Source: a virus
Lineage: Duplodnaviria > Heunggongvirae > Uroviricota > Caudoviricetes
DNA: 31,073 nucleotides
Direction: 5' to 3' (one strand)
IMG/VR virus record: IMGVR_UViG_2602041669_000008
In this document: piece by piece, positions 1 to 31,073 of the stretch
Numbering within the stretch: the first letter of the stretch is position 1
How the letters are laid out: the number at the start of each line of letters is the position of its first letter
Made by a program: the position numbers and the translations under genes
The notes under the pieces: generated by a model
Told to the model about the DNA's origin: nothing
What the model saw: only the letters and a program-made list of their open reading frames with translations
Databases searched by the model: none

Positions 1-1005
1 TTCATCATCCAGCACCACTTCTTTCACCGTGAAATACCCCGCGTTGATGTACTGCTGGAACGGCACATTTTTACGTCCACCGGACGCTATCAGGATGCCG
101 TTCTCCCGTAACCAGACAAACAGCGCGTTTTGCTTAAGTCCAACAACCTTTGCAAAATTCCCAATCAGGATCCCTTTAGCTACTGATACCCGGTCGGCAA
201 AATCGACTTTAGGAGCGGCGGCCACCAGCTGCTGATTTAGCTGGTGGGCTTTCTGTTCCAGAAGTTGCTTTTGTTCAGCCAGTTCGGCAGCCAGGCGTAG
301 GGCTTCAGGAAGCGTCTGGGGGATTGCGATCGGTTGCTGTTCTTTTTGTCGGAAGTAGCTGTCTTCCAGTTTTTCAAAGAATGCCCATGCCTGATCGGTT
401 TCGATCATTTTAGCGTGGCGGGCTGCGCCGCGTTCCGTCCAGAGAGTGAGGTTTCTGGCGTTCTTACCAACAGAGTTACTAAAAGTAACTCTGTTCTTAA
501 ATTCCTTTAATTTTGAACCAGTTAAAAGAAAGTAGTGTTTACCTTCTTCAAAGCGATCGGAGTTGCAAGACAAATTTTTACGAATATTGCCTTCATCGGT
601 TCCGTACCCCTTAGCAAGAGTTTCGGTCGTTACGACACGTACTCCCTGCCATTCCAGAACGGGAATTTCATCCGGCTGATTTTGAACAACCACCAGCTCC
701 GATTCCTGAGCTGAAGTTGCATGAATTTTTTCTGATTTAACGTTAGTTGCTTTCATTCTGTGTGCCTCCTTGCGTGCTTCGGCTGCGATGGTTGCGTAAT
801 TCAGATGCCCCTGTTCGAGCAGGTATTCACGGATATCAGACAACAGGATACGGTGAACCGCGTTCTTGTCCTTTCTCCGGTAAAGTTGTTTGGTGATCAT
901 GAAGTAGTTGGCAATAACGCCCGGTATATCCCTGGTACTGATACAGGCGGTATGCTGTTCAATTGCCTCGATCATCTCTTCACGGGTGACTAATGACGTT
1001 CTCAT
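1..1005 (-). CDS. ant: Antirepressor (Ant-type, KilAC-like C-terminal region), 3' end cut by the window edge
   Basis: ATG at 1003-1005 (MRTSLVTREE...) overlaps the stop of the upstream small ORF (ATGA); paralog of the complete 372-aa copy at 7480-8598. Confidence 0.7.
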   Translation of the reverse strand, partial: MRTSLVTREEMIEAIEQHTACISTRDIPGVIANYFMITKQLYRRKDKNAVHRILLSDIREYLLEQGHLNYATIAAEARKEAHRMKATNVKSEKIHATSAQESELVVVQNQPDEIPVLEWQGVRVVTTETLAKGYGTDEGNIRKNLSCNSDRFEEGKHYFLLTGSKLKEFKNRVTFSNSVGKNARNLTLWTERGAARHAKMIETDQAWAFFEKLEDSYFRQKEQQPIAIPQTLPEALRLAAELAEQKQLLEQKAHQLNQQLVAAAPKVDFADRVSVAKGILIGNFAKVVGLKQNALFVWLRENGILIASGGRKNVPFQQYINAGYFTVKEVVLDDE

Positions 1006-1196
1006 AGTCCCTCCTGAGCAGAAGCGTTAACAGGGAGGCACCAGTAACTGAGAGAATTGCGTGAATCAGTGGAAAAACGGGCAGAGAAAATGCAGGGAGC
1101 ATCCGGAAGCTGAGAGCGAGCCTCATCTTCTGTCGGTGCAATAACGAAGTGATAGTGACGTTTCTGGCAGGAGTAAAAGCGCCAGATAAATTCAGG
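1..1196. repeat. Direct repeat copy A (about 1.2 kb) matching 7588-8789; covers the icd-like ORF and the 5' two-thirds of ant; probably continues left of the window
   Basis: Positions 1-460 and 640-1196 align near-identically to 7588-8047 and 8230-8789; the track ORFs 29-235 and 7616-7822 are identical; a ~170-bp central patch is divergent. Confidence 0.85.
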
Positions 1197-1223
1197 GCGT
1201 GCGCAAGGATTGGCATTAACCAT
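1002..1223 (-). CDS. icd: Icd-like small protein (73 aa), translationally coupled to ant
   Basis: Track ORF; GAGG 9 nt upstream of ATG 1223; C-terminal 64 aa identical to the copy at 8595-8816, N-terminal 9 aa differ; size and position match P1 icd (from memory). Confidence 0.5.
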   Translation of the reverse strand: MVNANPCARPEFIWRFYSCQKRHYHFVIAPTEDEARSQLPDAPCIFSARFSTDSRNSLSYWCLPVNASAQEGL

Positions 1224-1382
1224 AGTTACGGCCTCATGTACAGGTTTAACAACCTGCTACCCGCTGCTAAACGGGTGGCAGGGCGTGACGGGGTTAGCAG
1301 ACTGGCGTACATGAAACCAGCAGGCCGAAGCCTCCCCATCACGCCCCACCATAATTTGGGCGTAACGCGGTTTTAGGGACAT

Positions 1383-1530
1383 AAAAATACCGCAATATCG
1401 GAAATCTGCGGTTGTCCGCATGTACATTCAGGCTGCTAAACCCGGTCGCAGAATTTGCTACGACGGCGGAACTATAAGCCTGAACGACAGGAAGATCAAT
1501 AGGGCAGTGTGCAATGGTAGTTTATTTTCC
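1383..1530 (-). ncRNA. Candidate c4-like structured leader/antisense RNA between a C1 operator and icd-like copy A
   Basis: Minus-strand hairpin ACCGCA/UGCGGU (1389-1412) followed by a U-run, about 145 nt downstream of the operator at 1541-1557; no ORF; sequence unrelated to the equivalent region of copy B. Confidence 0.3.
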
Positions 1531-1540
1531 TCAAAAAATC

Positions 1541-1557
1541 AAATCTATTAGAGCAAT
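1541..1557 (-). promoter_or_regulatory. C1 operator-like site (ATTGCTCTAATAGATTT, 16/17 to the consensus ATTGCTCTAATAAATTT as I recall it)
   Basis: Direct read of the minus strand; sits at the head of the icd-like/ant transcription unit. Confidence 0.6.
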
Positions 1558-1662
1558 AATGTTTGTGTGTTATTTTTGCACATGTTGAGCGTCATGGGGA
1601 ATTGAAATTTGTTTAAAACCTTGGCAACCTACTGTTTTTAATGCACTTAATAAGGTATGCAG

Positions 1663-1974
1663 ATGAAACTAGGTAATTTGTTAGCCGCAGCTATCGTTTT
1701 AACGATAACTGCATGTGCCGGAAAAGCTGAAAAAGACCCGCAATATGTAGCCGCAGAGAAATGTGCAGATTTAGTTATCACAAAATCAAAAGCTCTGGCA
1801 GAGAAAGGCATCAGTGGAAAATACGTACTTACATCAAAACTGCGTACAACTTCGACGTCTGATGGTCCATTCACATCAACACAAATCAGAGGCATTCCAT
1901 ATGCAACCTCTACGTTTCTTGATAACGGTAATGAGGGGAGTGCCTGGAGACAATGTATGGGGCCGCTATTGTAA
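1663..1974 (+). CDS. Putative lipoprotein (about 103 aa)
   Basis: Track ORF 1657-1974; second ATG at 1663 has AAGG 7 nt upstream; N-terminus MKLGNLLAAAIVLTITAC has a hydrophobic core and lipobox-like ITAC; AT-rich gene. Confidence 0.55.
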   Translation: MKLGNLLAAAIVLTITACAGKAEKDPQYVAAEKCADLVITKSKALAEKGISGKYVLTSKLRTTSTSDGPFTSTQIRGIPYATSTFLDNGNEGSAWRQCMGPLL

Positions 1975-2007
1975 GAATGAGTTGTTCCCCAAAAGGATTT
2001 GGGGATG

Positions 2008-2649
2008 TTAAAAATAGTTTCCCTTTCCAGTTAAGATTCCGTGTGGAACGCTTTTTTCCGCAAGTCTCTGTGTGCCGCGAATTATGTTAATCAGAGGGCT
2101 TAGTAACGATGGTTCCTGGCGTGCCTCAACTTCTCCAGCCATTGCCCTGATGTAGTCGGCGCTGGCAACGTTGTTGTATTCCGTCGCAAAGCAACATAGT
2201 AACGTCAGAACATGCTCTGTCGTTATTTCGCTCCAGTTGATGTTGAAAAATTCATCGCCTTTTTTATCGTGTTCGGAATCGAAGATGCTTTGGTGGAGGA
2301 TGTATTTGCCGGATTCCTTGCGCGGTAACTTGATCGCTTTCTGGCGTTCCAGCTCCTTGTAAATCTGCATTGCTTCAATCAGTACCGGCCTGCCGTTCAT
2401 GAAGGGATCGCGCAACCTTACACGCTGGCCAACTCGACCAGTAATAAAGCTGTTTTCCTCTTCCACCAGCACGATAAAACCCTTTTCCTCTTTTTCTCGC
2501 AATTCGCGCAGCAGCTGGAGTTCCATATCGCGGCGGCGTTCAGGGTAGCTGGTCCGCTCAGCCATTATCAGCTCGTTATTGATCCATGCAGCAGTCATTG
2601 ACGCCGGTTTGCCGACGCTCATCGAAACAACGCATATTTTCTTATCCAT
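2008..2649 (-). CDS. Hypothetical protein (213 aa); occupies the position of mat in the P1 order
   Basis: Internal ATG 2647-2649 with GGGGG 5 nt upstream, in frame with track ORF 2008-2796; no family recognised. Confidence 0.55.
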   Translation of the reverse strand: MDKKICVVSMSVGKPASMTAAWINNELIMAERTSYPERRRDMELQLLRELREKEEKGFIVLVEEENSFITGRVGQRVRLRDPFMNGRPVLIEAMQIYKELERQKAIKLPRKESGKYILHQSIFDSEHDKKGDEFFNINWSEITTEHVLTLLCCFATEYNNVASADYIRAMAGEVEARQEPSLLSPLINIIRGTQRLAEKSVPHGILTGKGNYF

Positions 2650-2661
2650 AGCGCCCCCTAC

Positions 2662-2689
2662 AAAAAAGAAAAGCCACCAGCGGCGGCTT
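2662..2689 (-). terminator. Intrinsic terminator-like hairpin plus U-run on the minus strand, just upstream of the 2649 start
   Basis: Minus-strand stem AAGCCGCC/GGUGGCUU (one G-U pair) followed by UUCUUUUUU. Confidence 0.45.
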
Positions 2690-2838
2690 AGCAATACAAC
2701 TGAAGGTAGCGCCCGGTACTCAGACTGTGCCGTCCATGGAATATTTGAAAAGGGATCCATCCGTACCGGGCGTGTGATGATTCTGACTGAAGTCACTTGT
2801 CAGTTGTCAATCATTTATCATTAAAAATAATATATTTA

Positions 2839-3399
2839 TTAGTGCATGATGTTTGCCATCTCATAGGCGTCAGCCAGTAACTCCATCTCTGACTTTTTCA
2901 GCAAGGTGAATTCTTTCTTGCCTCCAACCACACCATCGGCATGAACAGGGACCAGCCAGGGGTATTTTTCTCTTACTTCAGCCGGTGCTGCATGCTGGTG
3001 GTGCCATCTACAAAGTGGCAACTGCTTTTTGTGACAACCCGGCGCGGTACGACCGGAGATATGGTGCAGAGACACCTCTTCAGATATTACTCCATGCATA
3101 TAGCAGGCAATGCAGGGGAGAGCGCCAAGAGCATTGGCTATACGCCGTTCCTCCGCCGTCGGTGTTCGTCCCTTCAAGCCACGAGATTTTATTTTTACCG
3201 CACTTTTCCGCGTTTTGCTGGCTGGTGGGCGCTCTTTCTGTTTAGCGATACGGCGGTCGATAGAATCCCGCATTTTCTGATATTGCGATTCTCTCCAGGC
3301 GGGGTCAGCCAACTTTTCCCGTTGCCGAGCGATCGCTCGTTCTCTGGCTGCCTTCTGCCACTCGCGGCGCTGTTCAAGTTTTTGTTCGATTGTTTTCAT
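2839..3399 (-). CDS. ref: Ref-type HNH nuclease (186 aa; basic disordered N-terminus, Cys/His HNH motifs)
   Basis: ATG 3397-3399 in frame with track ORF 2839-3477; motifs CIACYMHG...HHISGR...CHKK...CRWHHQH; length and position next to cre match P1 Ref. Confidence 0.75.
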   Translation of the reverse strand: MKTIEQKLEQRREWQKAARERAIARQREKLADPAWRESQYQKMRDSIDRRIAKQKERPPASKTRKSAVKIKSRGLKGRTPTAEERRIANALGALPCIACYMHGVISEEVSLHHISGRTAPGCHKKQLPLCRWHHQHAAPAEVREKYPWLVPVHADGVVGGKKEFTLLKKSEMELLADAYEMANIMH

Positions 3400-3404
3400 A
3401 TGGC

Positions 3405-3430
3405 AAAAAAAAGGCGGCCTAATGGCCGCC
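3405..3430 (-). terminator. Strong intrinsic terminator on the minus strand ending 6 nt before the ref ATG
   Basis: Plus strand reads A8-GGCGGCC-TAAT-GGCCGCC, so the minus-strand RNA is a perfect 7-bp stem followed by U8. Confidence 0.7.
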
Positions 3431-3490
3431 AATGATGTCAAGGAGTTAAGTAATGGCAACGTCTTCGTAGTTGACAAAAACTGCGGCTAA

Positions 3491-3514
3491 ATTATAGCAA
3501 TCAATTAGAGCAAT
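3491..3514 (-). promoter_or_regulatory. C1 operator-like site (ATTGCTCTAATTGATTG, 14/17) abutting a TATAAT -10 on the minus strand
   Basis: Direct read; -10 TATAAT is plus 3491-3496 reverse-complemented; operator 3498-3514. Confidence 0.55.
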
Positions 3515-3580
3515 GGTAGATATTTTATTTATCGCGAATCACATTTTTTCACTTCAGTACCTGTGTGCTATACTCCTTCT

Positions 3581-3650
3581 TGATTGATTGGATGCGGAAT
3601 ACAAACCCGCTCTTTTGTGCAGCCTGGCTCCTTGCCAGGCTTTTTTATTT
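3581..3650 (+). ncRNA. Candidate small RNA (about 70 nt): extended -10 promoter, 5' motif UGAUUGAUUGG, intrinsic terminator
   Basis: TGcTATACT at 3566-3574; motif at 3581-3591; stem GCCTGGC/GCCAGGC (3622-3640) followed by TTTTTTATTT; no plus-strand ORF. Confidence 0.35.
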
Positions 3651-3956
3651 CATCATGGAAGCTGTTAACGCTTTGGATCTTGCTGAACTGATTGAAAGGG
3701 CATTGTTTACCTTACCCAGGAGTTCGCCAAATTCCGCCATCACTCTAGTAAGCCCGCGCCGCGCTTCCTCCTCCGTTGCATTCATCACAAAATGTTCAGC
3801 ACTCCGCATGCTTTTAACGGGGAACGCAACAGATATCGAGTCGATATCAGGCATCCTATCGCTCAACTTTACGGTGACAATGACAGATGGTGACTGAATT
3901 TGAGAGCTTACAGACAGCACCACATATTTTCCGTCTATTTTGAAATCCTTCCGCAT
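3645..3956 (-). CDS. Hypothetical protein (103 aa) directly downstream of cre
   Basis: Track ORF with protein-like composition; GGTGA 4 nt upstream of the ATG; the overlapping plus-strand ORF 3565-3897 is less protein-like. Confidence 0.5.
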   Translation of the reverse strand: MRKDFKIDGKYVVLSVSSQIQSPSVIVTVKLSDRMPDIDSISVAFPVKSMRSAEHFVMNATEEEARRGLTRVMAEFGELLGKVNNALSISSARSKALTASMMK

Positions 3957-3972
3957 GTGTCACCATAAATAT

Positions 3973-3989
3973 CAAATAATTAGAGCAAT
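3973..3989 (-). promoter_or_regulatory. C1 operator-like site (ATTGCTCTAATTATTTG, 14/17) between the cre stop and the downstream ORF
   Basis: Direct read. Confidence 0.45.
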
Positions 3990-4006
3990 CAAGCGTAAAT
4001 AAACGG

Positions 4007-5038
4007 CTAGTTGCCATCTTCCAGCAGGCGCACCATTGCCCCCGTTTCACTATCCAGGTTACGAATGTAGTTCATGACAATATTTACGTTGGTCCAGCCA
4101 CCAGCTTGCATGATCTCCGGTATTGAAACTCCGGCGCGGGCCATATCTCGCGCGGCACCGACACGGGCACTATGTCCAGACCAGGCCAGGTATCGCTGAC
4201 CAGAGTCATCTTTTGCCCCGTAAATCAATCGGTGAGTTGCTTCAAAAATCCCTTCCAGGGCGCGAGTTGATAGCTGGCTGGTGGATGATGGCGCGGCAAC
4301 ACCATTTTTTCTGACGCGGCAAAACAGGTAGTTATTCGGATCATCAGCTACACCAGAGACAGAAATCCATCGCTCAACCAGTTTAGTTACCCCCAGGCTA
4401 AGTGCCTTCTCTACACCAGCGGTGCTAACCAGCGTTTTCGTTCTGCCAATATGGATTAACATTCTCCCACCGTCAGTACGTGAGATATCTTTAACCCTGA
4501 TCCTAGAAATTTCGGCTATACGTAACAGGGTGTTATAAGCAATCCCCAGAAATGCCAGATTACGTATATCCTGGCAGCGATCGCTATTTTCCATGAGTGA
4601 ACGAACCTGGTCGAAATCAGTGCGTTCGAACGCCAGCGCCTGTTTTGCACGCTCACCGGCATCAACGTTTTCTTTTCGGATCCGTCGCATGACCAGTGAA
4701 ACAGCATTGCTGTCACTTGGTCGTGGCAGCCCGGACCGACGATGAAGCATGTTTAGCTGGCCCAAATGTTGTTGGATAGTTTTTACTGCCAGACCACGCG
4801 CCTGAAGATATAGAAGGTAATCGCGAACATCTTCAGGTTCTGCGGGAAACCATTTCCGGTTATTCAACTTGCACCATGCCGCCCACGACCGGCAAACGGA
4901 CAGAAGCATTTTCCAGGTATGATCAGAAAACGCCTGGCGATCCCTGAACATGTCCATCAGGTTCTTGCGAACCTCATCACTCGTTGCATCGACCGGCAAT
5001 GCAGGCAAATTTTGGTGAACGGTTAACGAATTAGTCAT
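4007..5038 (-). CDS. cre: Cre site-specific tyrosine recombinase (343 aa)
   Basis: Translation is near-identical to canonical P1 Cre as I remember it; differences noticed: N-terminus MTNSL instead of MSNLL, E39D, two A-to-S changes, C-terminal D-to-N; loxP lies about 820 bp upstream. Confidence 0.97.
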   Translation of the reverse strand: MTNSLTVHQNLPALPVDATSDEVRKNLMDMFRDRQAFSDHTWKMLLSVCRSWAAWCKLNNRKWFPAEPEDVRDYLLYLQARGLAVKTIQQHLGQLNMLHRRSGLPRPSDSNAVSLVMRRIRKENVDAGERAKQALAFERTDFDQVRSLMENSDRCQDIRNLAFLGIAYNTLLRIAEISRIRVKDISRTDGGRMLIHIGRTKTLVSTAGVEKALSLGVTKLVERWISVSGVADDPNNYLFCRVRKNGVAAPSSTSQLSTRALEGIFEATHRLIYGAKDDSGQRYLAWSGHSARVGAARDMARAGVSIPEIMQAGGWTNVNIVMNYIRNLDSETGAMVRLLEDGN

Positions 5039-5430
5039 TTATTATGCGTGATTTTAACAGTTAAGCCTTGTTCATGAAGTATCTCATCAATAATTCGAAT
5101 CACATCCCCTGGTAGATCATCGTTCTCGAAATATCTGTGATCGGGGATTTCTACAGTGATTGGGGTTGCTGCTTTATGCAAAATCCGAACAATCTTTTTT
5201 TCTTTTTTGCATGTTGCATATTCAGCCTCTTCGATATCTATCCAGCTCGCACCATCAAATTGCTGGTAAACCCGAGTGTATAGTAAGCGATTTCGCTTTA
5301 CTTCTTCTGCTAACTCCCAAATTGCAACAGCCATAGCACGTTCATTTTCATTCGTTCCAGGGTTAGCAGCTTTTTGTTTTGCGTCGTTCAGTAAGGCGTT
5401 TACCTTGGCATCTGTCAGGCCATTAAACAT
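5035..5430 (-). CDS. Hypothetical protein (131 aa) translationally coupled to cre
   Basis: Track ORF; GGTGA 3 nt upstream of the ATG; stop TGA overlaps the cre ATG (ATGA); no family recognised. Confidence 0.6.
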   Translation of the reverse strand: MFNGLTDAKVNALLNDAKQKAANPGTNENERAMAVAIWELAEEVKRNRLLYTRVYQQFDGASWIDIEEAEYATCKKEKKIVRILHKAATPITVEIPDHRYFENDDLPGDVIRIIDEILHEQGLTVKITHNK

Positions 5431-5449
5431 TCATCACCTCATGATCAAG

Positions 5450-5671
5450 TTAAATTATTGTTTTCAGCAGAGTGTACAGGATTGGCTCTGCCTTTACCTG
5501 GTTATGGTTCTCGTCATAGAAACGCCAGCGACCGCGCGTGCGTTCTATTTTCTCTTCACCGCGAGATAATGACAGTTGGTAACTATCACGCTCAAACCAT
5601 TTTGCCCGCCAGTAACCACGGTTTTTCTCAAGCTCAAGATGAGTGGACACTTTAGCAGCTGAATATCCCAT
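5450..5671 (-). CDS. Hypothetical basic protein (73 aa)
   Basis: Track ORF; GGTGA 3 nt upstream of the ATG, preceded by CCAATCAATCA; first gene of the unit ending in cre. Confidence 0.5.
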   Translation of the reverse strand: MGYSAAKVSTHLELEKNRGYWRAKWFERDSYQLSLSRGEEKIERTRGRWRFYDENHNQVKAEPILYTLLKTII

Positions 5672-5768
5672 TTTTCACCTCTGATTGATTGGTGGTGCTA
5701 AGTGCGCTACGCGAAATCTGGAGCACTAACACTGCCAACATTTCGCAGATTTTACGTAGCGCAACCTT

Positions 5769-5788
5769 GATCAAATGATCAAGTGATC
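5769..5788. promoter_or_regulatory. Cluster of three GATC (Dam) sites within 20 bp in the lox-proximal promoter region
   Basis: GATC at 5769, 5777 and 5785; Dam-sensitive cre promoters are described for P1 (from memory). Confidence 0.4.
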
Positions 5789-5860
5789 ACTATTTGACCT
5801 GATAAGGTATTGAACTGTATGGATTTACAGGTAAATTAATCATGTTCAATAACCCTTAAG

Positions 5861-5894
5861 ATAACTTCGTATAATGTATGCTATACGAAGTTAT
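5861..5894. other. loxP: loxP site (13-bp inverted repeats around an 8-bp spacer)
   Basis: Exact match ATAACTTCGTATA-ATGTATGC-TATACGAAGTTAT. Confidence 0.98.
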
Positions 5895-6020
5895 TAGGTC
5901 CGAAGAGGAGTTTACGTCCAGCCGCGCATAAAAATCAATAATCATTAGAACAATAAATTTTGAGAGAAAAATCCCACTCCACCAGCAAAAAACTGGATTG
6001 TTTTTCATAGTTGTTTGACA

Positions 6021-6037
6021 ATTGCTCTAATAAATTA
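6021..6037 (+). promoter_or_regulatory. C1 operator (ATTGCTCTAATAAATTA, 16/17) in the spacer of a TTGACA-N17 promoter upstream of coi-c1
   Basis: TTGACA at 6015-6020 immediately followed by the operator; a weaker operator-like site lies at 5938-5954. Confidence 0.65.
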
Positions 6038-6275
6038 TAGTTTTGCCGCCGTTACGTAATACGACTTTGGATTCACTATTTAATGTGTCTTCAGCGTTGT
6101 AGAGCGGCTCAGAAGGAAATGAGCAAACAGGGAAACCTTATACAACGGCATTACAGCTATGCATTGCTCATCTTACACACAGCGCAATGTTGTTAGATTA
6201 CCCCAGCATGGATCATGGGTGAAACAGTAGGTCAGAGCTTCAGGCTCTGTGTTGTCAATACAGTGAGGCATAATT

Positions 6276-6485
6276 ATGGCTTTCATTCAACCAACCATCG
6301 ACGACGTTAGACATTGCTCTAACGCTTTATCTGTAGACCCTGCCGAAACCGACGCTGCCCGCGCCATTGCTGAACACTACTCAAAGATATCCAATCAGGA
6401 GTACCGCATCACCCAAGACGACCTGGATGACCTCACTGACACAATCGAATATCTCATGGCAACTAACCAGTTAGACTCACAATAA
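6276..6485 (+). CDS. coi: Coi-like small protein (69 aa) upstream of c1
   Basis: Track ORF; GAGG 8 nt upstream of the ATG; size and position match P1 Coi (from memory; sequence not verified). Confidence 0.55.
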   Translation: MAFIQPTIDDVRHCSNALSVDPAETDAARAIAEHYSKISNQEYRITQDDLDDLTDTIEYLMATNQLDSQ

Positions 6486-6595
6486 ATGCACTAATAAATC
6501 TATTATTTTTGTTTGATCCCTCTATAATATAGGTCAGTAATGACCGGTTTTCTCAGCCGGGCGTTATTGACCATGTCAATTCTGGAGGAGGATCA

Positions 6596-7447
6596 ATGAT
6601 AAATTATGTCTACGGCGAACAACTGTACCAGGAGTTCGTCAGCTTCAGGGATCTCTTTCTAAAAAAAGCTGTTGCACGCGCCCAACACGTTGATACAGCC
6701 AGCGACGGTCGTCCTGTACGCCCGGTTGTCGTTCTACCGTTCAAAGAAACTGACAGCATTCAGGCTGAAATTGATAAATGGACTTTAATGGCGCGGGAAC
6801 TGGAACAGTACCCAGACCTCAATATCCCAAAGACTATTTTATATCCAGTGCCTAACATCCTTCGCGGTGTGCGCAAGGTTACAACTTATCAGACAGAAGC
6901 TGTGAACAGCGTCAACATGACCGCTGGACGCATTATTCATCTGATTGATAAGGACATTCGCATCCAGAAAAGCGCGGGGATCAATGAGCACAGTGCGAAA
7001 TACATAGAGAACCTGGAAGCAACAAAAGAGCTAATGAAGCAGTACCCGGAGGATGAAAAATTCCGTATGCGTGTACACGGCTTTAGCGAAACAATGCTGC
7101 GCGTCCACTACATTTCCAGTAGCCCTAACTACAATGATGGTAAATCAGTTAGTTACCATGTGCCACTGTGTGGCGTGTTTATCTGCGATGAAACTCTCCG
7201 TGATGGAATTATCATCAACGGTGAATTCGAAAAAGCAAAATTTAGCCTTTATGACTCCATAGAACCGATCATCTGCGACCGCTGGCCGCAAGCAAAAATA
7301 TATCGCCTGGCAGATATTGAAAATGTAAAAAAACAAATTGCCATCACTCGCGAAGAGAAAAAGGTTAAGTCAGCCGCATCAGTTGCGCGCAGCCGTAAAA
7401 CCAAGAAGGGGCAGCCAGTAAACGACAACCCCGAAAGCGCGCAATAA
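6596..7447 (+). CDS. c1: C1 immunity repressor (283 aa)
   Basis: Track ORF with strong RBS GGAGGAGG; length equals P1 C1; sits next to loxP; many cognate operator motifs across the window. Confidence 0.85.
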   Translation: MINYVYGEQLYQEFVSFRDLFLKKAVARAQHVDTASDGRPVRPVVVLPFKETDSIQAEIDKWTLMARELEQYPDLNIPKTILYPVPNILRGVRKVTTYQTEAVNSVNMTAGRIIHLIDKDIRIQKSAGINEHSAKYIENLEATKELMKQYPEDEKFRMRVHGFSETMLRVHYISSSPNYNDGKSVSYHVPLCGVFICDETLRDGIIINGEFEKAKFSLYDSIEPIICDRWPQAKIYRLADIENVKKQIAITREEKKVKSAASVARSRKTKKGQPVNDNPESAQ

Positions 7448-7452
7448 ATTAT

Positions 7453-7470
7453 GCCCGGCATCAACCGGGC
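7453..7470. terminator. Hairpin between convergent c1 and ant; candidate bidirectional terminator
   Basis: GCCCGG-CATCAA-CCGGGC with U-rich flank on the minus strand and a moderately U-rich flank on the plus strand. Confidence 0.45.
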
Positions 7471-7479
7471 ATTCTTCCA

Positions 7480-8598
7480 TTATTCAGCCGCCACCGGTTT
7501 TAACAAGCCAGCATCGAGCAGTTTACGCGTCAACCACTGCTGGCCTTTACCCGTTAATTGGGGCGTCAGCCGTATCTGGTAGCCATTTTCATCATCCAGC
7601 ACCACTTCTTTCACCGTGAAATACCCCGCGTTGATGTACTGCTGGAACGGCACATTTTTACGTCCACCGGACGCTATCAGGATGCCGTTCTCCCGTAACC
7701 AGACAAACAGCGCGTTTTGCTTAAGTCCAACAACCTTTGCAAAATTCCCAATCAGGATCCCTTTAGCTACTGATACCCGGTCGGCAAAATCGACTTTAGG
7801 AGCGGCGGCCACCAGCTGCTGATTTAGCTGGTGGGCTTTCTGTTCCAGAAGTTGCTTTTGTTCAGCCAGTTCGGCAGCCAGGCGTAGGGCTTCAGGAAGC
7901 GTCTGGGGGATTGCGATCGGTTGCTGTTCTTTTTGTCGGAAGTAGCTGTCTTCCAGTTTTTCAAAGAATGCCCATGCCTGATCGGTTTCGAGCATTTTAG
8001 CGTGGCGGGCTGCGCCGCGTTCTGTCCAGAGGGTGAGTGAGCGAACATTGCGAGCAATTTTTACAGAGTAGTTTAAAGCTACTCTGTGCTTCAACTCGCG
8101 CAATGATTCTCCTTCAACTTTGAAAAAGTGCTTCCCTTCAACAAAGCGTACTTTGTTCTCATGATGATTTTGGCGAATACGGATTGTTTCTGTCCCATAC
8201 CCTCTAGCAAGAGTCTCGGTTGTCACTACACGCACTCCCTGCCATTCCAGAACGGGAATTTCATCAGACTGATTCTGAACAACCACCAGCTCCGATTCCT
8301 GAACTGAAGGTGCATGAATTTTTTCTAATTTAACGTTATTTGCTTTCATTCTGTGTGCCTCCTTGCGTGCTTCGGCTGCGACGGTTGCGTAATTCAGATG
8401 ACCCTGTTCGAGCAGGTATTCACGGATATCAGACAACAGGATACGGTGAACCGCGTTCTTGTCCTTTCTCCGGTAAAGTTGTTTGGTGATCATGAAGTAG
8501 TTGGCAATAACGCCTGGTATATCCCTGGTACTGATACAGGCAGTGTGCTGTTCAATTGCCTCGATAATCTCTTCACGGGTGACTAATGACGTTCTCAT
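7480..8598 (-). CDS. ant: Antirepressor (372 aa; Bro-N/Rha-like N-terminal region, KilAC-type C-terminal domain)
   Basis: Track ORF; C-terminal motif ...VAKGILIGNFAKVVGLKQNALFVWLRENGIL...; start overlaps the icd-like stop (ATGA). Confidence 0.8.
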   Translation of the reverse strand: MRTSLVTREEIIEAIEQHTACISTRDIPGVIANYFMITKQLYRRKDKNAVHRILLSDIREYLLEQGHLNYATVAAEARKEAHRMKANNVKLEKIHAPSVQESELVVVQNQSDEIPVLEWQGVRVVTTETLARGYGTETIRIRQNHHENKVRFVEGKHFFKVEGESLRELKHRVALNYSVKIARNVRSLTLWTERGAARHAKMLETDQAWAFFEKLEDSYFRQKEQQPIAIPQTLPEALRLAAELAEQKQLLEQKAHQLNQQLVAAAPKVDFADRVSVAKGILIGNFAKVVGLKQNALFVWLRENGILIASGGRKNVPFQQYINAGYFTVKEVVLDDENGYQIRLTPQLTGKGQQWLTRKLLDAGLLKPVAAE

Positions 8599-8789
8599 AG
8601 TCCCTCCTGAGCAGAAGCGTTAACAGGGAGGCACCAGTAACTGAGAGAATTGCGTGAATCAGTGGAAAAACGGGCAGAGAAAATACATGGGGCGTCAGGA
8701 AGCTGAGAGCGGGCCTCATCTTCTGTTGGTGCAATAACGAAGTGATAGTGACGTTTTTGGCAGGAGTAAAAGCGCCAGATAAATTCAGG
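7588..8789. repeat. Direct repeat copy B (matches 1-1196)
   Basis: See copy A; divergent patch at about 8047-8225, inside ant. Confidence 0.85.
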
Positions 8790-8816
8790 ATGAGTTGGGG
8801 TAGGGATAGTAGCCAT
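8595..8816 (-). CDS. icd: Icd-like small protein (73 aa), translationally coupled to ant
   Basis: ATG 8814-8816 with AGGAGG 8 nt upstream, in frame with track ORF 8595-9044; MATIPTPTHPEFIWRFYSCQ... Confidence 0.5.
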   Translation of the reverse strand: MATIPTPTHPEFIWRFYSCQKRHYHFVIAPTEDEARSQLPDAPCIFSARFSTDSRNSLSYWCLPVNASAQEGL

Positions 8817-8981
8817 ATTGGCAGCCTCCTTAGACGTTGGTATGTAACCACCGCAGAAGAGACCAATCTTGCTGGCGGTGGACTGTACGGAGTTGGCCTT
8901 ACTGGCGTCCAAGGTAACCAGCCTACCCGAAGGTAGCCCCATACAGCCCACCATTGTAGAGGTGTGCGTGTACGCCGATAC

Positions 8982-9125
8982 AAAAAAAAGACGCGAGCGG
9001 CGTCTGTATCGCCTTAGACTTAAGCGGGAGGCCAATCCCGGCACCCGTTTTAATGAGGTGCCTGATAAGCATAAACCGAAAATGCCTCAAGGCGCAAGAG
9101 GTCAGGCTCAATGTAACATCGGTAG
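8982..9125 (-). ncRNA. Candidate c4-like structured leader/antisense RNA upstream of icd-like copy B
   Basis: Begins just below the operator at 9136-9152; hairpins GGCACC/GGUGCC and CGGGA/UCCCG; ends in stem AGACGC/GCGUCU plus U8 (8982-9005); no ORF. Confidence 0.35.
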
Positions 9126-9135
9126 TTAAAAAACA

Positions 9136-9152
9136 CAATTTATTAGAGCAAA
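9136..9152 (-). promoter_or_regulatory. C1 operator-like site (TTTGCTCTAATAAATTG, 15/17) heading the icd-like/ant unit
   Basis: Direct read; lies immediately after the pacB stop. Confidence 0.6.
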
Positions 9153-9155
9153 TAT

Positions 9156-10640
9156 TCATTCATTAAGCCATGCCAGAGCTTCATCAACCTGCGCTTCGTC
9201 TTCGACGCTAAGCACTTCATCCTGGGGAACATAATCCGCCAGCATAGCGAAACAATATGTATCCCAATGGTCTGGTGAGTGCAGGTTGAGTTTTTTCTTC
9301 ATATCCTCCTTACTCATCACCTTCCATTGACCTGCGGAGTTAATCCCTACAGGGATTTTCGACGCTTCCTCAATAGTTTCATTACCCTTATCCAGTCTCA
9401 TGCGACCAGATTTTACGGCCTCTGCGGCTTGAACGTTGGCATAAGCACGTTTATCAAAGTACAGGCTCTTATCTTCACGGCTATGCATCTTTTTACCCCA
9501 GCGTATACGCTGTACGGTAATACCATAATACTCGTACATCAGATCCGCCGTTGCTTTACCCAGGCCATCGCCGTCTATCGCTATGGTGATATTTGGGAAT
9601 CGCTCAGGATTACATTCTGCGAAAATTTTGGCGGCAAGCTGCGTTTCTGTAACGTCTGTGTATTCCAGCATTCGATAGTTGATTACACGGCGTTTATTTC
9701 GCTGGCCGGACACCATCATGATATTGATAACGGACTTATCCCGTCCCGTACCACCAGCAACGTCCACACATGCAAGCCAGCCCCATCCTTTTGCAATCTT
9801 GACTTTCCGCCGCGTTGCACGTTCAACCTCATCACGTCCAAGAAGGAAGCCATCCTGTGATTTAGGGAATAGGCCGCGTACCTTAATCATGTACATAGGG
9901 TTATCACGCCCGCCGTACTCCGCCAGCTTCATTTTGATAAATGCTGGCGTTACCAACGGTGATTCCTCACTGTTAAGCGTGATCGCCGTATAAACGCCAT
10001 CAGGGTTACCAGGACGCTTGGCCAGTTTATGGTGTGTATCGTAGAAATAGCCGCTTGGGCGTGTAGGCTGTGACAGCAATAAGATGCGGTTATCCTGTCC
10101 GGTAAGAGCACCGGTGATGATACCGAAAGCTCTATCACTGACACCGGAGGCTTCATCGATAATATACAGAAGATGATCTGCGTGTTCACCGGCGAGAGCT
10201 TCTTCACTTCCCAGACGAAAGCCCTTCGGTACTACAGTCCATACACCTTTACCAGTAATCTCATAGAAAGCGGTTTCTGTCAGAACAAAATAATCAGCAA
10301 GCCATGGGAAACGGCTGGTGGCAGTAGCCCAGTTTATCTTGATGTACTTGAATATACCGGTCATTACCTGCTGAATTTTGTTCGCAACGATAATGGCACG
10401 GGCACCTGGATACATGATTATGAACAACATGATCATGATAGAAGTCATGTCTGATTTCCCGGTACCGTGACCAGACGAAACAGATGTCTTGCTACCCTGT
10501 TCCTGCACAGACTCAATAATCAGATCCTGCTGCCAGGTAGGTGTTTTGCCGAACAAAACATCAGCGGCCGCAATCCAGTCATAACGATATAGCGCCACCA
10601 GCTCGCGCCAACGTGGATCCGTTACGCAACTTCTGGCCAT
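9156..10640 (-). CDS. pacB: Terminase (pacase) large subunit PacB (494 aa)
   Basis: Track ORF; Walker A-like GHGTGKS and Walker B-like LLYIIDEA; start overlaps the pacA stop (TAATG). Confidence 0.85.
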
Positions 10641-11833
10641 TAATCATCATCCCCGTATAGCTTGCGGGTAACTTCTTCGTCTTCCTCCTCGTCTTCGTCC
10701 AGGTCTTGTTCCAGCCATGGGTCGTTTGATACACCTTCAGTATCAACATCTCCATAACCGCCTGTATCAACGATATCGGCGATTTCTTCCCTACGCTGCT
10801 CAATCCACAATGCGGCATCGGCGCGGCGGTTGGCGGCCCGTTCTCGCGCAACTTTGTCCAGATCTTCAAGAGAAGGGCCACCGACGGCTGTTTGCCTTTC
10901 CTCATCATCGGTATTGGTCTTAGGAGCACGCAGATCGGCTTTGATTTGCTCCAGCATCAGGGGCGGCACTTTCCCGCCATGCGCCTCGATGAATTCAGCT
11001 GCTTCCAGCACTGACCAGTTATTTTCACGCTTTCGTTCGTATGCCAGCTTAACAATGCCAGCTTGCCCCATAGACAAAGCGTGCTTTTCCGCCTCCCGGC
11101 TTTCTTTTCGATAGTTATTCCGGATGCTGTAAATGGTGTTGATCAGGCTGCTTATCTGCGCGGAACAGCTGTTTAGCATGCTCGCGATACGGTATTCAGG
11201 CGGAGTACCTTCATCATCGTCTTTTTGCTGATCGCGCATTTCCTGCACCAGGCGAATACACGTATCCCTGGCGTTCTCCAGCATAAGGAGATGAGAAAGA
11301 GACTTTTCCAGAAGAGTGGTTTCCAGAACATCGGCCCCGGACCGACGCAACATAGCGCGCGCGGCCTTCCGCGCTTCAACGTTATCTATCAGGTAATCGC
11401 CAGCTTCGAATTCAAAGCGTTCACCATCATCATCCAGGGTGTCGCGTTCCAGGCGATCACGTAAGGTCCGGTGGGCGCGGGTGATCACGTCATGATCATC
11501 AGAACGATCATTTATGCGCTTATTCTGGCGCTTCGCGTTCTCGACTGCGGCACTGACAACAGCATTAACTCTTTGTTTTTCAGCCATTTCAGCCACAATG
11601 TGATCACCTGCACGTTGATCATTAGCGTGATCAATGATCATGCTTTTTAGTGGTTTTCTGACAGGCTTATTTGGCTTACGGCTGTCCGCTGTTCCGGTGT
11701 CTTCTTTGAATGCACGGAGATAACGACGTGCGGTGTTTGGGTTGAGATTAAACTCGGCGGCATATTGTGCGATGGTGTAACCACCATCTCGCGCCAGGCG
11801 AGCAAAATTCTTCTTGTGATCGTCCCAGGTCAC
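10640..11833 (-). CDS. pacA: Terminase (pacase) small subunit PacA (397 aa); contains the pac site
   Basis: Track ORF; GTG start with AAGGAAG 5 nt upstream; pac hexanucleotide repeats lie inside its 5' third. Confidence 0.8.
11482..11640. other. pac: pac packaging site: 3 + 4 TGATCA-type hexanucleotide repeats, each with a Dam GATC
   Basis: Repeats at 11482, 11493, 11505 and at 11601, 11616, 11628, 11635; matches the P1 pac architecture (from memory). Confidence 0.8.
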
Positions 11834-11919
11834 TTATGCTTCCTTTCGTATAAAACTCTTTTTGACGCGAGGGTAACGAAAGTCACATGTCAAAAGGCCC
11901 GGAACGGGCAAGCAATCAA

Positions 11920-12372
11920 TCAGATACGTGCGGATGTGGCATTACCGTAATGACGGTGCTGACGGACCACCTTATTGAAAAGTTGACGCGCCATCACCCA
12001 AGGCTGGTGCTCCCGGCGTTCCTTTTCGTCCTGCGTCATATAGAGTTCGTTCTGGAGTTTTTCATCAAACCGGCGCGGAGCGCGGCTGCGGCGAAAGAAT
12101 TCAGGATTCAGAGAGTGGATCTGAAATCTACGTGGGCGTGTACTGTCATCAATCAAAACAGACGAATACTTAGACACAGCGATAGCCTTTAAGCGCAGAT
12201 AAACATCGCGCTTATCGACATCCAGATGCGGGTATTCCTTTTCAAGAATTGCTGCGAGATCTTTCGCTGATAGAAGAGATTTAGTGCGGATCATGTAATC
12301 CGCAATCTCGTACGATGTTATTCGTGAGTGATTTATTTCCATGAAGTGGCGTCCCTGCCAGTTAAGTAACAT
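11920..12372 (-). CDS. lpa: Putative late-promoter activator Lpa (150 aa)
   Basis: Track ORF; GGTGA 4 nt upstream of the ATG; directly upstream of pacA and behind a C1 operator, as for P1 gene 10; sequence itself not recognised. Confidence 0.55.
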   Translation of the reverse strand: MLLNWQGRHFMEINHSRITSYEIADYMIRTKSLLSAKDLAAILEKEYPHLDVDKRDVYLRLKAIAVSKYSSVLIDDSTRPRRFQIHSLNPEFFRRSRAPRRFDEKLQNELYMTQDEKERREHQPWVMARQLFNKVVRQHRHYGNATSARI

Positions 12373-12442
12373 CCTGTCACCTACTGATTAGCCCATGTCA
12401 ACTAATCAACGTCGAATATAATACCCTCGATTAAAGAAATAG

Positions 12443-12459
12443 CAATACATTAGAGCAAT
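12443..12459 (-). promoter_or_regulatory. C1 operator-like site (ATTGCTCTAATGTATTG, 14/17) upstream of lpa
   Basis: Direct read; abuts the stop codon of the upstream ORF. Confidence 0.5.
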
Positions 12460-12460
12460 T

Positions 12461-13504
12461 TTATCTAACGCTCGACGAATGACTTGTGATAGCGCCGACT
12501 CCAAGCGCGTAATCAAAGAACAATCGTTGATGCATCGCCAGCCTACCGTGCGTCTTCTCCCAATTATCGCGGTCACGCTCAATATCACGCTGGCATGACT
12601 GGCACAGAGGAACAGCATAAATGTCATGCGCGCATAATCGACTATGACGAACGATATAAGGCGTAATGTGAGCGCCAGCTCCCGCAGCTCCACAGCCACA
12701 GCATGGACGGGAAGCCACAAAATCCATGTACTCGGGCAATTTTAGCGATTGAAGTTTTGGTATTTTGAAATGCGCCATGCCAGGGTCGGCGTCAACATCC
12801 ACAGGGCATACTTTTGCACGCATCGGCGCGGCGCGTTCTTCCATCATCTGAACATATGCTGTAGCGCGATCGTCATACGGGCGAATATCCGCCTCTTTCA
12901 GAGGTCCGCTATCCTGCGGAGTAGCCTTCATCTTATTTATTGATATGCGGCAGACTTCTTCCGGCATCAGGTGCATCATGTTGCGCATGAAAGCCCACCA
13001 GCACAGCTCCTGAATACTTAAATCATGGCTATTTGAAAGGCCCATTTCCTGACGGGCGACATCCAGTATCCAGTTAACGCGATTATTGTGCAGCGTTTCT
13101 TTCAGCTCATTAAAACCACGCATCCGGTAATGGTTATCGTGATGCCAGCACAACAACACCGCGCTATTGTCTCGTTCAGCGTGGACAATATGGTTGTCAC
13201 ACCAACTACGATCTGCGGCCTGGCATTGACCCTCTTTCCTACGCAACCACGCCACCAGCGCGTCAATTCCACCAATACGGCGAAACAGTTCATCGCTGTT
13301 AAAAAACGGCTGCAACGCCTCATTTGTTGCCATGGTTTGCTCGGTAACAACGAGGCCGTCTTCCATGTGCTCGATTAACTCACGCGGCACCGGCTCCATA
13401 ATAAATTTACGGCCAGCCTCCACCAGCTTTCTGACCTCCTGATCCACTTTGAACGTGGCGAGGCCAAGCTCTTTCTGTACAAAGGGAGTAATTACGGCTT
13501 TCAC
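12461..13504 (-). CDS. Hypothetical Cys-rich protein (347 aa); positional equivalent of P1 pdcB
   Basis: Track ORF; GTG start with AAAGGTG 4 nt upstream; no family recognised. Confidence 0.6.
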
Positions 13505-13531
13505 ATCACACCTTTAATCACTGATTGGGCT

Positions 13532-13711
13532 TTATCTGCTGCCCGGCATTCTCTGTTTAAGCACAACCATTTCCTGACGGCATAACACAGCAATAGCGGT
13601 CCTGACTCCAATTTGCTTACCAACCAGGTATTGCTTTACCTTGCGGCGACTCACGCCATCAAGAAGCATCTTTAACGCTTCACGGGACAATTTGTTGTAT
13701 TTGCGTGCCAT
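13532..13711 (-). CDS. Small basic protein (59 aa); positional equivalent of P1 pdcA
   Basis: ATG 13709-13711 with GGAG 8 nt upstream, 5 nt after the doc stop; in frame with track ORF 13532-13732. Confidence 0.45.
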   Translation of the reverse strand: MARKYNKLSREALKMLLDGVSRRKVKQYLVGKQIGVRTAIAVLCRQEMVVLKQRMPGSR

Positions 13712-13715
13712 TAAT

Positions 13716-14096
13716 CTACTCCGCAGAACCATACAATCTACGTAACGTGTCGGCGACAGAAGATACAGATATCTCGCCAGTCGCAGCGCCTACAGTAAGG
13801 TCTGCCAGTTCAGGTGAATCAAATACCTGCACCCCGTTACGGCGTAGAAATAGCAGCGCACTGTTTAGCGCGGTACGCTTATTGGCATCATTGAATATAT
13901 GCCCTCTCGCTGTAGCCACCAGGTAGGTGGCGGAGACTTCGAAAAGGTCGGTGATCTCTTCGTAGGCAACTCTGGCCTGAACTCTCCCGATAATGGCCTC
14001 TGCCCTACCCGGATCAGACATTCCCGGCAGGCCGCCGTAGCGGCTTATATTCGCATCATGAAGCGCAATAAGTTCTTCCGGTGATATATGCCTCAT
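13716..14096 (-). CDS. doc: Doc toxin (126 aa, Fic-fold kinase)
   Basis: Track ORF; motif [11 protein letters not shown]; start overlaps the phd stop (TAATG). Confidence 0.9.
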
Positions 14097-14317
14097 TATC
14101 GGTTAACCAGTTCCTTGTTGGTGGAGTCCAGGGTGTCAAACAGGGATGCAAATTCAGCATCCAGCGCCGCTTTTTTGTAGGCTTCGAAAGTAGCCTTGCT
14201 GACAATTACTGCTGGCTCACGGCCTCTGCGGGTGATTTCAACCTCTTCCCCGGCTTCAACATTGTTGAGCACTTCAGAAAGGTTGCCACGCGCGGTACGG
14301 AAGTTAATGGATTGCAT
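14096..14317 (-). CDS. phd: Phd antitoxin (73 aa)
   Basis: [40 protein letters not shown]... as remembered for P1 Phd; in frame with track ORF 14096-14332. Confidence 0.9.
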
Positions 14318-14389
14318 AAACACCTCGTGCACTCGTTATGTGTACACAATTATAAACTTCACAGGCATAAAGCACCAGCACTTTGCAGC

Positions 14390-14779
14390 TTAAATAACCG
14401 GACAATCATCAAATTCCCCACTTCGGGCATCATTGATGACATGAGTGATCACACCAAAAACAGCATTACTGCCCGTGTATCCATCGTCATCTACTGGTAA
14501 CGCCTCTTTCTTCCCGGTGCTTAAATCCTCCAGGTGCTGGCGCGGATACTTCCTGTATCTCTTTATGCGATATTCACCCTCCATAGCGCACACAAGCAGA
14601 GAACCATCAACCGGAGTAAGCGAGGAATCAACCACCAGCAAAGCACCCTGCAATATTCCCTCACGGTGATGGCTATCAGCTGCCCGCATGAAGTAGGTCG
14701 CTGAAGGATGTCTAATTATCTGCTGATCAAGAGAAATTCGGCTTTCAACATAATCCGCCGCAGGAGAAGGGAAGCCCAT
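14390..14779 (-). CDS. humD: HumD (UmuD'-like, 129 aa)
   Basis: Track ORF; GFPSPAADYVE... resembles processed UmuD'; GAGGT 8 nt upstream of the ATG; LexA box just upstream. Confidence 0.85.
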   Translation of the reverse strand: MGFPSPAADYVESRISLDQQIIRHPSATYFMRAADSHHREGILQGALLVVDSSLTPVDGSLLVCAMEGEYRIKRYRKYPRQHLEDLSTGKKEALPVDDDGYTGSNAVFGVITHVINDARSGEFDDCPVI

Positions 14780-14797
14780 AGCGTTTTACCTCAATGA

Positions 14798-14817
14798 TAC
14801 TGTTTATTCATACAGTA
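14798..14817. promoter_or_regulatory. LexA (SOS) box TACTGTTTATTCATACAGTA
   Basis: CTGT-N8-ACAG palindrome 19 nt upstream of the humD ATG. Confidence 0.75.
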
Positions 14818-14902
14818 TACATTGAAAAGGCATAGTTTGTGAAAGCGGGGTTTGTAGGCGCGCCACGCTGGGGGCTAATCACATTTCTCCCCCATCTTGC
14901 CG

Positions 14903-15154
14903 TTATTTTTTTGGTGCATCCTCGTTCTGATACACCGGATCGCTCCCTTTTGGCAACTGGAGGCTTAACTGCCGATAGTGCCGTAACCGTTCCATGAAAT
15001 AGGTGCGCAGATTCTCTGGTTGCTCGCGGGCTACCTGTTCAGCTATGACAGGTATGTTCAATCGCTCTTTGTACGCCACACCGCTGGCAGCCAGATCAAC
15101 GTTAACCTTATCCCGTTCTTCCTGACTTTTAGCTGCAATATTCCAATCGTGCAT
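14903..15154 (-). CDS. hot: Hot, homolog of DNA polymerase III theta subunit (83 aa)
   Basis: [39 protein letters not shown] closely parallels HolE; internal ATG at 15152-15154 of track ORF 14903-15175. Confidence 0.85.
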
Positions 15155-15295
15155 ATCAAATCCCATCCAGAACAATTGCGTAACGACTATTATTTAACCA
15201 GCAAAGTAACTTTTAATTTTTTTTCTTTTCCCATTGATTTTTGTGCACAGCTTATCTGCCTTGCCGTGCGCAGAATCAACTTTTTTCTTCCTGAT

Positions 15296-15304
15296 TTATC
15301 CACA
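15296..15304. promoter_or_regulatory. DnaA-box 9-mer TTATCCACA in a coding-poor region
   Basis: Exact consensus 9-mer; single copy, so function is uncertain. Confidence 0.25.
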
Positions 15305-15603
15305 AAGTTATGCACTTGCAAGAGGGCCATTTTCTAAATATTGTGATGTTTCACAAATGAAATGAATTTTGATTAATGAAGATAAGGAGAAAATTTGAGA
15401 TGCAATCATGACGTTAATAGATAGGGTCTGCATTACAGACCCCATCCGCATCAAGGAATTAGCCGTTCCCTGATGTTGTTCCGAAAACATGTGCCGTAAG
15501 CTCACGTTAACGACTTTCTTTCACCGAATCCAACTATATAGGGGTTGGGTTTCTACGTCAACGTGAGCAAGTGCTCCTTTACATTTGACAAGGAACCACC
15601 TTA

Positions 15604-15741
15604 ATGACTGCTTTTTTTCAGTTCCTGAGTGCATTTTTAGATGCGCCTGTTATTAGCCAGATTCTGGCGATCATCCTCATCATCGTTTTGATTTTGCTTT
15701 TAAGGTCAGTAAAAAATGGAATTATGCACTGGCTTACTTAA
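15604..15741 (+). CDS. Candidate small hydrophobic peptide (45 aa, one predicted TM segment)
   Basis: ATG 15604 with AGGA about 10 nt upstream; MTAFFQFLSAFLDAPVISQILAIILIIVLILLLRSVKNGIMHWLT; below the track size threshold. Confidence 0.3.
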   Translation: MTAFFQFLSAFLDAPVISQILAIILIIVLILLLRSVKNGIMHWLT

Positions 15742-15815
15742 TGTTCAGTGAAACATTAAAATCTCCTTGATGTGGAAACAATCATTTTCTGTATGTGCTG
15801 GTGGGTACCTGTAGT

Positions 15816-16178
15816 TCAGCTTTCGTTGGCATTTAACTTCGTCTTTGCTTTCTCCACCAGCAACTTCCAGATGCCTATTTCATTAGCAGCCGCCTTGATG
15901 GCGGCATAAAAAGCATCTTGCTGATCGTAACGCTGAATCTGTTTTTTCAGTTTTGCCTCCACCAATTTAATTTCATTACGTGCTTTCTGAAGCCGCAGCG
16001 CCGCCCGGTTACGTCTGTTCTTGTATAGCGCGTTAATCTCTGATAATTGCTTTAATTTACCAGCCTGACTGCGGATTATCGCCTCTCTGACTTCTGCCGT
16101 GCGTCTCATCTGATCTCTTAAGAGTTCACCGTTTTCGATAATTCTTTCAAGGTGTTTGATGTGATCTGCAACTCTCAT
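15816..16178 (-). CDS. Hypothetical coiled-coil protein (120 aa)
   Basis: Track ORF; start overlaps the stop of the upstream 310-aa ORF. Confidence 0.6.
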   Translation of the reverse strand: MRVADHIKHLERIIENGELLRDQMRRTAEVREAIIRSQAGKLKQLSEINALYKNRRNRAALRLQKARNEIKLVEAKLKKQIQRYDQQDAFYAAIKAAANEIGIWKLLVEKAKTKLNANES

Positions 16179-17107
16179 ACTTCACCCTCGCTTGTATCGC
16201 CAGCATCCACCAGCGGCAATAAAGCCCTGGCCATCTTATGAACCAATAGTGCATCAATAATGCCAAGCGTATGCCCCGGCTTAATGTTTAATGCCGCCTC
16301 AAGGTGACACCTTTCCAGGCCACTTTTCTCGGCTTGTTTATGATGATCTGGTGTAATAACGTCGCCCAAAACACGGCTAATTCTTTCTCGTAATTGCTGG
16401 GTGCCAGCACACTTGATCGCTGTATCGTGGAGACGGTTAACCAGTTCGCGATAAACATGCGGCTTAATTCGGATACGTTCACCGGTGACGCCCTTTCCTG
16501 GTGCTGGCACCGAACTATCCGGAATATCCGGATAGTTGCCAGCCTCGTAAGCTACCCGCAGCCAGTGCATGAATGTTTCAGTGGACACACAACCACAGTC
16601 CACATCGATTTTCCCGCGTTGCTGTTCCAGCCATTGCCCAAAATCCAACCTGTAAGTCTTACTTTCAAGTTCATCACCATTGAACTCGACTTTCTGCGAC
16701 GCTATGAGAGCTGATTCGTATTGTTCGCGAGTGACAACTGACTGGTATTCATCGCTATCAAGGTCACCAATTGGAAGCTCAATCTCACAACAAAAATTGC
16801 GCCCAAAGAAAGTGTCTTTTTTGTGGTCTGAGCCAAAAGCAAAAGTCGCGCATGGTGCCATTAAATTGACACTGGGTAGGTAACAATAACTCATTCCATC
16901 AGGCCACCCGCCGCACTTAGGCAGTTCCTTCACTAACAAGTCGATAAACTTCATTTTTTTATCATCTTTGCAAGCCGCCAAAGCCATTTGGGCAAGTGCC
17001 AATACTTCATCTGCCGTATATCCAGCACCGTGACCATACATTTCGATACGGGAAATAATCTCTGATATACGCTCTTCAGTGATTCTGGTCATTTCTTTTT
17101 GCGCCAT
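16175..17107 (-). CDS. Hypothetical protein (310 aa), Cys-rich
   Basis: Track ORF; AAGGAA upstream of the ATG; no family recognised. Confidence 0.6.
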   Translation of the reverse strand: MAQKEMTRITEERISEIISRIEMYGHGAGYTADEVLALAQMALAACKDDKKMKFIDLLVKELPKCGGWPDGMSYCYLPSVNLMAPCATFAFGSDHKKDTFFGRNFCCEIELPIGDLDSDEYQSVVTREQYESALIASQKVEFNGDELESKTYRLDFGQWLEQQRGKIDVDCGCVSTETFMHWLRVAYEAGNYPDIPDSSVPAPGKGVTGERIRIKPHVYRELVNRLHDTAIKCAGTQQLRERISRVLGDVITPDHHKQAEKSGLERCHLEAALNIKPGHTLGIIDALLVHKMARALLPLVDAGDTSEGEV

Positions 17108-17463
17108 TTCTTTTCACATTCCTTAGTCCATTTTTCAATGTTCATTTTGGCAATATCAGTCATTCCATCACCTAAGAAATACTTTCTCCGGTACGTCTTG
17201 CACTTAAACCACACTACAACAGCCACCAGCCAGAAAATAAAAGGCCATACAGCAATACCAACTCCAGCCGCGATAAAGCCCAATAGCCATAAATGAAGCT
17301 CTCCAACTTCTGTTTGCGGCAATATTCTTAAAGAATTAAGCAGCAGACTGAAGGAATAGTCGTATGCATTGGCGGTATAAGACATGCAATCCATATAATT
17401 AAAGTCATAGCCTGCGGCTGCCGCCCATAATGGGCGGTCAAGAAAATGTTTTAGTGTCATCAT
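17089..17463 (-). CDS. Putative membrane protein (124 aa; two hydrophobic segments, basic C-terminus)
   Basis: Track ORF; low-GC gene. Confidence 0.5.
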   Translation of the reverse strand: MMTLKHFLDRPLWAAAAGYDFNYMDCMSYTANAYDYSFSLLLNSLRILPQTEVGELHLWLLGFIAAGVGIAVWPFIFWLVAVVVWFKCKTYRRKYFLGDGMTDIAKMNIEKWTKECEKKWRKKK

Positions 17464-17469
17464 ATAAAT

Positions 17470-17763
17470 TTAAGGTTCAGACCAGTTATCTTCAATAGCA
17501 ATGCTTAATCTTTGTAGCCATTCTGCTAATTTCAGCATTGCTTCTCTTTCGCTTAAACCACGAGGAAAATCATCAAGCGAAATTGTTGGCTTGAAGCTCC
17601 CGTAATTATCTATTTCAACAGTCAGATTTTGCTCCAGCACGGTATTCCTTACGCGGCTATTGTGCCGAAGCAAATATACTGAACGTGATTTATTGGTTTT
17701 ATGGTCAAACTGATATTCGGTAAGTATCATCTGGCTTTTGCCATGACTATTACCTCTCCACAT
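17470..17763 (-). CDS. Hypothetical protein (97 aa)
   Basis: ATG 17761-17763 with GAGG 5 nt upstream, in frame with track ORF 17470-17859; low-GC. Confidence 0.5.
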   Translation of the reverse strand: MWRGNSHGKSQMILTEYQFDHKTNKSRSVYLLRHNSRVRNTVLEQNLTVEIDNYGSFKPTISLDDFPRGLSEREAMLKLAEWLQRLSIAIEDNWSEP

Positions 17764-17770
17764 ACTTACC

Positions 17771-17893
17771 TCACTTAATAAAACAACTCCATGCGTAGTT
17801 GATGATTTTTTCCCACGTAATATAAATCTGCACTCCGGCAGTAAAACCAAAGCCAACAATTGCTGAAAAAATCAAAACATTTACTTTTGACAT
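17771..17893 (-). CDS. Candidate small hydrophobic peptide (40 aa)
   Basis: MSKVNVLIFSAIVGFGFTAGVQIYITWEKIINYAWSCFIK; its stop lies 8 nt before the next ATG; weak purine-rich RBS. Confidence 0.3.
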   Translation of the reverse strand: MSKVNVLIFSAIVGFGFTAGVQIYITWEKIINYAWSCFIK

Positions 17894-17941
17894 TATAAAT
17901 TTTCTCTCGGTGTCGTAGGTGATAGCACCATAATTGATAAT

Positions 17942-18175
17942 TTAGTGAGTTAGCAGTTCCATTTTTTGGATGATTTCCGCATGAGCATCATCGTTATCAA
18001 CACTTAACTCGTTTAATGCCTCTCGCACTACATCAACTTCTTCTGGTTGGAAGAAGTCATCTCGGTAGTCACCAAATAGAACCGAAACAAGCCTGCCACC
18101 AGCAACATCAAGATTGGCGCTAACAGGTGGCTCTTTGCCATCCTCAAATTCGACTACAAAAGTTATTTTTCCCAT
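17942..18175 (-). CDS. Hypothetical acidic protein (77 aa)
   Basis: ATG 18173-18175 with GGTGGT 5 nt upstream, in frame with track ORF 17942-18193. Confidence 0.5.
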   Translation of the reverse strand: MGKITFVVEFEDGKEPPVSANLDVAGGRLVSVLFGDYRDDFFQPEEVDVVREALNELSVDNDDAHAEIIQKMELLTH

Positions 18176-18177
18176 CG

Positions 18178-18261
18178 TTACCACCAGCGACAAATTGAAT
18201 ACAAACCCAGTGCTGCCGCCATCACAATTCCTACCGTGGTGAATGCTTCAGGCCAGCTCAT
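18178..18261 (-). CDS. Candidate tiny hydrophobic peptide (27 aa)
   Basis: MSWPEAFTTVGIVMAAALGLYSICRWW; ATG overlaps the stop of the upstream DUF551-like gene (ATGA); its own stop is 2 nt before the next ATG. Confidence 0.25.
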   Translation of the reverse strand: MSWPEAFTTVGIVMAAALGLYSICRWW

Positions 18262-18800
18262 TGATTCACCTCCTGCGGCGGTTCTGGTAGCGGCATCCAG
18301 AACAAGGCGTTCCCTAACCACGATAAAGTGCCGTCGCTCAACTCCACGTATTCCCCTTGCACCTGGCCTGCCATATACTCGCCGTGCTTTGAATAAATTA
18401 AAATCCAATCATCTTGAGCGGGCATTCGCTCACTACAGCTTATCCAACTATCCGGAGTTACCGGAGAGTTGCCATTTACATCGAAGTTTGGCTCTGCGTC
18501 CTGAACCAGGAGGATGTAACCATTCTTGGCAGTATCAAGTTCTAACGCCTCGGTGACGGTGCCGAAATAGCGATTACCTAAATCAGCATCACAAGTGCTT
18601 ACATCAATGGAAACTTCCATGCCTTCGATTAATTCTGGCAAGTTGTAAGTTTGGCTTACAGGCTCTGCTTCCAGCGATGCCAGTGCAATTCGTGCCAGTT
18701 CTTCCGCTTCTTCTGCTGGCAGTACAACGTTGCTACCAGGTCCGTATGTTTCGCGCCACTGCTTGATTGTCAGCAGTCGCTCTTTGGTAATAGTGATCAT
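18258..18800 (-). CDS. DUF551-like phage protein (180 aa)
   Basis: Track ORF; C-terminal W...CSERMP...W...WMPLPEPP signature. Confidence 0.65.
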   Translation of the reverse strand: MITITKERLLTIKQWRETYGPGSNVVLPAEEAEELARIALASLEAEPVSQTYNLPELIEGMEVSIDVSTCDADLGNRYFGTVTEALELDTAKNGYILLVQDAEPNFDVNGNSPVTPDSWISCSERMPAQDDWILIYSKHGEYMAGQVQGEYVELSDGTLSWLGNALFWMPLPEPPQEVNQ

Positions 18801-19006
18801 TTGTTAATCCTCAAAACTTTATGCCCGGGCGCAAAAGCACGCGTTTTGTCTTTGCTTATTCGCCAGCCATCCTTGCGCGCCTCTTTTGCACAGCCAGCCC
18901 ATGACGTACCTATATACTCACCGAAGTCTGGCACTGGATATACACCTTCCGTACACTGGCGGCAGTCACAATAGAGATGCATTGTGTAACTTGCGGCAAT
19001 AGCCAT
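18797..19006 (-). CDS. Small Cys-rich protein (69 aa)
   Basis: ATG 19004-19006 with AAAGGAG 7 nt upstream, in frame with track ORF 18797-19078. Confidence 0.5.
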   Translation of the reverse strand: MAIAASYTMHLYCDCRQCTEGVYPVPDFGEYIGTSWAGCAKEARKDGWRISKDKTRAFAPGHKVLRINK

Positions 19007-19007
19007 A

Positions 19008-19196
19008 TCACTCTCCTTTAGTGCGCAAGTGGTTTTTCCAGCGGTTTTGCGCCGCGCTGGGCTTTTTGCAAAAACCACAATCCATCATCCCGTAATATTT
19101 CATCAACCCCATCCGTCGGTTGCTGAGTCTCACCCACTGCCAGACGCCAGGAGCGTTTCTACGAACTAACAGAATCTTTGCCTTACGGTTTTTCAT
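19008..19196 (-). CDS. Small basic protein (62 aa)
   Basis: Track ORF; AGGAG 9 nt upstream of the ATG; stop abuts the next start. Confidence 0.45.
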   Translation of the reverse strand: MKNRKAKILLVRRNAPGVWQWVRLSNRRMGLMKYYGMMDCGFCKKPSAAQNRWKNHLRTKGE

Positions 19197-19368
19197 CGCT
19201 TTGCTCTCCTGCGTCTCTTTGCTGCTCGTCGTGCCGCTGCAATACCGGTATGGCGGCGCTTTGGTGCCGGGATGATGTTGTCAGCCATCAGGACATACGG
19301 CTTTGCAATTAGCGCAGAAGCCCAAAAACGAGTCGGGTACGGTAACAAGCCAATACATGCCACACGCA

Positions 19369-19857
19369 CTACTCACCTCCGTTGATGCGAATGCCTGTTG
19401 CAATGCTGTTTATGATGCTGTCAGTGCATGGGGTAGAAAGCTGGGCATCTCCAGCAATTTTCATGACATCAACATCTGCATATCGAATACCGAGGTGTAT
19501 CAGACCGGCTATACCTGACTTAAGCCGAGCATTTTCCATAAACAGATCCTTTGCCCGCTGTTTTTCTGCCTCAAGCTCAACGCGCAGCTTCCCTACCGTT
19601 AGCGCAATTTCCTCGTTCTCCTGGTCGCGGGATTTGATGTATTGCTGGTTCCTTTCCCGTTCATCCAGTAGTGCCAGCACGGTTTCTGGTCCGGCCAGAA
19701 ATTTGAAGGCGTTGAGCGCATCAATATCCACACCGTAATCTTTAAGTTCCTGTTCACTTAACAAATCATCATCAGCTGGCAACATTAACAGGCGTTCCAT
19801 TGCTGGAATTGCACGTTCCGCCGCCTCACGCAGTGCCTGGTAATTAATTTCGCTCAC
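19369..19857 (-). CDS. Ead/Ea22-like protein (162 aa)
   Basis: N-terminus MSEINYQALREAAERA typical of the lambdoid Ea22-like family; start overlaps the upstream stop. Confidence 0.65.
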   Translation of the reverse strand: MSEINYQALREAAERAIPAMERLLMLPADDDLLSEQELKDYGVDIDALNAFKFLAGPETVLALLDERERNQQYIKSRDQENEEIALTVGKLRVELEAEKQRAKDLFMENARLKSGIAGLIHLGIRYADVDVMKIAGDAQLSTPCTDSIINSIATGIRINGGE

Positions 19858-20630
19858 TGGTTGCCTCCTTTGCGAAGCTGGGCAGCAAAGTCAACTAACC
19901 ACTCAGTCATTTCAACCTTCCCTACCAGATCTGAACCAGGGTGCATACAGCAATCACTCTGCGCCGCTTTGAAATCCTTATACTCATATTCTTGGGCCAC
20001 CAGATTTTTTGCAGCTTCTATAGCAGCATCCAATCCCTGCGCCCGCACTTCAGCCAGGCATTTGCGAAACTCGGAAACGTACTGTTCGACGCTCATTCCC
20101 CAGCTAAGTGGACATTCATTGAATGTTTCGCCTTCGTGCTCTTCATCAGGTAGCTCTTTGGTAAAGAACTCACGCTCAATGGCGTGGAGTGTGTCAGCAA
20201 AACGACGTAAGTTACTCAAACCTACCGTAATGGAGAATTCAGGAGCATCACATCCGACGCCCATCTGCTGATAAACGGCGGTTTTGAAGGCCTTAAGCCC
20301 CGCATTCTCCGCCACCAGCGCCGCGAGATTAGTCTCAAGCTCTGCAATTCGACACATAGCATCAATATTTGTGTCCTCCAGGCACTTAATTTCACCAAGC
20401 AGCTCCAGTGCAACCTTTGGGTTGAACGCGGCAACATGACGAGCGTTGTTCTCTGCATTTTTCTGTCCATCAAAGCCGGTCCATTTGATAACGTCTTCAC
20501 ATCGTTCATCACCGGGCGTGTGCACCGCATAAGTACCAGTATCCGTCGAAATAAATGCGACCCATTCGTCTGGTGTTGCCTTTTCTGCCGCCTCACGCAG
20601 TACCTGATAGTTAATTGTCATTCTCGCCAT
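19854..20630 (-). CDS. Ead/Ea22-like protein paralog (258 aa)
   Basis: N-terminus MARMTINYQVLREAAEKA, same family signature. Confidence 0.65.
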   Translation of the reverse strand: MARMTINYQVLREAAEKATPDEWVAFISTDTGTYAVHTPGDERCEDVIKWTGFDGQKNAENNARHVAAFNPKVALELLGEIKCLEDTNIDAMCRIAELETNLAALVAENAGLKAFKTAVYQQMGVGCDAPEFSITVGLSNLRRFADTLHAIEREFFTKELPDEEHEGETFNECPLSWGMSVEQYVSEFRKCLAEVRAQGLDAAIEAAKNLVAQEYEYKDFKAAQSDCCMHPGSDLVGKVEMTEWLVDFAAQLRKGGNQ

Positions 20631-21262
20631 CCTTCACAGTTGTAATCACTACAGCCTTCAAAATCATATGGGCTGTACTGCCAGGTTATTTTTCCGCAAT
20701 GCGGACAATTCCAACGCACCTTCCCGCTTCGCGACTTCTTTCTTCTGTTCTGCTCTTCCAACCAGTCAGGCATGACCAAACCTGCGCCCTGAACCATTGT
20801 TCTGCGGTTAAAGTTATTGATATTGAACGTCCGACGCTTTGCTGCATCAGCAATGGAAAATGGCAACCAAACTATTCCTGGTTCGTTTTTGTTGGCGACG
20901 CTAAAGATGGTCGCTTTACTGAAGTCATCTGTTGGCAATCCACCGTGTTGAAGCCAGTAAACATCGTTGCCGTTCCAGCTACCTTTTTTGTAGGCCACAT
21001 ACGCAGTGCAATCTGACTCAATCAGGCTTTCTGTAGGGATGTACTGGCAATCAACGTGCCACACAGCCATTGCATCCACACTATCGGCACAAACAGGCTG
21101 ATCGATATCTCGCCCACAATTCCAGGCTTTTTGGGCTTCTTCCAGCGTGTAAACATGAGCGCGATCGATATCAGAACTGTAACCATTGCCGTTATGGCAA
21201 TGGAATGAGGCGTTATTACCCACAGTTTCACGCAAGCACATCATGTAAAAACGGTTACTCAC
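20618..21262 (-). CDS. Hypothetical Cys-rich protein (214 aa)
   Basis: Track ORF; GTG start with GGGAGG 6 nt upstream. Confidence 0.55.
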   Translation of the reverse strand: MSNRFYMMCLRETVGNNASFHCHNGNGYSSDIDRAHVYTLEEAQKAWNCGRDIDQPVCADSVDAMAVWHVDCQYIPTESLIESDCTAYVAYKKGSWNGNDVYWLQHGGLPTDDFSKATIFSVANKNEPGIVWLPFSIADAAKRRTFNINNFNRRTMVQGAGLVMPDWLEEQNRRKKSRSGKVRWNCPHCGKITWQYSPYDFEGCSDYNCEGWRE

Positions 21263-21470
21263 TGGATGCCTCCCAGCAAATTTGTCTTATATAAGAACTG
21301 TTAACGCGCTTTACTTTCCCGTCGAACTCCAGTTTCTTTAGACGACGCAAAACGTATGCCGTTTTGAGTGTGCGATATTTATCCCTAAGCCAGTTGGTCA
21401 CGACGTAAGTCATACAGCGCCCGTGTTCTTCCAACACCCGAACTATTTCTTCGTCGGTTGGCTTGCTCAT
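21255..21470 (-). CDS. Small basic protein (71 aa)
   Basis: Track ORF in a tightly packed operon. Confidence 0.5.
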   Translation of the reverse strand: MSKPTDEEIVRVLEEHGRCMTYVVTNWLRDKYRTLKTAYVLRRLKKLEFDGKVKRVNSSYIRQICWEASSE

Positions 21471-21688
21471 TTTGTCGCTCCTTCAGCTTTCTCTACTTTC
21501 GCTGCCATGATTTCCAGCTTTTGTGCTGCCGATGCCGCTAACCTGTGAAATTCTTCATCTGTTTCAACTGGAATTGGTACAAACCTGACACCAATTTGAG
21601 CAAGGCTATGCGCCATTTCGAGACTTGCTCTTAACTCTGCTGGGGATGCTTTATTCAGGCCGACTTCCTCACAAATAACTGATTGCAT
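21467..21688 (-). CDS. Small hypothetical protein (73 aa)
   Basis: Track ORF; start overlaps the upstream stop. Confidence 0.5.
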   Translation of the reverse strand: MQSVICEEVGLNKASPAELRASLEMAHSLAQIGVRFVPIPVETDEEFHRLAASAAQKLEIMAAKVEKAEGATK

Positions 21689-21697
21689 ACGCTCGCC

Positions 21698-22423
21698 CTA
21701 CTGAATACGCTCAAACTCGATTACCCAAACCCAGGGATTAGCACTCCAGCTTTCTTCGCCGTAGATGGATTCCCACAGGCGCTGGAACGCAACCTTGGCC
21801 ATTGCGAAATCCCCCTTGGGAGTAAGGAATGTTCCCGGGTGATCAGGAAGCAAACTTCCAGCAGGCGGAACGCCCTCATCCCTTGCATCGCATTCGCTGA
21901 TATCGTTCAACCGCTCAACGCGCACGTTGGTAATTTCCAACAGGATGCGTGATGCCCATCGCGGCATGTGAATTGATGGACGCCACCCACCATCAAACTT
22001 TTCATTCACAGTGTGAGGTTTCCAGTCGGCATCATCGGGTATCGACCATAAACCGTAATCACCAGGCTTTTGCTCACAACTGGCCCGATAAATCCTTGCT
22101 GCGTTCTTCTCATCGCCACGACAAAGGTTGTCGTTCCAGTCCACACTGCAACCATCTTCATTGCCTAATATCGCCCATGTTTCACGAACCCAAATTCGAT
22201 CGCCGACGATACCAAAGGGGCAATTGAAAACACTGCTTACACCATCAGCCCCGTACCACTGAAAACCTGCACCAATTTCCCTAACCATCACTGGTGCTTC
22301 TGGACCAACTTCCGCAGGCTGATTTTTCATTATCCGCCGCGCCTGCGTTTTCCTTCCTTCGAGGATGGCTCGGACCATCTCATCGTTGAAAATCATGCCG
22401 CGCTCTTTCACTTCGCCTTTCAT
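21698..22423 (-). CDS. ASCH/PUA-like domain protein (241 aa)
   Basis: N-terminal motif FNDEMVRAILEGRKTQARR resembles the ASCH signature; AGGGGGA upstream of the ATG. Confidence 0.55.
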   Translation of the reverse strand: MKGEVKERGMIFNDEMVRAILEGRKTQARRIMKNQPAEVGPEAPVMVREIGAGFQWYGADGVSSVFNCPFGIVGDRIWVRETWAILGNEDGCSVDWNDNLCRGDEKNAARIYRASCEQKPGDYGLWSIPDDADWKPHTVNEKFDGGWRPSIHMPRWASRILLEITNVRVERLNDISECDARDEGVPPAGSLLPDHPGTFLTPKGDFAMAKVAFQRLWESIYGEESWSANPWVWVIEFERIQ

Positions 22424-22432
22424 GCATCCCCC

Positions 22433-22519
22433 TTACCCATGCGCGACGATGCCGCCAAAAGTGATAGAGAACAGCCAGAAATAGATCGAGGCCATAATGA
22501 TTTTGAATGCCGTGTTCAT
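22433..22519 (-). CDS. Candidate 28-aa hydrophobic peptide (type I toxin-like)
   Basis: MNTAFKIIMASIYFWLFSITFGGIVAHG; AGGAG 8 nt upstream of the ATG, preceded by CCAATCAATCA; stop is 9 nt before the next ATG. Confidence 0.3.
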   Translation of the reverse strand: MNTAFKIIMASIYFWLFSITFGGIVAHG

Positions 22520-22528
22520 ATTTTCAGC

Positions 22529-22578
22529 TCCTGTGATTGATTGGATACATGCCGCGCCTTACGGCATGTTTTTATTTT
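22529..22578 (+). ncRNA. Candidate antisense small RNA overlapping the RBS of the 28-aa peptide gene
   Basis: CATATT -10-like hexamer at 22517-22522; motif TGATTGATTGG at 22534-22544; stem CATGCCG/CGGCATG (22548-22568) followed by TTTTTATTTT; no plus-strand ORF. Confidence 0.3.
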
Positions 22579-22601
22579 CACTTTCTCTGTTTTAAAAATC
22601 A

Positions 22602-22618
22602 AGATTTATTAGAGCAAT
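22602..22618 (-). promoter_or_regulatory. C1 operator-like site (ATTGCTCTAATAAATCT, 16/17)
   Basis: Direct read; overlaps the stop codon of the HAD-like gene. Confidence 0.6.
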
Positions 22619-23124
22619 TATTGTTGATGGAGAAGCGCGTTTTCATACTCCCTGACCATTAACGTAAGTACGCCGTGACTCCTGAAAACACGCGCCACTT
22701 CAATCTTATCTTCCAGCGCGAACGCAATTTTACTTAGACCAATTTTCTTCAGGAGATCAATCTTTGCTGGACCGTCATTTCTGTCATCGGTGGCAGGACG
22801 CATAGATAGCAAAGGCTCCGCCCCATTTGTTACGTGCTTACGCAACCAGGCTCGTGTTTTATCCCTGGCTATCTCACAGCGCCCGGTTACAAACCAGAGG
22901 GTGTAAATGCCGGACAACTGGCGCACCATATCAATAACTGGAGTGATGGGAGCATCAGTGTCACAGGCAAGGTTAAACTCGTTCCAGTGCTCTGTTAATG
23001 CACCTTTGCCAGGTGGTGGAAGTAAATGCAGCCTGTCTTCCGTTGCCTCTGATATCGTCCCATCAATATCTACTATGACGATGTACGGACGTTCCTGGTG
23101 TGCGTGTTTATTGAAAATACTCAA
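22618..23124 (-). CDS. HAD-superfamily phosphatase-like protein (168 aa)
   Basis: Motif IVIVDIDGT (DxDGT); TTG start with GAGGAGG 4 nt upstream. Confidence 0.65.
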   Translation of the reverse strand: MSIFNKHAHQERPYIVIVDIDGTISEATEDRLHLLPPPGKGALTEHWNEFNLACDTDAPITPVIDMVRQLSGIYTLWFVTGRCEIARDKTRAWLRKHVTNGAEPLLSMRPATDDRNDGPAKIDLLKKIGLSKIAFALEDKIEVARVFRSHGVLTLMVREYENALLHQQ

Positions 23125-23143
23125 ATGCCCTCCTCATTGGACG

Positions 23144-23176
23144 AAAAAAATGCTGGTGGGAGCACTCCACCAGCAT
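23144..23176 (-). terminator. Intrinsic terminator on the minus strand between the 420-aa gene and the HAD-like gene
   Basis: 10-bp perfect stem ATGCTGGTGG/CCACCAGCAT followed by U7 on the minus strand, ending just before the HAD RBS. Confidence 0.55.
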
Positions 23177-23196
23177 TAAAAGTGACACTGTAACTA

Positions 23197-24459
23197 TCAG
23201 CGAACGTAAATAGTGCCGCCGTTCTCTTTTTCCCATGCATCGCTACGTGCATAGCAAACATCGAGAAGTCTTCTTGCCGCAGTTTCCTCTAAACCCAATT
23301 CGACAACCAACTGCTCATGACGGCGGGTAACCACATCAAACAGGGTATGCAGCCCTTTAGTTGCCAGATCATCAATGAATTCCGGTTCGAACGGCAGCTC
23401 TGCATCTGCCAACATAACCTCTTGCGCCCACTCAACTCGACGGACCAATTCCGGGCGACGGCTTTCCATCTCTTTACAGATCAATTCATGGAAGAACTCT
23501 ACCCAACCTTCCGGCTGGAACTCGCGGAAAATTGCCAACGGCTGGAAGTTTGGCATCAACCATTCGTTGATTCGGATATCAATGGCATAGCCCATGTCGC
23601 AGCAGAACTGATAAGCAAAGTCCAGCTTAGAAACGATATAAGGACGCTCGTTATTGAACTCTTTAGGCGATGAGATCCCATAAGCCAGGAGGCGCGGGAA
23701 GAAGGAGATTTGCCCTAACGTCGGATGAAGTTTGCTTGCAGGGAAACGGCGCTCAGTAATGCCATACATTTCCTTCTTGAGCGTCGCAAATTTGGCATTC
23801 TCATTAACCAGCGCGGTAACCTCTGCTTTTTTATTAGCAAATGCCACGCGCGCCTCGCTTGCATCTTTAATAGTTTTTTTGAGCTGTTGGTTAAGGTCGG
23901 CGACCTGCTTACGCAGTTCCTGTCGCTCGCTTTTAGCTTTGTTATAGCGTTTCTCAAGGTTAAAAGGATCAAGTTTCATGATCTCTTTATATTGAGATTT
24001 TAGCGTTGAAATCTGTGAGTTCCGCAGTTCAACCATCGCGGTCATTTCATTGAGTTTTGTTTCCAGCTCAATGCTTATACGTTCGGCATTATCAGCACGC
24101 TGGTTGGCGTCATGCGTCGCATCGTCGATCGCGTCCTGTTGCTGGCGTTTCAAATGTTCAATTTCCAGCTGAAGCTCTTCAATTTCTTTACCCTTCAGAC
24201 CGAGATCCAACTGCATATTTTCAGCTGCATCTACCAGGGAGTTATGGCTATCAGCTTCTGCGTTATAAACATCAATAAGCTGTGCGTGAAGCATCTCCGC
24301 TGACTGAACCGCATTATCAAAAAAACGTGCTGTGAGGTCATCACAACTAACGCGGCGTTGCGCGGCCCGGATGTTCTGGATAATGGCCGGGATACCGGCA
24401 TTCAGGACATCAGGGATACATACATTTTCGATTGATTGGTTTTGTGCTGAAGTGCTCAT
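23197..24459 (-). CDS. Hypothetical protein (420 aa; coiled-coil N-terminal half)
   Basis: Track ORF; CCAATCAATC lies within the first 10 codons. Confidence 0.65.
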   Translation of the reverse strand: MSTSAQNQSIENVCIPDVLNAGIPAIIQNIRAAQRRVSCDDLTARFFDNAVQSAEMLHAQLIDVYNAEADSHNSLVDAAENMQLDLGLKGKEIEELQLEIEHLKRQQQDAIDDATHDANQRADNAERISIELETKLNEMTAMVELRNSQISTLKSQYKEIMKLDPFNLEKRYNKAKSERQELRKQVADLNQQLKKTIKDASEARVAFANKKAEVTALVNENAKFATLKKEMYGITERRFPASKLHPTLGQISFFPRLLAYGISSPKEFNNERPYIVSKLDFAYQFCCDMGYAIDIRINEWLMPNFQPLAIFREFQPEGWVEFFHELICKEMESRRPELVRRVEWAQEVMLADAELPFEPEFIDDLATKGLHTLFDVVTRRHEQLVVELGLEETAARRLLDVCYARSDAWEKENGGTIYVR

Positions 24460-24460
24460 T

Positions 24461-24679
24461 TCAAAGTTCCGTATTAGCTTGTGCTTCGGTCATTTTTCCT
24501 AAGTATGAAGGAGGAAGGACTACGCAATTTGTATCCAGTCCCTCACCTATGGCAGCCTGTAAAATTCTGGCTAAGGTGAGTCTCTTGTTGCGATACCTGG
24601 TGATGACATGCCTGATACCGCCGGTCGGCGTAACAAAGGCGATCAGCCAGTAGTGATATTTCCGTCGGAATGGCCACAT
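24461..24679 (-). CDS. Small hypothetical protein (72 aa)
   Basis: Track ORF; AAGGTG 5 nt upstream of the ATG; a C1 operator overlaps its promoter region. Confidence 0.5.
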   Translation of the reverse strand: MWPFRRKYHYWLIAFVTPTGGIRHVITRYRNKRLTLARILQAAIGEGLDTNCVVLPPSYLGKMTEAQANTEL

Positions 24680-24693
24680 AGTGCACCTTGTAG

Positions 24694-24710
24694 ATTGCTC
24701 TAATAAAAAA
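24694..24710 (+). promoter_or_regulatory. C1 operator-like site (ATTGCTCTAATAAAAAA, 14/17)
   Basis: Direct read; in inverted orientation to the site at 24743-24759. Confidence 0.5.
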
Positions 24711-24734
24711 CGTGATGAGTGTACATCACGTTTT
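24705..24734. terminator. Bidirectional terminator-like hairpin between two C1 operators
   Basis: A-run, stem CGTGATG/CATCACG, then TTTT. Confidence 0.45.
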
Positions 24735-24742
24735 AAAAATAT

Positions 24743-24759
24743 GGAATTATTAGAGCAAT
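24743..24759 (-). promoter_or_regulatory. C1 operator-like site (ATTGCTCTAATAATTCC, 14/17)
   Basis: Direct read; immediately after the stop of the glycosyltransferase-like gene. Confidence 0.45.
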
Positions 24760-24760
24760 A

Positions 24761-25462
24761 TTATTCTGATTCTCGCTCAAAAAATGAGCTGATAAGGGGA
24801 AGCCAATCCTCTGACACTTCGCGAGGTCGCGGTTTGCCGTGGAAAAAGATTATTCGGCAGTCTTTTGGTAATGCCCCATTCCCCCTGGAGTAACGCGCGC
24901 TCGCATATTTTGAACCAGGTTCCACAACATCGGCCTTGTAACTTACAAACCATCCTGGATACAGATCCTGAAATGCTGGTGTATCATCGCCCATAACCTT
25001 TCGTAAGAACCCCTGGTCACCCCAACACTCAGTAGTGACACAACGAGAAATCCAACCTTCCGGATCTTGCCAGAATGAACTCCAGATATGCGCTTTAACA
25101 CTATTTGGTATCCACAGGGCACCGCTGCCACGATATTGTGGATGGTAAAAATCCCTAAGCATGGTGAAGCTGGTTGGTGGATGCTCTAGGATTGGGCGTA
25201 TATCACCGGCAATAACCGTGTCCAAATCCAGATAGAACAGATCATCGGTTATATCCGGTCGGAACAACTCGATTTTCGCCCACCAGCCACGGCACTTTTG
25301 CCACTGGTTGATCAATGGGACAACTTTGACGCCAGGTACATGTAAACGCTTCAGGTCTGTCAGGCAAATAATTTCATAGCCTTTTGGCAGTTGATTAACC
25401 AGCCACTGCACATCGGAAGCGTTATAGTCACCACCAGAGCGAAAAACTAAAGCAATCTTCAT
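24761..25462 (-). CDS. Putative nucleotide-sugar glycosyltransferase-like protein (233 aa)
   Basis: DxD-like motif YLDLDTV with upstream W-rich segment; start overlaps the stop of the phosphatase gene. Confidence 0.5.
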
Positions 25463-26151
25463 GCTGCACCATCACCTTTCACTTTCATCAATGTCAGGTT
25501 TCCGCAAAATACGGCACCAGTGTCGATATACTGCTGATTCCAGAATGTCTTCGGGCTTTTCACCGGAGTGTGACCAAAGATAAAACGATCTGCGCCCGAA
25601 ATTTCGCCACCAATATCATCCATCGAATCACTGATACGCTCGCGCGCCCAGACAACGTTGAAAAGCGGCACCTCCTTACCGAATTGGTATTCATTATCCG
25701 GATAGTCGGCATGGGCTATAACGATAGTTTCTTGCCCGGTGTTCAACTCAATGATATAGGGCAGACGCTTTACCAGCTCCACCAGCGCCCAGGCTAATAT
25801 TTCCTGATCAGTGTCCAGCATGAAGAACCATTGTCCGCCATTCATTAGCCAGTTATTCACGTTGCCATCTGGACTTAACGCATCAATCATCAGCCGCTCA
25901 TGGTTCCCCATCACTGCCCTGAACCAGGGCATCTGCAATAGTTCCAGACATTCGACATTTTCAGTACCGCGATCGATAAGGTCGCCGACCGATATCAGTA
26001 AATCCTGCGCCGGGTCAAAATCCACACGATGGAGTTCGGACATCAGTCTGGTGTAGCAACCATGCAGATCACCAACAACCCAGACATTCCTGTATTTGGT
26101 ACCGTCGATACGGTGATAAATTGTGGGTGCCATCATGTATTCTTCAGCCAT
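25459..26151 (-). CDS. ppp: Ser/Thr protein phosphatase, lambda-PPase-like metallophosphatase (230 aa)
   Basis: Motifs GDLHG, GDLIDRG, GNHE. Confidence 0.85.
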
Positions 26152-26759
26152 TCTTTAAGAGTCATCTGCGGAATACCTCCCATTTTCCCGCATGAAACAA
26201 CGTCAATCCGTTCACGCGCAGACTGGAATAACAAAGGCAGGTGACTTAGATTTTTTGGCGTGCCGCCGGAGTGAACGCGTGGTTCTTGTGTAGCGTCAAC
26301 GCCCACCAGGGCGACATGTTTGAATCCGATATGGAAAGCCAGGTTCAGAGCACCATATGCACTATTGCCGCTGGCAATTTCATTCTCATCTTCGCAAAGT
26401 CCGAAATGTGCGGACCAGCGCCACGCCCACCACTCGGGAGAATTCGTATTTTTTGGCTCCATGCCACGTTCAGCCACACGACGGAAGCACAGAACGCCGT
26501 CTCTGACTTCACGTTCTTTAACATCGGGTAGTGCCATGCAATAACAAACACCACGGCGACGGCGGCCACGACCAACGCGCCGCATATTGTCTGGCGATGG
26601 ATCAAGTGTGAAAAAATAAGAAGCGCGGTTCAGCCAGTCGATGGCCCCATTGACCGCTATAATCGGCACTCCGCGCGGCGCAACAAAGTTTGCGGCGCTT
26701 GGGCCACTGCCGACGATAATAACGCGATCACTGCCTCTAAATTTATTCTTGGGAAACAT
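26133..26759 (-). CDS. Rossmann-like protein with GSGPS motif, DUF115/Maf-like (208 aa)
   Basis: N-terminal [10 protein letters not shown]...IIAVNGA; AGGAG upstream of the ATG. Confidence 0.55.
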
Positions 26760-27319
26760 TGAATTGCACTGCTCCTACTTGCATTCAAAATATGTAAATC
26801 TGCGTGTTTTTTGCGGGTATCCAGGAACTGCTGTTGCCATTTTGAAATAGACACCTGCGTTGGATTCCGTAGTGCTTGAGGGTGCGCGCCATGCCAATGA
26901 AGGCCGTTTTGCAGAGAACAGTCATAGCCGACTAATACCACTACTTCAGCCCCTGATTCAGCAGCCAGACTGATAGCCTGCGCGCCGCTATTTACCCCTT
27001 CCGCCGGTCCACAATATCGCCTGTACTCCAACGAAAATGATTTCGCCGCCGCCAGGTTGGCTGTCACTTTGCGGAATCTCCCTCCCGGTATGGTGGATCC
27101 GTATTGCTTCCACCATGACAAATCACCGGCGTATAAGGCATAAATGTCATCGAACATCTGCCAGGAATTGTTAACCGCGATGATTGAACAGCCAGTTTTT
27201 TCTATAGCAGCACAGTCCTCACGAGTGAGTGACGGACCGCTACCGACACAAAAAACAGTCCTAGTCGCCCTGGGTGGTATGTTCATTCTCAGCTGCAAAT
27301 TCAGCCTCCAGGCGAGCAT
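26657..27319 (-). CDS. Paralog of the preceding DUF115/Maf-like protein (220 aa)
   Basis: N-terminal VFCVGSGPS...IIAVNNS; its 3' end overlaps the downstream paralog by 103 nt in another frame. Confidence 0.55.
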   Translation of the reverse strand: MLAWRLNLQLRMNIPPRATRTVFCVGSGPSLTREDCAAIEKTGCSIIAVNNSWQMFDDIYALYAGDLSWWKQYGSTIPGGRFRKVTANLAAAKSFSLEYRRYCGPAEGVNSGAQAISLAAESGAEVVVLVGYDCSLQNGLHWHGAHPQALRNPTQVSISKWQQQFLDTRKKHADLHILNASRSSAIQCFPRINLEAVIALLSSAVAQAPQTLLRRAECRL

Positions 27320-27482
27320 TCATTTCAGCGATTACAGGGTCCACTACAGCATCTGTTTCCTGTTCATTACGCGGCATGATCGATGCCAGCGATTCATAAT
27401 TAGCCTTGGATGACACGACTATTCTCCCGATGTTAATGTGCGCTATATCAAATGGCGCATATGTACTAATTAATTTATTATT

Positions 27483-28061
27483 TTAAGCAGCATGCAACCA
27501 CTTGTCGCCGTTCAATACATGCTCAATAGCCTCACCCTTTTTAAGGCTTATGTATTCCAGGATGGCGGTTATCGCTTGTTCTGCACCATACGCAAGAACG
27601 ACGTAGTAACCTTCCTCTCTAAGCCTGCGCATCCAGGCGATCTGCTCTTTCGTCGGGGCTTTACCATTTGGTTCTTTAAGCTCAATTCGCATGCCGTGAT
27701 AAATACCGCATGCTTTATCGAGACTCATGTCCGGATAACCTTTTTTCTGCCCTTCAGCTTTCATTTTCCCGGCGGTTGCTTTTGAACGTTTCCCTCCGTT
27801 AGGCGTTGCATGCAACAGCTCATAGATGTCAGGGTGCTTGCGTTCGAAGTAATCAAAAATGAAAACCTGCTCGAAGTGCTCGCAATTTCCGTCGCGCAGG
27901 TCTGGGTTCTTTGCCAGTGCTGCAAGTGCCTTCGCATGTGGAGAAACTTCTTTTACCGGCGCAAGCGATAAGAATGGATCCTTTTTGGTTTTTGGCCTGG
28001 ACCGCCCCTTATTTCTACGCTCACTAAAAGCCTGAAACTCTTCCTCAGTAAAGCGCAACAT
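27483..28061 (-). CDS. VRR-NUC-like (PD-(D/E)xK) nuclease domain protein (192 aa)
   Basis: Motif ...GYPDMSLD...GMRIELK consistent with D...E-x-K. Confidence 0.6.
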   Translation of the reverse strand: MLRFTEEEFQAFSERRNKGRSRPKTKKDPFLSLAPVKEVSPHAKALAALAKNPDLRDGNCEHFEQVFIFDYFERKHPDIYELLHATPNGGKRSKATAGKMKAEGQKKGYPDMSLDKACGIYHGMRIELKEPNGKAPTKEQIAWMRRLREEGYYVVLAYGAEQAITAILEYISLKKGEAIEHVLNGDKWLHAA

Positions 28062-28063
28062 AA

Positions 28064-28309
28064 TCAGTCAAATCCTGCCGGTCGCATGCCATATTTACGC
28101 TGTTTTGCGGCCTGCTCTTCCCTGTGCCATTGCGCACATTCAGCGTCACAATAAATGCCTGATTCAATCGATTCATTGCAGTAACGACACTTCCCTGTAA
28201 ATACCTGGCTCACGACCTGTGCCTGCTTTCTGATGTTATCGATGGCCATGTCTTTGAGAGCTTCTAACTGATTCATGCTCAGCTCTGCATCATCAACACG
28301 TTCTGCCAA
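28064..28309 (-). CDS. TraR/DksA-type C4 zinc-finger protein (70-81 aa)
   Basis: CRYC-x9-CDAEC; TTG at 28309 has GAGGA 7 nt upstream; alternative ATG at 28276. Confidence 0.55.
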   Translation of the reverse strand: MAERVDDAELSMNQLEALKDMAIDNIRKQAQVVSQVFTGKCRYCNESIESGIYCDAECAQWHREEQAAKQRKYGMRPAGFD

Positions 28310-28366
28310 TTTTGTTTCCTCGTGAAGAACCTACTTAAGGGCAGAATGATACATTTCACAATCAAA

Positions 28367-28383
28367 ATTGCACTAATAATTTT
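28367..28383 (+). promoter_or_regulatory. C1 operator-like site (ATTGCACTAATAATTTT, 15/17) in a divergent promoter region
   Basis: Direct read; a TAGAAT -10-like hexamer follows at about 28421. Confidence 0.5.
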
Positions 28384-28455
28384 CTTTTATTGAGTTAAAT
28401 ATTCAACAAATGACTAGCGGTAGAATCACCATCATCTATTTCTGGCAGGCTGACT

Positions 28456-28833
28456 ATGGCTACATCAATCACTACAACCCAAAGCACCCGGCAATATCCT
28501 CTGTCGCGCTATGACGACCGCAACATAGCCGATCCAATACTCAGGGCAGAGCTACGCAAAGAGGTGATGCTTATGTGTGAATCGAACGACAAGAATCTGA
28601 CGATTTATTACGTTCTTCCCGATGAGCAATATCGCCCGGATTTGCTGGCTTACCGTATGTGGGGCATAGCAGAGCTACGCTGGGTTGTGACGCTCGCCGC
28701 CGGGCTTGAGGATGAGTCTCAGGGTATGACTGTTGGCAAAAAATTAAAACCCCCCCCTGCCACATGGATCCGCGAAATGATTCGCCATTTCCAATATGAC
28801 GGCCAGGTGATAGGGACATTATCCATTGCGTAA
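28456..28833 (+). CDS. Hypothetical protein (125 aa)
   Basis: Track ORF; first gene of the plus-strand operon. Confidence 0.5.
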   Translation: MATSITTTQSTRQYPLSRYDDRNIADPILRAELRKEVMLMCESNDKNLTIYYVLPDEQYRPDLLAYRMWGIAELRWVVTLAAGLEDESQGMTVGKKLKPPPATWIREMIRHFQYDGQVIGTLSIA

Positions 28834-28842
28834 GGGAAATGA

Positions 28843-30060
28843 ATGCCAACTGAATATGCTCGCGACAACCTTGGTCGCTATCAGACTGATGGATTAAGTG
28901 CAAAAGACTTTAATAAGGTCTTCGATCTTATCCGTAAACAGCAGCGTCAGAATCGGCGAAACGCGCGACGTACACTCACCCCAAGGATTATGGGGATGCG
29001 CAACCGCGAACTTGAGGCATTCCTCAGCCTTGGTAAAAAGAAAGATGGCACCTACTTTACGCCAGAAGATATACGCAGCTTCAACACCTCAAGGCAGGCT
29101 CATAAAACAAAATTCAAGAGCACGGTACCCGGCATTACCTATGCTCAGCTGGTGGCGCAGTCCACCAGCATTGATATAAAACGCGCTAACAACAAAGTTT
29201 CTGATGGCACAGGGATCAAAGCCGCGACATTCCTCGGGCTAAAACACAACCTTGCATTGATATCTGTTAATGCCTCGGATGAGTCGGTCCACCAGCATCA
29301 CCGTGTCAGAATTCGATTTGAGGAATGGGATAAAGCCGTTGAGGAAATTGCTGAAGACGGTGCGAAAAAAGCCCGAATCGCTGCCGATCTCTGCAAGGGC
29401 CGGGTATCTTTCGACTGTGATTGTGGACGCCATCAATACTGGTATCGTTATATGGCCACGGCTGGTAACTATGCTGTCGCGCCGCCAAAAGAGTATGCAT
29501 TCCCCAAGATCCGCAACCCTGATCTGACTGGTGTGGCCTGCAAACATGTGTTGCACGCTATGACGCGTTTTCAGTCTCCCACATGGCACAAGGCCATCAT
29601 TATTGCCCTGGAAAAAGCAGCTGAACAGGTAGCCTTCGGCGATGACAAGCGGAAGACAACAACCTATTTCAAAGGCGAACTGGCTAAATCGCTCGCGCGC
29701 AACCGGACAACAACGACGGATCAGGCTAAAGCTGCGCGTGAGTATGAGCTGTATCTGAAATCTCAGGATGCATTAGGCAAAAAACTACGCGCAAAAGATA
29801 GCGCCACGGACAACGTTCGCCGGTTGTTAAAAAAAGCTCGCACCACGGCAAACAGGAAGAATGCCGAACTAAAAGCATCGCGGGTGAGGGAAGCCCAGGC
29901 TCGCGCTGAAGCCGACGCTCTCAAAAAAGCCCTGCAAACGCAGGCGAACAACCTCATAAAGTTTTTCATGAGTCAGGGAATGGACAAGGCCGCTGCCACT
30001 GCGCAGGCGCGAAGCATTCTTGAGACACAAATTAACGAAGCCCGTAAACGGAAAGGATAA
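28843..30060 (+). CDS. Hypothetical basic protein with SWIM-type zinc-finger pattern (405 aa)
   Basis: CDCGRH...x26...CKH (CxCxnCxH); AAGGGA 6 nt upstream of the ATG. Confidence 0.6.
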   Translation: MPTEYARDNLGRYQTDGLSAKDFNKVFDLIRKQQRQNRRNARRTLTPRIMGMRNRELEAFLSLGKKKDGTYFTPEDIRSFNTSRQAHKTKFKSTVPGITYAQLVAQSTSIDIKRANNKVSDGTGIKAATFLGLKHNLALISVNASDESVHQHHRVRIRFEEWDKAVEEIAEDGAKKARIAADLCKGRVSFDCDCGRHQYWYRYMATAGNYAVAPPKEYAFPKIRNPDLTGVACKHVLHAMTRFQSPTWHKAIIIALEKAAEQVAFGDDKRKTTTYFKGELAKSLARNRTTTTDQAKAAREYELYLKSQDALGKKLRAKDSATDNVRRLLKKARTTANRKNAELKASRVREAQARAEADALKKALQTQANNLIKFFMSQGMDKAAATAQARSILETQINEARKRKG

Positions 30061-30792
<732 letters not shown>

Positions 30793-30810
30793 TCAGGAAT
30801 GGCTACTGGC

Positions 30811-31073
30811 TGAACCGCCCCGGAAATCCTGGAGACTAAACTCCCTGAGAAAGAGGTAAACAGGATGACTAAAAATACTCGTTTTTCCCCCGAAGTCCGT
30901 CAGCGGGCGATTCGTATGGTTCTGGAAAGTCAGGATGAATATGACTCACAGTGGGCGGCAATTTGTTCCATTGCCCCAAAGATTGGCTGTACGCCGGAGA
31001 CTCTGCGTGTCTGGGTTCGCCAGCATGAGCGGGATACCGGGGGCGGTGATGGTGGGCTCACCAGCGCTGAACG
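30811..31073 (+). mobile_element. IS3-family insertion sequence, left end and start of orfA (IS629/IS1203-like), truncated by the window edge
   Basis: Terminal TGAACCGCCCCGG... begins 18 bp after the stop of the 242-aa gene; orfA N-terminus [64 protein letters not shown]. Confidence 0.8.
30865..31073 (+). CDS. IS3-family transposase OrfA (HTH part), 3' end outside the window
   Basis: ATG 30865 preceded by GAGG; open to the window end; sequence recognised from memory. Confidence 0.8.

Follow-up and report, generated by a model that had tools for sequence, protein, structure and literature searches.

Phages P1 and P7 carry one antirepressor module each, immI (Op51-c4-icd-ant1/ant2), beside kilA-repL. 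In P1 this single immI occupies 48.1-49.7 kb, far from immC, as the original prediction had stated, and c1 is separated from pacB by a spacer of only 24 nt. The established c4 mechanism of P1 and P7 reportedly goes back to Citron & Schuster 1990 and Biere et al. 1992. A similar layout, in which a short terminated leader RNA precedes a small ORF and a cis-blocked antirepressor, is found in the IsrK-orf45-AnrP region of Salmonella Gifsy-1; there the leader RNA is a trans activator of antirepressor translation, a C1 operator is not involved, and a stable RNA downstream of IsrK, STnc1160, was mentioned by Hershko-Shalev et al. 2016 (PMC4825925). The D6-like plasmid prophage pYU39_89, which belongs to a different phage group, also has a second antisense-RNA (c4)/icd region, reported without an ant gene (PMC6799933). 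Among P1-like elements, Venturini et al. 2019 described ant between pacB and c1 in RCS47 and pTZ20_1P, and icd-ant1/2 homologues replacing res-mod as RD-1 of pSvP1, matching the pSvP1 segment to CP021336/CP021340, that is, p95JB1A; the description concerned differences in gene content and did not include c4 RNAs, target sites, specificities or the presence of at least three cassettes per element (PMC6906374).

The DNA analysed here (the window, 31,073 nucleotides) derives from p95JB1A, a P1-like phage-plasmid of E. coli 95JB1: NZ_CP021336.1 matched a 9.2-kb query at 100% and differed from the entire window at 2 of 31,073 positions. Self-BLAST revealed a single repeat pair, 1-1196 and 7588-8789, in direct orientation with 91.5% identity over ~1205 columns and an offset of 7587-7593 bp. 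Copy A is cut by the left end of the window; on the plasmid it continues for another ~136 bp, which comprise the 36 final codons of ant A and a terminator hairpin, so that the full-length repeat measures ~1.34 kb. The identity profile comprised a 100% block of 400 bp in the 3' half of ant (14-413 and 7601-8000), a divergent patch at ~464-607 and 8051-8200 (54-58% identity, with shoulders of 78-86%), and, over the 5' half of ant and over icd as far as about codon 10, an identity of 90-100%, homology being gone upstream of that codon. The features of the window are as follows.

1..1005 in the window, minus strand: ant A, 370 aa in the plasmid (WP_021351710.1; Pfam ORF6N + KilAC/ANT)
1002..1223, minus strand: icd A, 73 aa, its stop overlapping the ant start by 4 nt (ATGA)
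1224..1270, minus strand: downstream targets A, a2 at 1264-1270 and b2 at 1235-1241, b2 adjoining the icd Shine-Dalgarno GAGG
1271..1356, minus strand: c4 antisense RNA A (Rfam C4 RF01695, 72.1 bits against a threshold of 45), with loops b' CAUGUAC at 1307-1313 and a' CUGCUAA at 1294-1300
1419..1477, minus strand: leader A (Rfam c4-a1b1 RF03163 at 1425-1477, 55.5 bits against a gathering score of 46.7), with upstream target sites a1 TTAGCAG at 1433-1439 and b1 GTACATG at 1419-1425
1471..1499, minus strand: promoter-like site A, TTGATC-17-TATAGT, a consensus match only
1541..1557, minus strand: predicted C1 operator A, ATTGCTCTAATAGATTT, differing from the P1 operator consensus by 1 mismatch and aligning with P1 Oc4/Op51
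1657..7447, unstranded: segment between the repeats, after the annotation of NZ_CP021336.1 and CP099043.1
1657-1974, plus strand: hypothetical gene
2008-2649, minus strand: mat
2839-3399, minus strand: ref
3645-3956, minus strand: 103-aa ORF, where CP099043.1 has an annotated 'lysogeny establishment protein'
4007-5038, minus strand: cre
5861-5894: loxP, perfect match
6276-6485, plus strand: coi
6596-7447, plus strand: c1 (NCBIfam phage_rep_C1, 609 bits)
7451..7472, unstranded: hairpin ATGCCCGG-N6-CCGGGCAT, 9 bp, between convergent c1 and ant B, whose stops are 32 nt apart
7480..8598, minus strand: ant B, 372 aa (WP_021351678.1)
8595..8816, minus strand: icd B, 73 aa, overlapping ant B by 4 nt (ATGA)
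8828..8866, minus strand: downstream targets B, a2 TTGGTCT at 8860-8866 and b2 GTCTAAGG at 8828-8835
8871..8958, minus strand: c4 antisense RNA B (Rfam C4, 75.9 bits against 45), with loops b' CCUUGGAC at 8907-8914 and a' AGGCCAA at 8893-8899
8984..9061, minus strand: IsrK-type leader B (Rfam isrK RF01394, 60.8 bits against 50), with a1 at 9029-9035 in a hairpin loop and b1 at 9012-9019
8989-9005, minus strand: intrinsic terminator of leader B, followed by a T run (terminator scan)
9136..9152, minus strand: predicted C1 operator B, TTTGCTCTAATAAATTG, 2 mismatches, beginning 4 nt past the pacB stop codon

Judged from sequence, both repeats are complete immI-type cassettes of the P1 antisense-RNA-controlled antirepressor module, running in the order C1 operator, a1/b1 leader, c4 RNA, a2/b2 over the icd ribosome-binding site, 73-aa icd, ant and terminator hairpin. 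The elements and their order are those of P1 and P7, including the internal Ant2 start and the KilAC C-terminal domain, and when the leaders of the three cassettes found on the plasmid were aligned with the annotated P1 and P7 immI all elements fell in register. The window contained 11 C1-operator matches against 0.18 expected. In cassette A, the leader is 82.6% identical to that of P1, the promoter-like site aligns with the annotated constitutive c4 promoter P1c4/P51b, Icd (NCBIfam phage_ICD_like NF033153, 49.8 bits against 25) is 82% identical to P1 Icd, and Ant shares 58% identity with P1 Ant1 and conserves the Ant2 start at Met84. The c4-A RNA has a predicted fold of -48.1 kcal/mol (z = -5.6) that places b' in a hairpin loop and leaves a' single-stranded, both loops being complementary to a2 and b2 at 7/7 positions. 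For cassette B, the predicted c4 fold is -41.6 kcal/mol (z = -3.5), b2 overlaps the icd Shine-Dalgarno AAGGAGG, Icd is identical to that of the canonical immI on p95JB1A, and Ant, with Pfam ORF6N (116-202) and KilAC/ANT (260-361) domains, is 89.7% identical to Ant A. The ORFs of the cassettes are intact. The 7451-7472 hairpin (-18.6 kcal/mol on the ant strand, z = -3.0) belongs to the repeated cassette, a copy also lying 3' of ant A.

The observations in the original prediction were confirmed, and its interpretation was partly borne out: the near-identical direct repeats, the divergent patch in ant (placed at 460-630 and 8047-8225), the coupling of icd to ant with a C1 operator for each copy, the difference in the first nine icd codons (MVNANPCAR versus MATIPTPTH), the convergence of copy B on c1 across a hairpin, and loxP inside the bracketed segment. 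The structured leaders that were said to differ between copies do differ, and are c4 antisense RNA loci of different target specificity, which had been missed. The N-terminal domain called Bro-N, of DNA-binding type, is ORF6N according to Pfam, and the count of two modules falls short by one, as the plasmid carries three. The differences from P1 and P7 lie in position (cassette A adjoins lxc in place of res-mod, and cassette B stands in place of the pacB/c1 spacer, the same two insertion sites as in pSvP1 and in RCS47 and pTZ20_1P), in number (three rather than a single cassette per genome), in the new b specificities, in the ORF6N middle domain of Ant, which P1/P7 Ant1 is without (58% identity overall), and in the entire leaders of two cassettes, which come from the IsrK-type family. 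In p95JB1A the a1/b1 leader would act as a decoy for c4, in contrast to the demonstrated trans activator of Gifsy-1.

The 400 bp of complete identity between the ant 3' halves could suggest that the second copy is an artefact of assembly or arose by very recent local duplication of one immI. This reading is refuted by the 8.5% overall difference between the copies, with a 55%-identical patch and different c4 loops, by the unrelated leaders (Rfam c4-a1b1 type versus isrK type), and by the same architecture in unrelated plasmids. Moreover, p95JB1A was closed with PacBio reads from a 20-kb library independently in two isolates (PMC6602927), which answers the call for long-read confirmation of two copies, here ~8% different.

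The third cassette (C), a canonical immI, lies beside kilA-repL outside the window; the plasmid has three Rfam C4 matches, each followed by icd-ant, and the leader of cassette C also scores above the Rfam isrK threshold. The a and b targets are TTAGCAG and GTACATG in cassette A, TTGGYCT and GTCTAAGG in B, and TTGGAAC and GCAAAAGG in C; the a-site of cassette A is common to P7. The recognition loops differ among the three c4 RNAs and each fits its own targets only, with cognate pairing of 7/7 and non-cognate pairing among A, B and C of at most 5/7 in runs of at most 5. Since this cross-pairing is weaker than that between the heteroimmune P1 and P7 (6/7 and 5/7), each c4 should silence its own ant only. 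The orthogonality of the three c4 RNAs is a prediction drawn from counts of paired bases and from the example of P1 and P7; the a-site that cassette A has in common with P7 weighs against it, as does the single loop shared by some co-resident cassettes. The three immunity cassettes are apparently independent of one another.

The direct orientation of the repeats and their 400-bp block of 100% identity also suggest a recombination switch, in which the two ant genes would cross over, cutting out the 7.6-kb c1-coi-loxP-cre-ref-mat segment and leaving a derivative that has no repressor and can only grow lytically. The deletion foreseen in the original prediction has one counterpart, the 87.9-kb viral contig L040, which shows a pacB-cassette-lxc junction whose crossover point falls within ant; however, that contig belongs to a fragmented draft assembly in which a collapsed repeat would yield an identical join, and the junction occurs in 0/809 plasmid records. 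Cassettes bracketing immC are inverted in L019+L076, L065+L082 and p06-3542, so that orientation is not conserved, and cre and loxP would be lost along with c1. With one draft-contig junction, none in the plasmid records and inverted cases, deletion is a liability and a designed switch is highly improbable; the direct-repeat geometry is incidental.

The bracket had been expected to be unusual but is not unique: the same direct two-copy arrangement, which the original prediction had named as grounds for refutation, was found in the unrelated CP099043.1 (UK) and NZ_CP101271.1 (China). Rarity holds for the lxc-side site (13 of ~907 records) but not for the c1/pacB site, which is occupied in 270 of ~816 P1-like plasmid records from many hosts and countries and in phage RCS47, both sites having appeared in Venturini et al. 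2019 (PMC6906374). Sequenced phages including RCS47, 673R5 and JL22 have an extra match site besides immI and kilA; most of 60 evenly spaced P1-like plasmid records gave a single match, and the maximum seen was five cassettes, all of different types, in E. albertii p06-3542 and one 97-kb viral contig. Among 168 cassettes in IMG/VR viral contigs there were 16 a'/b' combinations, and some co-resident cassettes had one loop in common. Each of the 56 different leader sequences had a' fully paired with a1 and a2, and b' matched b1/b2 at 7/7 positions in P1-type leaders and at 8/9 scored positions in IsrK-type leaders. A C1 operator with at most three mismatches was present in 155/155 cassettes examined, and 45 of 48 ant ORFs at the c1/pacB site were full-length, as intact as canonical ones.

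Of 40 genomes that carried more than one cassette, 39 had no type in duplicate (contig L014 has a tandem pair of one type). Cassettes at the c1/pacB site nearly always have IsrK-type leaders and those at the canonical site mostly P1-type leaders, and the distinct types within one genome largely reflect site and lineage; among same-family pairs a permutation test gave 1 identical pair in 27 against 3.6 expected, which was not significant (P = 0.10). This lack of significant avoidance is what would be expected if the extra cassettes were neutral debris of exchanges between co-resident P1-like plasmids, each tolerated without benefit by virtue of its own silencer, as are the mosaic cassettes in the variable hot-spots RD-1 (the res-mod region) and the pacB/c1 spacer (PMC6906374) and the sufficiency of one cassette for most P1-like plasmids in the 60-record sample. 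We consider this unlikely, because almost every copy retains both ORFs and all regulatory elements intact, roughly one P1-like plasmid in three keeps the c1/pacB cassette, and perfect three-way covariation across 16 combinations implies continuing selection on the c4/target match; an unsilenced ant induces the prophage at a cost, so a useless cassette should decay.

Taken together, we favour, with a probability of roughly 70%, the reading that the window holds two of three immI-type cassettes with their own c4 specificities, acquired by recombination and serving a broader immunity role. The cassettes would have come in through recombination between P1-like elements rather than from a duplication in place, because the leader families differ and the insertion points are precise and intergenic; gene conversion would later have homogenised the ant 3' halves, giving the 400-bp identical block. 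As in P1 and P7, the exposed a'/b' segments of c4, complementary to the leader decoy sites a1/b1 and to a2/b2, would pair with a2/b2 and block translation of icd and thereby expression of ant; Ant, once made, would inactivate the C1 repressor, and the prophage would enter lytic growth. A lysogen making three c4 RNAs would be immune to superinfecting relatives with any of the three ant types, while the same element, on infection, would deliver three differently keyed antirepressors, so that a resident P1-like prophage would stay repressed only with all three matching c4s. Stacked cassettes recur among P1-like phage-plasmids and have been described only in part; their role is likely to be broader superinfection immunity combined with immunity-breaking.

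Self-comparison of the window returned a single repeat, direct and 91.5% identical, which pairs 1-1196 with 7588-8789 at a start-to-start distance of ~7.59 kb; the two direct repeats originally predicted were thus confirmed, both in this comparison and in the PacBio-closed source plasmid. The identity profile is mosaic, with a 100% block (14-413/7601-8000), a divergent ~150-bp patch (464-607/8051-8200; 54-58% identity) that represents an allele swap within ORF6N with frame and domain score preserved, and 90-100% identity across the 5' half of ant and through icd down to approximately codon 10, beyond which similarity is absent. The 9.2-kb region under study is 100% identical to plasmid p95JB1A of E. 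coli 95JB1 (NZ_CP021336.1; a circle of 86,922 bp) and to NZ_CP021340.1, its sibling from the outbreak. The full 31,073-base window differs from NZ_CP021336.1 at two positions (28751 and 28755), so its source may be the sibling or a different version of the record. Copy A is truncated by the left edge of the window; in the plasmid the repeat runs on for ~136 bp, taking in the end of ant A and the terminator hairpin. Plasmid closure was obtained from PacBio RSII reads of a 20-kb library, independently for two isolates (PMC6602927), and an assembly duplication is therefore excluded, as it also is by the 8.5% divergence of the copies and their differing leaders.

The repeats are the conserved cores of two complete immI-type operons, both encoded on the minus strand and here termed cassette A (lxc side) and cassette B (c1/pacB side). 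Between the repeats lie, in order, a hypothetical gene, mat, ref, a 103-aa ORF, cre, loxP, coi and c1.

Features of the two cassettes and of the C1-operator-like sites in the window
1541-1557, minus strand: C1 operator of cassette A, one mismatch to ATTGCTCTAATAAATTT, aligning with P1 Oc4
9136-9152, minus strand: C1 operator of cassette B, two mismatches to ATTGCTCTAATAAATTT, aligning with P1 Oc4
1425-1477, minus strand: c4-a1b1 leader of cassette A (Rfam RF03163, 55.5 bits versus 46.7)
8984-9061, minus strand: isrK-type leader of cassette B (Rfam RF01394, 60.8 bits versus a gathering score of 50)
1271-1356, minus strand: c4 RNA of cassette A (Rfam C4 RF01695, 72.1 bits versus a gathering score of 45; full-length model match)
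8871-8958, minus strand: c4 RNA of cassette B (Rfam C4 RF01695, 75.9 bits versus a gathering score of 45; full-length model match)
7451-7472: 9-bp hairpin filling the gap between the convergent c1 and ant B
5861-5894: perfect loxP
3498-3514: C1-operator-like site upstream of ref
3973-3989: C1-operator-like site near cre
6021-6037 and 6485-6501: C1-operator-like sites in immC
12443, 22602, 24694/24743 and 28367: remaining C1-operator-like sites

Eleven operator-like sites with at most three mismatches occur in the window, against 0.18 expected, and they are the dispersed C1 regulon expected of a P1-like element. When the regions from operator to icd start were aligned with the annotated immI of P1 and P7, all elements fell in register (operator, a1, b1, c4 loops b' and a', a2, b2, Shine-Dalgarno sequence and icd ATG), and b2 directly adjoins or overlaps the Shine-Dalgarno sequence of icd in A as well as in B. 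The c4 folds are stable (z = -5.6 for A and -3.5 for B), and a terminator scan placed a strong intrinsic terminator (8989-9005 plus a T run) at the end of the cassette B leader. A promoter scan identified one promoter-like site in cassette A, aligning with P1 P51b, and found no consensus sigma-70 site in cassette B. The hairpin at 7451-7472 is assigned to the cassette because the same hairpin also lies downstream of ant A.

Both icd ORFs encode 73 aa (NCBIfam phage_ICD_like, 49.8 bits versus 25; 74-82% identity to P1 Icd) and are coupled to ant by a 4-nt ATGA overlap. Ant A (370 aa) shares 90% identity with Ant B (372 aa), and each shares 58% with P1 Ant1 over 344 aa; conserved in both are the N-terminal 100 aa, the Ant2 start (Met84) and, at the C-terminus, the KilAC domain (Pfam ANT, E = 1e-31). 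Their middle domain is ORF6N (PF10543; E = 1e-19 to 2.5e-19), which P1 Ant1 lacks; the Bro-N label originally given to these antirepressors gives way to ORF6N plus KilAC/ANT, as Bro-N had no Pfam match in either protein at E <= 0.01. The segment at ~1580-2100, between cassette A and mat, is ~91% identical to 2092-2607 of the F plasmid (NC_002483.1) and to other non-P1 plasmids; for the hypothetical gene at 1657-1974 (plus strand; 105-aa ORF) an NCBIfam match was not found.

Whole-plasmid annotation and an Rfam scan revealed a third c4-icd-ant unit, cassette C, outside the window at record positions 74.3-75.7 kb and in the same orientation as A and B. Since kilA and repL follow it, cassette C is the canonical immI, and it alone occupies the canonical site in p95JB1A. 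It has an IsrK-type leader, an Icd protein identical to that of B and an ant 3' end with 98% identity to that of P1. Judged by all of the defining features that sequence can test, cassettes A, B and C are members of the known immI family; P1 and P7 immI lie upstream of kilA-repL, whereas A adjoins lxc and B adjoins c1, a difference of position rather than of mechanism. The original prediction is thus partly supported: its anatomy was right, but the arrangement is not unique, and the third copy and the c4 specificities had been overlooked.

The a1/b1 leaders of B (8984-9061) and C (29152-29230 of L003, one of the DNA stretches examined) pass the Rfam threshold for isrK, a Salmonella Gifsy-1 sRNA, while the leader of A differs from them in matching c4-a1b1 and not isrK. 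Rfam groups C4 and c4-a1b1 in clan CL00128 and assigns isrK to none. The threshold match therefore points to a functional resemblance between IsrK and the P1 a1/b1 leader: IsrK looks like the same functional element, and the IsrK-AnrP locus like an immI-type circuit, which brings Gifsy-1 IsrK-AnrP and P1 immI together as circuits of one kind.

The cassettes are distinguished by the sequences that their c4 RNAs recognize.

Targets of the c4 loops
P1: a target TTGACAG; b target GTTAGTG
P7: a target TTAGCAG; b target GATTGTG
Cassette A: a target TTAGCAG; b target GTACATG
Cassette B: a1 TTGGCCT, a2 TTGGTCT; b target GTCTAAGG
Cassette C: a target TTGGAAC; b target GCAAAAGG

In every module the c4 loops are exact complements of their own targets, with one G-U pair in B, and in cassettes A and B pairing is 7/7 at all four sites (a1, b1, a2 and b2). 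The sequence shows that no cassette lacks a cis or trans component of the P1 immI circuit, and that c4/target pairs match within each cassette and differ between cassettes. In the pairing matrix, cognate combinations reach 7/7 at both sites and non-cognate combinations among A, B and C at most 5/7, compared with 6/7 and 5/7 for P1 and P7, an established heteroimmune pair that Citron and Schuster are said to have described in 1990; the a-site is common to cassette A and P7. As the cross-pairing among A, B and C is weaker than that of the heteroimmune pair, base pairing predicts that the three cassettes should not cross-repress.

Three scans of IMG/VR viral contigs with Icd queries yielded 168 non-redundant cassettes, whose leaders form two families with 16 a'/b' combinations in total, comprising at least nine b and at least five a alleles.

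Loop alleles of the two leader families in viral contigs
P1-type: b' CACTAAC, CACAATC, CATGTAC, CGTAAGT, CATTCGT, CACAAGT; a' CTGTCAA, CTGCTAA
IsrK-type: b' ACCTTGGAC, CCCTTTGAC, CCCTTTTGC; a' AAGGCCAA, AGTTCCAA, AGTCTCAA

All 56 distinct leader sequences have an a' loop that pairs fully (7/7) with a1 and a2, and among them b' pairs with b1 and b2 at 7/7 positions in P1-type leaders and at 8/9 scored positions in IsrK-type leaders. A C1 operator with at most three mismatches is present in all viral-contig cassettes examined, and ant is full length in 45 of the 48 cassettes at the c1/pacB site.

Prevalence in PLSDB plasmid records was measured with junction-spanning queries, because the 9.2-kb query overstates the number of two-copy records (one cassette can be matched by both query repeats). 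The query running from the c1 end through the cassette to the pacB end was covered to at least 80% in one place in 270 of 816 matching records, the remainder having c1 adjoining pacB as in P1; the P1 c1/pacB spacer measures 24 nt, and the cassette replaces exactly that spacer. The lxc-side junction was covered in only 13 of 907 records. With an ant 3'-end query, 1015 places were matched in 667 records, and an evenly spaced sample of 60 records had mostly one place, approximately one-third two, and single records three, four and five. A simple tandem or segmental duplication as the source of the repeats was rejected: their leaders come from different Rfam families, and each insertion precisely replaces intergenic sequence.

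The arrangement had been proposed to be unusual; the same direct two-copy bracket (lxc-side cassette-mat-ref-cre-loxP-coi-c1-cassette-pacB) was found in CP099043.1 from a UK poultry farm and, with other genes replacing lxc, in NZ_CP101271.1 from a human in China, both with combinations of c4 types other than that of p95JB1A. Viral contigs revealed an additional site between mat and cre, where the cassette is inverted relative to the c1-side cassette, and one 97-kb contig carries five cassettes. Five cassettes with five different loop combinations are likewise present in E. albertii p06-3542 (NZ_CP034163.1), at the canonical site, at c1/pacB, at mat/cre, in the gap between the lysozyme and head-processing genes, and beside dnaB at the record origin. 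The p06-3542 plasmid also has three TnpB (IS200/IS605-type) genes, two of them near cassettes. On the contig IMGVR_UViG_2698536372_000019 (1-6465), the sample's only genome with a duplicated type, the contig end holds a tandem pair of c4-icd units of one type, spaced 1566 bp apart, and the contig also has two further cassettes of other types; the duplicate may be an end-of-contig artefact.

Parts of this picture have been documented. Venturini et al. (PMC6906374), who refer also to RCS47, listed homologues of icd and ant1/2 for the res-mod region of pSvP1 and matched them to CP021336 (p95JB1A) and CP021340, and a D6-like plasmid has been reported to contain a second c4-icd region (PMC6799933). 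In the papers covered by our literature search, neither c4 specificities nor the presence of several orthogonal cassettes in an element had been analysed; Gilcrease & Casjens 2018, on phage D6, is the paper most likely to treat immI diversity and may contain such an analysis. The repeat is real and functional-looking, and its architecture is recurrent and partly documented rather than a one-off; what sets it apart is that differently keyed cassettes are stacked at sites other than the canonical one.

A crossover joining the two direct repeats would delete c1-coi-loxP-cre-ref-mat, and the bracket might on that account be taken for a deletion switch. The predicted junction was found in one draft viral contig (IMGVR_UViG_2548876945_000003, 35256-43474), in which pacB, a single c4-icd-ant cassette with the crossover inside ant, lxc, ulx and darB follow one another and c1, coi, loxP, cre, ref and mat are missing, exactly the product of a c1-side by lxc-side exchange; this contig may represent a genuine deletion derivative, or its draft assembly may have collapsed a repeat. 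The junction was, however, present in none of 809 PLSDB plasmid records, and in other elements the bracket is inverted. In our view the direct repeat is therefore an incidental liability rather than a switch.

Among genomes with two or more cassettes, 39 of 40 had no duplicated type, an absence largely explained by site and lineage because cassettes at the c1/pacB site are almost always of the IsrK-type family. In a permutation test on the 168 viral-contig cassettes, selection against duplicate types was in the expected direction and not significant (P = 0.10), with 1 of 27 same-family within-genome pairs identical versus 3.6 expected under shuffling. As this trend is suggestive only, an adaptive role for stacking is something that we infer. 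We put at roughly 40% the probability that P1-like phage-plasmids keep a combinatorial library of locks and keys, in which up to five orthogonal cassettes serve as portable units, their stacking is adaptive in an arms race and their leaders act as decoys.

By analogy with P1 and P7, the c4 made in a lysogen would block icd translation and, through coupling, that of ant, and Ant, once made, would inactivate C1. Three orthogonal cassettes would then supply a lysogen with three c4 'antidotes' and a wider superinfection immunity, and an infecting phage would bring three separately keyed antirepressors, breaking resident immunity unless all three c4 types were present. Cassettes may move as portable units bounded by the C1 operator and the terminator hairpin, each added c4 widening the immunity of the lysogen and each added ant breaking that of residents without the corresponding c4. 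IsrK of Gifsy-1 is a trans-acting activator of antirepressor translation (PMC4825925); given this activity, the terminator and IsrK match of the cassette B leader suggest that the a1/b1 leader, which resembles IsrK in two cassettes out of three, may be a C1-controlled decoy that titrates c4 and would make induction switch-like.

E. coli and Salmonella commonly harbour P1-like phage-plasmids, which carry resistance genes; the immunity circuitry of these elements determines which of them can coexist, exclude or induce one another. Should each cassette be an independent lock, the c4 set of a plasmid would predict its immunity and anti-immunity range against relatives, providing a sequence-readable 'immunity type' comparable to plasmid incompatibility typing, as well as a natural set of orthogonal antisense regulators.

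Follow-up and report, generated by a model that had tools for sequence, protein, structure and literature searches.

Organization of the locus

The DNA analysed here, which we refer to as the window, is a stretch of 31,073 nucleotides from a virus of the class Caudoviricetes (IMG/VR record IMGVR_UViG_2602041669_000008). Positions 1400-2100 of the window are 100% identical to p95JB1A and p95NR1A (NZ_CP021336.1 and NZ_CP021340.1), two plasmids of E. coli O111 STEC that are P1-like phage-plasmids of approximately 87 kb. The local gene order, read from the RefSeq annotation of the p95JB1A record and from P1 (NC_005856), is summarized in Table 1. Going leftward from cre, it is the order that a previous interpretation of the same DNA (hereafter the sequence-only reading) had proposed, with its small ORF now recognized as c8 of P1 and the ORF in mat position as mat itself, followed by a plus-strand gene for a prolipoprotein. 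Beside this gene lies the second immI-like module that the same reading had described, with c4, the a1/b1 targets, icd and ant all present.

Table 1. Features at the left end of the window (positions are those of the window).
Feature	Position	Strand	Evidence or remark
ant antirepressor, KilAC domain	1..1005, clipped by the window start	-	RefSeq annotation of matching plasmid
icd-like cell-division inhibitor gene	1002..1223	-	NCBIfam phage_ICD_like, 2.5e-13; RefSeq annotation
C4 antisense RNA gene, immI-like module	1271..1356	-	Rfam RF01695, 72.1 bits
a1/b1 target sites of C4 antisense RNA, immI-like module	1425..1477	-	Rfam RF03163, 55.5 bits
C1 repressor operator ATTGCTCTAATAGATTT, 1 mismatch to consensus	1541..1557	-	Motif search
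Portable 515-bp block	1582..2096	+	blastn and MAFFT; ~91% identity to F (NC_002483.1 2092-2607) and ETEC Ent plasmids
Prolipoprotein gene, 103 aa	1663..1974	+	ORF; RefSeq WP_000766013.1 with identical coordinates
Hairpin, 8 bp, GC-containing, UCCCCAAA/UUUGGGGA	1986..2005		Between the convergent lipoprotein and mat genes
mat (maturation control)	2008..2649	-	blastn to P1; P1 annotation
ref	2839..3399	-	Pfam RecA_dep_nuc, 3.7e-50
c8 of P1	3645..3956	-	P1 annotation
cre	4007..5038	-	P1 annotation; RefSeq

By motif search the window holds 11 C1 operator sites, against 0.18 expected by chance. The site listed in Table 1 is part of the leftward c4-icd-ant operon and falls outside the portable block that carries the lipoprotein gene, whose boundary is at 1582; position 1541, at which the sequence-only reading had begun the interval of the lipoprotein gene, belongs to this operator and not to that gene. 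An antisense ORF (1647-1895, minus strand) was also considered as a gene and is unsupported, since the conservation is that of the plus-strand frame. Beyond the left end of the window, p95JB1A continues with the remainder of ant and then with lxc, ulx and darB, the end of darB lying approximately 0.9 kb from the window. DarB has an N6-methylase domain and a role in anti-restriction.

Replacement of the restriction-modification genes

Homology to P1 (95-98% identity) starts at position 2007 of the window, one base beyond the mat stop, and picks up again in lxc, approximately 143 bp to the left of the window. Because homology stops at the one point and returns at the other, P1 3470-9742, with res and mod::IS5, has been swapped for 2149 bp (window -142 to 2006), and the lipoprotein gene indeed occupies the res-mod position to which it had been assigned. 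The content of this replacement segment of approximately 2.15 kb is the c4-icd-ant immunity module and the lipoprotein gene. A type III restriction-modification system (EcoPI Res and Mod between mat and lxc) is absent here. RefSeq annotates neither res nor mod to the left of the window in p95JB1A, where homologs would have contradicted the replacement and where the remainder of ant, lxc, ulx and darB are found instead. Inside the window, no methyltransferase or restriction enzyme is annotated by RefSeq and no methyltransferase or restriction domain was found by Pfam in the 10 largest unnamed ORFs; to the extent of these tests, the earlier statement that such motifs are missing from the window holds. 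The interval is also as AT-rich as had been noted, with a GC content of 0.343 in 1558-1662 and 0.426 in the lipoprotein coding sequence, compared to 0.476 for the whole window.

The res-mod site corresponds to RD-1, which Venturini et al. (2019; PMC6906374) described as a hot-spot for cargo in P1-like phage-plasmids and which another study calls 'region 1' (PMC9603915). For RD-1 of pSvP1, Venturini et al. give '7 orfs including icd-ant1/2 homologs', the best matches being CP021336 and CP021340 (PMC6906374). The hot-spot is already known and this RD-1 variant has been seen earlier in outline, without discussion of the lipoprotein ORF (PMC6906374); the lipoprotein gene family itself is uncharacterised. 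Our literature search found no paper on this family (PHROG 16031, yuaA) or on the genes between traT and traD that we describe below.

The lipoprotein gene and its product

A Shine-Dalgarno-like AAGG (1652..1655, plus strand) lies 7 nt 5' of the ATG at 1663, and this start is favoured over an in-frame ATG at 1657 because the AAGG is too near to the latter. The N-terminus of the product, MKLGNLLAAAIVLTITA followed by CAGK, conforms to the PROSITE-type lipobox rule, according to which [LVI][ASTVI][GAS]C ends the signal peptide, the n-region is basic and the Cys stands between residues 15 and 35. Residues 1-17 form the signal peptide, I-T-A-C18 is the lipobox and 86 aa remain in the mature protein, so that the claim of a lipoprotein gene at this place stands. 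Cys18 (codon 1714..1716, plus strand) is predicted to be the lipid-modified first residue of the mature protein. In E. coli, the residue at position +2 of a lipoprotein decides its membrane sorting (the Lol rule). Since this residue is Ala, sorting to the outer membrane would be expected, which would place the protein at the inner leaflet, on the periplasmic face of that membrane.

The structure predicted by AlphaFold with an alignment is a helix, a beta-hairpin and a second helix (pLDDT 77, above 90 across much of the mature domain); prediction from the single sequence gave a pLDDT of 40 and was unusable. With the predicted model, no match was found among the solved folds of the PDB or among viral folds, and searching the PDB sequences by profile likewise gave nothing.

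No consensus sigma-70 promoter was called upstream of the gene. The hairpin downstream of it (-11.2 kcal/mol, z = -2.37 by folding) is also present in the F-plasmid copy of the gene, is devoid of a U-tract and was not picked by a terminator scan; it could be a weak two-way terminator. Compared to the alleles of the F plasmid and of ETEC plasmids (~92.6-93.3% nucleotide identity), the coding sequence differs by 12 synonymous and 9-11 non-synonymous changes, and the P1-type copy has diverged from the F-type copy with a dN/dS of 0.22-0.27. The lipoprotein gene is under purifying selection and, given its ribosome-binding site, this dN/dS and its 28-60% identical relatives in other genera, it is a real gene and not a chance ORF.

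A small Enterobacterales family

Scans of the window protein against Pfam and NCBIfam gave no match, and a PADLOC scan returned 0 families at E <= 1. The protein does belong to a family of phage orthologs: it matches phrog_16031 with E = 2.6e-69, residues 1-103 aligning to positions 3-105 of the 105 in the profile, and 21 out of 21 aligned members match this same family, which is without assigned function. In one plasmid record the F-type copy is named 'Uncharacterized protein YuaA', and the other names given by the sources are 'hypothetical protein' and 'Lipoprotein'. A word-indexed search of 5.8 billion proteins recovered close E. coli copies only; an exhaustive HMMER search of 1.84 billion representatives yielded 22 matches, including proteins of 100-130 aa with 28-60% identity. 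Querying 50,697 phage records (P1 included) by tblastn with the window protein and its Providencia relative found nothing. PHROG 16031 is a small family of the Enterobacterales.

Residues C34, Y80, D87, G92, W95 and C98 are invariant in the family alignment, and the family motif IPYxxSTxLDNGxxGSAWRxCM is present in the window protein. A lipobox is found in 31 of 37 family sequences, the exceptions being mostly fragments, along with two proteins that carry plain signal peptides; no relative has Asp at +2. Because its members bear either a lipobox or an ordinary signal peptide, the family would be expected to act in the periplasm. Member-by-member scans of the family returned weak lipoprotein signal-peptide matches only. 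A role as spanin or in lysis was rejected: the window protein has a single match in this direction, at signal-peptide level, to an Rz-like PHROG (E = 0.2), and its gene has no partner gene and is not part of a lysis cassette.

Distribution and mobility

Copies of the coding sequence were recovered from 101 PLSDB plasmids, and 94 of the 5426 complete E. coli genomes contain it. The P1-type allele (at least 95% identity) accounts for approximately 16-17 copies, that is ~2.5% of the ~660-690 mat-bearing plasmids. In these P1-like elements the lipoprotein gene is always accompanied by the c4-icd-ant module, and the order is always darB, ulx, lxc, optional HTH and DUF3944 genes, ant, icd, c4, lipoprotein and mat. 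The remaining ~84 copies are of the F-type allele and sit in the F backbone. In the F plasmid itself the gene is at NC_002483.1 2214-2531, between the IS3-interrupted finO and hok/srnB-RepFIC, and the same backbone carries it in porcine ETEC Ent plasmids, beside an IS-bounded eltAB island. A functional link to the LT enterotoxin was considered and rejected, since the ETEC copies belong to the shared finO-yuaA stretch of the F backbone, next to that island.

The block that is shared between the P1-like elements and F runs from 81 bp upstream of the gene through the coding sequence and the hairpin into the 3'-terminal 89 bp of mat. In F, the mat fragment matches P1 mat with 85% identity (E = 1.8e-22), and similarity ends beyond it. 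As a clipped piece of a P1 gene is attached to the cassette in F, we infer that a P1-like element was the donor in this transfer and the F backbone the recipient. Gene flow from phage-plasmids to plasmids is known in general (PMC10879196), and the lipoprotein gene would add a concrete case of it. When we looked for repeats or att-like sequences on both sides of the cassette, only short chance repeats turned up. Compact (approximately 0.45 kb) and AT-rich, the gene forms a cassette that has moved between element types. It has the marks of a moron in being absent from P1, P7 and most of the ~690 mat-bearing plasmids and in its deviant GC content (0.34-0.43 as opposed to 0.476); as to transcription signals, no consensus promoter was called and the hairpin has no U-tract, and the 515-bp block persists as a unit on F.

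Rarity, both among mat-bearing plasmids and among complete E. coli genomes, and the F copy, which is clearly a captured fragment, might suggest a functionless passenger, a hitch-hiking remnant kept by the recombination hot-spot alone. We consider this highly improbable in view of the purifying selection on the gene, of the frame, lipobox and motif that stay intact across genera at 28-60% identity, and of repeated recruitment by at least five element types.

Genomic contexts of relatives and possible function

Distant relatives occupy several kinds of mobile element. In a Providencia lambdoid prophage, a lone relative is encoded on the opposite strand in the interval that separates the lysis cassette from terminase and that holds bor in lambda. 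The relative in an HK97-type prophage is also on the opposite strand, upstream of the small terminase gene, and has a plain signal peptide. In Pectobacterium filamentous (inovirus) prophages the gene lies between the Zot/secretin module and the Xre/integrase genes. Non-mobilizable Enterobacter plasmids of approximately 88 kb with phage-type genes (DUF968, Ead/Ea22) carry a relative at a different position, and these are probably another type of phage-plasmid.

Moreover, in IncF plasmids of Enterobacter and Leclercia a relative is part of the tra operon, approximately 45-60 bp after traT and on the same strand, in the order traG, a gene in TraS position, traT, the family member, a small ORF, traD and traI. 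Pfam confirmed TraG_N and TraT (1.3e-80) among the neighbours, and hhalign assigned the traT-adjacent protein to the family with a probability of 99.9% (E = 4.7e-36). This junction is present in at least 29 plasmid records. The copies next to traT fall in a single clade, with a mutual identity of ~70-80% as estimated by eye, and thus the traT context amounts to few independent observations.

These contexts suggest an accessory envelope lipoprotein that protects its carrier cell through superinfection or entry exclusion, a reading drawn from gene context to which we give a probability of about one half. Signal peptidase II would cleave the precursor, leaving a lipid anchor at Cys18, and Lol sorting would bring the protein to the periplasmic face of the outer membrane. 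There, the domain of helix, beta-hairpin and helix, held by a C34-C98 disulfide, might expose the invariant loop LDNGxxGSAW as a binding surface. By binding an envelope component, the protein could block incoming DNA-delivery machines, whether in phage superinfection or in conjugative entry. Expression would be from a putative promoter of its own in the plasmid-prophage state, as for a moron or lysogenic-conversion gene; autonomous expression is an assumption, because no sigma-70 promoter was called and the hairpin is devoid of a U-tract. Protection at the envelope would form a layer of defence distinct from the DNA restriction that was displaced. Exclusion is consistent with the relatives placed straight after traT in the traS-traT exclusion segment, with those in classic moron positions in four other temperate phage kinds, and with the pairing of the gene with the c4-icd-ant immunity module in the window. 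However, the protein has neither homology nor fold likeness to characterised exclusion, immunity or inhibitor proteins, nor any PADLOC match, and as the carrier phages use different receptors, a single target for self-exclusion is not obvious. Chromosomal members could furthermore mean a housekeeping role in the envelope: in Buttiauxella the gene lies between cls/bhsA-like genes and yciI-tonB, and Photorhabdus, Dickeya and others carry it in contexts that are unrelated and non-mobile.

The same contexts could be read in favour of a host-fitness or virulence lipoprotein that confers serum resistance in the manner of Bor/Iss or TraT, adhesion or stress tolerance rather than acting against phages or plasmids. 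The kind of locus is that of lambda bor, on the opposite strand between the lysis genes and cos/terminase, the neighbouring traT itself confers complement resistance, and the gene is carried on STEC and ETEC plasmids. We find this role improbable, since the protein is not homologous to Bor or TraT, the association with eltAB in ETEC reflects only the shared finO-yuaA part of the F backbone, and carriers of the gene include the laboratory F plasmid as well as genera associated with plants and insects.

A different set of neighbours occurs in Scandinavium (three species and MAGs), Pseudescherichia and two metagenome contigs, where the relative follows by 10-23 bp, on the same strand, a gene with SBP_bac_3 and SLT domains that encodes an MltF-like lytic transglycosylase and is itself preceded by a DsbD/redoxin gene and msrA. 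The pair is retained although its downstream neighbours vary and the lipoprotein drops to 55% identity. Based on this arrangement, the protein could act in the periplasm on a peptidoglycan-cleaving enzyme (a lytic transglycosylase or lysozyme), as its partner or its inhibitor, like Ivy, MliC, PliC and T4 Spackle. On chromosomes it would control the MltF-like enzyme, and on mobile elements it would blunt the wall-piercing enzymes of incoming phages (P1 Sit, for example, has a transglycosylase domain) or control the element's own enzyme. The predicted periplasmic location would suit such a role, and the invariant loop could act as an inserting loop. Nonetheless, we hold it to be unlikely, because the MltF-like adjacency is limited to one related clade, where it could be inherited synteny, the neighbour is absent in Buttiauxella, Photorhabdus, Dickeya and all mobile copies, and the PDB sequence and fold searches gave no similarity to Ivy, MliC, PliC or Spackle.

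Food for speculation, and in our opinion improbable, is a combination in which the family represents a new class of periplasmic inhibitors, tethered to the outer membrane, of peptidoglycan-cleaving entry enzymes (lytic transglycosylases, for example), which mobile elements would use as a generic barrier against DNA-delivery machines that enter the cell. If true, it would give one account of the MltF-like adjacency, of the position after traS-traT and of the moron positions in five temperate phage kinds, including the P1 res-mod slot.

The gene exists in F+, Hfr and F' laboratory strains, so that its function is accessible to simple plating, mating and fractionation assays. If no phenotype emerged, it would be one more hypothetical cargo gene at a known hot-spot.

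Comparison with known systems

Small lipoproteins are a recurrent means by which phages and plasmids change the cell surface and keep competitors out, and to our knowledge few families of them (Llp, Cor, TraT and Bor) have been studied. PHROG 16031 is unrelated to these and is found on F, on STEC/ETEC P1-like phage-plasmids, within the tra operons of Enterobacter plasmids of clinical origin and in several types of prophage. T5 Llp and the Cor proteins of N15 and phi80 are phage lipoproteins that inactivate FhuA, and the sequence-only reading had proposed a comparison with such Cor/Llp-type exclusion proteins. In profile-to-sequence comparisons by hhalign, the alignment to N15 Cor, T5 Llp or lambda Bor is confined to the signal peptide and lipobox (16-21 columns), with N15 Cor matching over 16 columns of signal peptide at a probability of 14%. 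The Cor family phrog_1119 gave weak matches for 3 of the 21 members, of which the best has E = 0.0064. Two Llp structures (8a60_B and 7qjf_A) were in the searched PDB set, yet they are not among the fold matches. Since only the signal peptide aligns and Llp gave no fold match, the window protein is not a member of the Cor, Llp or Bor families.

A similar mode of action, the receptor blocking that the sequence-only reading had suggested, is a question apart from family membership. In that case the lipoprotein would engage a single outer-membrane phage receptor, for instance a TonB-dependent transporter, from its periplasmic face and lock it in a state that the phage is unable to use. Like Llp and Cor, the window protein is a small phage-borne prolipoprotein with a lipobox and extra cysteines, possibly joined in a disulfide as in Llp, and it is expected on the periplasmic side of the outer membrane. 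All are products of accessory genes, those for Llp and Cor protect the carrier cell, and the family takes up moron positions in temperate phages. In addition, tonB and a gene for a TonB-dependent receptor are found two genes away from the Buttiauxella copy, a weak hint that may be coincidence. In contrast to T5, where llp adjoins and diverges from the receptor-binding protein gene (the oad-llp layout), the neighbours here are mat and the c4 operon, with no receptor-binding protein gene adjoining, and the predicted helix-hairpin-helix fold is unlike the Llp structures. P1 adsorbs to LPS, and self-exclusion of P1 through a protein receptor would therefore not fit. Two relatives, moreover, would be soluble in the periplasm, their signal peptides predicting no lipid anchor. 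Altogether, we regard a receptor blocker of this type as possible but doubtful.

In size (approximately 100 aa) and as a lone lipoprotein gene on the opposite strand, the gene resembles lambda Bor/Iss, and one relative is in bor's lysis-to-terminase interval. Unlike Bor/Iss, it has no Pfam Bor match, in line with the hhalign result. TraT is an outer-membrane lipoprotein of F-like plasmids that acts in exclusion and also in complement resistance. The relatives encoded straight after traT share the operon segment of TraT and TraS, whereas TraT is more than twice as large as the window protein, which is without the TraT domain (PF05818), and the F copy is outside tra, beyond finO.

With P1 SimC, the sim superimmunity protein, which carries a signal peptide and whose gene is beside c4 in the native immI region, the window protein shares a signal peptide and the placement of its gene next to a c4 promoter in an immI module. 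It differs in that tblastn gave no match in P1, the gene is divergent from c4 and the portable block stops short of the C1 operator. Ivy, MliC, PliC and T4 Spackle are likewise small periplasmic or lipid-anchored proteins with disulfides, and the MltF-like neighbour in Scandinavium recalls their enzymatic targets; there is no sequence or fold match to them, however, and that adjacency is confined to one clade. Finally, the gene takes the same slot between mat and lxc as EcoPI res-mod of P1, to which it is unrelated in sequence and size and whose nuclease and methyltransferase domains it does not have. Unlike restriction-modification, the lipoprotein would work at the envelope rather than on DNA.

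The lipoprotein gene and its relatives

A block of 515 bp in the window (1582-2096) shares ~91% identity with the classic F plasmid and with porcine ETEC Ent plasmids, and it contains 89 bp from the 3' end of P1 mat. Given this stretch of mat within the F copy, yuaA, the F relative of the lipoprotein gene, looks like a piece captured from a P1-like phage-plasmid. On Enterobacter IncF plasmids, the family member is followed by a second small ORF, between traT and traD, whose 103-aa product is without Pfam match.

In Scandinavium and its relatives, the family lipoprotein belongs to a conserved same-strand run with DsbD_TM/redoxin, MsrA and an MltF-like transglycosylase (L028 1261-5360; L031, L032, L038, L040, L044 and L046; L-numbers denote loci in other genomes, with local coordinates), which may represent a cluster for envelope repair or remodelling. 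The Chryseobacterium label of L046 is probably wrong, or the locus a contamination, because it is ~95% identical to Scandinavium.

Cargo sites and immI-like modules

Two additional genes, one for an HTH regulator and one for a DUF3944 protein, lie between ant and lxc in some variants of RD-1, the P1 res-mod site (pSvP1_F and pEC21Z048-103K; L018/L019 3116-4357); therefore the cargo of RD-1 is modular, even among elements that have the lipoprotein in common. In the P1-like plasmid AP026456.1, two plus-strand genes (L020 7843-9125) lie between mat and c8 in the place of ref, a layout which suggests that ref is also replaceable. The cra/cre interval looks like a further small cargo site: the window carries a 412-bp insertion relative to P1 (5042-5453) with a 131-aa ORF in it, and AP026456.1 has a RelE toxin and regulator pair at this junction (L020 10767-11432).

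Coordinates of features in the window and in related plasmids
Feature	Location	Coordinates	Strand	Match or remark
Block copy	F plasmid, NC_002483.1 (L004)	2092-2607
Block copy	NC_017640.1 (L002)	8001-8516
Second traT-traD ORF	L047	5558-5869
Second traT-traD ORF	L049	4555-4866
131-aa ORF	window	5035-5430	-	WP_000481733.1, hypothetical; overlaps cre start
C4 RNA, first module	window	1271-1356
C4 RNA, second module	window	8871-8958
Leader, first module	window	1425-1477		Rfam c4-a1b1
Leader, second module	window	8984-9061		isrK
C1 operator, first module	window	1541-1557
C1 operator, second module	window	9136-9152

The window holds two immI-like modules (1-1560 and 7480-9152), with 91.5% identity across ant and icd (1-1196 versus 7588-8789) and with leader regions that are unlike each other. 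The second module is flanked by c1 and pacB, and pTZ20_1P and RCS47 also carry an immI-like module between these two genes (Venturini 2019, PMC6906374).

Follow-up and report, generated by a model that had tools for sequence, protein, structure and literature searches.

How is the gene of a host-toxic, RecA-dependent nuclease (PMC4713147) transcribed when an intrinsic terminator stands directly before its start codon? The question is raised by ref in a caudoviral sequence of 31,073 nucleotides (IMGVR_UViG_2602041669_000008), the whole stretch of DNA analysed here and referred to as the window. Over cre–c8–ref the sequence shares 94% identity with phage P1 and 98% with phage RCS47, and the window belongs to a P1-type phage-plasmid. 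The three open reading frames (ORFs) lie on the minus strand, in the gene order common to P1 (AF234172): cre (4007–5038), c8, also named cra (3645–3956), and ref (2839–3399). The last, labelled ref in the P1 and RCS47 records, encodes the RecA-dependent HNH nuclease of 186 residues plus a stop codon, and the protein is 98% identical to a database ‘Ref family protein’ (PF16786).

The promoter of ref carries a binding site for the C1 repressor. The operator Oref (ATTGCTCTAATTGATTG, 3498–3514, minus strand) is identical to the Oref protein_bind feature of AF234172 and matches the 17-bp asymmetric C1 consensus ATTGCTCTAATAAATTT at 14 of 17 positions. It is one of 11 sites in the window with at most three mismatches to this consensus, compared with 0.18 expected. 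On the same strand, promoter P2ref comprises a poorly matching −35 element (CTACCA, 3514–3519), the homologue of the −35 that AF234172 gives for P2ref, and an extended −10 element (TGcTATAAT, 3491–3499), in which the hexamer TATAAT (3496–3491), annotated as the −10 in P1 and retained in nearly all variants, is preceded by TG at 3499–3498. Oref occupies the spacer between the −35 (3519–3514) and the extended −10 (3499–3491), and the operator overlaps the core promoter. At the homologous bases, the P1 GenBank record (AF234172 / NC_005856) annotates both elements of P2ref, −35 and −10, with Oref as a monovalent C1 operator in the gap, and a predicted promoter, P1ref; the terminator is absent from it as a feature. 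Further upstream, the minus strand contains CGATAAA (3528–3534), the motif of the ref 5′ regulatory region at which H-NS binding has been reported (PMC4713147). In P1, c1 controls the transcription of ref (PMC3973344; PMC4713147), and RT-qPCR showed a 73-fold rise of ref mRNA 30 min after inactivation of C1.100, an induction that is lower and later than that of other C1-controlled genes (PMC4713147). The identity of the operator with P1 Oref and the published c1 control of ref bear out the C1-controlled promoter proposed in a first-pass annotation of the window.

Transcription from P2ref is predicted to start near 3484, approximately 7 nt past the −10 element, and to give a terminated leader transcript of approximately 80 nt (3405–3484, minus strand). 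The leader ends in a stem-loop, GGCGGCC-AUUA-GGCCGCC (3413–3430), and a U8 tract (3405–3412), both on the minus strand. With seven G-C pairs, a 4-nt loop and the U-tract directly after it, the hairpin has the stem and tract of an intrinsic terminator, a class that calls for a GC-rich stem of 5 bp or more, a loop of 3–8 nt and a run of at least 5–6 U. Folded alone it has a free energy of −16.2 kcal/mol (z = −4.5), and none of 200 shuffled sequences is as stable. Operator, TATAAT, leader and hairpin with U8 all agree base for base with the positions that the first-pass annotation had given on the minus strand. The minimum free energy fold of the whole leader consists of a 5′ hairpin and the terminator, and leaves the ref start region after the hairpin unpaired; the 5′ hairpin (3484–3455) was set aside, as this product of single-sequence folding does not reappear in the RNAalifold consensus of related leaders. 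A REP-like repeat was also considered for the terminator stem-loop and rejected, with one copy in the window and one per classical P1-type phage record. Between the c8 stop codon and the far end of ref, a scan of the minus strand detected no second terminator-like site. The operator 17-mer, −10 hexamer, hairpin, U8 tract, spacer and start codon are identical in P1, and the leaders differ at two of approximately 85 positions; relative to the P1 ref locus, the window is a close variant with nothing of substance different.

The conservation of this arrangement was examined in the P1 group, sampled as 80 c8-anchored viral loci and several plasmids. The hairpin is present in every ref-bearing c8-anchored locus examined. 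In an alignment of 30 distinct P1-group leader sequences, all seven stem pairs are kept in 30 of 30 leaders: four changes produce wobble pairs and none disrupts the pairing. The loop varies at three of its four positions (ATTA, ATCA, GAAA, TAAA). The RNAalifold consensus of these 30 leaders recovers the terminator alone. The T-run measures 6–10 nt in the c8-anchored loci, and the spacer to the ATG reads GCCAT, GACCAT or ACCTT, in every case without a Shine–Dalgarno (SD) sequence. Three blocks are invariant in the alignment, GUCAACUAC.., ACUCC and UGACAUCAUUGG, the first of which extends as GUCAACUAC-AA-A around 3475–3461; these blocks are beyond what a simple attenuator explains. No covariance model of Rfam 15 (riboswitches, T-box, RAT, nut/put and others) matches the leader at or above its gathering score, the best match being suhB/mmgR with 22.4 bits against a threshold of 41 (E = 0.09). 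Two transcriptome papers on P1vir contain nothing useful on the ref leader.

More distant ref genes point to selection on the terminator. Homologues with 61–67% protein identity are present in elements of Salmonella, Klebsiella aerogenes and Pantoea alvi and in IMG/VR contigs, among entirely different neighbour genes. These loci share one layout: a C1-type operator (for example ATTGCTCTAATATTTAT), a TATAAT −10, a leader of 60–70 nt, a hairpin, U7–8 and ref. The Salmonella/Klebsiella-type loci (group 2) have the hairpin GACGGUC-UUCG-GRCCGUC, followed after the U-tract by an SD-poor spacer of 10–13 nt and then ATG or GTG, two genes using GUG; these ref genes likewise lack an SD. The Pantoea hairpin is GCCGCC-UCCG-GGCGGC, and the called ref start lies approximately 94–115 nt past the terminator. 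Across lineages, 99% of the alignment cells in the stem are paired, and compensatory changes occur at three of the seven pairs (G-C↔A-U; C-G↔U-A with a U-G intermediate; G-C↔C-G), giving a covariation score that none of 500 shuffles reaches. Because pairing is kept through compensatory changes across lineages, comparative analysis identifies the terminator as a selected part of ref regulation. Among homologues with at most 58% identity (16 genome and 17 viral loci), a simple scan detected no operator/terminator module, which restricts this arrangement to the P1-proximal part of the Ref family. A Ref-alignment scan of viral contigs was filled by close P1 relatives and added nothing.

The terminator abuts a start codon with little means of recruiting ribosomes. 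The spacer GCCAU (3400–3404, minus strand) contains no SD, and the best anti-SD pairing within the 20 nt upstream of the ATG at 3399 is −1.5 kcal/mol. The median over all ATGs of the window is stronger (−2.4 kcal/mol), and ref has the weakest pairing among the 26 long ORFs, most of which have values of −5 to −12.8 kcal/mol. The first-pass annotation was correct in its description of an SD-less ref start directly behind the hairpin, and stability (z = −4.5) and covariation mark that hairpin as a genuine and selected terminator. Its suggestion of leaderless-like initiation fails, as no promoter is positioned to start at the AUG: the region approximately 7 nt upstream of 3399 contains no −10-like hexamer, being the T8 run itself, and P1ref would leave a leader of approximately 26 nt. 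The unpaired, C/U-rich hexamer CUCCUU (3440–3445, minus strand), which it had proposed to sequester an SD, has no such partner in ref and stays unpaired in the minimum free energy fold. As a whole it is not conserved, some variants having CUCCGU or CUUCUU instead. Its core, CUCC, is found again beside the hairpin in leaders from Salmonella and Klebsiella; group-2 leaders share little with those of the P1 group beyond this core.

No conserved in-frame upstream start with an SD, the observation that the annotation had named as decisive against its reading, was found. The leader contains no ATG or GTG and no translatable ORF with an SD. The frame is open in the window from a TTG at 3477 through the ATG, and an N-terminally extended Ref (a 212-aa ORF) could start there, with ribosomes melting the hairpin and the annotated start being wrong. 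The TTG at 3477 is not preceded by an SD, Ref proteins of the P1 type and of group 2 are homologous from the annotated M-K onwards, and the junction of loci that lack ref falls exactly at the T-run. In close relatives the T-run is 7–10 nt and the spacer 5 or 6 nt long, which alters the frame, and because these length differences break the connection between TTG 3477 and the ATG, the extended ORF is judged not to be real; the reading is scarcely credible. Translational coupling through an ORF ending at an AUGA overlap was also rejected: the overlapping frame stops at 3440, has no later start and varies in relatives.

Since a genuine terminator lies between P2ref and ref and abuts the ref start, expression of ref from P2ref requires read-through, as the first-pass annotation had argued, and the rival explanations concern how this is achieved or avoided. 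Regulated attenuation, in which an antiterminator RNA (GUUGCCA 3460–3454 paired with UGGCGGC 3431–3425) or a phage or host factor acting at the leader blocks disables the terminator in lytic growth, is unlikely on balance. It has a precedent in the attenuation idea itself, put forward in the annotation and already published for P1 ref, where the title of Windle, Laufer and Hays (1988, J Bacteriol 170:4881) names an ‘attenuator-antiterminator’. Further points in its favour are the invariant leader blocks, the position of GUUGCCA next to the 5′ hairpin, a potential anti-antiterminator, the 73-fold rise of ref mRNA after C1 inactivation (PMC4713147) and folding of transcripts truncated before the 3′ arm, for which the predicted probability of upstream pairing of the 5′ arm is approximately 1. 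However, the gain of −6.3 kcal/mol is equalled by 16% of dinucleotide-shuffled leaders, and by 42–62% in other P1-group variants; the helix shows no covariation in the 30 leaders, with 18 of 207 cells unpaired; and the adjoining 5′ hairpin is missing from the RNAalifold consensus. Group-2 leaders offer a different partner (ACUGUC) that is merely marginally better than chance, and neither a leader ORF with start and SD, a conserved frame nor an Rfam family match was found. The trp, his and pyrBI attenuators of Escherichia coli have the same plan of a promoter, a short leader and a terminator right before the gene, with a possible 2:3 alternative pairing; unlike at ref, they encode leader peptides, and the alternative pairing in the ref leader does not exceed chance and does not covary. 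BglG/SacY-RAT, lambda N-nut and HK022 put resemble the ref locus in placing a terminator between promoter and gene, and the conserved bases that overlap or precede the 5′ arm provide a candidate protein site of that kind, whereas the leader has no Rfam match to such elements. We know of no antiterminator in P1. An RNA antiterminator route to ref mRNA is not supported, and a protein factor is possible.

The terminator could instead be bypassed, ref mRNA coming mainly from P1ref and P2ref giving only the short RNA. P1ref, annotated as predicted in AF234172 and found by our scan with a TG extension, lies on the minus strand (TTGCCA-16-TGaCATCAT, 3432–3459) and consists of TTGCCA (3459–3454), a 16-nt spacer and the hexamer CATCAT (3437–3432). 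This second annotated promoter was not part of the first-pass annotation; its start would fall inside the 5′ arm of the hairpin, and a transcript beginning there would not form the stem. TGnCATCAT or TGnAATCAT is present in 30 of 30 P1-group leaders, but these bases are equally explained as part of a terminator element that recurs elsewhere. The −10 is weak (CATCAT), the −35 varies (TGGCCA, GTGCCA, GAGCCA), and P1ref has no equivalent in the ref leaders of Salmonella and Klebsiella, which nevertheless keep the terminator. P1ref also has no overlapping operator, although ref is strongly C1-dependent. As the main route P1ref is improbable, and it is at best a minor, lineage-specific contributor.

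The module also occurs without its gene. Approximately 15 of 86 c8-anchored loci have no ref and retain the operator, −10, leader, hairpin and T6; in plasmid pEA24_3, tblastn detects no ref anywhere. In these loci an icd-ant (KilAC antirepressor) cassette runs convergently, its stop codon 3–5 nt past the T-run, and none of the 14 stem columns varies among the ref-less variants, whereas 25 of the 64 leader and loop columns do (p = 0.003). Such persistence, including that in pEA24_3, and the invariant stem would suit a trans-acting small RNA (sRNA), the C1-repressed transcript of approximately 80 nt being itself the product and ref merely placed behind it. Hfq-type sRNAs typically have a 3′ GC hairpin that runs into a long U tail, together with a C/U-rich stretch left unpaired. 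The leader RNA has these hallmarks, and its own promoter, P2ref, and its intrinsic terminator, the hairpin with U8 as the long tail, would together yield an RNA of approximately 80 nt. SroA and SroG, derived from E. coli riboswitches, and rnTrpL of Sinorhizobium are examples of leader- or attenuator-derived small RNAs; like them, the ref leader is a short RNA with its own promoter that ends at an intrinsic terminator upstream of an ORF, and some elements keep the ref module where the ORF is missing. In contrast to them, the ref leader yielded no evidence of a target, a seed or a chaperone. Complementarity of at least 11 nt to the leader is absent from the rest of the 31-kb window, where only 10-mers occur, as by chance; no significant Rfam match was obtained; and the leader blocks are conserved in close relatives only. 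The element GAAATCACTGGCGGCCGAAAGGCCGCCTTTTT, single-copy at the ref leader in classical P1-type phages, is also found in pEA24_3, where it marks the 3′ end of a second icd-ant cassette, likewise convergent. Because the same element stands at this second 3′ end, the ref-less junction is most simply a product of recombination at a shared terminator, which accounts for persistence without ref, and the terminator of these loci most simply blocks Pref and c8 transcription that would run antisense into ant. That the leader of P1-type phage-plasmids is a stand-alone lytic-phase sRNA, or a dual leader and sRNA, acting in trans through the unpaired GUCAACUACGAAGAC and ACUCCUU, is very improbable; if true, it would explain the full module with invariant stem in those related elements, approximately 15% of the sample, that lack ref.

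Passive partial read-through combined with inefficient, SD-independent translation accounts most simply for all lineages and for the induction of ref mRNA, and the ref control region of this P1-type phage-plasmid is probably, as that of P1, a leaky attenuator. In lysogens, C1 bound to Oref would occlude P2ref and keep it silent. Once C1 is inactivated P2ref would fire, and most transcripts would end approximately 80 nt on, 5 nt before the ref AUG. The minority that reads through would be the ref mRNA, partial read-through presumably being its main route, and P1ref, as a weak promoter, may add to it in the P1 group. This mRNA would be poorly translated, from a start without SD in an unstructured U/A-rich stretch, by SD-independent and possibly S1-assisted initiation. 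The terminator would in addition insulate ref from cre–c8 read-through in lysogens, because it is the first minus-strand terminator after c8. The first-pass annotation had missed this position downstream of the cre–c8 unit. Taken together, a fixed leaky attenuator, C1, H-NS and a weak translation start would hold the toxic Ref at a very low level. Several points count against a fixed leaky attenuator: a perfect stem of seven G-C pairs with U8 should terminate very efficiently, so that passive read-through alone may not suffice; the authors of the 1988 study, as its title indicates, argued for an antiterminator; the invariant leader blocks go beyond such a mechanism; and the module, its stem unchanged, is kept by elements without ref.

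The comparative results narrow the question of how ref mRNA passes the terminator. They show that selection acts on the terminator in elements of Escherichia, Salmonella, Klebsiella and Pantoea alike, and that neither the proposed RNA antiterminator nor the annotated P1ref is conserved across ref lineages. Work by Lu, Lu and Gottesman in 1989 is said to have dealt with the P1 ref regulatory region as well. The promoter–operator–terminator arrangement of ref itself has been known since 1988, to judge by the title of Windle et al. How tightly Ref is repressed matters for lysogen fitness and for phage–antibiotic synergy, because Ref is toxic to the host and raises the killing of P1 lysogens by ciprofloxacin (PMC4713147).

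The absence of a recognizable Shine–Dalgarno sequence is not unique to ref, the gene for a RecA-dependent nuclease. The neighbouring genes cre and c8 also lack one (anti-Shine–Dalgarno pairing energies of +1.5 and −2.8 kcal/mol, respectively, for the minus-strand regions 5039–5058 and 3957–3976 upstream of their starts), and the SD-less start is therefore a property common to the whole cre–c8–ref gene block. Among the more distant loci of the Salmonella/Klebsiella type, two ref genes use a GTG start codon. The ref leaders of this group (L086:1381–1530, L087:1386–1530, L187:1079–1230 and L188:1074–1230, each in the coordinates of its own locus) carry a C/U-rich stretch, CUCC(U)CCUGAC, that leads straight into the terminator's 5′ arm; a CUCC core adjoining the hairpin recurs in these leaders.

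On the minus strand, a site resembling the operator of the phage repressor C1, ATTGCTCTAATTATTTG (three mismatches), precedes the c8 start by 17 nt, at 3973–3989. Its counterpart in P1, ATTGCTATAATTATTTG, has four mismatches, and no operator is annotated upstream of c8 at that position in P1. c8 may be under C1 control in the lineage of the window. Further strong operator-like sites in the window include a facing pair approximately 50 bp apart, at 24694–24710 (plus strand) and 24743–24759 (minus strand), and sites at 1541–1557, 6021–6037 and 22602–22618. These additional sites probably correspond to multi-operator regions already known for immunity and early genes of the P1 type.

The plus strand between c8 and Pref, the C1-controlled ref promoter, may encode an antisense small RNA of approximately 70 nt (3546–3650). 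A sequence scan identified a promoter-like site, TTTTCA-17-TGnTATACT, at 3546–3574, followed downstream by a canonical terminator, AGCCUGGC-UCCUU-GCCAGGCU with U6AUUU, at 3621–3641; the fold of the 72-nt candidate has a z-score of −3.2. This hairpin was ruled out as the c8 terminator because the U tract is absent on the c8 strand. The P1 record has no annotated feature in the matching region, and the Rfam matches there, to SorX, MicX and GcvB, were weak and all far under threshold.

The Pref leader is apparently a hotspot of rearrangement: unrelated DNA, either inserted or replacing ref, interrupts it at differing points in several plasmids and contigs (L004:1700–1720, L005:1685–1700, L035, L075 and L082). 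The ref gene is absent from approximately 15% of the sampled P1-like elements. In ref-less elements, the stop codon of a convergent icd–ant cassette, encoding a KilAC antirepressor, directly adjoins the Pref leader and terminator (junction regions L002:1641–1760, L003:1640–1760, L284:6680–6730 and L285:23870–23995). pEA24_3 has four icd–ant cassettes, and the hairpin element of the Pref terminator is also present at the 3′ end of another of them, which suggests that these cassettes spread or recombine at this terminator.

Follow-up and report, generated by a model that had tools for sequence, protein, structure and literature searches.

P1 is one of the most closely studied phages and is the source of Cre-lox, yet the only regulatory RNA known in it is C4, the antisense RNA of the P1/P7 immI region (Rfam RF01695), which is processed from the leader of the operon it controls and pairs through loop sequences. 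In architecture, the closest relatives of the element described here are Hfq-type trans-acting enterobacterial sRNAs with a 5′-terminal seed, of which RybB, OmrA/B and MicC are likely examples. Here, we analyzed a 31,073-nucleotide stretch of DNA (IMG/VR record IMGVR_UViG_2602041669_000008; hereafter, the window), a P1-family phage-plasmid read in reverse to the standard P1 map, and found between c8 and ref what looks like a conserved, unannotated gene for a regulatory RNA of about 66 nt. Its first ten bases are complementary to a box kept next to the start codons of several phage genes, including the operon that makes Cre recombinase. This reading is supported by sequence comparison only, as no transcript, 5′ or 3′ end or Hfq association has been shown, and we place its probability at roughly 0.7.

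A candidate small RNA gene in the c8–ref spacer

Bases 3000-4200 of the window match P1, P7, RCS47 and others at 92-98% identity. On the minus strand, the local order is cra (5450..5671), a 131-aa ORF (5035..5430; phrog_20152, unknown function), cre (4007..5038), c8 (3645..3956), ref (ATG near 3402) and mat. The 131-aa ORF is inserted between cra and cre, which are only 7 nt apart in P1 and RCS47. The richly annotated P1 record AF234172 marks P2ref, the C1 operator Oref and P1ref closer to ref, and annotates nothing between the c8 stop and P2ref on either strand. The first-pass annotation had proposed a plus-strand transcript of ~70 nt in this spacer, with an extended -10, an 11-mer at its predicted 5′ end and an intrinsic terminator, and had suggested that the 11-mer could pair with sequences upstream of minus-strand genes. 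Every feature was confirmed at the position given there, and the interpretation is supported by the comparisons below, with refinements to the start, the seed and the set of boxes. The predicted parts are as follows.

3546..3551, plus strand: weak -35-like hexamer TTTTCA, 17 bp upstream of the -10 and probably dispensable
3566..3574, plus strand: extended -10 promoter TGcTATACT
3575..3581, plus strand: variable stretch between the -10 and the start (CCTTCT + T)
3582..3648, plus strand: predicted sRNA of about 66 nt, with the 5′ end inferred at G3582 and the 3′ end within the U-tract
3582..3591, plus strand: seed GAUUGAUUGG, contained in the 11-mer TGATTGATTGG at 3581-3591
3590..3613, plus strand: stem-loop 1, with core pairs 3594-3597 with 3607-3610
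3621..3641, plus strand: terminator hairpin AGCCTGGC/GCCAGGCT (as RNA, AGCCUGGC-UCCUU-GCCAGGCU), 8 pairs, 6 of them G-C
3642..3650, plus strand: U-tail TTTTTATTT, overlapping the TAA stop codon of the minus-strand c8 gene (3645-3647)
5682..5692, minus strand: target box CCAATCAATCA in the leader of cra, the first gene of the cra-cre-c8 operon, 10 nt before the ATG at 5671 and abutting the Shine-Dalgarno (SD) sequence GAGGTG
22534..22544, minus strand: target box in the leader of a 28-aa hydrophobic ORF (22433..22519, ATG at 22519)
24430..24439, minus strand: target box CCAATCAATC inside pmgS, in codons 7-10 (ATG at 24459)

We first asked whether such an arrangement could arise by chance. An extended -10 followed 30-100 nt later by a strong terminator occurs twice in the window, against 0.025 per dinucleotide-preserving shuffle, making such a unit about 40-80 times rarer in shuffled sequence. 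The other unit lies back to back with the sRNA promoter (3499-3405, minus strand) and is the known P2ref-to-ref-attenuator unit, in which P2ref has a perfect extended -10 (TGcTATAAT) next to Oref, and the hairpin GGCGGCC/GGCCGCC with a run of eight T follows about 60 nt downstream, immediately before the ref ATG. This is the attenuator named in the title of Windle et al. 1988 (cited in PMC4713147). Its operator, promoter and terminator are retained in plasmids where ref is replaced by a convergent KilAC antirepressor gene (pC21-4 and an E. albertii plasmid), and the leader RNA of roughly 75 nt may therefore have a function of its own. No protein gene is plausible on the plus strand at the candidate locus, because the only ORFs there (3565..3897 and 3584..3691) run through the terminator, its T-run varies from 5 to 9 T among relatives, and the frame is not kept in relatives.

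Conservation of the promoter, seed and terminator

Among 69 distinct sequences from P1-like viral contigs, nucleotide diversity was 0.0107 over 3564-3650, compared with 0.164 at c8 third codon positions (about 15 times higher), 0.159 in the c8-cre spacer and 0.09-0.13 between Oref and the -35 region. The 11-mer scored 0.0026 and the hairpin 0.0041, whereas positions 3575-3580 reached 0.043. The extended -10 was invariant in 54 distinct P1-type sequences, while the six bases after it varied (CTTTCT, CGTTCT, CCTTTC and CCCTTC). Read on the minus strand, these six bases form an SD-like AAGGAG following this copy of the box; this sequence is destroyed in several lineages and no ORF follows it, indicating that it is not under selection. 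The pattern is that of a promoter, a variable spacer and a conserved transcript start rather than of a ribosome-binding site. In one IMG/VR contig (2778261696_000004), an apparent module boundary 7 nt upstream of the TG of the extended -10 (equivalent to window ~3559) proved to be an inserted Tn21/Tn3-family terminal inverted repeat, which removes the -35 region but leaves the rest of the element intact.

A tblastn search with C8 identified a Salmonella arizonae plasmid whose C8 is only 50% identical. Just downstream of its c8-like operon, on the convergent strand, it reads aTGaTGTGATATACT-cattcg-CGATTGATTGG-tttgcatggagagatccttgcatccatagtgc-AGCCCGGCgaaaGCTGGGCT-TTTTCTTTT. Further classes were found in other Salmonella plasmids, in Cronobacter phage JK004 and in an IMG/VR contig. 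These share TGnTATACT, six variable bases, one T or C and GATTGATTGG, followed by a hairpin whose 5′ arm begins at the final GG but whose sequence differs by class, then (U)GUGC and a terminator AGCCYGGC/GCYRGGCU with a T-run. The -35-like hexamer is not conserved in the Salmonella or Cronobacter relatives. In the relatives whose gene context was examined (the Salmonella plasmids and JK004), the unit lies convergent to the c8-like operon and C8 is about 50% identical to that of the window. A scan of viral contigs for elements with a changed seed, using the pattern TGTGNTATACT...GTGCAGCC, added nothing new.

On an alignment of 18 variants, RNAalifold recovered both helices. For the structure that we specified, 96.2% of cells were paired and four pairs changed on both sides, and none of 500 shuffles reached the observed covariation score or the percentage paired. 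All cells of the terminator were paired; U-A becomes C-G in the distant classes and G-C becomes G·U, and one P1-type variant has C-G changed to U·G. These wobble pairs would be A·C mismatches on the other strand. In stem-loop 1, the sequence differs between classes but a hairpin persists at the same place, and three of the four core pairs show changes on both sides, although single changes break a pair in a few P1-type variants. A covariance model built from this alignment found exactly one strong copy per genome (95 bits in the window, 98 in P1, 67 in JK004 and 54 in the Salmonella plasmid). Since these sequences were also used to build the model, they match by construction, and the informative result is that no second strong copy appears.

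The base after the six-base spacer is T in P1-type sequences and C in the others, whereas the 10-mer is invariant in all four classes apart from one E. albertii variant ending in U. G3582 is the first purine, 8 nt after the -10. We therefore infer that transcription most likely starts there and that the functional seed is the 10-mer rather than the 11-mer. The predicted RNA folds with a free 5′ end, two hairpins and a U-tail (-23.2 kcal/mol, z = -3.0), and bases 1-8 are unpaired in both the minimum-energy and consensus folds. Before the terminator hairpin, P1-type sequences have UCUUUUGUGC, and the Salmonella and Cronobacter classes have AUAGUGC or AUGUGUGC.

The element is present in 617 of 5426 complete E. 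coli genomes, almost always on plasmids, and in 699 PLSDB plasmids from Escherichia, Salmonella, Klebsiella, Shigella and Cronobacter. In RefSeq E. coli genomes, the only annotation listed under the match is the end of the c8 "hypothetical protein", and no RNA gene is shown. None of the papers that we could read describes this RNA or motif, and the P1 transcriptome studies among them quantify annotated genes only.

Complementary boxes at translation-start regions

The exact 11-mer occurs three times in the window, at 3581, 5682 and 22534, always on the plus strand. On the minus strand, the copies at 5682 and 22534 lie directly 5′ of the SD sequences of cra and of the 28-aa ORF. The complement of the 10-mer seed, CCAAUCAAUC, occurs 4–6 times per genome on the mRNA-sense strand. 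As CCAATCAATC, it was found 4 times in P1, 4 times (plus one UCAAUCAAUC) in the Salmonella plasmid and 6 times in JK004, against about 0.09 expected per strand (about 0.08 for one strand of the 88-kb P1 genome), whereas the opposite strand of P1 holds only one exact copy. One copy per genome is the sRNA gene itself. The others lie 0 to 16 nt before a start codon or in codons 7-10, at orthologous translation-start regions in three lineages.

The first of these precedes the first gene after loxP, which is cra in the window and another ORF in the relatives (box at 10-16 nt). The cra box is invariant in about 70 relatives. The second is in the leader of a small hydrophobic ORF (MNTAFKIIMASIYFWLFSITFGGIVAHG, 28 aa, with a strong SD sequence) that lies between C1 operator Op88 (22618-22602) and pmgT, just after the predicted PpmgT promoters; it is unannotated in P1, where the record predicts only promoters, and homologs of 46-53 aa occur in the Salmonella plasmid and JK004. 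The third, not noted previously, is inside pmgS, where the codons CAA TCA ATC and the preceding C are kept in P1, the Salmonella plasmid and JK004 although the flanking residues differ. The Salmonella plasmid and JK004 carry a further box at a second small membrane ORF behind a C1-operator-like site. In JK004, a 185-aa protein, judged Ref-like by eye, is preceded by a terminator-like hairpin with a run of eight T and then by the box GCCAATCAATC directly touching the ATG (record position 42392-42401), whereas P1-type ref has only GCCATATG at that place, which looks like a shortened remnant of the box. A seed-like UGAUUGAUUGC that begins at the lpa stop codon (11912-11922, minus-strand sense) and is followed by the hairpin GCCCG/CGGGC and CUUUUG gives the 3′ end of lpa mRNA nine bases of the seed. 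It is present in P1, similar in the Salmonella plasmid (CAUUGAUUGG) and absent in JK004, and is probably coincidental.

Bases flanking the box co-vary with sRNA nucleotides 11–13. Nucleotide 11 is C in JK004, and all five targets have G before the box. It is U (followed by UU) in the Salmonella plasmid, and the four orthologous targets have A there, three of them with A/G-rich flanks that give 13 contiguous pairs. In the P1 type it is A, and only the small-ORF leader has U. The cognate sRNA gave the best duplex for 10 of 12 targets. However, in the P1 lineage the cra and pmgS boxes pair over only 10 bp and a non-cognate sRNA would pair better, and the E. albertii seed variant (G10 to U) is not compensated at its cra box. 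Duplex energy alone does not single out the targets either. The small-ORF leader gives the best predicted duplex in the window (15 contiguous pairs, -22.4 kcal/mol, z = -4.6), but cra ties with an unrelated start region at -17.8 kcal/mol and pmgS reaches only z = -2.1. The pmgS box (+19 to +28) also lies at the edge of the region where pairing usually blocks initiation.

The terminator-like hairpin beside the copy at 22534 does not represent a second, cis-antisense sRNA opposite the 28-aa ORF. It scored only 21 bits with the covariance model (E = 0.09), the promoter scan found no sigma-70 promoter on that strand, and by inspection no T-run follows it in the Salmonella plasmid or JK004. It is a sense-strand 5′-UTR feature.

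Proposed mechanism and alternative explanations

We propose that this is a stand-alone gene for a trans-acting, base-pairing small RNA of P1-family phage-plasmids. In this model, RNA polymerase starts from the extended -10 promoter and stops at the terminator overlapping the c8 stop codon, and the seed of the resulting RNA pairs with the box in the cra leader (and so the cra-cre-c8 operon), in the leader of the small membrane ORF heading the C1-controlled Op88/pmgT operon, and in pmgS. Relatives add a second small membrane ORF behind a C1 operator, and ref. Pairing next to or over the ribosome-binding site most likely blocks 30S binding and lowers translation, possibly with the help of Hfq given the U-rich linker and the U-tail. 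The promoter is not overlapped by a C1 operator, Oref (3498-3514) being 31 bp upstream of the -35-like hexamer, and the RNA is therefore probably made in the lysogen, adding a post-transcriptional damper on leaky expression of these genes. It does not appear to be a late (Lpa-dependent) promoter. The region shares ACTTCAGT with LPmat, but the annotated LPmat reads AAGTGACTT-CAGT-CAGAAT, whereas the 9-mer at the -22 box position before TATACT is AGTACCTGT. If the RNA is real, it would add a conserved sRNA and a small regulon to the textbook C1/C4/Lxc immunity scheme and would point to post-transcriptional control of the cra-cre operon. A more far-reaching version, in which the RNA is a constitutive master post-transcriptional repressor of the Cre operon, two C1-controlled small membrane (possibly toxic) peptides, pmgS and, in some lineages, ref, and is needed for stable lysogeny or correct timing after induction, is not excluded but remains speculative and less likely than not.

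An unlikely alternative, though the best of those considered, is that the box is a sense-strand mRNA signal read by something other than this RNA, such as a translational enhancer, a standby site, or the site of a phage or host RNA-binding protein or RNase, with the copy at 3582-3591 being one more (decayed) sense copy and the plus-strand promoter and terminator incidental. The copies are on the mRNA-sense strand and close to start codons, several follow a 5′ hairpin at a short distance, and the self copy is followed by the SD-like AAGGAG. Concerted change of the flanking base in all copies, including this one, would also arise if one sequence-specific factor read them, and the co-variation thus does not by itself exclude this alternative. 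It is weakened instead by the loss of the SD-like sequence and the lack of any gene behind the self copy in P1, by the retention of AGTATANCACA, the complement of the extended -10, at a fixed distance in four classes, and by the G·U pairs in the terminator and stem-loop 1 that work only on the plus strand. The range of box positions, from abutting the ATG, through 16 nt upstream, to codons 7-10, is typical of sRNA target sites and is hard to reconcile with a fixed-position enhancer.

It is also improbable, on present evidence, that the transcript is real but works mainly in cis, the boxes elsewhere being unrelated to it. The RNA is fully complementary to c8 transcripts that read through towards ref, and could trigger processing of that RNA or block read-through by transcriptional interference. 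Consistent with this, the hairpin has no U-tract after it on the minus strand, so c8 transcripts probably continue into the ref leader, the gene is convergent to the c8-like operon in the Salmonella and JK004 relatives examined, and the neighboring ref leader is known to be under attenuator control. However, a cis role does not explain why the 10-mer at the very 5′ end is the most conserved part, nor why its complement is enriched 40- to 70-fold at start regions of orthologous genes with lineage-matched flanks. The two roles are not mutually exclusive.

A DNA site for a phage or host protein with no RNA product is the least likely, because, although the sequence is short, exactly repeated and in two cases within about 100 bp of a C1 operator (Oref and Op88), it does not match by inspection the C1 operator (ATTGCTCTAATAAATTT type), the late-promoter -22 box or an IHF site, is not palindromic, has the same orientation relative to transcription in every copy, lies at variable distances from promoters but short distances from start codons, and in one copy is inside a coding region with preserved codons.

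Comparison with known systems

In a search against Rfam 15, no family reached its gathering threshold at this locus. The best hits were SorX (19.5 bits, threshold 46.6) and Hrs12 (19.7 bits, threshold 70), both of which align only the terminator. The C4 model matched elsewhere in the window, in two separate modules on the minus strand. One comprises C4 (8871-8958, 75.9 bits) and an isrK-family element (8984-9061) between c1 and pacB; the other (1271-1477) comprises C4 (1271-1356, 72.1 bits), a c4-a1b1 element (RF03163) and a 73-aa ORF, probably icd, directly beyond mat, at a position occupied by the res/mod genes in P1. Nothing at 3480-3720 matched the C4 model, even at E-values up to 10.

Compared with the 5′-seed Hfq-type sRNAs, the candidate has its own predicted promoter, a similar length of about 70 nt, an unpaired conserved seed at the extreme 5′ end, a Rho-independent terminator with a U-tail, and short (10-15 bp) complementarity to translation-initiation regions of several mRNAs, but it is encoded on a phage-plasmid and the targets seen so far are the phage's own genes. 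Antitoxin RNAs of type I toxin-antitoxin systems are comparable in that two of the conserved targets are small hydrophobic membrane ORFs with predicted pairing at their ribosome-binding sites. However, the RNA is not encoded opposite or beside those ORFs, the 28-aa ORF lying 19 kb away, and its predicted targets include ordinary genes (cra-cre, pmgS and, in JK004, ref). Like IsrK, DicF and other prophage-encoded sRNAs, it is horizontally carried, has a terminator and is embedded among phage regulatory genes, but it has no homology to them, and its predicted regulon is phage-internal and conserved across P1-like elements of Escherichia, Salmonella and Cronobacter. Conceptually, it resembles P1's own C4 RNA, as a small RNA of the same phage family that would repress translation of phage genes by short pairing near a ribosome-binding site. 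It differs from C4 in having its own promoter and terminator, a 5′-end seed and dispersed targets, and the box has the same sense as C4's pairing loop, not its complement.

Follow-up and report, generated by a model that had tools for sequence, protein, structure and literature searches.

An additional orphan gene, ORF131, between cra and cre in the loxP–cra–cre module of a P1-type phage-plasmid

The window, the whole stretch of 31,073 nucleotides analysed here (IMGVR_UViG_2602041669_000008), belongs to a P1-type phage-plasmid and contains, in the order of the minus strand, the site loxP, a leader, the gene cra, a spacer, an ORF of 131 codons (hereafter ORF131), the gene cre and then the genes c8 and ref. 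The loxP site at positions 5861–5894 is the exact 34-bp sequence ATAACTTCGTATA-ATGTATGC-TATACGAAGTTAT; the search returned this single match with 0 mismatches, and 0 matches were obtained in 100 shuffles. The leader, or promoter region, of the cre operon (5672–5860, minus strand, 189 nt) aligns to positions 1–206 of P1 with near-identity and is homologous to the P1 region annotated with the promoter P3cre (pR1) and Dam sites; three GATC sites lie within it at 5769–5788. The gene cre (4007–5038, minus strand) encodes a tyrosine recombinase of 343 amino acids, 337 of which (98%) are the same as in P1 Cre, and is not preceded by a Shine–Dalgarno (SD) sequence. An exact loxP and a Cre of this type, the features of the Cre–loxP module of Punavirus, are both present.

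Comparison with the P1 module (Punavirus; NC_005856, nt 1–1467) showed the same loxP, a near-identical leader with its promoter and Dam sites, Cra and Cre proteins with 93% and 98% identity, respectively, and the same gene order, including c8 and ref downstream. The window differs from P1 in a 404-nt block, containing ORF131, between cra and cre, and at the two edges of this block, where the final ~25 nt of cra and the initial 21 nt of cre are of another haplotype. Instead of the P1 junction, in which cra and cre are separated by 7 nt, the window contains cra, a spacer of 19 nt, ORF131, the overlap ATGA and cre. By this organization, the locus is classified as a variant of the known loxP–cra–cre module. 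The interval between loxP and cre comprises 822 nt in the window and 418 nt in P1, and alignment gives a net gain over P1 of 404 nt at the cre start. In the original prediction, about 0.4 kb of promoter sequence in P1 was set against about 0.82 kb of coding sequence here, interpreted as a two-gene cassette unlike P1. The lengths and the coding nature of the window interval were confirmed; the P1 stretch, however, is not promoter alone, since it contains cra, and alignment to it left ORF131 as the only extra block, the leader and cra being common to both elements.

The gene cra (5450–5671, minus strand) encodes the ‘Cre-associated’ protein of 73 amino acids, 68 of which (93%) are identical to P1 Cra YP_006471; in PHROGs, residues 3–73 match family phrog_804 (E = 1.1e-32). 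The gene lies between loxP and cre and is co-oriented with cre, the placement described for cra in P1 (PMC2409434). It is annotated at 207–428 in P1 (NC_005856), as well as in P7 and SJ46, and three P1 cre promoters overlap or flank it according to the P1 annotation. The SD sequence of cra, GAGGTGA at 5675–5681, is located 3 nt 5' of the ATG, with a duplex energy of −11.7 kcal/mol. On the strength of these matches, the 73-aa ORF is identified as Cra, an ordinary and already known P1 gene; of the two ORFs regarded as foreign to P1 in the original prediction, the annotation of reference P1 contains cra and does not contain ORF131. Cra is restricted to P1-like elements and is often misnamed “creatininase”. 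The AlphaFold2 model of Cra, based on a 9-sequence alignment, was of low confidence (pLDDT 53.6), and a profile search of the PDB with Cra gave no match.

ORF131 (5035–5430, minus strand) is the sole gene extra relative to P1. It encodes a soluble, mildly acidic protein of 131 amino acids with a pI of 5.6 and a net charge of −4, and its GC content is 40% (GC3 33%), compared with 50% (GC3 49%) in cre. The motif GAGGTGA, 3 nt 5' of the ORF131 start codon, is the strongest SD sequence of the three genes, and the stop codon overlaps the start codon of cre in the tetranucleotide ATGA at 5035–5038. The positions and lengths of both ORFs, the GGTGA located 3 nt before each ATG, the stop/start overlap and the N-terminus MTNSL of Cre in place of MSNLL of P1 had all been read correctly from the sequence beforehand; apart from this N-terminus, Cre is 98% identical to that of P1.

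Four diverged variants of ORF131 all retain exactly 131 codons. Comparison of the window with the Salmonella variants gave a dN/dS of 0.11–0.17 at dS 0.4–0.5 (four sequence variants), and 62 of the 131 alignment columns were invariant across variants differing at 31% of synonymous sites. This pattern identifies ORF131 as a real gene under purifying selection; a dN/dS of 0.11–0.17 makes it more than a chance ORF. Within E. coli, dN/dS of ORF131 was 0.46 at dS 0.11, dS of cre there being 0.13, whereas the dN/dS of Cre was 0.04–0.05, so the ORF131 protein evolves faster than Cre. Conservation in related elements, whose absence would have counted against the original prediction, was found for ORF131 in both the E. 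coli and the Salmonella variants.

Profile analysis assigned ORF131 to the PHROGs family phrog_20152, without annotated function, with residues 1–131 matching positions 1–131 (E = 3.8e-92). Searches against Pfam and NCBIfam gave sub-threshold noise only, and the best match in PADLOC-DB v2 was JetC (E = 0.01, 11.7 bits), a hit consistent with coiled-coil noise and not counted as a defence component. A word-indexed search of 5.8 billion clusters returned six clusters, each at least 81% identical to ORF131; an exhaustive phmmer search of 1.84 billion representatives returned only its own cluster, besides repetitive long proteins attributable to compositional noise. No relatives were found in GTDB with one genome per species. 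In IMG/VR, near-identical copies and one frameshifted draft were present; the frameshifts in draft assemblies (copies L022 and P0006) occur at the homopolymer tract A6-G-A7 inside ORF131 (5195–5208). The AlphaFold2 model, based on a 7-sequence alignment, suggested, at a pLDDT of 53, that the N-terminal half is helical and the C-terminal half a small alpha/beta unit. Foldseek comparison of this low-confidence model with the PDB gave nothing better than E = 0.66, and the one match in the PDB profile search (E = 0.74) was not a usable relative. The gene was not found in the literature searched by its protein accession or in comparative papers on cra/cre variation in P1-like elements. Judging from these searches, ORF131 is an orphan, already predicted as a hypothetical gene by RefSeq and PHROGs.

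An origin of ORF131 from cre or cra was rejected, as the scores of local alignments did not stand out significantly from those of shuffled sequences, and a tblastn search for a paralogue within the window returned ORF131 alone. The first six residues of ORF131, MFN[SG]LT, and of Cre, MTNSLT, are alike; the score of the ORF131–Cre local alignment was reached by 17 of 500 shuffles for the first 60 residues of Cre and by 75 of 500 for the whole protein.

The gene is narrowly distributed. ORF131 was found in 14 of the 704 PLSDB records matching the lox–cre region and in 32 of the 695 complete E. coli genomes bearing cre, mostly O111:H8 and O111:H- STEC, so that about 95% of cre-bearing E. coli replicons are without it; it was not found in any of the 24 matching phage records. 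The tested 1.1 kb of the window (4900–6000) is 100% identical to plasmid p95JB1A of E. coli 95JB1 (NZ_CP021336) and 99.6% identical to pO111_3 (NC_013370). From these P1-like plasmids of O111 and O103 STEC the window shows no difference, and their annotation lists ORF131 as a hypothetical protein (WP_000481733.1 in p95JB1A). ORF131 is also present in P1-like contigs of Salmonella, in which Cre and Cra are 81% and 60% identical to those of the window; the gene is located there between cra and cre in the same order and with the same 4-nt overlap, and a further ORF of 356 amino acids lies between loxP and cra. The Cronobacter phage JK004, a relative of the Salmonella lineage, contains the 356-aa ORF and is devoid of ORF131. 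Wherever ORF131 was found (33 records of E. coli and each of the Salmonella loci), it is located between cra and cre with an identical overlap, and the ATGA is conserved in L004–L010.

The identity profile of the locus is mosaic. Compared with P1, the flanks (the body of cra and cre past codon 7) are 96–98% identical, the last 25 nt of cra 72% and the first 21 nt of cre 67%, and ORF131 is absent; compared with Salmonella L004, the flanks are 65–72% identical, the last 25 nt of cra 88%, ORF131 89% and the first 21 nt of cre 86%. Synonymous differences per synonymous site between the lineages amount to 0.31 in ORF131 and to more than 0.75 (saturated) in cre. The segment 5018–5474 (minus strand), made up of ORF131 with its spacer, ~25 nt of the cra 3' end and 21 nt of the cre 5' end, is a recombination patch: it is far less diverged between the lineages than its flanks and hence was exchanged by homologous recombination. 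Together with the synonymous divergence and the AT-rich composition of ORF131, the profile demonstrates its movement between P1-like lineages, the crossovers falling within the terminal ~25 nt of cra on one side and the opening ~21 nt of cre on the other. The N-terminus MTNSL of Cre is explained by import together with ORF131 in this patch. The excessive similarity of ORF131 across lineages argues against simple vertical descent, and the dS of ORF131 within E. coli (0.11), being as large as that of cre (0.13), indicates that its presence there is not recent.

In every examined element lacking ORF131 (P1, P7, SJ46, 673R5, phi456, 813R1 and JK004), the cra stop codon is followed by 7 nt and the cre ATG. 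The motif ATGAGGTGA in the window (5434–5442, minus strand) contains an ATG exactly 7 nt past the cra stop codon, at the position occupied by the cre ATG in these elements, and is retained in the variants bearing ORF131 (the window, L004, L007 and L008); in the window it opens a mini-ORF of 2 codons overlapping the ORF131 SD sequence GAGGTGAT (5433–5440). Copies of ATGA are located at 5439–5442 and 5035–5038, 404 nt apart, so that, at the cre start codon, direct repeats of 4 nt flank the indel. A different alignment, in which the P1 cre start is paired with the start of ORF131, is conceivable: in a MAFFT alignment the upstream region and start of P1 cre match those of ORF131 at 18 of 26 positions. 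A chimeric P1 cre start, composed of the starts of ORF131 and cre as a signature of deletion, was also considered; by hand counts it matches the ORF131 start at 14 of 19 positions and the cre start of L004 at 15 of 19, which is too close to call.

ORF131 could originally have been either inserted into a P1-type junction or deleted from an ancestor that carried it. The latter history, in which the ORF131-bearing arrangement came first and P1 lost the gene by recombination via the ATGA microhomology or via a ~30-nt imperfect repeat at the starts of ORF131 and cre, is possible, though doubtful. It is consistent with the resemblance of the ORF131-bearing haplotype, in its cra tail and cre head, to the outgroups JK004 and L004 (81–88%), while the P1-type junction is the outlier (67–72%) and is identical in P1, SJ46, 673R5, phi456 and 813R1, with one synonymous difference in P7; the equal dS of ORF131 and cre within E. 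coli and the 18 of 26 matching positions at the two starts point in the same direction. However, ORF131 is much less diverged between E. coli and Salmonella than cre or cra, JK004 retains the 7-nt junction without having ORF131, and the AT-rich composition suggests a foreign origin of the gene. The question concerns the history of the locus, and an ancestral ORF131 fits either of the functional readings considered below.

The calculated energies of the duplex with the anti-SD sequence, −11.7 kcal/mol for cra, were −13.0 kcal/mol for ORF131, −1.3 kcal/mol for cre of the window, −3.0 kcal/mol for cre of P1 and −0.7 kcal/mol for cre of JK004; cre is devoid of an SD sequence in all arrangements compared (the window, P1 and JK004). 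The pair ORF131–cre has both features of a coupled pair, a stop/start overlap and a downstream gene without an independent ribosome-binding site, as in the ATGA coupling of many bacterial and phage operons, which makes translational coupling of cre to ORF131 plausible. Because cre is without an SD sequence everywhere and lies 7 nt past the cra stop codon in P1, coupling appears to be a property of the locus that was kept by the insert. For P1 the same two features suggest that Cre is synthesized largely by ribosomes arriving from cra, or from an A/U-rich unstructured start. In the window, unlike in typical ATGA-coupled systems, the sequence around the cre start is A/U-rich and unstructured, which could permit SD-independent initiation without coupling; the dependence of Cre on ORF131 is therefore putative. 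Sequestration of the cre start by RNA structure was rejected, as folding at both junctions did not differ from shuffled controls (z = +0.8, −0.8 and +0.4).

No minus-strand terminator or consensus promoter was found between 3900 and 6100 in a crude consensus scan, which could miss weak signals. The counterpart of the P1 promoter pR3 in the cra tail has the −35 element TGTACA and the −10 element AATAAT, replacing CATTAT. With no promoter or terminator of its own detected, ORF131 would share the transcript of cra and cre, started at the cre promoters (the equivalents of pR1–pR3). Its translation would be initiated on its own strong SD sequence, and the terminating ribosomes would reinitiate at the SD-less ATG of cre via the ATGA overlap. 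This hand-over would replace the P1 junction of cra stop, 7 nt and cre ATG in doing the same job, so that the supply of Cre would be preserved while a new protein is made. In the absence of a detected terminator or promoter between cra and cre, ORF131 should be made whenever cre is transcribed, and thus whenever Cre is made, that is, in the plasmid prophage and in early infection.

Taken together, the locus is best read, with a probability of roughly 55%, as a loxP–cra–cre module bearing one AT-rich, lineage-restricted, moron-like accessory gene, ORF131, at the cre start, translationally coupled to cre and carried as Cre-independent cargo. Our guess is that ORF131 most likely acts independently of Cre, in an accessory function expressed by the prophage. 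Independent cargo is favoured because about 95% of the relatives run Cre–loxP without ORF131 and because one and the same cassette serves Cre proteins with only 81% identity. The presence of ORF131 only beside cre, its Cre-like first six residues and the strictly conserved overlap stand against this reading, all of them fitting a Cre-related role as well.

Such a role, in which ORF131 would be a dedicated accessory factor or regulator of Cre, produced in fixed proportion via the overlap and acting on the bias of dimer resolution, the limitation of toxicity or the timing of cyclization, is unlikely. The gene was found only directly upstream of cre, across the 33 records of E. coli and every Salmonella locus, which agrees with it, but this fixed location would follow equally well if the gene spread solely by homologous recombination through its cra and cre flanks. 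Conservation of the ATGA overlap across a dS of 0.4–0.5 and transfer of the gene as a patch with the first 7 codons of cre are likewise in its favour; against this, ORF131 is 89% identical beside Cre proteins that are just 81% identical, and about 95% of P1-type elements, P1 included, run Cre–loxP without it. The N-terminal hexapeptide resembles that of Cre, yet the local alignment of the two proteins is not significant (17/500 and 75/500 shuffles), no DNA-binding or recombinase-partner domain was found in searches of Pfam, PHROGs, NCBIfam, PADLOC and the PDB, and the protein is acidic and not Xis-like. Improbable, too, is the more specific proposal that ORF131 is a co-translated small acidic partner of Cre, modulating Cre–loxP in resolution, restraint or coupling to replication and exchanged together with the first codons of cre; if true, it would be the first phage-encoded protein regulator of the Cre–loxP system.

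That ORF131 is a translated spacer, tuning the number of ribosomes that reach cre by means of a protein irrelevant in itself, is very improbable. The absence of an SD sequence from cre, which would make it dependent on an upstream ORF in every arrangement, and the SD sequence of ORF131, the strongest of the three genes, would suit such a device, but dN/dS of 0.11–0.17 indicates selection on amino acids and not merely on an open frame, and 62 of 131 columns are invariant despite differences at 31% of synonymous sites. A chance ORF in non-coding spacer DNA, for which only the absence of family, fold and literature support in the searches might speak, can be dismissed, as it is effectively refuted by purifying selection and contradicted by the strong, correctly spaced SD sequence, the open frame of exactly 131 codons kept by four diverged variants and the calls of the gene by RefSeq and PHROGs.

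Among known systems, ORF131 as an accessory cargo gene is comparable to phage morons, accessory genes between conserved neighbours described for lambdoid phages. Similar to morons, ORF131 is found in some elements and missing from others between genes that adjoin each other in relatives, is of deviant, AT-rich composition and lies in a region expected to be expressed in the prophage. Unlike morons, it has no promoter or terminator of its own detected in the crude scan and is spliced into an existing, apparently translationally coupled operon rather than standing as a transcription unit of its own. Excisionases, or recombination directionality factors (RDF), are likewise encoded by small genes adjoining and co-oriented with the gene of a tyrosine recombinase, but these factors are small basic DNA-binding proteins, whereas ORF131 is acidic (pI 5.6) and no helix-turn-helix or winged-helix match was found among Pfam, NCBIfam and PDB sequences. 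Cre–loxP recombination is bidirectional and needs no RDF.

Cre–loxP is among the most used tools of genetics, while its natural operon is little studied, with cra having no known function and cre no ribosome-binding site. What was already known of the locus comprises cra and, in RefSeq and PHROGs, ORF131 as a narrowly distributed gene predicted as hypothetical. The variant described here shows that the cra–cre junction tolerates, and has spread, an extra gene with the hand-over of ribosomes to cre apparently unbroken, and it represents a natural test case for the coupling of Cre synthesis to upstream translation. If ORF131 has no effect on Cre, it would be another prophage cargo gene, notable mainly for its link to the P1-like plasmids of O111 STEC; if it acts on Cre, it would offer a new handle on the control of the recombinase.

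Representatives of P1-like elements from Salmonella and Cronobacter contain a 356-aa ORF in the loxP-cra interval, situated on the loxP side of cra, at positions 2699-3769 in both L004 and L008, comparison loci that carry the orphan gene ORF131, and at 3566-4636 in L011 (Cronobacter phage JK004). This ORF belongs to phrog_7674, a PHROG of unknown function, and nothing matched it in Pfam or PADLOC. Its stop codon overlaps the start of cra by 4 nt; accordingly, there is more than one translational junction in the loxP-cre interval where insertions are tolerated.

The cra product, encoded in the window at 5450-5671, has counterparts in databases, hundreds of which, including the Cra-type proteins P0013, P0018 and P0019, bear the NCBI/RefSeq name 'creatininase'. 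The assignment of Cra as a creatininase was ruled out, as this phage protein of 73 aa has no family match in Pfam or NCBIfam. Therefore, the label looks like an annotation error that propagated, perhaps originating from the gene symbol cra itself.

ORF131 starts with the hexapeptide MFN[SG]LT, which is almost the same as that of the adjacent Cre, MTNSLT (window 5428-5445 versus 5018-5038), although the DNA of the two gene starts is unlike at many synonymous positions, for example, AGC versus TCG for Ser and CTG versus TTA for Leu. A duplication at the insertion site could have left this likeness behind, or it could reflect selection on early codons.

Within ORF131, an A6-G-A7 tract is located at 5195-5208. 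A 1-nt frameshift at this tract, leading to a 92-aa product, was found in draft assemblies (locus L022) and in the protein P0006. A sequencing error is the likely cause, because cre in L022 is broken as well as the frameshifted ORF131; slippage at the tract is a possible alternative.

The ORF131-cre region of E. coli 06-00048 was found both on the chromosome (NZ_CP015229.1, 1878341-1878755) and on the 136-kb plasmid NZ_CP012497.1. The double occurrence could mean that a P1-like copy has integrated, or that the region was duplicated in assembly. A perfect 36-nt match to loxP with its flank is present in Lactococcus phage Q33 (JX564242.1/NC_049809.1, 17548-17583), where it falls within the annotated portal gene. 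Such a stretch would not be expected in a natural genome; it may have been left by genetic engineering or come from contaminating DNA.

The leader of the cre operon contains three GATC sites within 20 nt (5769-5788), whereas the P1 leader has two at that place and one closer to loxP; the loxP-proximal site has been lost from the window element. An extra GATC in the cra-ORF131 spacer, at 5443-5446, occurs in E. coli variants only. Compared with P1, regulation of the cre promoter by Dam may be slightly altered.

In the window, pacB (the terminase gene) and c1 are separated by an icd-like gene and a KilAC antirepressor gene; in the comparison loci L004, L007 and L010 the terminase gene adjoins c1 directly. 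A second icd-ant copy follows mat, a position occupied in P1 by res/mod. Thus, the plasmid carries two antirepressor modules, located at 7480-8816 and 1-1223.

Follow-up and report, generated by a model that had tools for sequence, protein, structure and literature searches.

The window and the copies of the motif

The stretch of viral DNA analyzed here (the window, 31,073 nucleotides, one strand of IMGVR_UViG_2602041669_000008) belongs to a phage-plasmid of the P1/P7 type, with 94–99% identity to P1, P7, SJ46, and RCS47 in a BLAST comparison against phage records. The P1 plus strand corresponds to the minus strand of the window. On this minus strand lie mat (2008–2796), ref (2839–3477), c8 (3645–3956, with its stop codon at 3645–3647), and cre (4007–5038), followed by an extra ORF of 131 aa (5035–5430) and cra (5450–5671), which heads the cra-(131-aa ORF)-cre transcript; loxP is located near 5870. 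The genetic c8 locus is assigned to its ORF tentatively. Farther along, again on the minus strand, are pacA (10640–11833), lpa (11920–12372), pdcB (12461–13504, with a GTG start at 13504), pmgT (21698–22423), pap (22618–23124), and pmgS (23197–24459). The Pfam and PHROGs searches were uninformative for cra, c8, pmgT, pmgS, pdcB, the 131-aa ORF, and a short ORF upstream of pmgT, which is referred to as sORF27. The Rfam matches in the window were two C4 copies, isrK, and c4-a1b1.

A preliminary description of the window had pointed out an 11-nt motif that recurs on one strand, and the positions and sequences given there were reproduced. The exact motif, TGATTGATTGG, is present on the plus strand at 3581, 5682, and 22534, and the form CGATTGATTGG is present at 24429. 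On the minus-strand mRNA, the complement CCAATCAATCA abuts the GAGGTG-AAAA-ATG of cra at 5682, and at 22534 it is followed by CAGGAG-N8-ATG of a 27-codon ORF upstream of pmgT, so that the complement is located directly 5' of the SD at both sites, as described. The copy at 24429 was correctly placed within the first 10 codons of pmgS, where it covers nt +21 to +30 (codons 7–10). The partial copy reported ahead of the GTG start at 13504 is CCAATCAGTGA, located 24 nt before the start of pdcB, and the oppositely oriented copy reported between lpa and pacA is also present, at 11912–11922 on the minus strand, where it reads TGATTGATTGC and overlaps the stop codon of lpa.

The more general statement, that the motif recurs opposite translation-initiation regions, applies to the copies at 5682 and 22534 but not to that at 3581, where the minus strand carries an SD-like AAGGAG without a start codon or an ORF. 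The motif does keep to one strand, but this is in part to be expected, since almost every gene in this section of P1 is encoded on a single strand.

A candidate small RNA gene between c8 and ref

The first copy of the motif (3581–3591, plus strand), whose conserved core is GATTGATTGG at 3582–3591, is located at the start of a compact plus-strand unit. The unit occupies the space between c8 and ref without being antisense to either ORF. A sigma-70 promoter is predicted at 3546–3574 on the plus strand, consisting of the −35 element TTTTCA (3546–3551), a 17-nt spacer, and an extended −10 element with TGc at 3566–3568 and TATACT at 3569–3574, which ends 7 nt before the 10-mer. In the consensus scan, this promoter scores 9/12 with the TG, where the −35 element is weak (4/6) and differs among the relatives. 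Only one other promoter-like site in the first 16 kb of the window has a TG extension, and no other promoter-like site in this region is followed by a strong terminator on the same strand.

The terminator is located at 3621–3647 on the plus strand. Its hairpin (3621–3641) has an 8-bp stem with six G-C pairs and is followed by the T-tail TTTTTATTT (TTTTTAT), which gives the unit the anatomy of a Rho-independent terminator. Since the T-run is present on the plus strand only, the hairpin cannot terminate c8.

The predicted transcript bounded by these two elements is a candidate trans-acting sRNA of ~66 nt (3582–3647, plus strand), corresponding to complement(1829..1894) of P1 AF234172. It consists of a 5' single-stranded seed, GAUUGAUUGG, a first stem-loop, SL1 (nt 9–32), the linker UUUUGUG, and the terminator hairpin with its U-tail. 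The predicted fold of the RNA (67 nt as folded) leaves the 5' end free and has two hairpins and a linker rich in U; its energy is −23.2 kcal/mol (z = −3.15), and nt 1–8 of the seed are unpaired with a probability of 0.6–0.9. No 10-mer of the sRNA other than the seed has three or more extra copies in the window. The sequence CAAAAGAGC in the linker was considered as a second seed and rejected, as its nine copies in P1 are spread over coding regions, as could be expected by chance.

Conservation and distribution of the unit

The intergenic region between c8 and ref was compared among 80 related viral contigs, which provide 54 unique sequences. The sequence GTGCTATACT is unchanging in the 54 unique relatives, where the sequence upstream of it is highly variable, and from GTGCTATACT through the terminator the region is almost invariant across the 80 loci. 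The 10-mer GATTGATTGG carries no substitution in any of them. The 7 nt between the −10 element and the 10-mer (CCTTCTT) occur in five variant haplotypes (CTTTCTT, CCTTTTT, CCCTTCC, CCTTTCT, and CGTTCTT), which amount to at least nine substitutions. The first T of the 11-mer, T3581, is a C in one relative, which indicates that the conserved core is the 10-mer. On the minus strand, the SD-like AAGGAG is broken in some relatives that keep the plus-strand −10 box; therefore, it is not a conserved SD.

The substitutions within the sRNA are found mostly in loops, with nine at unpaired positions, four in stems, of which two preserve wobble pairs, and none in the seed. The seed, predicted to be accessible, is more strictly conserved than the other unpaired positions. 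The terminator stem is unchanged in the 80 viral loci, and a copy on a Cronobacter plasmid has one C-to-U change at the closing pair of the terminator, where a U·G pair is kept. The same consensus structure was predicted for 11 variants of the sRNA. The covariation analysis gave no compensatory pairs and two pair-breaking singletons in a family that is too uniform (at least 90% identity) for such a signal.

A search with a covariance model found one copy of the sRNA per genome, at 98–102 bits, in the window, P1, and the Cronobacter plasmid, and no paralogue. The unit is present in 697 P1-like plasmids from Escherichia, Salmonella, Klebsiella, Shigella, and Cronobacter and in 18 phage records, and none of these carries an RNA annotation at this position. 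No family of Rfam 15 matches the sRNA, even at E values up to 10, and blastn against plasmids and phages gave only copies with at least 90% identity and no more distant homologues. The literature searches for the motif in a relevant context, for the sequence of the sRNA, and for sRNAs of P1 gave nothing relevant.

Predicted target sites

The 12-nt seed was scanned against positions −40 to +30 of 106 P1 start sites (TIRs), and five TIRs stand out: sORF27 at −16.6, cra at −15.0, pmgS at −13.3, lxr at −12.6, and pdcB at −12.0 kcal/mol, with the next site at −10.1 kcal/mol. With composition-matched shuffled seeds, the best value was reached in 0.3% of the trials and the second-best in 0 of 300, where these statistics are not independent of the discovery, because the sRNA was found through the motif. 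The 5' end of the sRNA is perfectly complementary to CCAAUCAAUC(A), which is located directly 5' of the SDs of cra and sORF27, and the perfect matches at these two sites extend over 10–13 nt.

The predicted site in cra (5682–5692, minus strand), second-best of the 106 TIRs, is CCAAUCAAUCA at −21 to −11; the SD GAGGUG (5676–5681) and the AUG (5669–5671) both lie 3' of it on the mRNA, and the site and the leader are unchanged in the 80 relatives. The predicted site in sORF27 (22534–22544, minus strand), the best of the 106, is (AU)CCAAUCAAUCA at −25 to −15 in the Op88-controlled leader of pmgT, where the complementarity to the sRNA reaches 13 nt in the window (AUCCAAUCAAUCA) and 12 nt in P1. This site is predicted to be mostly unpaired and follows directly after a 5' hairpin of the leader. 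Among the relatives, it varies by a C-to-U change that keeps a G·U pair in one genome and by the loss of one CAAT unit in another.

The ORF behind the second site, sORF27 (22436–22519, minus strand), encodes the 27-aa peptide MNTAFKIIMASIYFWLFSITFGGIVAHG 11 nt upstream of pmgT. Its start is CAGGAG-CTGAAAAT-ATG, and it carries no annotation in AF234172. It is kept in all P1-like loci, with three synonymous changes and one non-synonymous change. Unrelated phages likewise have a small TM ORF ahead of a pmgT homologue, and sORF27 looks like a partner of PmgT.

A third, weaker site is predicted in pmgS (24429–24439, minus strand), where CCAAUCAAUCG occupies nt +21 to +30. Since this position is beyond the five-codon window, the mechanism is less clear there, although the pairing of OmrA/B with fepA at +14 to +22 is a precedent for a site in the early coding region (PMC12692685). 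Ahead of pdcB, the partial copy CCAAUCAGUGA (13518–13528, minus strand, at −24) would form 9 bp with the seed, including one G·U, and an analogous sequence, CCAAUCAGUUA, precedes P1 lxr at −25 and is absent from this window. These two partial copies (CCAAUCAGUG/UU) pair to the seed via G·U wobbles. In general, the predicted pairing stops 10–14 nt upstream of the start codons, that is, at the edge of the region in which initiation is reliably blocked. The predicted targets are all non-essential for lytic growth (PMC10695390).

From the sequence evidence, we give a probability of about one half to the reading that one copy of the motif is the 5' seed of an unannotated P1 sRNA and that the other copies are its docking sites beside RBSs, so that the motif is predicted to mark a small post-transcriptional regulon. 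Of the functions suggested in the preliminary description, that of a small-RNA target is accordingly the best supported, with two amendments: the RNAs detected by Rfam do not carry the complement, and the copy at 3581 appears to be the seed rather than a target. C4, isrK, and the ref leader all lack the anti-motif required of a pairing RNA, and a C4 target with a/b boxes was rejected since neither of the two C4 copies in the window has a word of at least 5 nt in common with the anti-motif.

The same arrangement could be read in cis, where a cassette composed of a hairpin, 2 nt, the unstructured CCAAUCAAUCA, and an SD would serve initiation as a ribosome standby site or an S1-binding enhancer; duplication or recombination would have spread it, and the copy at 3581 would then be a decayed cassette. 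The three exact copies do share this minus-strand geometry of hairpin, 2 nt, motif, and purine-rich SD-like run, and the motif is A/C/U-rich and largely unpaired. The sequences downstream of the copies are also weakly similar between cra and c8-ref (GAGGTG-AAAAATGGGAT versus GAAGTGAAAAAATGTGAT, p = 0.04, uncorrected) and between cra and sORF27 (p = 0.085). However, when 200 nt around each of the four copies were aligned, no homology was shared beyond the 10-mer, nor was any homology outside the 10–11-mer significant, and the local alignment of the flanks gave marginal, uncorrected p-values only. Neutral decay would not spare a perfect 11-mer beside diverged SDs. At 3581, where there is no ORF, it is the SD-like run that varies, whereas the 10-mer and the −10 element of the opposite strand are fixed. 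In addition, the pmgS copy sits in a coding region, and the literature search gave no known enhancer with the sequence of the motif. We regard a cis-acting cassette as quite unlikely.

Recurrence of the motif and chance

The preliminary description had considered the copies too numerous for chance in 31 kb and had proposed a comparison with a shuffled background. This holds for the 10-mer if it is specified beforehand, with four copies against 0.11 expected, but not when any repeated word would have been noticed: some 10-mer with at least four same-strand copies appears in 12% (order-1) to 39% (order-3) of the Markov shuffles of the window, and the full P1 genome has 45 of them against 9–38 expected. 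The copy number alone does not establish a function. Genome-wide, P1 has the same four copies of the 10-mer on the strand corresponding to the window plus strand and one unrelated copy antisense inside dbn. The most repeated 10-mers of the window are words of the C1 operator, which are ahead of Chi-complement words and the motif.

It is the placement of the motif, not its copy count, that carries the signal. Among 410 11-mers that are repeated three times, CCAATCAATCA is the only one with two copies at −40 to −6 of start codons, against ~0.24 expected by chance according to our own estimate. After correction for the look-elsewhere effect, neither the recurrence nor the two RBS placements reach significance by themselves. 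The heptamer CCAATCA is found at −21 to −25 upstream of cra, pdcB, lxr, and sORF27, and 3 of its 18 copies (4 when sORF27 is counted) lie upstream of the 105 annotated P1 starts; we do not use this enrichment as evidence, as it is no better than that of unrelated heptamers.

These figures leave room for a combination of chance and ascertainment, in which the copies arose by slippage of a tetranucleotide repeat in A/T-rich UTRs, the repeat noticed was the one that chances to lie near two RBSs, and the promoter and terminator around 3581 are unrelated to the other copies. The motif is a low-complexity (CAAT/GATT)2.5 repeat, which gains and loses units by slippage, and both events are seen among the relatives, as a gain to six units at the lpa copy in one genome and the loss of a unit in the pmgT leader in another. 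Moreover, ACAAAAGAGC, another 10-mer of the same sRNA, has six copies in P1 that show no pattern. What this explanation does not account for is the third exact copy, which stands at the beginning of an opposite-strand unit bounded by a promoter and a terminator, and the sharp boundary of conservation exactly at the 10-mer. The five best seed matches of the 106 TIRs are also clear of the shuffled seeds. We consider chance unlikely as the origin of the pattern.

The motif might also act at the level of DNA, as an operator for a phage or host regulator or as a promoter element, and a regulator-binding site and a late-promoter element had both been offered in the preliminary description on the grounds that the motif recurs on a fixed strand in regulatory regions. 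The comparison with the known elements rejects the late promoter and gives no support to a regulator site. The eleven annotated late promoters of P1 share ACAAGTGACTT and TANNNT, which are unrelated to the motif. The Lpa site is a 9-bp inverted repeat (PMC10695390), and TGATTGATTGG has no likeness to the ACAAGTGACTT-like repeat at −22 or to the −10 box of the Lpa-dependent promoters; LPpac itself is a distinct element, 25 nt downstream of the lpa copy. The C1 operator, ATTGCTCTAAT, is likewise a different sequence from the motif, which does not match the asymmetric 17-bp form ATTGCTCTAATAAATTT of the operator either. The C1 operator words, ATTAGAGCAAT, with 6–7 copies, form a separate repeat class, and the operators are located 40–75 bp from the copies of the motif. 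The motif is not palindromic and matches no site family, and its position follows RBSs and not promoters, with copies in 5' UTRs downstream of the annotated promoters and, in pmgS, within the ORF itself. No DNA-binding protein of such specificity came up. We judge a site recognized in DNA to be extremely unlikely.

The copy at the lpa stop codon and the hairpin at 22547

The copy at the lpa stop codon (11912–11922, minus strand), which has the same sense as the seed, probably lies outside the system. It is followed on its 3' side by the hairpin GCCCGTTCCGGGC and CTTTT. Among the relatives, its two GATT units expand to six in one genome, and a G-to-A change occurs in another, so that the copy is probably, and most simply, a (GATT)n microsatellite. 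Variation in copy number, by which a microsatellite is recognized, is thus found at the lpa copy, and one contraction occurred in the leader of pmgT, whereas the copies at 3581 and cra show none (0 of 80 vary at either). The possibility that the lpa copy belongs to a 3'UTR-derived sRNA was downgraded for this variability and for its weak terminator (4 T).

Another hairpin with a T-tract, TTTTATTTT, is located at 22547–22578 on the plus strand, 2 nt 3' of the copy at 22534. It could be an intrinsic terminator of the plus strand or, on the minus strand, the 5' stem-loop of the pmgT leader. It ranks as the second-strongest terminator-like site in the region of 16–31 kb, and the two best plus-strand terminators of the window each lie 3' of a copy of the motif. 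The geometry of motif, 2 nt, hairpin, and T-tract is found at 22534 on the plus strand and at the lpa copy on its own strand.

From this geometry it can be supposed that the plus-strand module "UGAUUGAUUG(G/C), 2 nt, GC-rich hairpin, U-tract" is itself functional in several instances. These would be the stand-alone sRNA, a cis-antisense RNA opposite the sORF27 RBS that ends at 22578, and the 3' end of the lpa mRNA, and they would act as sibling RNAs with one seed or as RNase E processing signals before terminator hairpins. The two strongest plus-strand terminator-like hairpins in 31 kb do lie 2–30 nt 3' of copies of the motif, the lpa copy repeats the arrangement on its own strand, and GA|UU, which occurs twice, may resemble the preference of RNase E. 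However, no plus-strand promoter was found near 22400–22546 for an RNA ending at 22578, where the candidate −10 element CATATT is broken in one relative. The lpa instance is the variable microsatellite with a weak terminator described above, and the hairpin at 22547–22569 is equally explained as a stabilizing 5' stem-loop of the pmgT leader. A module of this kind is improbable in our judgment.

Comparison with known regulatory RNAs

In the reading of the motif as a seed with its docking sites, the candidate RNA would belong to a well-known class of sRNAs, here in a paradigm phage. As in OmrA/OmrB (RF00079) and other Hfq-dependent sRNAs of enterobacteria whose seed is 5'-terminal, such as RybB, the gene is free-standing, and the RNA combines a conserved 5' end, single-stranded in the prediction, with an internal hairpin, a U-rich linker, and a U-tailed terminator. 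These sRNAs pair next to the SD or early in the coding sequence of several mRNAs, as is predicted for the candidate. With OmrA, the likeness extends to nine identical nucleotides, AUUGAUUGG, which are nt 10–18 of OmrA. The bodies of the RNAs are unrelated: cmscan gave no OmrA-B hit for the candidate (3380–3720), even at E values up to 10, whereas the same model detected E. coli OmrA at 97 bits and OmrB at 86 bits. The candidate further differs from OmrA/B in being encoded by a phage/plasmid, and the shared 9-mer lies outside the OmrA/B seed, nt 1–10 (PMC2588501). Mimicry of the OmrA seed at known OmrA targets is unlikely, as those targets use nt 1–10 of OmrA.

The shared nucleotides allow the copies of the motif to be read as docking sites for the host OmrA, through which P1 genes would answer EnvZ-OmpR. 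The nine nucleotides of OmrA, whose sequence and family were verified by Rfam, correspond to nt 2–10 of the phage RNA. At the cra site, CACCAAUCAAU, the complementarity to OmrA is perfect over 11 nt (nt 10–20 of OmrA). Against this, the established pairing of OmrA/B uses nt 1–10 (nt 2–10 for cirA and nt 1–9 for ompT; PMC2588501), nt 16–21 of OmrA are in a stem of the Rfam consensus, and OmrB differs within the 9-mer. In addition, the conserved phage copy with a promoter and a terminator of its own is left unexplained, and we judge docking by OmrA to be very unlikely.

The C4 antisense RNA of P1/P7, with its a/b target sites (RF01695, RF03163), resembles the candidate in being a regulatory RNA of the P1 family with a short complementarity to an RBS (7–8 nt in C4), through which C4 blocks translation. 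In contrast, C4 is processed out of the leader of the operon that it targets and has two short boxes, whereas for the candidate a promoter of its own and one 5' seed of 10 nt are predicted; its targets would lie in other operons, and it shows no similarity to C4 in sequence or by model.

Base-pairing RNAs borne by phages include DicF of Qin, IpeX, and AsxR and AgvB of EHEC, which have Hfq-type terminators and act on several mRNAs. The trans-acting sRNAs of prophages mainly target host mRNAs or host sRNAs; unlike these, the candidate has accessory genes of the phage itself as its predicted targets. In type I toxin-antitoxin systems such as tisB/istR-1 and shoB/ohsC, the antitoxin RNA is encoded in trans or divergently. 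The arrangement at sORF27 is similar in that a very small hydrophobic ORF has an RBS region complementary to a small RNA, but sORF27 looks like a partner of PmgT, and the sRNA also matches genes that are not toxins.

Proposed mode of action and significance

The preferred reading can be put as a sequence of steps, in which the complementarity and the anatomy of the gene are read directly from the DNA and the transcription, the involvement of Hfq, and the regulation are proposed. An RNA of ~66 nt would be made from the plus strand of the window (the P1 minus strand) in the intergenic region between c8 and ref, from its own promoter to its own terminator. Its first 10 nt, GAUUGAUUGG, predicted to be single-stranded, would pair with the cra and sORF27 leaders at the upstream margin of the ribosome footprint. 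By analogy with OmrA/B and RybB, pairing within the 30S footprint would lower initiation and probably the stability of the mRNA. Hfq would most likely be involved in the pairing, as with other sRNAs that have a 5' seed; an Hfq-dependent pair is compatible with the U-rich linker and the U-tailed terminator of the sRNA and with an ARN-like sequence, AAUAAAAAC, located upstream in the leader of pmgT. No C1 operator overlaps the promoter; the sRNA might therefore be made in lysogens, where, speculatively, it would damp the leaky expression of accessory genes. A point against this reading is that the sRNA is also fully antisense to any read-through transcript of c8 and might thus act in cis alone.

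A wider network that shares the seed can be imagined, in which a constitutive sRNA, perhaps together with an antisense RNA at the sORF27 RBS and a 3' fragment of lpa, sets the levels of Cre and of accessory operons with cross-talk to OmrA. In lysogens, it would control Cre via cra-cre and several C1- or LexA-controlled accessory operons, and the overlap of the seed with OmrA would lead to the regulation of host mRNAs by the phage RNA or of the phage by OmrA. We hold this extension to be doubtful and put it forward as a long shot.

Few phages have been studied as much as P1, from which Cre/lox comes. The regulatory RNAs known from this phage are, to our knowledge, C4 and the antisense RNA of kilA. 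In a transcriptome study of P1 and Hfq, the development of P1 was slower without Hfq, and no trans-acting sRNA of P1 was named (bioRxiv 10.64898/2025.12.28.696737). The sRNA, if real, would provide a concrete candidate for an Hfq-dependent RNA in this phage. Another result is sORF27, a conserved ORF of 27 aa and membrane type that heads the C1-controlled pmgT operon and is unannotated. If the reading is true, an sRNA near cre would add a post-transcriptional layer to the lysogeny and plasmid maintenance of P1 and would supply an annotation for ~700 sequenced phage-plasmids of the P1 type, many of them with resistance genes.

Results

Nine nucleotides of the seed in the candidate sRNA of approximately 66 nt, located at 3582-3590 (AUUGAUUGG) in the c8-ref intergenic region, are identical to nt 10-18 of E. 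coli OmrA (410-418 of the compared sequence L245), whereas OmrB shows one mismatch to these nine nucleotides. On the opposite strand, the ref leader of ~85 nt (3413-3490, minus strand) extends from the C1-controlled ref promoter to the ref ATG and is closed by a strong terminator, GGCGGCCATTAGGCCGCC plus T8; this arrangement matches an attenuator that was put forward for ref during the 1980s. The Rfam search of this leader gave only weak similarities below the threshold (rseX, 24 bits).

A second word, GCACTT(C)AGCAC, is common to the cra and pmgS copies of the motif (5694-5704 and 24444-24455, minus strand); it lies 2-4 nt upstream of the motif at both genes, with an uncorrected p value of 0.015 among 12 comparisons. 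Between cra and cre, an ORF of 131 aa is inserted (5035-5430, minus strand), which is absent from P1 AF234172 and matches PHROG 20152 (unknown function), and Pfam gave no match for it.

At the motif copy at 22534, a hairpin with TTTTATTTT is located 2 nt 3' of the plus-strand copy (22547-22578, plus strand). The hairpin scores as an intrinsic terminator, and its strand is antisense to every neighbouring gene. It could be the 3' end of a cis-antisense RNA covering the ribosome-binding site of sORF27; a promoter for such an RNA was looked for and none was found. The unannotated sORF27 itself (22436-22519, minus strand) encodes a hydrophobic peptide of 27 aa, MNTAFKIIMASIYFWLFSITFGGIVAHG, and the pmgT start lies 11 nt downstream of it. 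It is conserved, with mostly synonymous substitutions among the relatives, and unrelated phages (L149 and L156) likewise carry a small transmembrane ORF, which in their case overlaps the start of the pmgT homologue.

A (GATT)n microsatellite (11912-11922, minus strand) overlaps the lpa stop codon, with the late promoter LPpac just downstream; the number of units is 2 in most relatives and 6 in the relative L288. On the plus strand of the whole window, the Chi complement CCACCAGC (Chi = GCTGGTGG) is contained in the most repeated 10-mers, ranked after the C1-operator words. These 10-mers occur in 5-6 copies on one strand, which suggests that the Chi sites of the window are orientation-biased.

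A direct repeat of ~1.4 kb is present in two copies that are 91-100% identical (1-~1480 and 7588-~9070), one at the low-coordinate end of the window beyond mat and the other in the pacB-c1 interval, and these copies are absent from the corresponding places in P1 AF234172. The RNAs within the repeat (1271-1356, 1425-1477, 8871-8958 and 8984-9061, minus strand) comprise two C4 antisense RNA genes, one c4-a1b1 element and isrK. The two copies look like additional immI-like antirepressor modules.

Follow-up and report, generated by a model that had tools for sequence, protein, structure and literature searches.

In the bacteriophages P1 and P7, C4 is a stable RNA of approximately 77 nt, which is processed by RNase P from an operon transcript and represses the synthesis of Ant in trans. 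Citron and Schuster are said to have described, in 1990 and 1992, the immI operon of both phages with the C4 antisense RNA, its a1/b1 and a2/b2 targets, icd and ant1/2. Immunity of the satellite P4 acts through premature transcription termination of replication genes and not through a translational block of icd-ant, but its processed leader RNA, the CI RNA, pairs in the same way as C4 with sites located up- and downstream of itself (seqA and seqC). Functionally analogous is also the sar RNA of P22, a small antisense RNA limiting antirepressor (ant) synthesis (review PMC12197685); however, sar is a cis-antisense RNA from the opposite strand and has neither the C4 fold nor the two-site recognition in trans.

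A further relative, the isrK locus of Salmonella Gifsy-1, was studied experimentally by Hershko-Shalev et al. (2016; PMC4825925), who found a terminated short IsrK, read-through transcripts and a processed RNA of about 80 nt (STnc1160), and who established the compensatory pairs G28-C162 and G31-C159. These pairs correspond to a1:a' in the nomenclature of P1, in which a' denotes the single-stranded joining region and b' the loop of hairpin 2 of C4. IsrK provided in trans activated the translation of the antirepressor more than 100-fold, and both this trans-activation and Hfq binding have been demonstrated for Gifsy-1 IsrK only (PMC4825925). The authors compared IsrK with P4 seqA and STnc1160 with the P4 CI RNA, leaving P1 c4 unnamed, and interpreted their data mainly as a structural switch in cis with a translated 'orf45' and not as sequestration of C4 (Hershko-Shalev et al., 2016; PMC4825925). 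In the Gifsy-1 type isrK locus (L127, NC_010392, 34131-34329 (-)) we found that isrK overlaps a c4-a1b1 match and that C4 lies directly downstream, with the start of 'orf45' (AUGGUGGGG) at the 5' end of C4. Judged from these sequence matches, the Rfam families isrK and c4-a1b1 seem to be two descriptions of one element. In Rfam, C4 and c4-a1b1 share the clan CL00128 and isrK has no clan.

Two immI-type cassettes in the window

The DNA analyzed here (referred to as the window) is a stretch of 31,073 nucleotides from a virus of the Caudoviricetes (IMG/VR record IMGVR_UViG_2602041669_000008). Its first 12 kb have 100% identity to p95JB1A of E. coli 95JB1 (NZ_CP021336.1, 86,922 bp), a P1-like phage-plasmid. 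Module A is located between pacB (9156-10640) and c1 (6596-7447), and module B between the ref side and the lxc/darB side, which corresponds to the res-mod site in P1; both positions, the pacB-c1 junction and the res-mod site, are known variable hot-spots of P1-like plasmids. Extra icd-ant homologues at these two positions in P1-like plasmids were reported by Venturini et al. (2019; PMC6906374), who cited p95JB1A and described the extra copies without mention of any RNA. The RefSeq annotation of p95JB1A contains no ncRNA feature at any C4 or isrK element, and an Rfam scan detects these elements well over threshold. In both modules the order on the minus strand is C1 operator, promoter, a1/b1 leader with a terminator-like hairpin, C4 (a', b'), a2/b2 over the icd Shine-Dalgarno sequence, icd and KilAC antirepressor.

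Module A
9136-9152 (-): C1 operator TTTGCTCTAATAAATTG, 15/17 to the P1 C1-operator consensus (2 mismatches), aligning with Op51/Oc4 of P1 and P7
9062-9090 (-): candidate constitutive promoter TTGAGG-17-TATCAG, putative equivalent of P1 P51b, aligning with the P1 P1c4/P51b hexamers
9068-9073 (-): alternative -10 element TATGCT of this promoter
8982-9061 (-): IsrK-like a1/b1 leader RNA (Rfam isrK match, predicted fold)
9041-9061 (-): leader hairpin 1
9025-9040 (-): leader hairpin 2, with a1 UUGGCCU (9029-9035) in its loop
9012-9019 (-): b1 GUCUAAGG
about 8982-9005 (-): predicted intrinsic terminator of the leader, GC-rich stem 9005-8989 plus T-run (U8), tail to 8982
8877-8952 (-): C4 antisense RNA (Rfam C4), predicted mature length 76 nt
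8907-8914 (-): b' CCUUGGAC, loop of hairpin 2
8893-8899 (-): a' AGGCCAA, single-stranded joining region
8825-8866 (-): target leader (a2 and b2)
8860-8866 (-): a2 UUGGUCU
8828-8836 (-): b2 CGUCUAAGG, overlapping the icd Shine-Dalgarno sequence AAGGAGG at 8825-8831
8595-8816 (-): icd-like gene, 73 aa (NCBIfam phage_ICD_like, 49.8 bits; WP_000201261.1)
7480-8598 (-): antirepressor, 372 aa, ORF6N and KilAC/ANT, start overlapping the icd stop (ATGA)

Module B
1541-1557 (-): C1 operator ATTGCTCTAATAGATTT, 16/17 to the consensus (1 mismatch), aligning with P1/P7 Op51
1471-1499 (-): promoter TTGATC-17-TATAGT (scan 9/12), equivalent to P1 P51b, aligning with the annotated P1c4 promoter of P1
1383-1464 (-): a1/b1 leader (c4-a1b1 and isrK model matches)
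1445-1464 (-): leader hairpin 1
1429-1444 (-): leader hairpin 2, with a1 UUAGCAG (1433-1439) in its loop
1419-1426 (-): b1 UGUACAUG
1383-1411 (-): leader hairpin and U-run (UAUUUUU), -8.5 kcal/mol
1274-1350 (-): C4 antisense RNA, 77 nt by homology with P1
1307-1313 (-): b' CAUGUAC, found in neither P1 nor P7
1294-1300 (-): a' CUGCUAA, as in P7
1232-1270 (-): target leader, at positions homologous to the annotated P1 a2/b2
1264-1270 (-): a2 UUAGCAG
1232-1242 (-): b2 UGUACAUG fused to the Shine-Dalgarno sequence GAGG
1002-1223 (-): icd-like gene, 73 aa (NCBIfam phage_ICD_like, 49.8 bits), 82% identity to P1 Icd
1-1005 (-): antirepressor (KilAC), running off the window start (WP_021351710.1, 370 aa in the full plasmid)

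Modules A and B each represent a complete control cassette of the immI type, and C4 control combined with an IsrK-like or a1/b1 leader is in our view the best explanation for them, with a probability of roughly 85%. Observed here were the covariance-model membership, the fold, four complementary sites per module, the operator, the gene context, the covariation and the predicted orthogonality of the pairing sites.

The order of parts is that of immI in P1 and P7 (Op51, P51a/b, a1, b1, c4, a2, b2, icd, ant; RefSeq NC_005856; C4 is Rfam RF01695), and the recognition at two sites by a' and b' is likewise shared, b2 being located at the icd Shine-Dalgarno sequence. Module B has approximately 83% identity to P1/P7 immI and aligns base for base with the annotated P1 sequence from Op51 to icd. 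However, it is found at the res-mod position and not upstream of kilA-repL, and it combines the a-site of P7 (UUAGCAG) with the b-site GUACAUG, in contrast to GUUAGUG in P1 and GAUUGUG in P7. In module A the parts follow one another in the same order, but the scaffold differs (C4 identity 58%) and the a site and the b site are both new. Its leader shares three hairpins including the putative terminator with the Gifsy-1 locus isrK - orf45/STnc1160 - anrP (Rfam RF01394), followed in the same manner by C4 and an antirepressor, and the ORF overlapping C4 has the same double AUG in both. In contrast to Gifsy-1, module A contains icd between C4 and the antirepressor, is placed under a P1 C1 operator and has different a/b sequences, and any IsrK-like activity of its leader would be by homology. 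Cassettes of Stx-converting lambdoid phages show approximately 80% identity to module A. The antirepressors, which have 89% identity to each other, differ more strongly from Ant1 of P1 and P7 (only 55-60% identity); that of module A, with 57% identity to P1 Ant1, matches Pfam ANT with 107 bits and ORF6N with 69.8 bits.

Both C1 operators had already been placed at 9136-9152 and 1541-1557 by the initial annotation, and they were recovered on the minus strand with 2 and 1 mismatches, respectively. In the window 11 C1-operator matches with up to 3 mismatches were found, compared to 0.18 expected. The nine additional operator-like sites (1-3 mismatches) are located at 3498-3514, 3973-3989, 6021-6037, 6485-6501, 12443-12459, 22602-22618, 24694-24710, 24743-24759 and 28367-28383; many such sites across the window are expected of a P1-like genome. 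A consensus promoter scan made no call in module A, where the candidate is a weak match below the threshold, and we infer from the sequence alignment that it is equivalent to P1 P51b.

The C4 RNAs and their predicted targets

Four matches in total were obtained when the window was scanned with Rfam at gathering thresholds. C4 (RF01695; gathering score 45 bits) was detected in module A at 8871-8958(-) with 75.9 bits and in module B at 1271-1356(-) with 72.1 bits, in both cases over model positions 1-87 of 87. A C4-family RNA ahead of each icd-like gene, in a layout similar to P1 immI, had been anticipated by the initial annotation, which had named an Rfam C4 search among its checks, and both scores are far above the gathering score. 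The minimum free energy folds of the two RNAs have the same architecture as C4 of P1 and P7, namely a long closing stem in which the 5' end pairs with the 3' end, a hairpin with a tetraloop, another hairpin presenting b' in its loop and the single-stranded a' joining region. Compensatory changes were present at 12 of the 27 C4 pairs (alignment fold, 5 homologues), and outside a'/b' the C4 scaffold of module B is almost identical to the annotated 77-nt c4 of P1 and P7. The genomic context is that of C4 in both modules, with icd and an antirepressor downstream and a C1 operator upstream.

In addition to the fold, the interaction prediction that had been suggested along with it gave cognate duplexes with the icd leaders. 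For module A the predicted energies were -8.6 kcal/mol at a2 and -11.3 kcal/mol at b2, compared to -1.9 to -5.1 kcal/mol for its C4 on a2/b2 of the other modules, and for module B they were -8.5 and -10.4 kcal/mol at a2 and b2, respectively. The a1/b1 sites of both modules are predicted to pair with the adjacent C4 at -7.4 to -11.3 kcal/mol. Overall, the cognate a'/b' duplexes ranged from -7.2 to -11.3 kcal/mol, whereas the non-cognate ones were mostly weaker than -5 kcal/mol, and the match observed at all four sites jointly was reached in 0 of 2000 shuffles. Duplex energies were more informative than a contiguous-pairing score with G-U allowed, which separated cognate from non-cognate pairs poorly (non-cognate maximum 7.5). 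The proposed pairing of GGCCAA (8893-8898) with a UUGGCC loop proved correct and represents a':a1 (loop a1 at 9029-9035). Since the a/b sequences differ among modules A and B and a third module, module C, which is located outside the window on the same plasmid, each C4 should mainly control its own antirepressor, and the modules should form heteroimmune channels like those of P1 versus P7. Some cross-talk is predicted for the C4 of module C on a1, b1 and b2 of module A (three of four sites), with -6.4 to -7.2 kcal/mol versus -8.6 to -11.3 kcal/mol for the cognate pairs.

Between modules A and B, Icd is the same except for residues 1-9, in agreement with the earlier remark that the icd-like ORFs vary at their RBS-proximal 5' end. 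The suggestion that this variable N-terminus reflects antisense specificity was not upheld, because modules A and C have an identical Icd although their a/b specificities differ, and because b2 lies upstream of the start codon. The Icd N-terminus was rejected as a specificity determinant; the first 9 codons track the lineage of the RNA scaffold and not the a/b alleles. The Icd start reads MVNANPCAR in P1-scaffold cassettes and MATIPTPTH in cassettes with an IsrK-type scaffold. The variable RNA cassette gives way to the conserved icd-ant part about 27 nt inside icd (8790-8816; 1197-1223), and this internal position suggests that cassettes are exchanged by recombination within icd.

A third module and natural variants

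Module C comprises a C1 operator, an isrK-like element, C4, icd and ant (L005 37067-38726; NZ_CP021336.1 about 74066-75725) and occupies the canonical immI site, upstream of ant-kilA-repL. It was matched by the isrK and C4 models with 58.5 and 76.7 bits, respectively, and its specificity is of a third kind, with a' UUCCAA and b' CCUUUUGC. A scan of genome contigs for the pattern CCGGGATTGGNNNCCCG returned chance matches only, in unrelated bacteria.

An Icd protein search of viral contigs (IMG/VR) yielded 80 loci, 78 of which have C4 immediately upstream of icd; in the other two, one was cut by the contig end and one had its RNA cassette deleted. The 84 modules compared (78 from IMG/VR and six references, namely P1, P7, Gifsy-1 and the three modules of p95JB1A) fall on three scaffolds and display 13 a'/b' combinations, to which 6 a and 9 b alleles contribute. 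The variation is found mainly in these two kinds of site, whose alleles reassort. Each of a1, a2, b1 and b2 is complementary to the C4 of its own module, and this holds for all 84 modules. This three-way covariation with C4 provides strong comparative evidence for a function of the poorly understood upstream a1/b1 sites in addition to a2/b2. Wherever two or more modules were captured in a genome or contig, the co-resident modules differ in b' (8 of 8).

Two individual cases deserve description. The 42-kb contig IMGVR_UViG_2698536372_000019 carries three C4-icd modules (L134, L200, L206), a fourth is located on a second contig of the same genome (L192), and the a'/b' combinations of these four modules are all different. 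In IMGVR_UViG_2609459791_000005 (L178, about 560-930) the operator, the leader and C4 are deleted and a coding-looking sequence is joined to the b2/Shine-Dalgarno-icd part, which would leave icd-ant without a cis-encoded C4.

The RNA family, its targets and the principle of heteroimmunity are classical, extra icd-ant genes were known from the literature, and the pair of isrK and C4 is annotated in some Stx-phage records. New relative to the literature that we found are the a/b alleles of these modules, three predicted-orthogonal C4 channels on one plasmid and the combinatorial survey of alleles.

The a1/b1 leader and its possible functions

The operator-proximal RNA of module A matched isrK (RF01394; gathering score 50) at 8984-9061(-) with 60.8 bits and c4-a1b1 (RF03163; gathering score 46.7) with 20.5 bits (E=0.005), which is below the gathering score of the latter model. 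The module B leader matched c4-a1b1 at 1425-1477(-) with 55.5 bits, above the gathering score, and isrK at 1383-1464 with 46.4 bits, slightly short of it. The two RNA regions had been described as unrelated, which was fair by eye given their low identity of 45-49% (shuffled maximum 44%), but the isrK and c4-a1b1 models each match both, and in terms of these covariance models the operator-proximal regions of the two modules belong to one kind of element. The stem and U-run at 8982-9005 was indeed called terminator-like by the scan, and the one near 1383 was found as the hairpin 1383-1411 (-8.5 kcal/mol) followed by UAUUUUU, which a simple terminator scan of module B did not call; its loop is longer than 8 nt. 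The candidate promoter of module A and the putative terminator of module B are placed by homology with the P1 annotation and by alignment to the isrK model. Contrary to the initial annotation the operator-proximal stretch is not free of ORFs, as the mechanically called ORFs 8595-9044(-) and 8923-9159(-) overlap with it, but it contains no credible gene. About 150 nt separate the hairpins from the RBS, consistent with the leader of approximately 160 nt that had been proposed ahead of the icd RBS.

By homology with P1 and P7, for which this mode of repression is established, C4 would be excised from the operon transcript, and pairing of its a' and b' with a2 and b2 would block the translation of icd, to which the KilAC antirepressor is presumably coupled translationally; the antirepressor would then not be made and the prophage would stay repressed by C1. 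The leader, with a1/b1 in the same sense as a2/b2, would bind C4 and not the mRNA. By analogy with Gifsy-1 IsrK, the short terminated leader RNA would serve as an anti-antisense decoy that relieves repression, with read-through transcripts supplying C4 and mRNA. Most likely, the leader of module A binds C4 as a decoy or attenuator and is not an antisense repressor, and the same may be assumed, less surely, for the P1-type leader of module B.

Alternatively, the leader might act mainly in cis, as an attenuator following the P4 CI RNA/seqA paradigm, in which C4 bound to nascent a1/b1 would promote termination at the adjacent hairpin. In line with such a role, a terminator-like hairpin is located directly downstream of a1/b1 in every scaffold, a1/b1 covary with C4 as strictly as a2/b2, and the likening of IsrK to seqA and of STnc1160 to the CI RNA by the IsrK authors points in the same direction. 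Attenuation would give a negative feedback on C4 together with a second lock on icd-ant. We regard it as less likely than not that attenuation in cis predominates over a decoy function in trans, since Gifsy-1 IsrK acts strongly when provided in trans and constitutive expression of STnc1160/orf45 did not offset IsrK toxicity. The two functions are not mutually exclusive.

The C4 segment of module A is overlapped by an ORF (8841-8954 (-)) that starts at AUGGUGGG (8954) in frame with icd (mechanical ORF 8595-9044) and is the counterpart of 'orf45' in the work on Gifsy-1 IsrK. In the RefSeq record a pseudo 'ash family protein' CDS lies on this C4 gene, and the equivalent ORF of module C (L005 37279-37398 (+)) matches Pfam Phage_ASH (PF10554) with 33 bits. 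These features, along with the detection of tagged orf45 in Salmonella, would also fit the view that the C4 segment of IsrK-type modules functions through a small protein ('Ash family'/orf45) and that the RNA match is secondary. However, such a reading is improbable, because by sequence reading the frame running through C4 ends early in modules of the P1 type (module B and P1 itself among them), because natural a'/b' swaps cause radical residue changes (such as Cys to Asp or Ser to Leu) with the complementarity to four RNA sites being kept, and because the IsrK paper found conservation of orf45 at the nucleotide and not at the amino-acid level. Since natural a'/b' swaps alter the amino acids so radically, the Pfam Phage_ASH family may largely represent the translation of C4-type RNA genes.

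It is even less probable that modules A and B are decaying immI duplicates with no present function. Their location at variable hot-spots of P1-like plasmids could be explained in this way, but icd and ant are intact, the modules retain their operator, C4 fold and all four pairing sites, the arrangement of modules A and B is shared by 206 plasmids (at least 80% coverage of the 12-kb query), and the RNA cassette of module A is of one a'/b' type in 26 of 26 independent contigs.

Finally, the placement of c4 in the initial annotation, according to which the operator-proximal RNA of approximately 145 nt (8982-9135; 1383-1540) is itself the c4-like repressor and the next 160 nt or so its icd leader target, is hardly credible and was rejected, since this structured RNA with a stem and U-run at its end and a UUGGCC loop complementary to the downstream GGCCAA belongs to isrK/c4-a1b1, the homologous P1 positions are annotated as a1/b1 targets, the C4 model and the P1 annotation put the true C4 (8877-8952; 1274-1350) downstream of a1/b1 within the proposed 'leader', and the exposed a1/b1, having the same sense as a2/b2, would pair with C4 and not with the RBS region, so that this RNA cannot be the antisense of a2/b2. 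Of the Op-c4-icd-ant anatomy originally proposed, the layout and a specificity difference similar to that between P1 and P7 remain valid, but c4 and leader had been assigned the wrong way round.

With C4-controlled immI-type cassettes as the preferred reading, a more general proposal can be made, to which we would give somewhat less than an even chance: P1-like phage-plasmids would harbor as many as three or four co-resident C4-icd-ant cassettes with a two-part code (at least 6 a and at least 9 b alleles) that is reassorted by recombination and orthogonal within a genome, and the a1/b1 leader, equivalent to IsrK, would be a general anti-antisense switch of the whole RNA family including classical P1. 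If true, the extra cassettes may enable the resident to silence the antirepressors of a wider set of related incoming phages. The presence of three predicted C4-controlled antirepressor channels on one plasmid bears on superinfection immunity and on cross-talk during induction among the P1-like plasmids so common in pathogenic E. coli, and the strict covariation of a1/b1 with C4 among the 84 modules connects classical P1 immunity with the IsrK switch investigated experimentally in Salmonella. Modules A-C leave the known principle of C4 control unchanged. For annotation, it is of relevance that the p95JB1A RefSeq record lacks RNAs at these sites and has one C4 gene covered by the pseudo "ash family protein" CDS. 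Beyond the window, the plasmid also gave Rfam matches to the sok antitoxin RNA (84.9 bits) and the IS009 RNA (192.4 bits), at L005 40875-41049 and 22743-22941, respectively.

Follow-up and report, generated by a model that had tools for sequence, protein, structure and literature searches.

In the window, by which we mean the whole 31,073-nucleotide stretch of viral DNA analyzed here, the 640-bp gap next to hot is by sequence comparison the pmgV-hot intergenic region of phage P1 itself, a compact control region with several promoters. The most likely mechanism, to which we give a probability of roughly 0.4, is that a DnaA-responsive promoter drives a small membrane peptide under the control of an antisense RNA. 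Comparison of relatives suggests that the real products of the region are this 45-residue membrane peptide (hereafter ORF45) and a folded antisense RNA, and not the three upf open reading frames (ORFs).

Identity and Layout of the pmgV-hot Intergenic Region

Positions 15100-15900 of the window matched positions 85832-86633 of phage P1 (NC_005856) at 98.9% identity, and the same segment matched vB_EcoM-813R1 at 99.9% identity. Relatives of the region formed three tiers of identity (≥99%, about 92% and about 77%), and there were additional, distant plasmids that share only a segment resembling the nrdA promoter of E. coli. The GC content across the region was 0.35-0.41, compared with about 0.47-0.52 in the flanks. 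The region is already known and annotated in P1 records, which carry the late promoter LPhot, the minus-strand ORFs upfO, upfN and upfM, and three predicted sigma-70 promoters; a dnaA box was entered in a GenBank record of the 1990s. In a survey of P1-like phage-plasmids, the segment pmgT…upfM-upfN-upfO-hot-lxr-humD was one of eight highly variable regions (PMC9603915), and upfN, upfO and hot were non-essential in a CRISPRi screen in P1 (PMC10695390). The features of the region are as follows.

14903-15166, or to 15175 from the first possible start codon, minus strand: hot, DNA polymerase III theta homolog (ORF list and P1 annotation via the 98.9% match; context only)
15189-15212, minus strand: LPhot, formerly LPr91/LP91, late promoter (annotations of P1 NC_005856 and M95666 transferred by alignment)
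15190-15330, minus strand: upfO, 46 aa, counterpart of E. coli ypaB (P1 annotation)
15220-15344, plus strand: nrdA-like regulatory segment (about 83% identity to E. coli; "nrdA-like promoter" and "dnaA box" of M95666)
15308-15505, minus strand: upfN, 65 aa (P1 annotation)
15381-15568, minus strand: conserved core, candidate structured RNA (conservation, fold and pairing pattern)
15384-15473, plus strand: leader elements, namely AAGGAG at 15384-15389, a 3-codon mini-ORF at 15400-15411 and an overlapping 21-codon ORF at 15408-15473 (read from the sequence)
15521-15634, minus strand: upfM, 37 aa (P1 annotation)
15533-15561, minus strand: PupfN, sigma-70-like promoter TTGACG-17-TATAGT (best promoter-like match in the region, 10/12; also predicted in the P1 record)
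15604-15741, plus strand: ORF45, 45-aa single-pass hydrophobic peptide MTAFFQFLSAFLDAPVISQILAIILIIVLILLLRSVKNGIMHWLT (AAGGA ribosome-binding site at 15590-15594)
15816-16178, minus strand: pmgV homolog, the upstream minus-strand gene (ORF list and P1 annotation; context only)

An earlier note, made from the sequence alone, had described the gap as coding-poor, and the longest ORF between hot and the gene at 15816-16178 is indeed only 65 aa long. The same note had named a conserved protein gene spanning the region in relatives as the finding that would overturn its reading; none of the relatives has such a long gene, and a frameshifted version of one was absent in every relative compared. Its proposal that the gap is "a replaced or regulatory region" held in part: the promoters annotated in P1 support a regulatory region, but nothing was replaced here because the same 640 bp is found in P1 at 98.9% identity.

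At the left end of the region, LPhot is the promoter that transcribes hot leftwards. Its -10 element is AATAAT (15189-15194), the 9-bp late operator AAGTTACTT around -22 lies at 15204-15212, and the mapped start is at about 15181. The sequence of LPhot is identical to that of P1 here, and the start site is annotated as mapped in the P1 record. LPhot thus has what characterizes Lpa-dependent late promoters, that is, a -10 element and a conserved 9-bp inverted repeat centred near -22, and its activation by Lpa (gp10) late in infection is given in the P1 record M95666 and in the literature.

On the far side of hot, P1 has 696 bp with lxr between the humD LexA box and hot. In the window, lxr is missing and about 67 unrelated bases are found at 14833-14899; vB_EcoM-813R1 likewise has about 67 unrelated bases in place of lxr.

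A Captured Host nrdA Promoter and Its DnaA Boxes

Over 115 bp, positions 15220-15334 of the window aligned at about 83% identity with the E. coli yfaL-nrdA intergenic region, in which ypaB and the nrdA promoter lie, and this match was obtained in 5426 of 5426 complete genomes. The segment consists, in order, of an AT-rich upstream part, DnaA box 1 (TTATCCACA, 15296-15304), DnaA box 2 (TTATGCACT, 15308-15316), a -35 element TTGCAA (15316-15321), a 17-nt spacer and a -10 element TATTGT (15339-15344), the last of which is TATCTT in E. coli. Both DnaA boxes, the -35 element and the spacing align column for column with those of K-12, as expected of an nrdAB-type promoter. The "dnaA box" of M95666 maps exactly onto 15296-15303 on the plus strand. 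The homology to E. coli ends at the -10 element and the expected transcription start (about 15350), and neither NrdR boxes nor an nrd leader or nrd genes were found after the -10 element. The -10 region of PupfN was also considered as the NrdR-box part of an nrdA leader, and this candidate was rejected at a local alignment score of 21 versus a null of 17.5 ± 2.3 (p about 0.09).

The exact DnaA-box 9-mer reported earlier was recovered at 15296-15304, where TTATCCACA has its only exact copy in the 31-kb window. Copies with ≤1 mismatch numbered 9, compared with 7.0 expected, so that DnaA boxes are not enriched in the window and the 9-mer alone is not beyond chance. Its presence at this position is instead explained by the homology to the E. 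coli nrdA promoter. On this alignment, the DnaA box of the earlier note is box 1 of a captured copy of the host nrdA regulatory sequence. Both DnaA boxes and the -35 element were invariant in the P1 type, the P7 type, the 77% tier, and plasmids that lack hot and are otherwise unrelated to the region. At the E. coli nrdAB promoter, DnaA activates or represses depending on its nucleotide state, and Fis and IciA also exert control (PMC8203912).

The nrdA-like segment of the P7 type was 93% identical to K-12, whereas that of the window reached 79% and that of the 77% tier 68%; the closeness of the P7 copy suggests repeated exchange with the host chromosome. In the P7 type (L008, about 900-930) and in the hot-less plasmid L010 (about 1385-1412), an apparent remnant of the humD LexA box lies directly left of the nrdA-like segment, so that the P1 type may have acquired hot, together with lxr, by insertion between humD and the promoter.

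The hot-less phage-plasmids (L010, positions 1590-1740; also L007, L011 and L012) have the nrdA-like promoter with a TATCTT -10 element, followed by a conserved unit of ~90 nt. This unit is a candidate small RNA because an invariant bidirectional terminator ends it. In L010, positions 1704-1785 (minus strand) matched the Rfam model of AgrB, which is the antisense RNA to the SOS-regulated toxin dinQ, but below threshold (27.6 bits against a gathering score of 40). The match is probably weak, since it is anchored on the terminator hairpin, which is common to other families. Near it is a 27-aa hydrophobic ORF (2038-2121, plus strand), which has a GAGG ribosome-binding site and a terminator of its own.

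The presence of DnaA boxes raises the alternative that the region acts at the DNA level in replication, as an origin-like or DnaA-titrating element, or that it is a segment that took the place of replication genes. Plasmid replication of P1 depends on DnaA, the region has two DnaA boxes and a low-GC, T-rich stretch, and the T-rich tracts noticed earlier were located at about 15213-15229 and 15281-15287. However, the same region is present in P1, and the ban gene that the earlier note expected in this neighbourhood lies at 71295-72659 of P1, about 13.7 kb from the locus at about 86.0-86.6 kb. The iterons and further DnaA boxes suggested as a check were searched for in the window, which yielded neither tandem repeats nor an excess of DnaA boxes; the direct repeats present were short and had two copies only. 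In addition, an adjacent rep gene is absent, and the boxes are placed exactly as in the nrdA promoter, beside the -35 element. A cluster of DnaA boxes or iterons next to an initiator gene marks an origin, whereas one exact and one near box are found here. We therefore consider a replication element highly improbable.

Annotated upf Frames and the Predicted Plus-Strand Peptide ORF45

We next consider the possibility that the P1 annotation is right and that upfM, upfN and upfO encode genuine small proteins and are transcribed together with hot. All three are annotated in P1 and, in some version, in P7; a separate PHROG exists for UpfM; and UpfO is 65% identical to E. coli YpaB over 40 aa. However, the last likeness follows from the promoter DNA that the two share, and the PHROG of UpfM is P1-only and is the sole family match of that protein. 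Furthermore, the reading frames of upfO, upfN and upfM are not maintained in relatives. upfO is interrupted by an in-frame stop in the 77% lineage and also changed in the P7 type; upfN is frameshifted in the P7 type and has a frameshift and stops in the 77% lineage; and in upfM, the 77% lineage shows a deletion of 1 nt as well as stops. The NCBI pipeline calls none of the three and calls ORF45 instead. These observations make three functional upf genes improbable; upfO in particular is probably not a functional gene. The P1 reference annotation of the upf genes is thus probably wrong, and the plus-strand membrane peptide is the better-supported gene.

The 45-aa hydrophobic ORF on the plus strand, already pointed out in the earlier note, was found at 15604-15741, with AAGGA (15590-15594) located 9 nt ahead of the ATG at 15604. 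Its start, stop and length are identical in all three lineages, the ribosome-binding site is kept, and by tblastn 228 of 229 plasmids carry the full-length frame. In the comparison with the 77% tier, no indel was found in the 138 nt of ORF45, compared with 4 events in 109 flanking nt. The mean hydropathy of the peptide is 1.6, and 1.7 in the 77% lineage. When 31 substitutions were simulated, the probability that ORF45 stays open was 0.17, and the probability that it stays open and is at least as hydrophobic was 0.004. The codon changes comprised 8 synonymous and 18 non-synonymous ones, and a third-position bias was absent. The frame has been called as a hypothetical protein by the NCBI pipeline (WP_000123562.1), in phage SJ46 (J46_0085) and in phage JL22 (JL22 gp107).

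ORF45 gave no family match in Pfam, NCBIfam, PHROGs or PADLOC. Searches for remote homologs among 5.8 billion clustered proteins and 1.84 billion representatives returned only P1-type sequences, a peptide-pattern search in representative genomes returned none, and tblastn returned none beyond the three tiers. A relationship to LdrD was also considered and dropped, as BLASTP gave no alignment with LdrD. Note that in pIPCEC31_2 (L070), IS1 is inserted in the 3' end of ORF45, and that in ON470617.2 (L004, the closest phage relative), ORF45 has a frameshift in a T-run near its start, which is possibly a sequencing error.

The TTGACA hexamer mentioned in the earlier note is present at 15585-15590. 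As a promoter it was rejected, because reading the sequence gave no acceptable -10 element at 16-18 nt and the promoter scan did not flag it. A terminator-like site at 15629-15646 was rejected as well; it is weak and lies inside ORF45, and such matches occur at chance frequency.

A Conserved Candidate Minus-Strand RNA with Its Own Predicted Promoter

Conservation in the region is concentrated in a core. Identity to the 77% tier was 88% at 15381-15475 and 95% at 15476-15568, compared with 64-78% in the neighbouring segments. The 188 nt of the core are predicted to fold at -61.3 kcal/mol (z = -4.89) on the minus strand and at -53.1 kcal/mol (z = -2.77) on the plus strand. The consensus fold comprises hairpins A (15500-15568), B (15449-15475) and C (15419-15447), and the core tail (15381-15402) is invariant, single-stranded in the fold and the complement of the plus-strand AAGGAG Shine-Dalgarno sequence. 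The two short hairpins of the earlier note fall within this fold. The first is hairpin C, with an 11-nt inverted repeat at 15420-15430/15436-15446, and the second, CCAAC/GTTGG at 15531-15549, is the tip of hairpin A, which is a larger inverted repeat (15500-15512/15556-15568). Both are more than chance hairpins, because they lie in the block of 88-95% identity between flanks of 64-78% and because hairpin C has a compensatory change.

The pairing pattern was strand-specific. On the minus strand, 99.2% of the cells were standard pairs, including 45 G·U cells, whereas on the plus strand the figure was 87.0% with no G·U pair, since every imperfection becomes an A·C mismatch there. As a control, cells were paired at 99% with the predicted partners and at 30-49% with the partners slid. 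Variable columns were found at 4 of 84 paired and 14 of 65 unpaired positions (Fisher p = 0.002), indicating that stems were spared. One compensatory pair, UA to CG, was found in hairpin C; the covariation support amounts to this one pair because 38 of the 41 stem pairs never vary. That all wobble pairs are on the minus strand points to RNA and not to DNA hairpins, which also speaks against the replication element considered above.

Rfam gave no family match in the region, and a covariance model of the core found only its own source; neither the window nor the hot-less plasmids yielded another copy. Searches of viral, metagenome and genome collections for more divergent copies of the core returned only the same three tiers. 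Long-range pairings of the plus strand were not conserved in the relatives compared. Specifically, an inverted repeat (15340-15354/15748-15762) by which the plus-strand mRNA could fold back 5' to 3' was not conserved in the 77% lineage and was attributed to chance.

PupfN lies within hairpin A and faces the nrdA-like promoter, with a predicted start at about 15526. It is unchanged in 33 of 33 unique variants; note that promoter-like matches in the region overall were at chance level (4 found compared with 3.2 expected). With predicted starts at about 15526 (minus strand) and about 15350 (plus strand), some 175 nt would be common to both transcripts. The predicted overlap coincides with hairpins B and C and with the invariant AAGGAG and its very short ORFs. 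The Shine-Dalgarno block of this leader is invariant, and the 21-codon leader frame stays open, with mostly non-synonymous changes as judged by reading the aligned codons. The U-tail of hairpin C is weak, and the hairpin was not called as a terminator. These data suggest a conserved, strand-specific RNA structure that has an invariant promoter of its own and was previously undescribed here.

The same fold could be read differently, as a cis-acting part of the pmgV-to-hot transcript, that is, a structured intercistronic leader, a processing or stabilizing site, or a partial terminator ahead of LPhot. In that case, the T-rich strand opposite would be open over ORF45 only incidentally, and the nrdA-like segment would be a relic of recombination. 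Consistent with this, pmgV and hot have the folded strand as their sense strand, and hairpin A can form only in transcripts that come from upstream of PupfN. The substitutions in ORF45 look neutral, the probability of an open frame is 0.17, and ORF45 is disrupted in two natural isolates. The region is moreover dispensable for P1 growth (PMC10695390). However, P7-type plasmids keep PupfN, the core and an intact ORF45 without hot or any credible downstream minus-strand gene, so that the core is not merely a leader of hot. A relic is further argued against by the nrdA-like boxes and -35 element, which stay unchanged even among distant plasmids whose downstream DNA is different, and ORF45 remains free of indels and keeps its hydrophobicity while its flanks decay. 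We regard a cis element as unlikely on balance, although it is a serious competitor.

Proposed Mechanism and Its Significance

According to the antisense-controlled peptide mechanism that we favor, the nrdA-like promoter would transcribe a leader of ~250 nt and then the membrane peptide ORF45. PupfN, located inside the leader, would fire in the opposite direction and yield a strongly folded minus-strand RNA containing hairpins B and C. This RNA would be antisense to the leader, including its Shine-Dalgarno sequence and short upstream ORFs, and the two would together amount to a small membrane protein under cis-antisense control, much as in type I toxin-antitoxin loci. DnaA and Fis would act on the sense promoter as they do on that of host nrdAB. 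In addition, read-through minus-strand transcripts could supply non-late expression of hot. Such read-through would fit the expression of hot in lysogens that Chikova & Schaaper 2007 reportedly found.

A broader version can be formulated, in which the peptide and the structured cis-antisense RNA would constitute a module of the P1 family, the captured nrdA promoter would tie its expression to the replication-initiation state of the host, and related plasmids would reuse the promoter for a different short RNA. We put this forward as a speculative proposal and hold it doubtful in its full extent. The retention of a faithful copy of the host nrdA regulatory sequence in several lineages of phage-plasmids hints at a reading of host DnaA and replication status. 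Should the antisense-peptide module prove real, it would represent a second addiction-like or host-sensing function beside phd-doc and humD, and it would help explain hot expression outside the late phase.

Comparison with Known Systems

The closest known counterpart is the hot-upstream region of P1 (NC_005856, about 85.9-86.6 kb; M95666, nt 1-710), which has the same LPhot, the same nrdA-like promoter with its dnaA box, and the same predicted PupfN. It differs in that lxr is present on the far side of hot in P1 and absent in the window. In the P1 record, three minus-strand upf ORFs are annotated, whereas ORF45 and the RNA element are not.

The promoter segment resembles E. coli nrdAB/ypaB in that two DnaA boxes abut a TTGCAA -35 element, followed by a 17-nt spacer and a TAnnnT -10 element in the same layout. 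On the other hand, the window copy is without the nrd leader, a significant NrdR-box match or the nrd genes, and its downstream sequence is phage-specific.

As in the hok/sok and ldr/rdl type I toxin-antitoxin systems, a small hydrophobic peptide lies behind a long leader with short upstream ORFs, a convergent promoter is located in the leader, and the predicted antisense RNA is rich in stem-loops; the setting is a low-copy plasmid prophage. ORF45 has the size and hydrophobicity of a type I toxin, being shorter than 60 aa, hydrophobic and predicted to span the membrane. For the antisense partner, the invariant convergent PupfN and a conserved, structured minus-strand RNA are predicted, with no clear terminator. 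In contrast to hok/sok and ldr/rdl, the upstream ORF in the window does not overlap ORF45, and a conserved fold-back or a structure that sequesters the Shine-Dalgarno sequence is absent here. Searches of Rfam, Pfam, NCBIfam, PHROGs and PADLOC matched no described toxin or antitoxin family. In its overall arrangement the region resembles type I toxin-antitoxin loci, but it cannot be classed with them: no known toxin or antitoxin family matches, and both the RNA and any toxicity are putative.

The last system to be compared is the c4 antisense RNA of P1 (immI). The core has no similarity to the C4 model and differs from c4 in position and targets, but like c4 it would be a structured regulatory RNA encoded by a phage of this genome family. 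RNAs of the C4 family also occur elsewhere in the window. On its minus strand, 1271-1356, 1425-1477, 8871-8958 and 8984-9061 scored above the Rfam gathering score; these matches comprise a pair of antisense RNAs of the C4 family, an a1/b1 C4 target and an IsrK-like RNA. By simple collinearity with hot, their positions are not those of the P1 immI region.

Follow-up and report, generated by a model that had tools for sequence, protein, structure and literature searches.

A 27-codon gene missed by annotation pipelines probably encodes a single-pass inner-membrane microprotein of a widespread family in phage accessory operons

A 27-codon open reading frame (ORF) on the minus strand of a P1-like phage-plasmid, at 18261..18178(-) of the window (the whole stretch of 31,073 nucleotides of IMG/VR record IMGVR_UViG_2602041669_000008 that was analysed), is very probably a genuine gene for a bitopic inner-membrane microprotein of 27 residues, belonging to a widespread family that has no name. 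The first-pass annotation of this DNA had proposed a real, tiny, single-transmembrane ORF, coupled to its neighbours and missed by annotation, and this proposal was supported by conservation of the reading frame, Shine-Dalgarno sequence and stop codon, by purifying selection and by absence of the ORF from RefSeq. The family is new, and of an already known general kind, that of very small membrane proteins with a single pass, encoded in the accessory regions of phages.

The ORF (18178..18261, minus strand, 27 codons plus TAA) runs from an ATG at 18261-18259 to a TAA at 18180-18178, and its exact translation is the 27-residue peptide MSWPEAFTTVGIVMAAALGLYSICRWW, a predicted single-pass membrane microprotein of what we call the 'MxWPEAFxxVG' family. 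Its Shine-Dalgarno sequence, AGGAGGT (18268..18274, minus strand), lies 6 nt 5' of the ATG and falls within the final codons of the upstream gene, which encodes a DUF551-domain protein of 180 aa (18258..18800, minus strand; PF04448, E=3e-10; phrog_60). The TGA of this gene (18260-18258) shares bases with the ATG of the small ORF in the sequence ATGA, and judged by this overlap the 27-codon ORF is translationally coupled to the DUF551 gene. Downstream, only 2 nt (CG) separate the TAA from the ATG (at 18175) of a 77-aa gene (17942..18175, minus strand; phrog_3876), for which the final sense codons of the small ORF, TGGTGG (18186..18181), contain a GGTGG Shine-Dalgarno-like site. The first-pass annotation had placed the start on the stop codon of a DUF551-like gene, as borne out by the coordinates and by the PF04448 match, and the end 2 nt ahead of the next ATG, which also proved correct; the strand, which it left unstated, is the minus strand. 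The peptide ends in RWW here and mostly in RWG or RWR in variants that precede other sequences, and the ribosome-binding site of the neighbour may therefore have a part in determining the C-terminal residue. Residue 2 was nearly always T, S or N (A-initial codons) where the start is an ATGA over a TGA stop.

The window was found to be 100% identical to part of plasmid pRM10386-1 of E. coli O26 RM10386 (NZ_CP028125, 18371-49443), a P1-like phage-plasmid with c1, icd/ant, a pacAB-type terminase, phd/doc, humD and a theta-subunit gene. Several genes of this stretch are annotated by PGAP as frameshifted pseudogenes (a phage tail protein, a VRR-NUC protein, a Tn3-family transposase and two hypothetical proteins), and the phage-plasmid may therefore be partly defective. 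The 27-codon ORF sits within a long, tightly packed minus-strand operon (roughly 22423 to 15816) whose accessory genes are of the lambdoid 'ea' type (among them Ea22-like, DUF551 and DUF1382 genes); each of these accessory genes matches a PHROG family to which no function is assigned. At the 27-codon ORF, nothing is annotated in the RefSeq/PGAP record of the identical plasmid, and the ORF is likewise unannotated in the phage records 813R1, 933W, Min27, ArgO145 and Av-05.

Three companion ORFs, of 40, 28 and 45 aa, had been grouped with the 27-codon ORF in the first-pass annotation as a set of four tiny ORFs of a class usually missed. All three exist and each has a hydrophobic stretch. The 40-aa hydrophobic ORF (17771..17893, minus strand) lies in the same operon, 350 nt downstream of the 27-codon ORF, and matches phrog_5525 (E=1e-24); it is annotated in phage 813R1 and missing from the RefSeq record. 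Both ORFs are thus tiny, hydrophobic, part of one accessory operon and absent from the RefSeq record, whereas their sequences are unrelated and the 27-aa family, unlike that of the 40-aa ORF, is present in no library that was searched. The 28-aa hydrophobic ORF, MNTAFKIIMASIYFWLFSITFGGIVAHG (22433..22519, minus strand), has its own Shine-Dalgarno sequence and follows a terminator-like hairpin. It is P1-backbone sequence, present in P1, P7, SJ46 and their relatives only at 93% identity or above, too close for its coding status to be judged from divergence; the SJ46 record labels it 'membrane protein', and neither the P1 reference nor the RefSeq entry of the plasmid annotates it. The 45-aa ORF (15604..15741, plus strand) is annotated by PGAP as WP_000123562.1. 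The claim that such ORFs escape annotation was therefore correct for three of the four in this record, and did not extend to the 45-aa ORF, which PGAP annotates, nor fully to the 40-aa ORF, which has a PHROG family.

The 27-codon ORF (below also the tiny ORF) could be placed on the gene maps of other phages. The gene order of phage BP-4795 is N ... cIII-kil-gam-bet-exo ... ORF5-[tiny ORF]-ORF4-ORF3-xis-int, with the tiny ORF in the pL operon between the exo-distal genes and xis-int; it is similarly placed ahead of xis-int in WGPS2, phi467 and L079, and in 933W-type phages it lies beyond attP, adjoining hok/sok. From these positions, the tiny ORF belongs to the exo-xis/'ea' accessory region. 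This region is expressed early in lytic development and has a reported influence on lysogenisation and induction (PMC8614690, PMC3824215); neither of these two papers mentions the tiny ORF. From position, we infer that the gene would be expressed in early or accessory phage operons.

A tblastn search with the 27 residues hit 92 phage records, with identities of 54-100%; Stx phages, other lambdoid phages and P1-like phages made up most of these, and some were large phages such as Av-05. By blastn, 1632 of the 5426 complete E. coli genomes searched (~30%) had matches, at up to seven places per genome. A DNA motif scan in which the first 11 codons were fixed (M-x-W-P-E-A-F-x-x-V-G) and the remainder left free recovered 123 enteric-type copies, 120 of which had exactly 27 codons; the exceptions were two stop-loss extensions and one frameshift. 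The 'invariance' of the first 11 codons is partly by construction, since the search pattern imposed them, and the BLAST matches, which are independent of this pattern, also keep W-P-[ED]-A-F. In almost every copy, the start codon shares bases with, or directly adjoins, the stop codon of the gene before it (ATGA or TGATG/TAATG). The copy in Av-05 (Vequintavirinae; 1201-1284 of the examined stretch) carries many synonymous differences, and the large phage records 18-1-2, 19-1-2 and TH18 have the tiny ORF too. As these records, including Av-05, are of 77-134 kb, the module is not restricted to lambdoid or P1-like temperate phages. The phage-plasmid setting in which the first-pass annotation had framed the ORF was thus accurate as to its presence in P1-like plasmids, and too narrow, the ORF also being found in lambdoid and Stx phages and in much more distant ones.

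A few copies in the searched records were decayed or out of place. The copy in the Stx phage 75/02 of Shigella sonnei has TAG at W3 followed by a frameshift (~1530-1612 of the examined stretch), and this pseudogene is a natural knockout that can be compared with intact relatives; one truncated copy elsewhere in the scan set appears, on our reading of the sequence, to be broken by an insertion-sequence-like end. Enteric-type copies were also found on a 431-nt Xanthomonas pisi contig and a 369-nt Acinetobacter idrijaensis contig, both of ~50% GC and one of them encoding the same peptide as the window; these probably represent contamination of the assemblies by E. coli or phage DNA.

The sequences flanking the enteric-type copies differed to a degree that the ORF itself did not. 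Among 110 copies there were ~9 upstream classes (including DUF551 ends, Ea22-like coiled-coil ends and an HNH-adjacent gene) and ~20 downstream classes, in 31 combinations. The largest single downstream class was the hokW/sokW locus (32 copies), a gene starting MFALIQRGQIYT followed in 21 and the 77-aa gene of the window in 15, and in roughly a third, by our own reading, the ORF was followed by one of several different intrinsic-terminator-like hairpins; the tiny ORF is often the last gene ahead of an intrinsic terminator. Over 73 unique contexts, mean pairwise identity was 0.74-1.0 across the ORF (nt 0-84) and 0.79 over the Shine-Dalgarno sequence (-12..-7), the only conserved block outside the ORF, and it was 0.30-0.47 in the flanks, at most 0.52 just 5' of the Shine-Dalgarno sequence and ~0.35 right after the stop. 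The ATG, an AGGAGG-type Shine-Dalgarno sequence and the stop were retained across the 31 flank combinations, and no fixed partner gene and no promoter co-travelled with the ORF; the idea of such a partner gene was rejected on these grounds. The ORF and its Shine-Dalgarno sequence are an autonomous mosaic module, and the coincidence of the mosaic boundaries with the start and stop codons points to a selected gene. Frame, length, start, Shine-Dalgarno sequence and stop were kept across dozens of unrelated contexts, the opposite of the loss of frame in homologues that the first-pass annotation had named as evidence against a gene.

The tiny ORF is independent of DUF551, since in the pL operon of 933W the DUF551 copy is followed by a GTG-initiated ASCH-like gene, without the tiny ORF (933W stretch 1150-1560, minus strand). 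For the same reason, and because the upstream genes are unrelated between contexts, a frameshift fusion adding a membrane anchor to DUF551 was rejected. The 3' end of the DUF551 gene (...LPEPPQEVNQ*, with GGAGGT) is itself a conserved junction, a ribosome-binding site for whatever gene comes next. In 933W-type Stx phages, the tiny ORF is immediately 5' of the hokW/sokW type I toxin-antitoxin locus (933W stretch 1201-1650), and in one database protein labelled as a Hok-family toxin (P0137) the first 15 residues of the tiny ORF are joined to another tail with a Hok Pfam domain, a fusion that apparently arose by a deletion.

Selection was analysed on 48 unique 27-codon nucleotide versions. Entropy was highest at third codon positions (0.55, versus 0.26 at first and 0.21 at second positions), and pooled pS was 0.286 and pN 0.089, a pN/pS of 0.31 and a dN/dS of ~0.27, with a dN/dS of 0.32 for the 16 codons outside the search pattern. 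Shifted frames gave ratios of 1 or more (1.1-2.0) and always contained stops. The Ka/Ks analysis that had been proposed as a check on the ORF thus gave purifying selection, with a dN/dS of ~0.27-0.32. Substitutions remain hydrophobic; natural variants include E5D (WPDAF) and F7L, and some have in-frame insertions of 2-8 residues inside the helix. These helix expansions (for example ...GIAMAMAMAMAMAVAL..., in a 35-aa variant and in proteins P0071, P0098 and P0110) are suggestive of slippage at a GCGATG-like repeat of 6 nt, which would lengthen the transmembrane segment by whole residues.

A scan from which the E. coli type was excluded, by limiting the proline codon to CCA/CCC/CCG, revealed a divergent family beyond enteric phages. 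In IMG/VR phage contigs of 40-71% GC, its members were hydrophobic peptides of 21-30 aa; in metagenome contigs, 34 of 38 complete unique matches were of at most 35 aa (21-31 aa) with a hydrophobic segment at 12-23, most of the matches had a basic terminal residue and only two looked like chance. The metagenome contigs carrying the motif matches listed ranged from 0.33 to 0.68 GC. Matches in genomes included Izhakiella and a Sphingobium prophage, in which the copy lies just 5' of YqaJ-like and RecT-like genes, and divergent members adjoin recombination or replication genes (YqaJ/RecT-like, exonuclease-like and helicase-like ORFs), in each case by our own reading of the translations. Motif matches in Streptomyces and Micromonospora were rejected as chance, being of 65 aa or more and not hydrophobic. 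The family motif is M-x-W-P-E/D-A-F/L-x-x-V-G followed by ~12-18 hydrophobic residues and usually a basic C-terminus. A further set of proteins, of 45-65 aa, start with MxWPEAFxxVG and a hydrophobic helix and continue into a polar C-terminal tail, and may be extended relatives of the 27-aa family; a copy in a Pseudobdellovibrionaceae metagenome-assembled genome (346-543, minus strand) is found in prophage-like surroundings, together with what by our own reading are an integrase and an ASCH-like gene.

The family was found to be all but invisible in reference resources. A profile search of 5.8 billion protein clusters, with an alignment led by a 50-aa family member, gave 140 clusters named only 'hypothetical protein', 'bacteriophage protein', 'prophage protein' or 'DUF551 partial', none of them with a Pfam domain on the MxWPEAFxxVG part. 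The label 'DUF551 partial' is a carry-over from the neighbouring gene, as the 27-aa peptide has no PF04448 match and the upstream gene does. Pfam DUF7512 was discarded (16.4 bits against a gathering threshold of 27 bits, in one of 25 members only), as was phrog_4612, a sub-threshold match that was not common to the family; the best PHROG match was at E=0.019, for one variant only. There was no match to the 27-aa peptide in NCBIfam or PADLOC, none in a PDB profile search at E up to 10, and none in Rfam within 15000-23500 at E up to 1. GenBank holds the peptide only sporadically, as a "hypothetical" or "bacteriophage" protein, and RefSeq omits it; a gene of 27 residues is so short that annotation pipelines skip it. 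Neither the peptide nor its DNA was present in the small-gene catalogue, with supplements, of a Ribo-seq study of EHEC Sakai in which prophages were uninduced. A full-text literature search for 'WPEAF' returned unrelated matches only, a review of small membrane proteins and a paper modelling exo-xis proteins do not mention the ORF, and our literature searches found nothing on the MxWPEAFxxVG family.

The 27-aa peptide has a single hydrophobic stretch (roughly residues 7-24), with a Kyte-Doolittle value of 2.13 for the best 15-residue window (residues 10-24). The sole charge at the N-terminal end is E5, giving an N-tail of net -1, and the C-terminal end is net +1 (R25), an asymmetry that is consistent in most of the family, in which the C-terminal end usually carries Arg or Lys. 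The peptide is predicted to form one transmembrane helix, and by the positive-inside rule this acidic N-tail and basic C-terminal end predict an N-out/C-in orientation. AlphaFold2, given a natural 32-aa read-through variant and 33 homologues, returned a single helix over residues 3-31 with a pLDDT of 92. The whole peptide would be a single helix, bounded at either membrane interface by a belt of aromatic residues (W3/F7 and Y21/W26/W27). In 44 representatives (<75% identity), position 11 was Gly in 100%, positions 13, 15 and 17 were small (G/A/S) in 75, 90 and 68%, and positions 12, 14 and 16 were bulky and hydrophobic in 88, 86 and 88%, so that the pattern G11-x-A13-x-A15-x-A17 would place G11/A15 and A13/A17 on two helix faces. 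Small residues on helix faces are the usual signature of close helix-helix packing. The same charge layout (E5, helix, R25) is seen in the coat protein of phage Pf3, with its short acidic N-tail, single hydrophobic helix and basic C-terminal end; this protein of 44 aa is a model substrate for YidC- and pmf-driven insertion and needs no signal peptide to reach an N-out/C-in orientation. Its role is in the virion structure of a filamentous phage, whereas the 27-aa peptide is shorter, is encoded among the early genes in tailed phages and has no homology to it.

On this picture, the peptide would insert N-out/C-in and would work in the inner membrane by packing its helix tightly against another, that of a conserved host protein of this membrane or of a further copy of the peptide. 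Either of these is more likely as the partner than a co-encoded phage protein, since the module recombines freely with its neighbours and its hosts are of very different GC. Provided that the ORF is a real membrane-microprotein gene, modulation of a host membrane protein has, in our estimate, close to an even chance of being its role, or slightly less. Small bitopic regulators include Caulobacter SidA (29 aa), MgtS (31 aa), PmrR (29 aa), KdpF (29 aa) and AcrZ (49 aa) (in part PMC12648545). These have one transmembrane helix of similar length and make helix-helix contact with a larger membrane protein, the mode of action that we consider most likely for the 27-aa peptide in view of its conserved small-residue faces. 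They differ from it in being chromosomal and individually regulated, the 27-aa ORF being a phage mosaic module with no sequence relationship to them.

A more specific form of the host-protein reading, which we regard as speculative and rather doubtful, is that the family comprises pan-proteobacterial (possibly broader) phage 'takeover' microproteins that dock on a single, universally conserved machine of the inner membrane and modulate it at an early stage of infection or induction. Docking would be via the WPEAF cap and the G-x-A-x-A-x-A faces, on targets such as the divisome, FtsH, YidC/Sec or the lipid II pathway. If true, this would make the family a new class of phage-host interaction factor, hidden in a substantial fraction of E. 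coli genomes, those with Stx phages among them.

A different mechanism, which leaves the coding status of the ORF untouched, would be that of a type I-toxin-like or holin-like peptide that self-assembles via its two small-residue faces and dissipates the membrane potential, in a host-shutoff, abortive or addiction role. Size and composition do resemble those of membrane toxins of 19-50 aa such as DinQ (27 aa), TisB (29 aa), ShoB (26 aa) and Hok (50 aa), which are also tiny, with a single hydrophobic helix, an expected inner-membrane location and an aromatic or basic helix end, and which are often skipped by annotation. Small residues on two opposite helix faces would fit higher-order oligomers, and hokW/sokW, the neighbour of the 27-aa ORF in many Stx phages, lies directly 3' of it in the largest downstream class. 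Unlike these toxins, however, the 27-aa ORF has no antisense RNA, promoter of its own or structured leader; only the ORF and its Shine-Dalgarno sequence are conserved, with no conserved antitoxin RNA or dedicated promoter and a blank Rfam search, and expression would be via coupling to ordinary upstream genes within long operons. The peptide has an N-terminal WPEAF motif, no sequence similarity to the toxins was found, and it is carried at up to seven places per genome, by prophages and plasmids that are stable, in which its expression may however be repressed. We therefore consider a toxin-like or holin-like action unlikely.

It is much less probable still that translation of the ORF, and not its product, is what matters, with the tiny ORF serving as a relay or leader that passes ribosomes downstream or holds them near a terminator to tune read-through. 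Such a role would accord with the overlapped upstream stop, the 2 nt to the next ATG and the TGGTGG that doubles as a Shine-Dalgarno-like site in the window, and with the many other contexts in which a terminator hairpin starts roughly 9-16 nt past the stop of the tiny ORF. It would not explain why amino-acid sequence and hydrophobicity are kept across 33-71% GC, with a dN/dS of ~0.3, and no single relay function is conserved, since the downstream partner varies in ~20 ways and is often absent.

The position of the 84-nt block exactly at mosaic boundaries, with unrelated sequences on both sides, and the existence of conserved boundary sequences in lambdoid phages could also suggest a non-coding junction, such as a recombination linker or another cis element, in which the ORF is incidental; with variation concentrated at third codon positions, with ATG, Shine-Dalgarno sequence and stop kept and the length fixed at 27 codons in nearly every copy, and with distant members that share the peptide pattern and not the nucleotide sequence (and no Rfam match), this is highly improbable. 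The dN/dS signal alone cannot assign the strand, since antisense frame -1 shares its wobble positions with the sense frame and is mostly open (in 47 of 48 enteric and 15 of 19 divergent copies); assignment to the sense strand is made on the conserved start, Shine-Dalgarno sequence and stop and on the hydrophobic character. A functional antisense ORF or RNA on the plus strand across 18178-18261, where plus-strand ORFs 18114..18242 and 18236..18556 are present, is scarcely credible, as the antisense frame lacks conserved start and stop codons inside the conserved box and continues into non-homologous flanks, has stops in 4 of 19 divergent members, encodes polar, pattern-less peptides, has no co-travelling promoter and is expected to be open opposite NTN-rich hydrophobic codons.

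A gene for a small inner-membrane peptide is the reading that we retain, and with its short, nearly invariant motif and clear structural prediction the family lends itself readily to experiments on small membrane proteins and on the poorly understood exo-xis/'ea' regions. MxWPEAFxxVG is also a concrete motif by which the gene could be added to annotation pipelines. The family illustrates that a strongly conserved phage gene family can stay outside Pfam, NCBIfam, PHROGs and RefSeq by falling below the length limits of gene callers, and it does so in carriers that include Shiga-toxin phages and P1-like phage-plasmids, the latter often with resistance genes, with relatives in environmental phages of very different GC.
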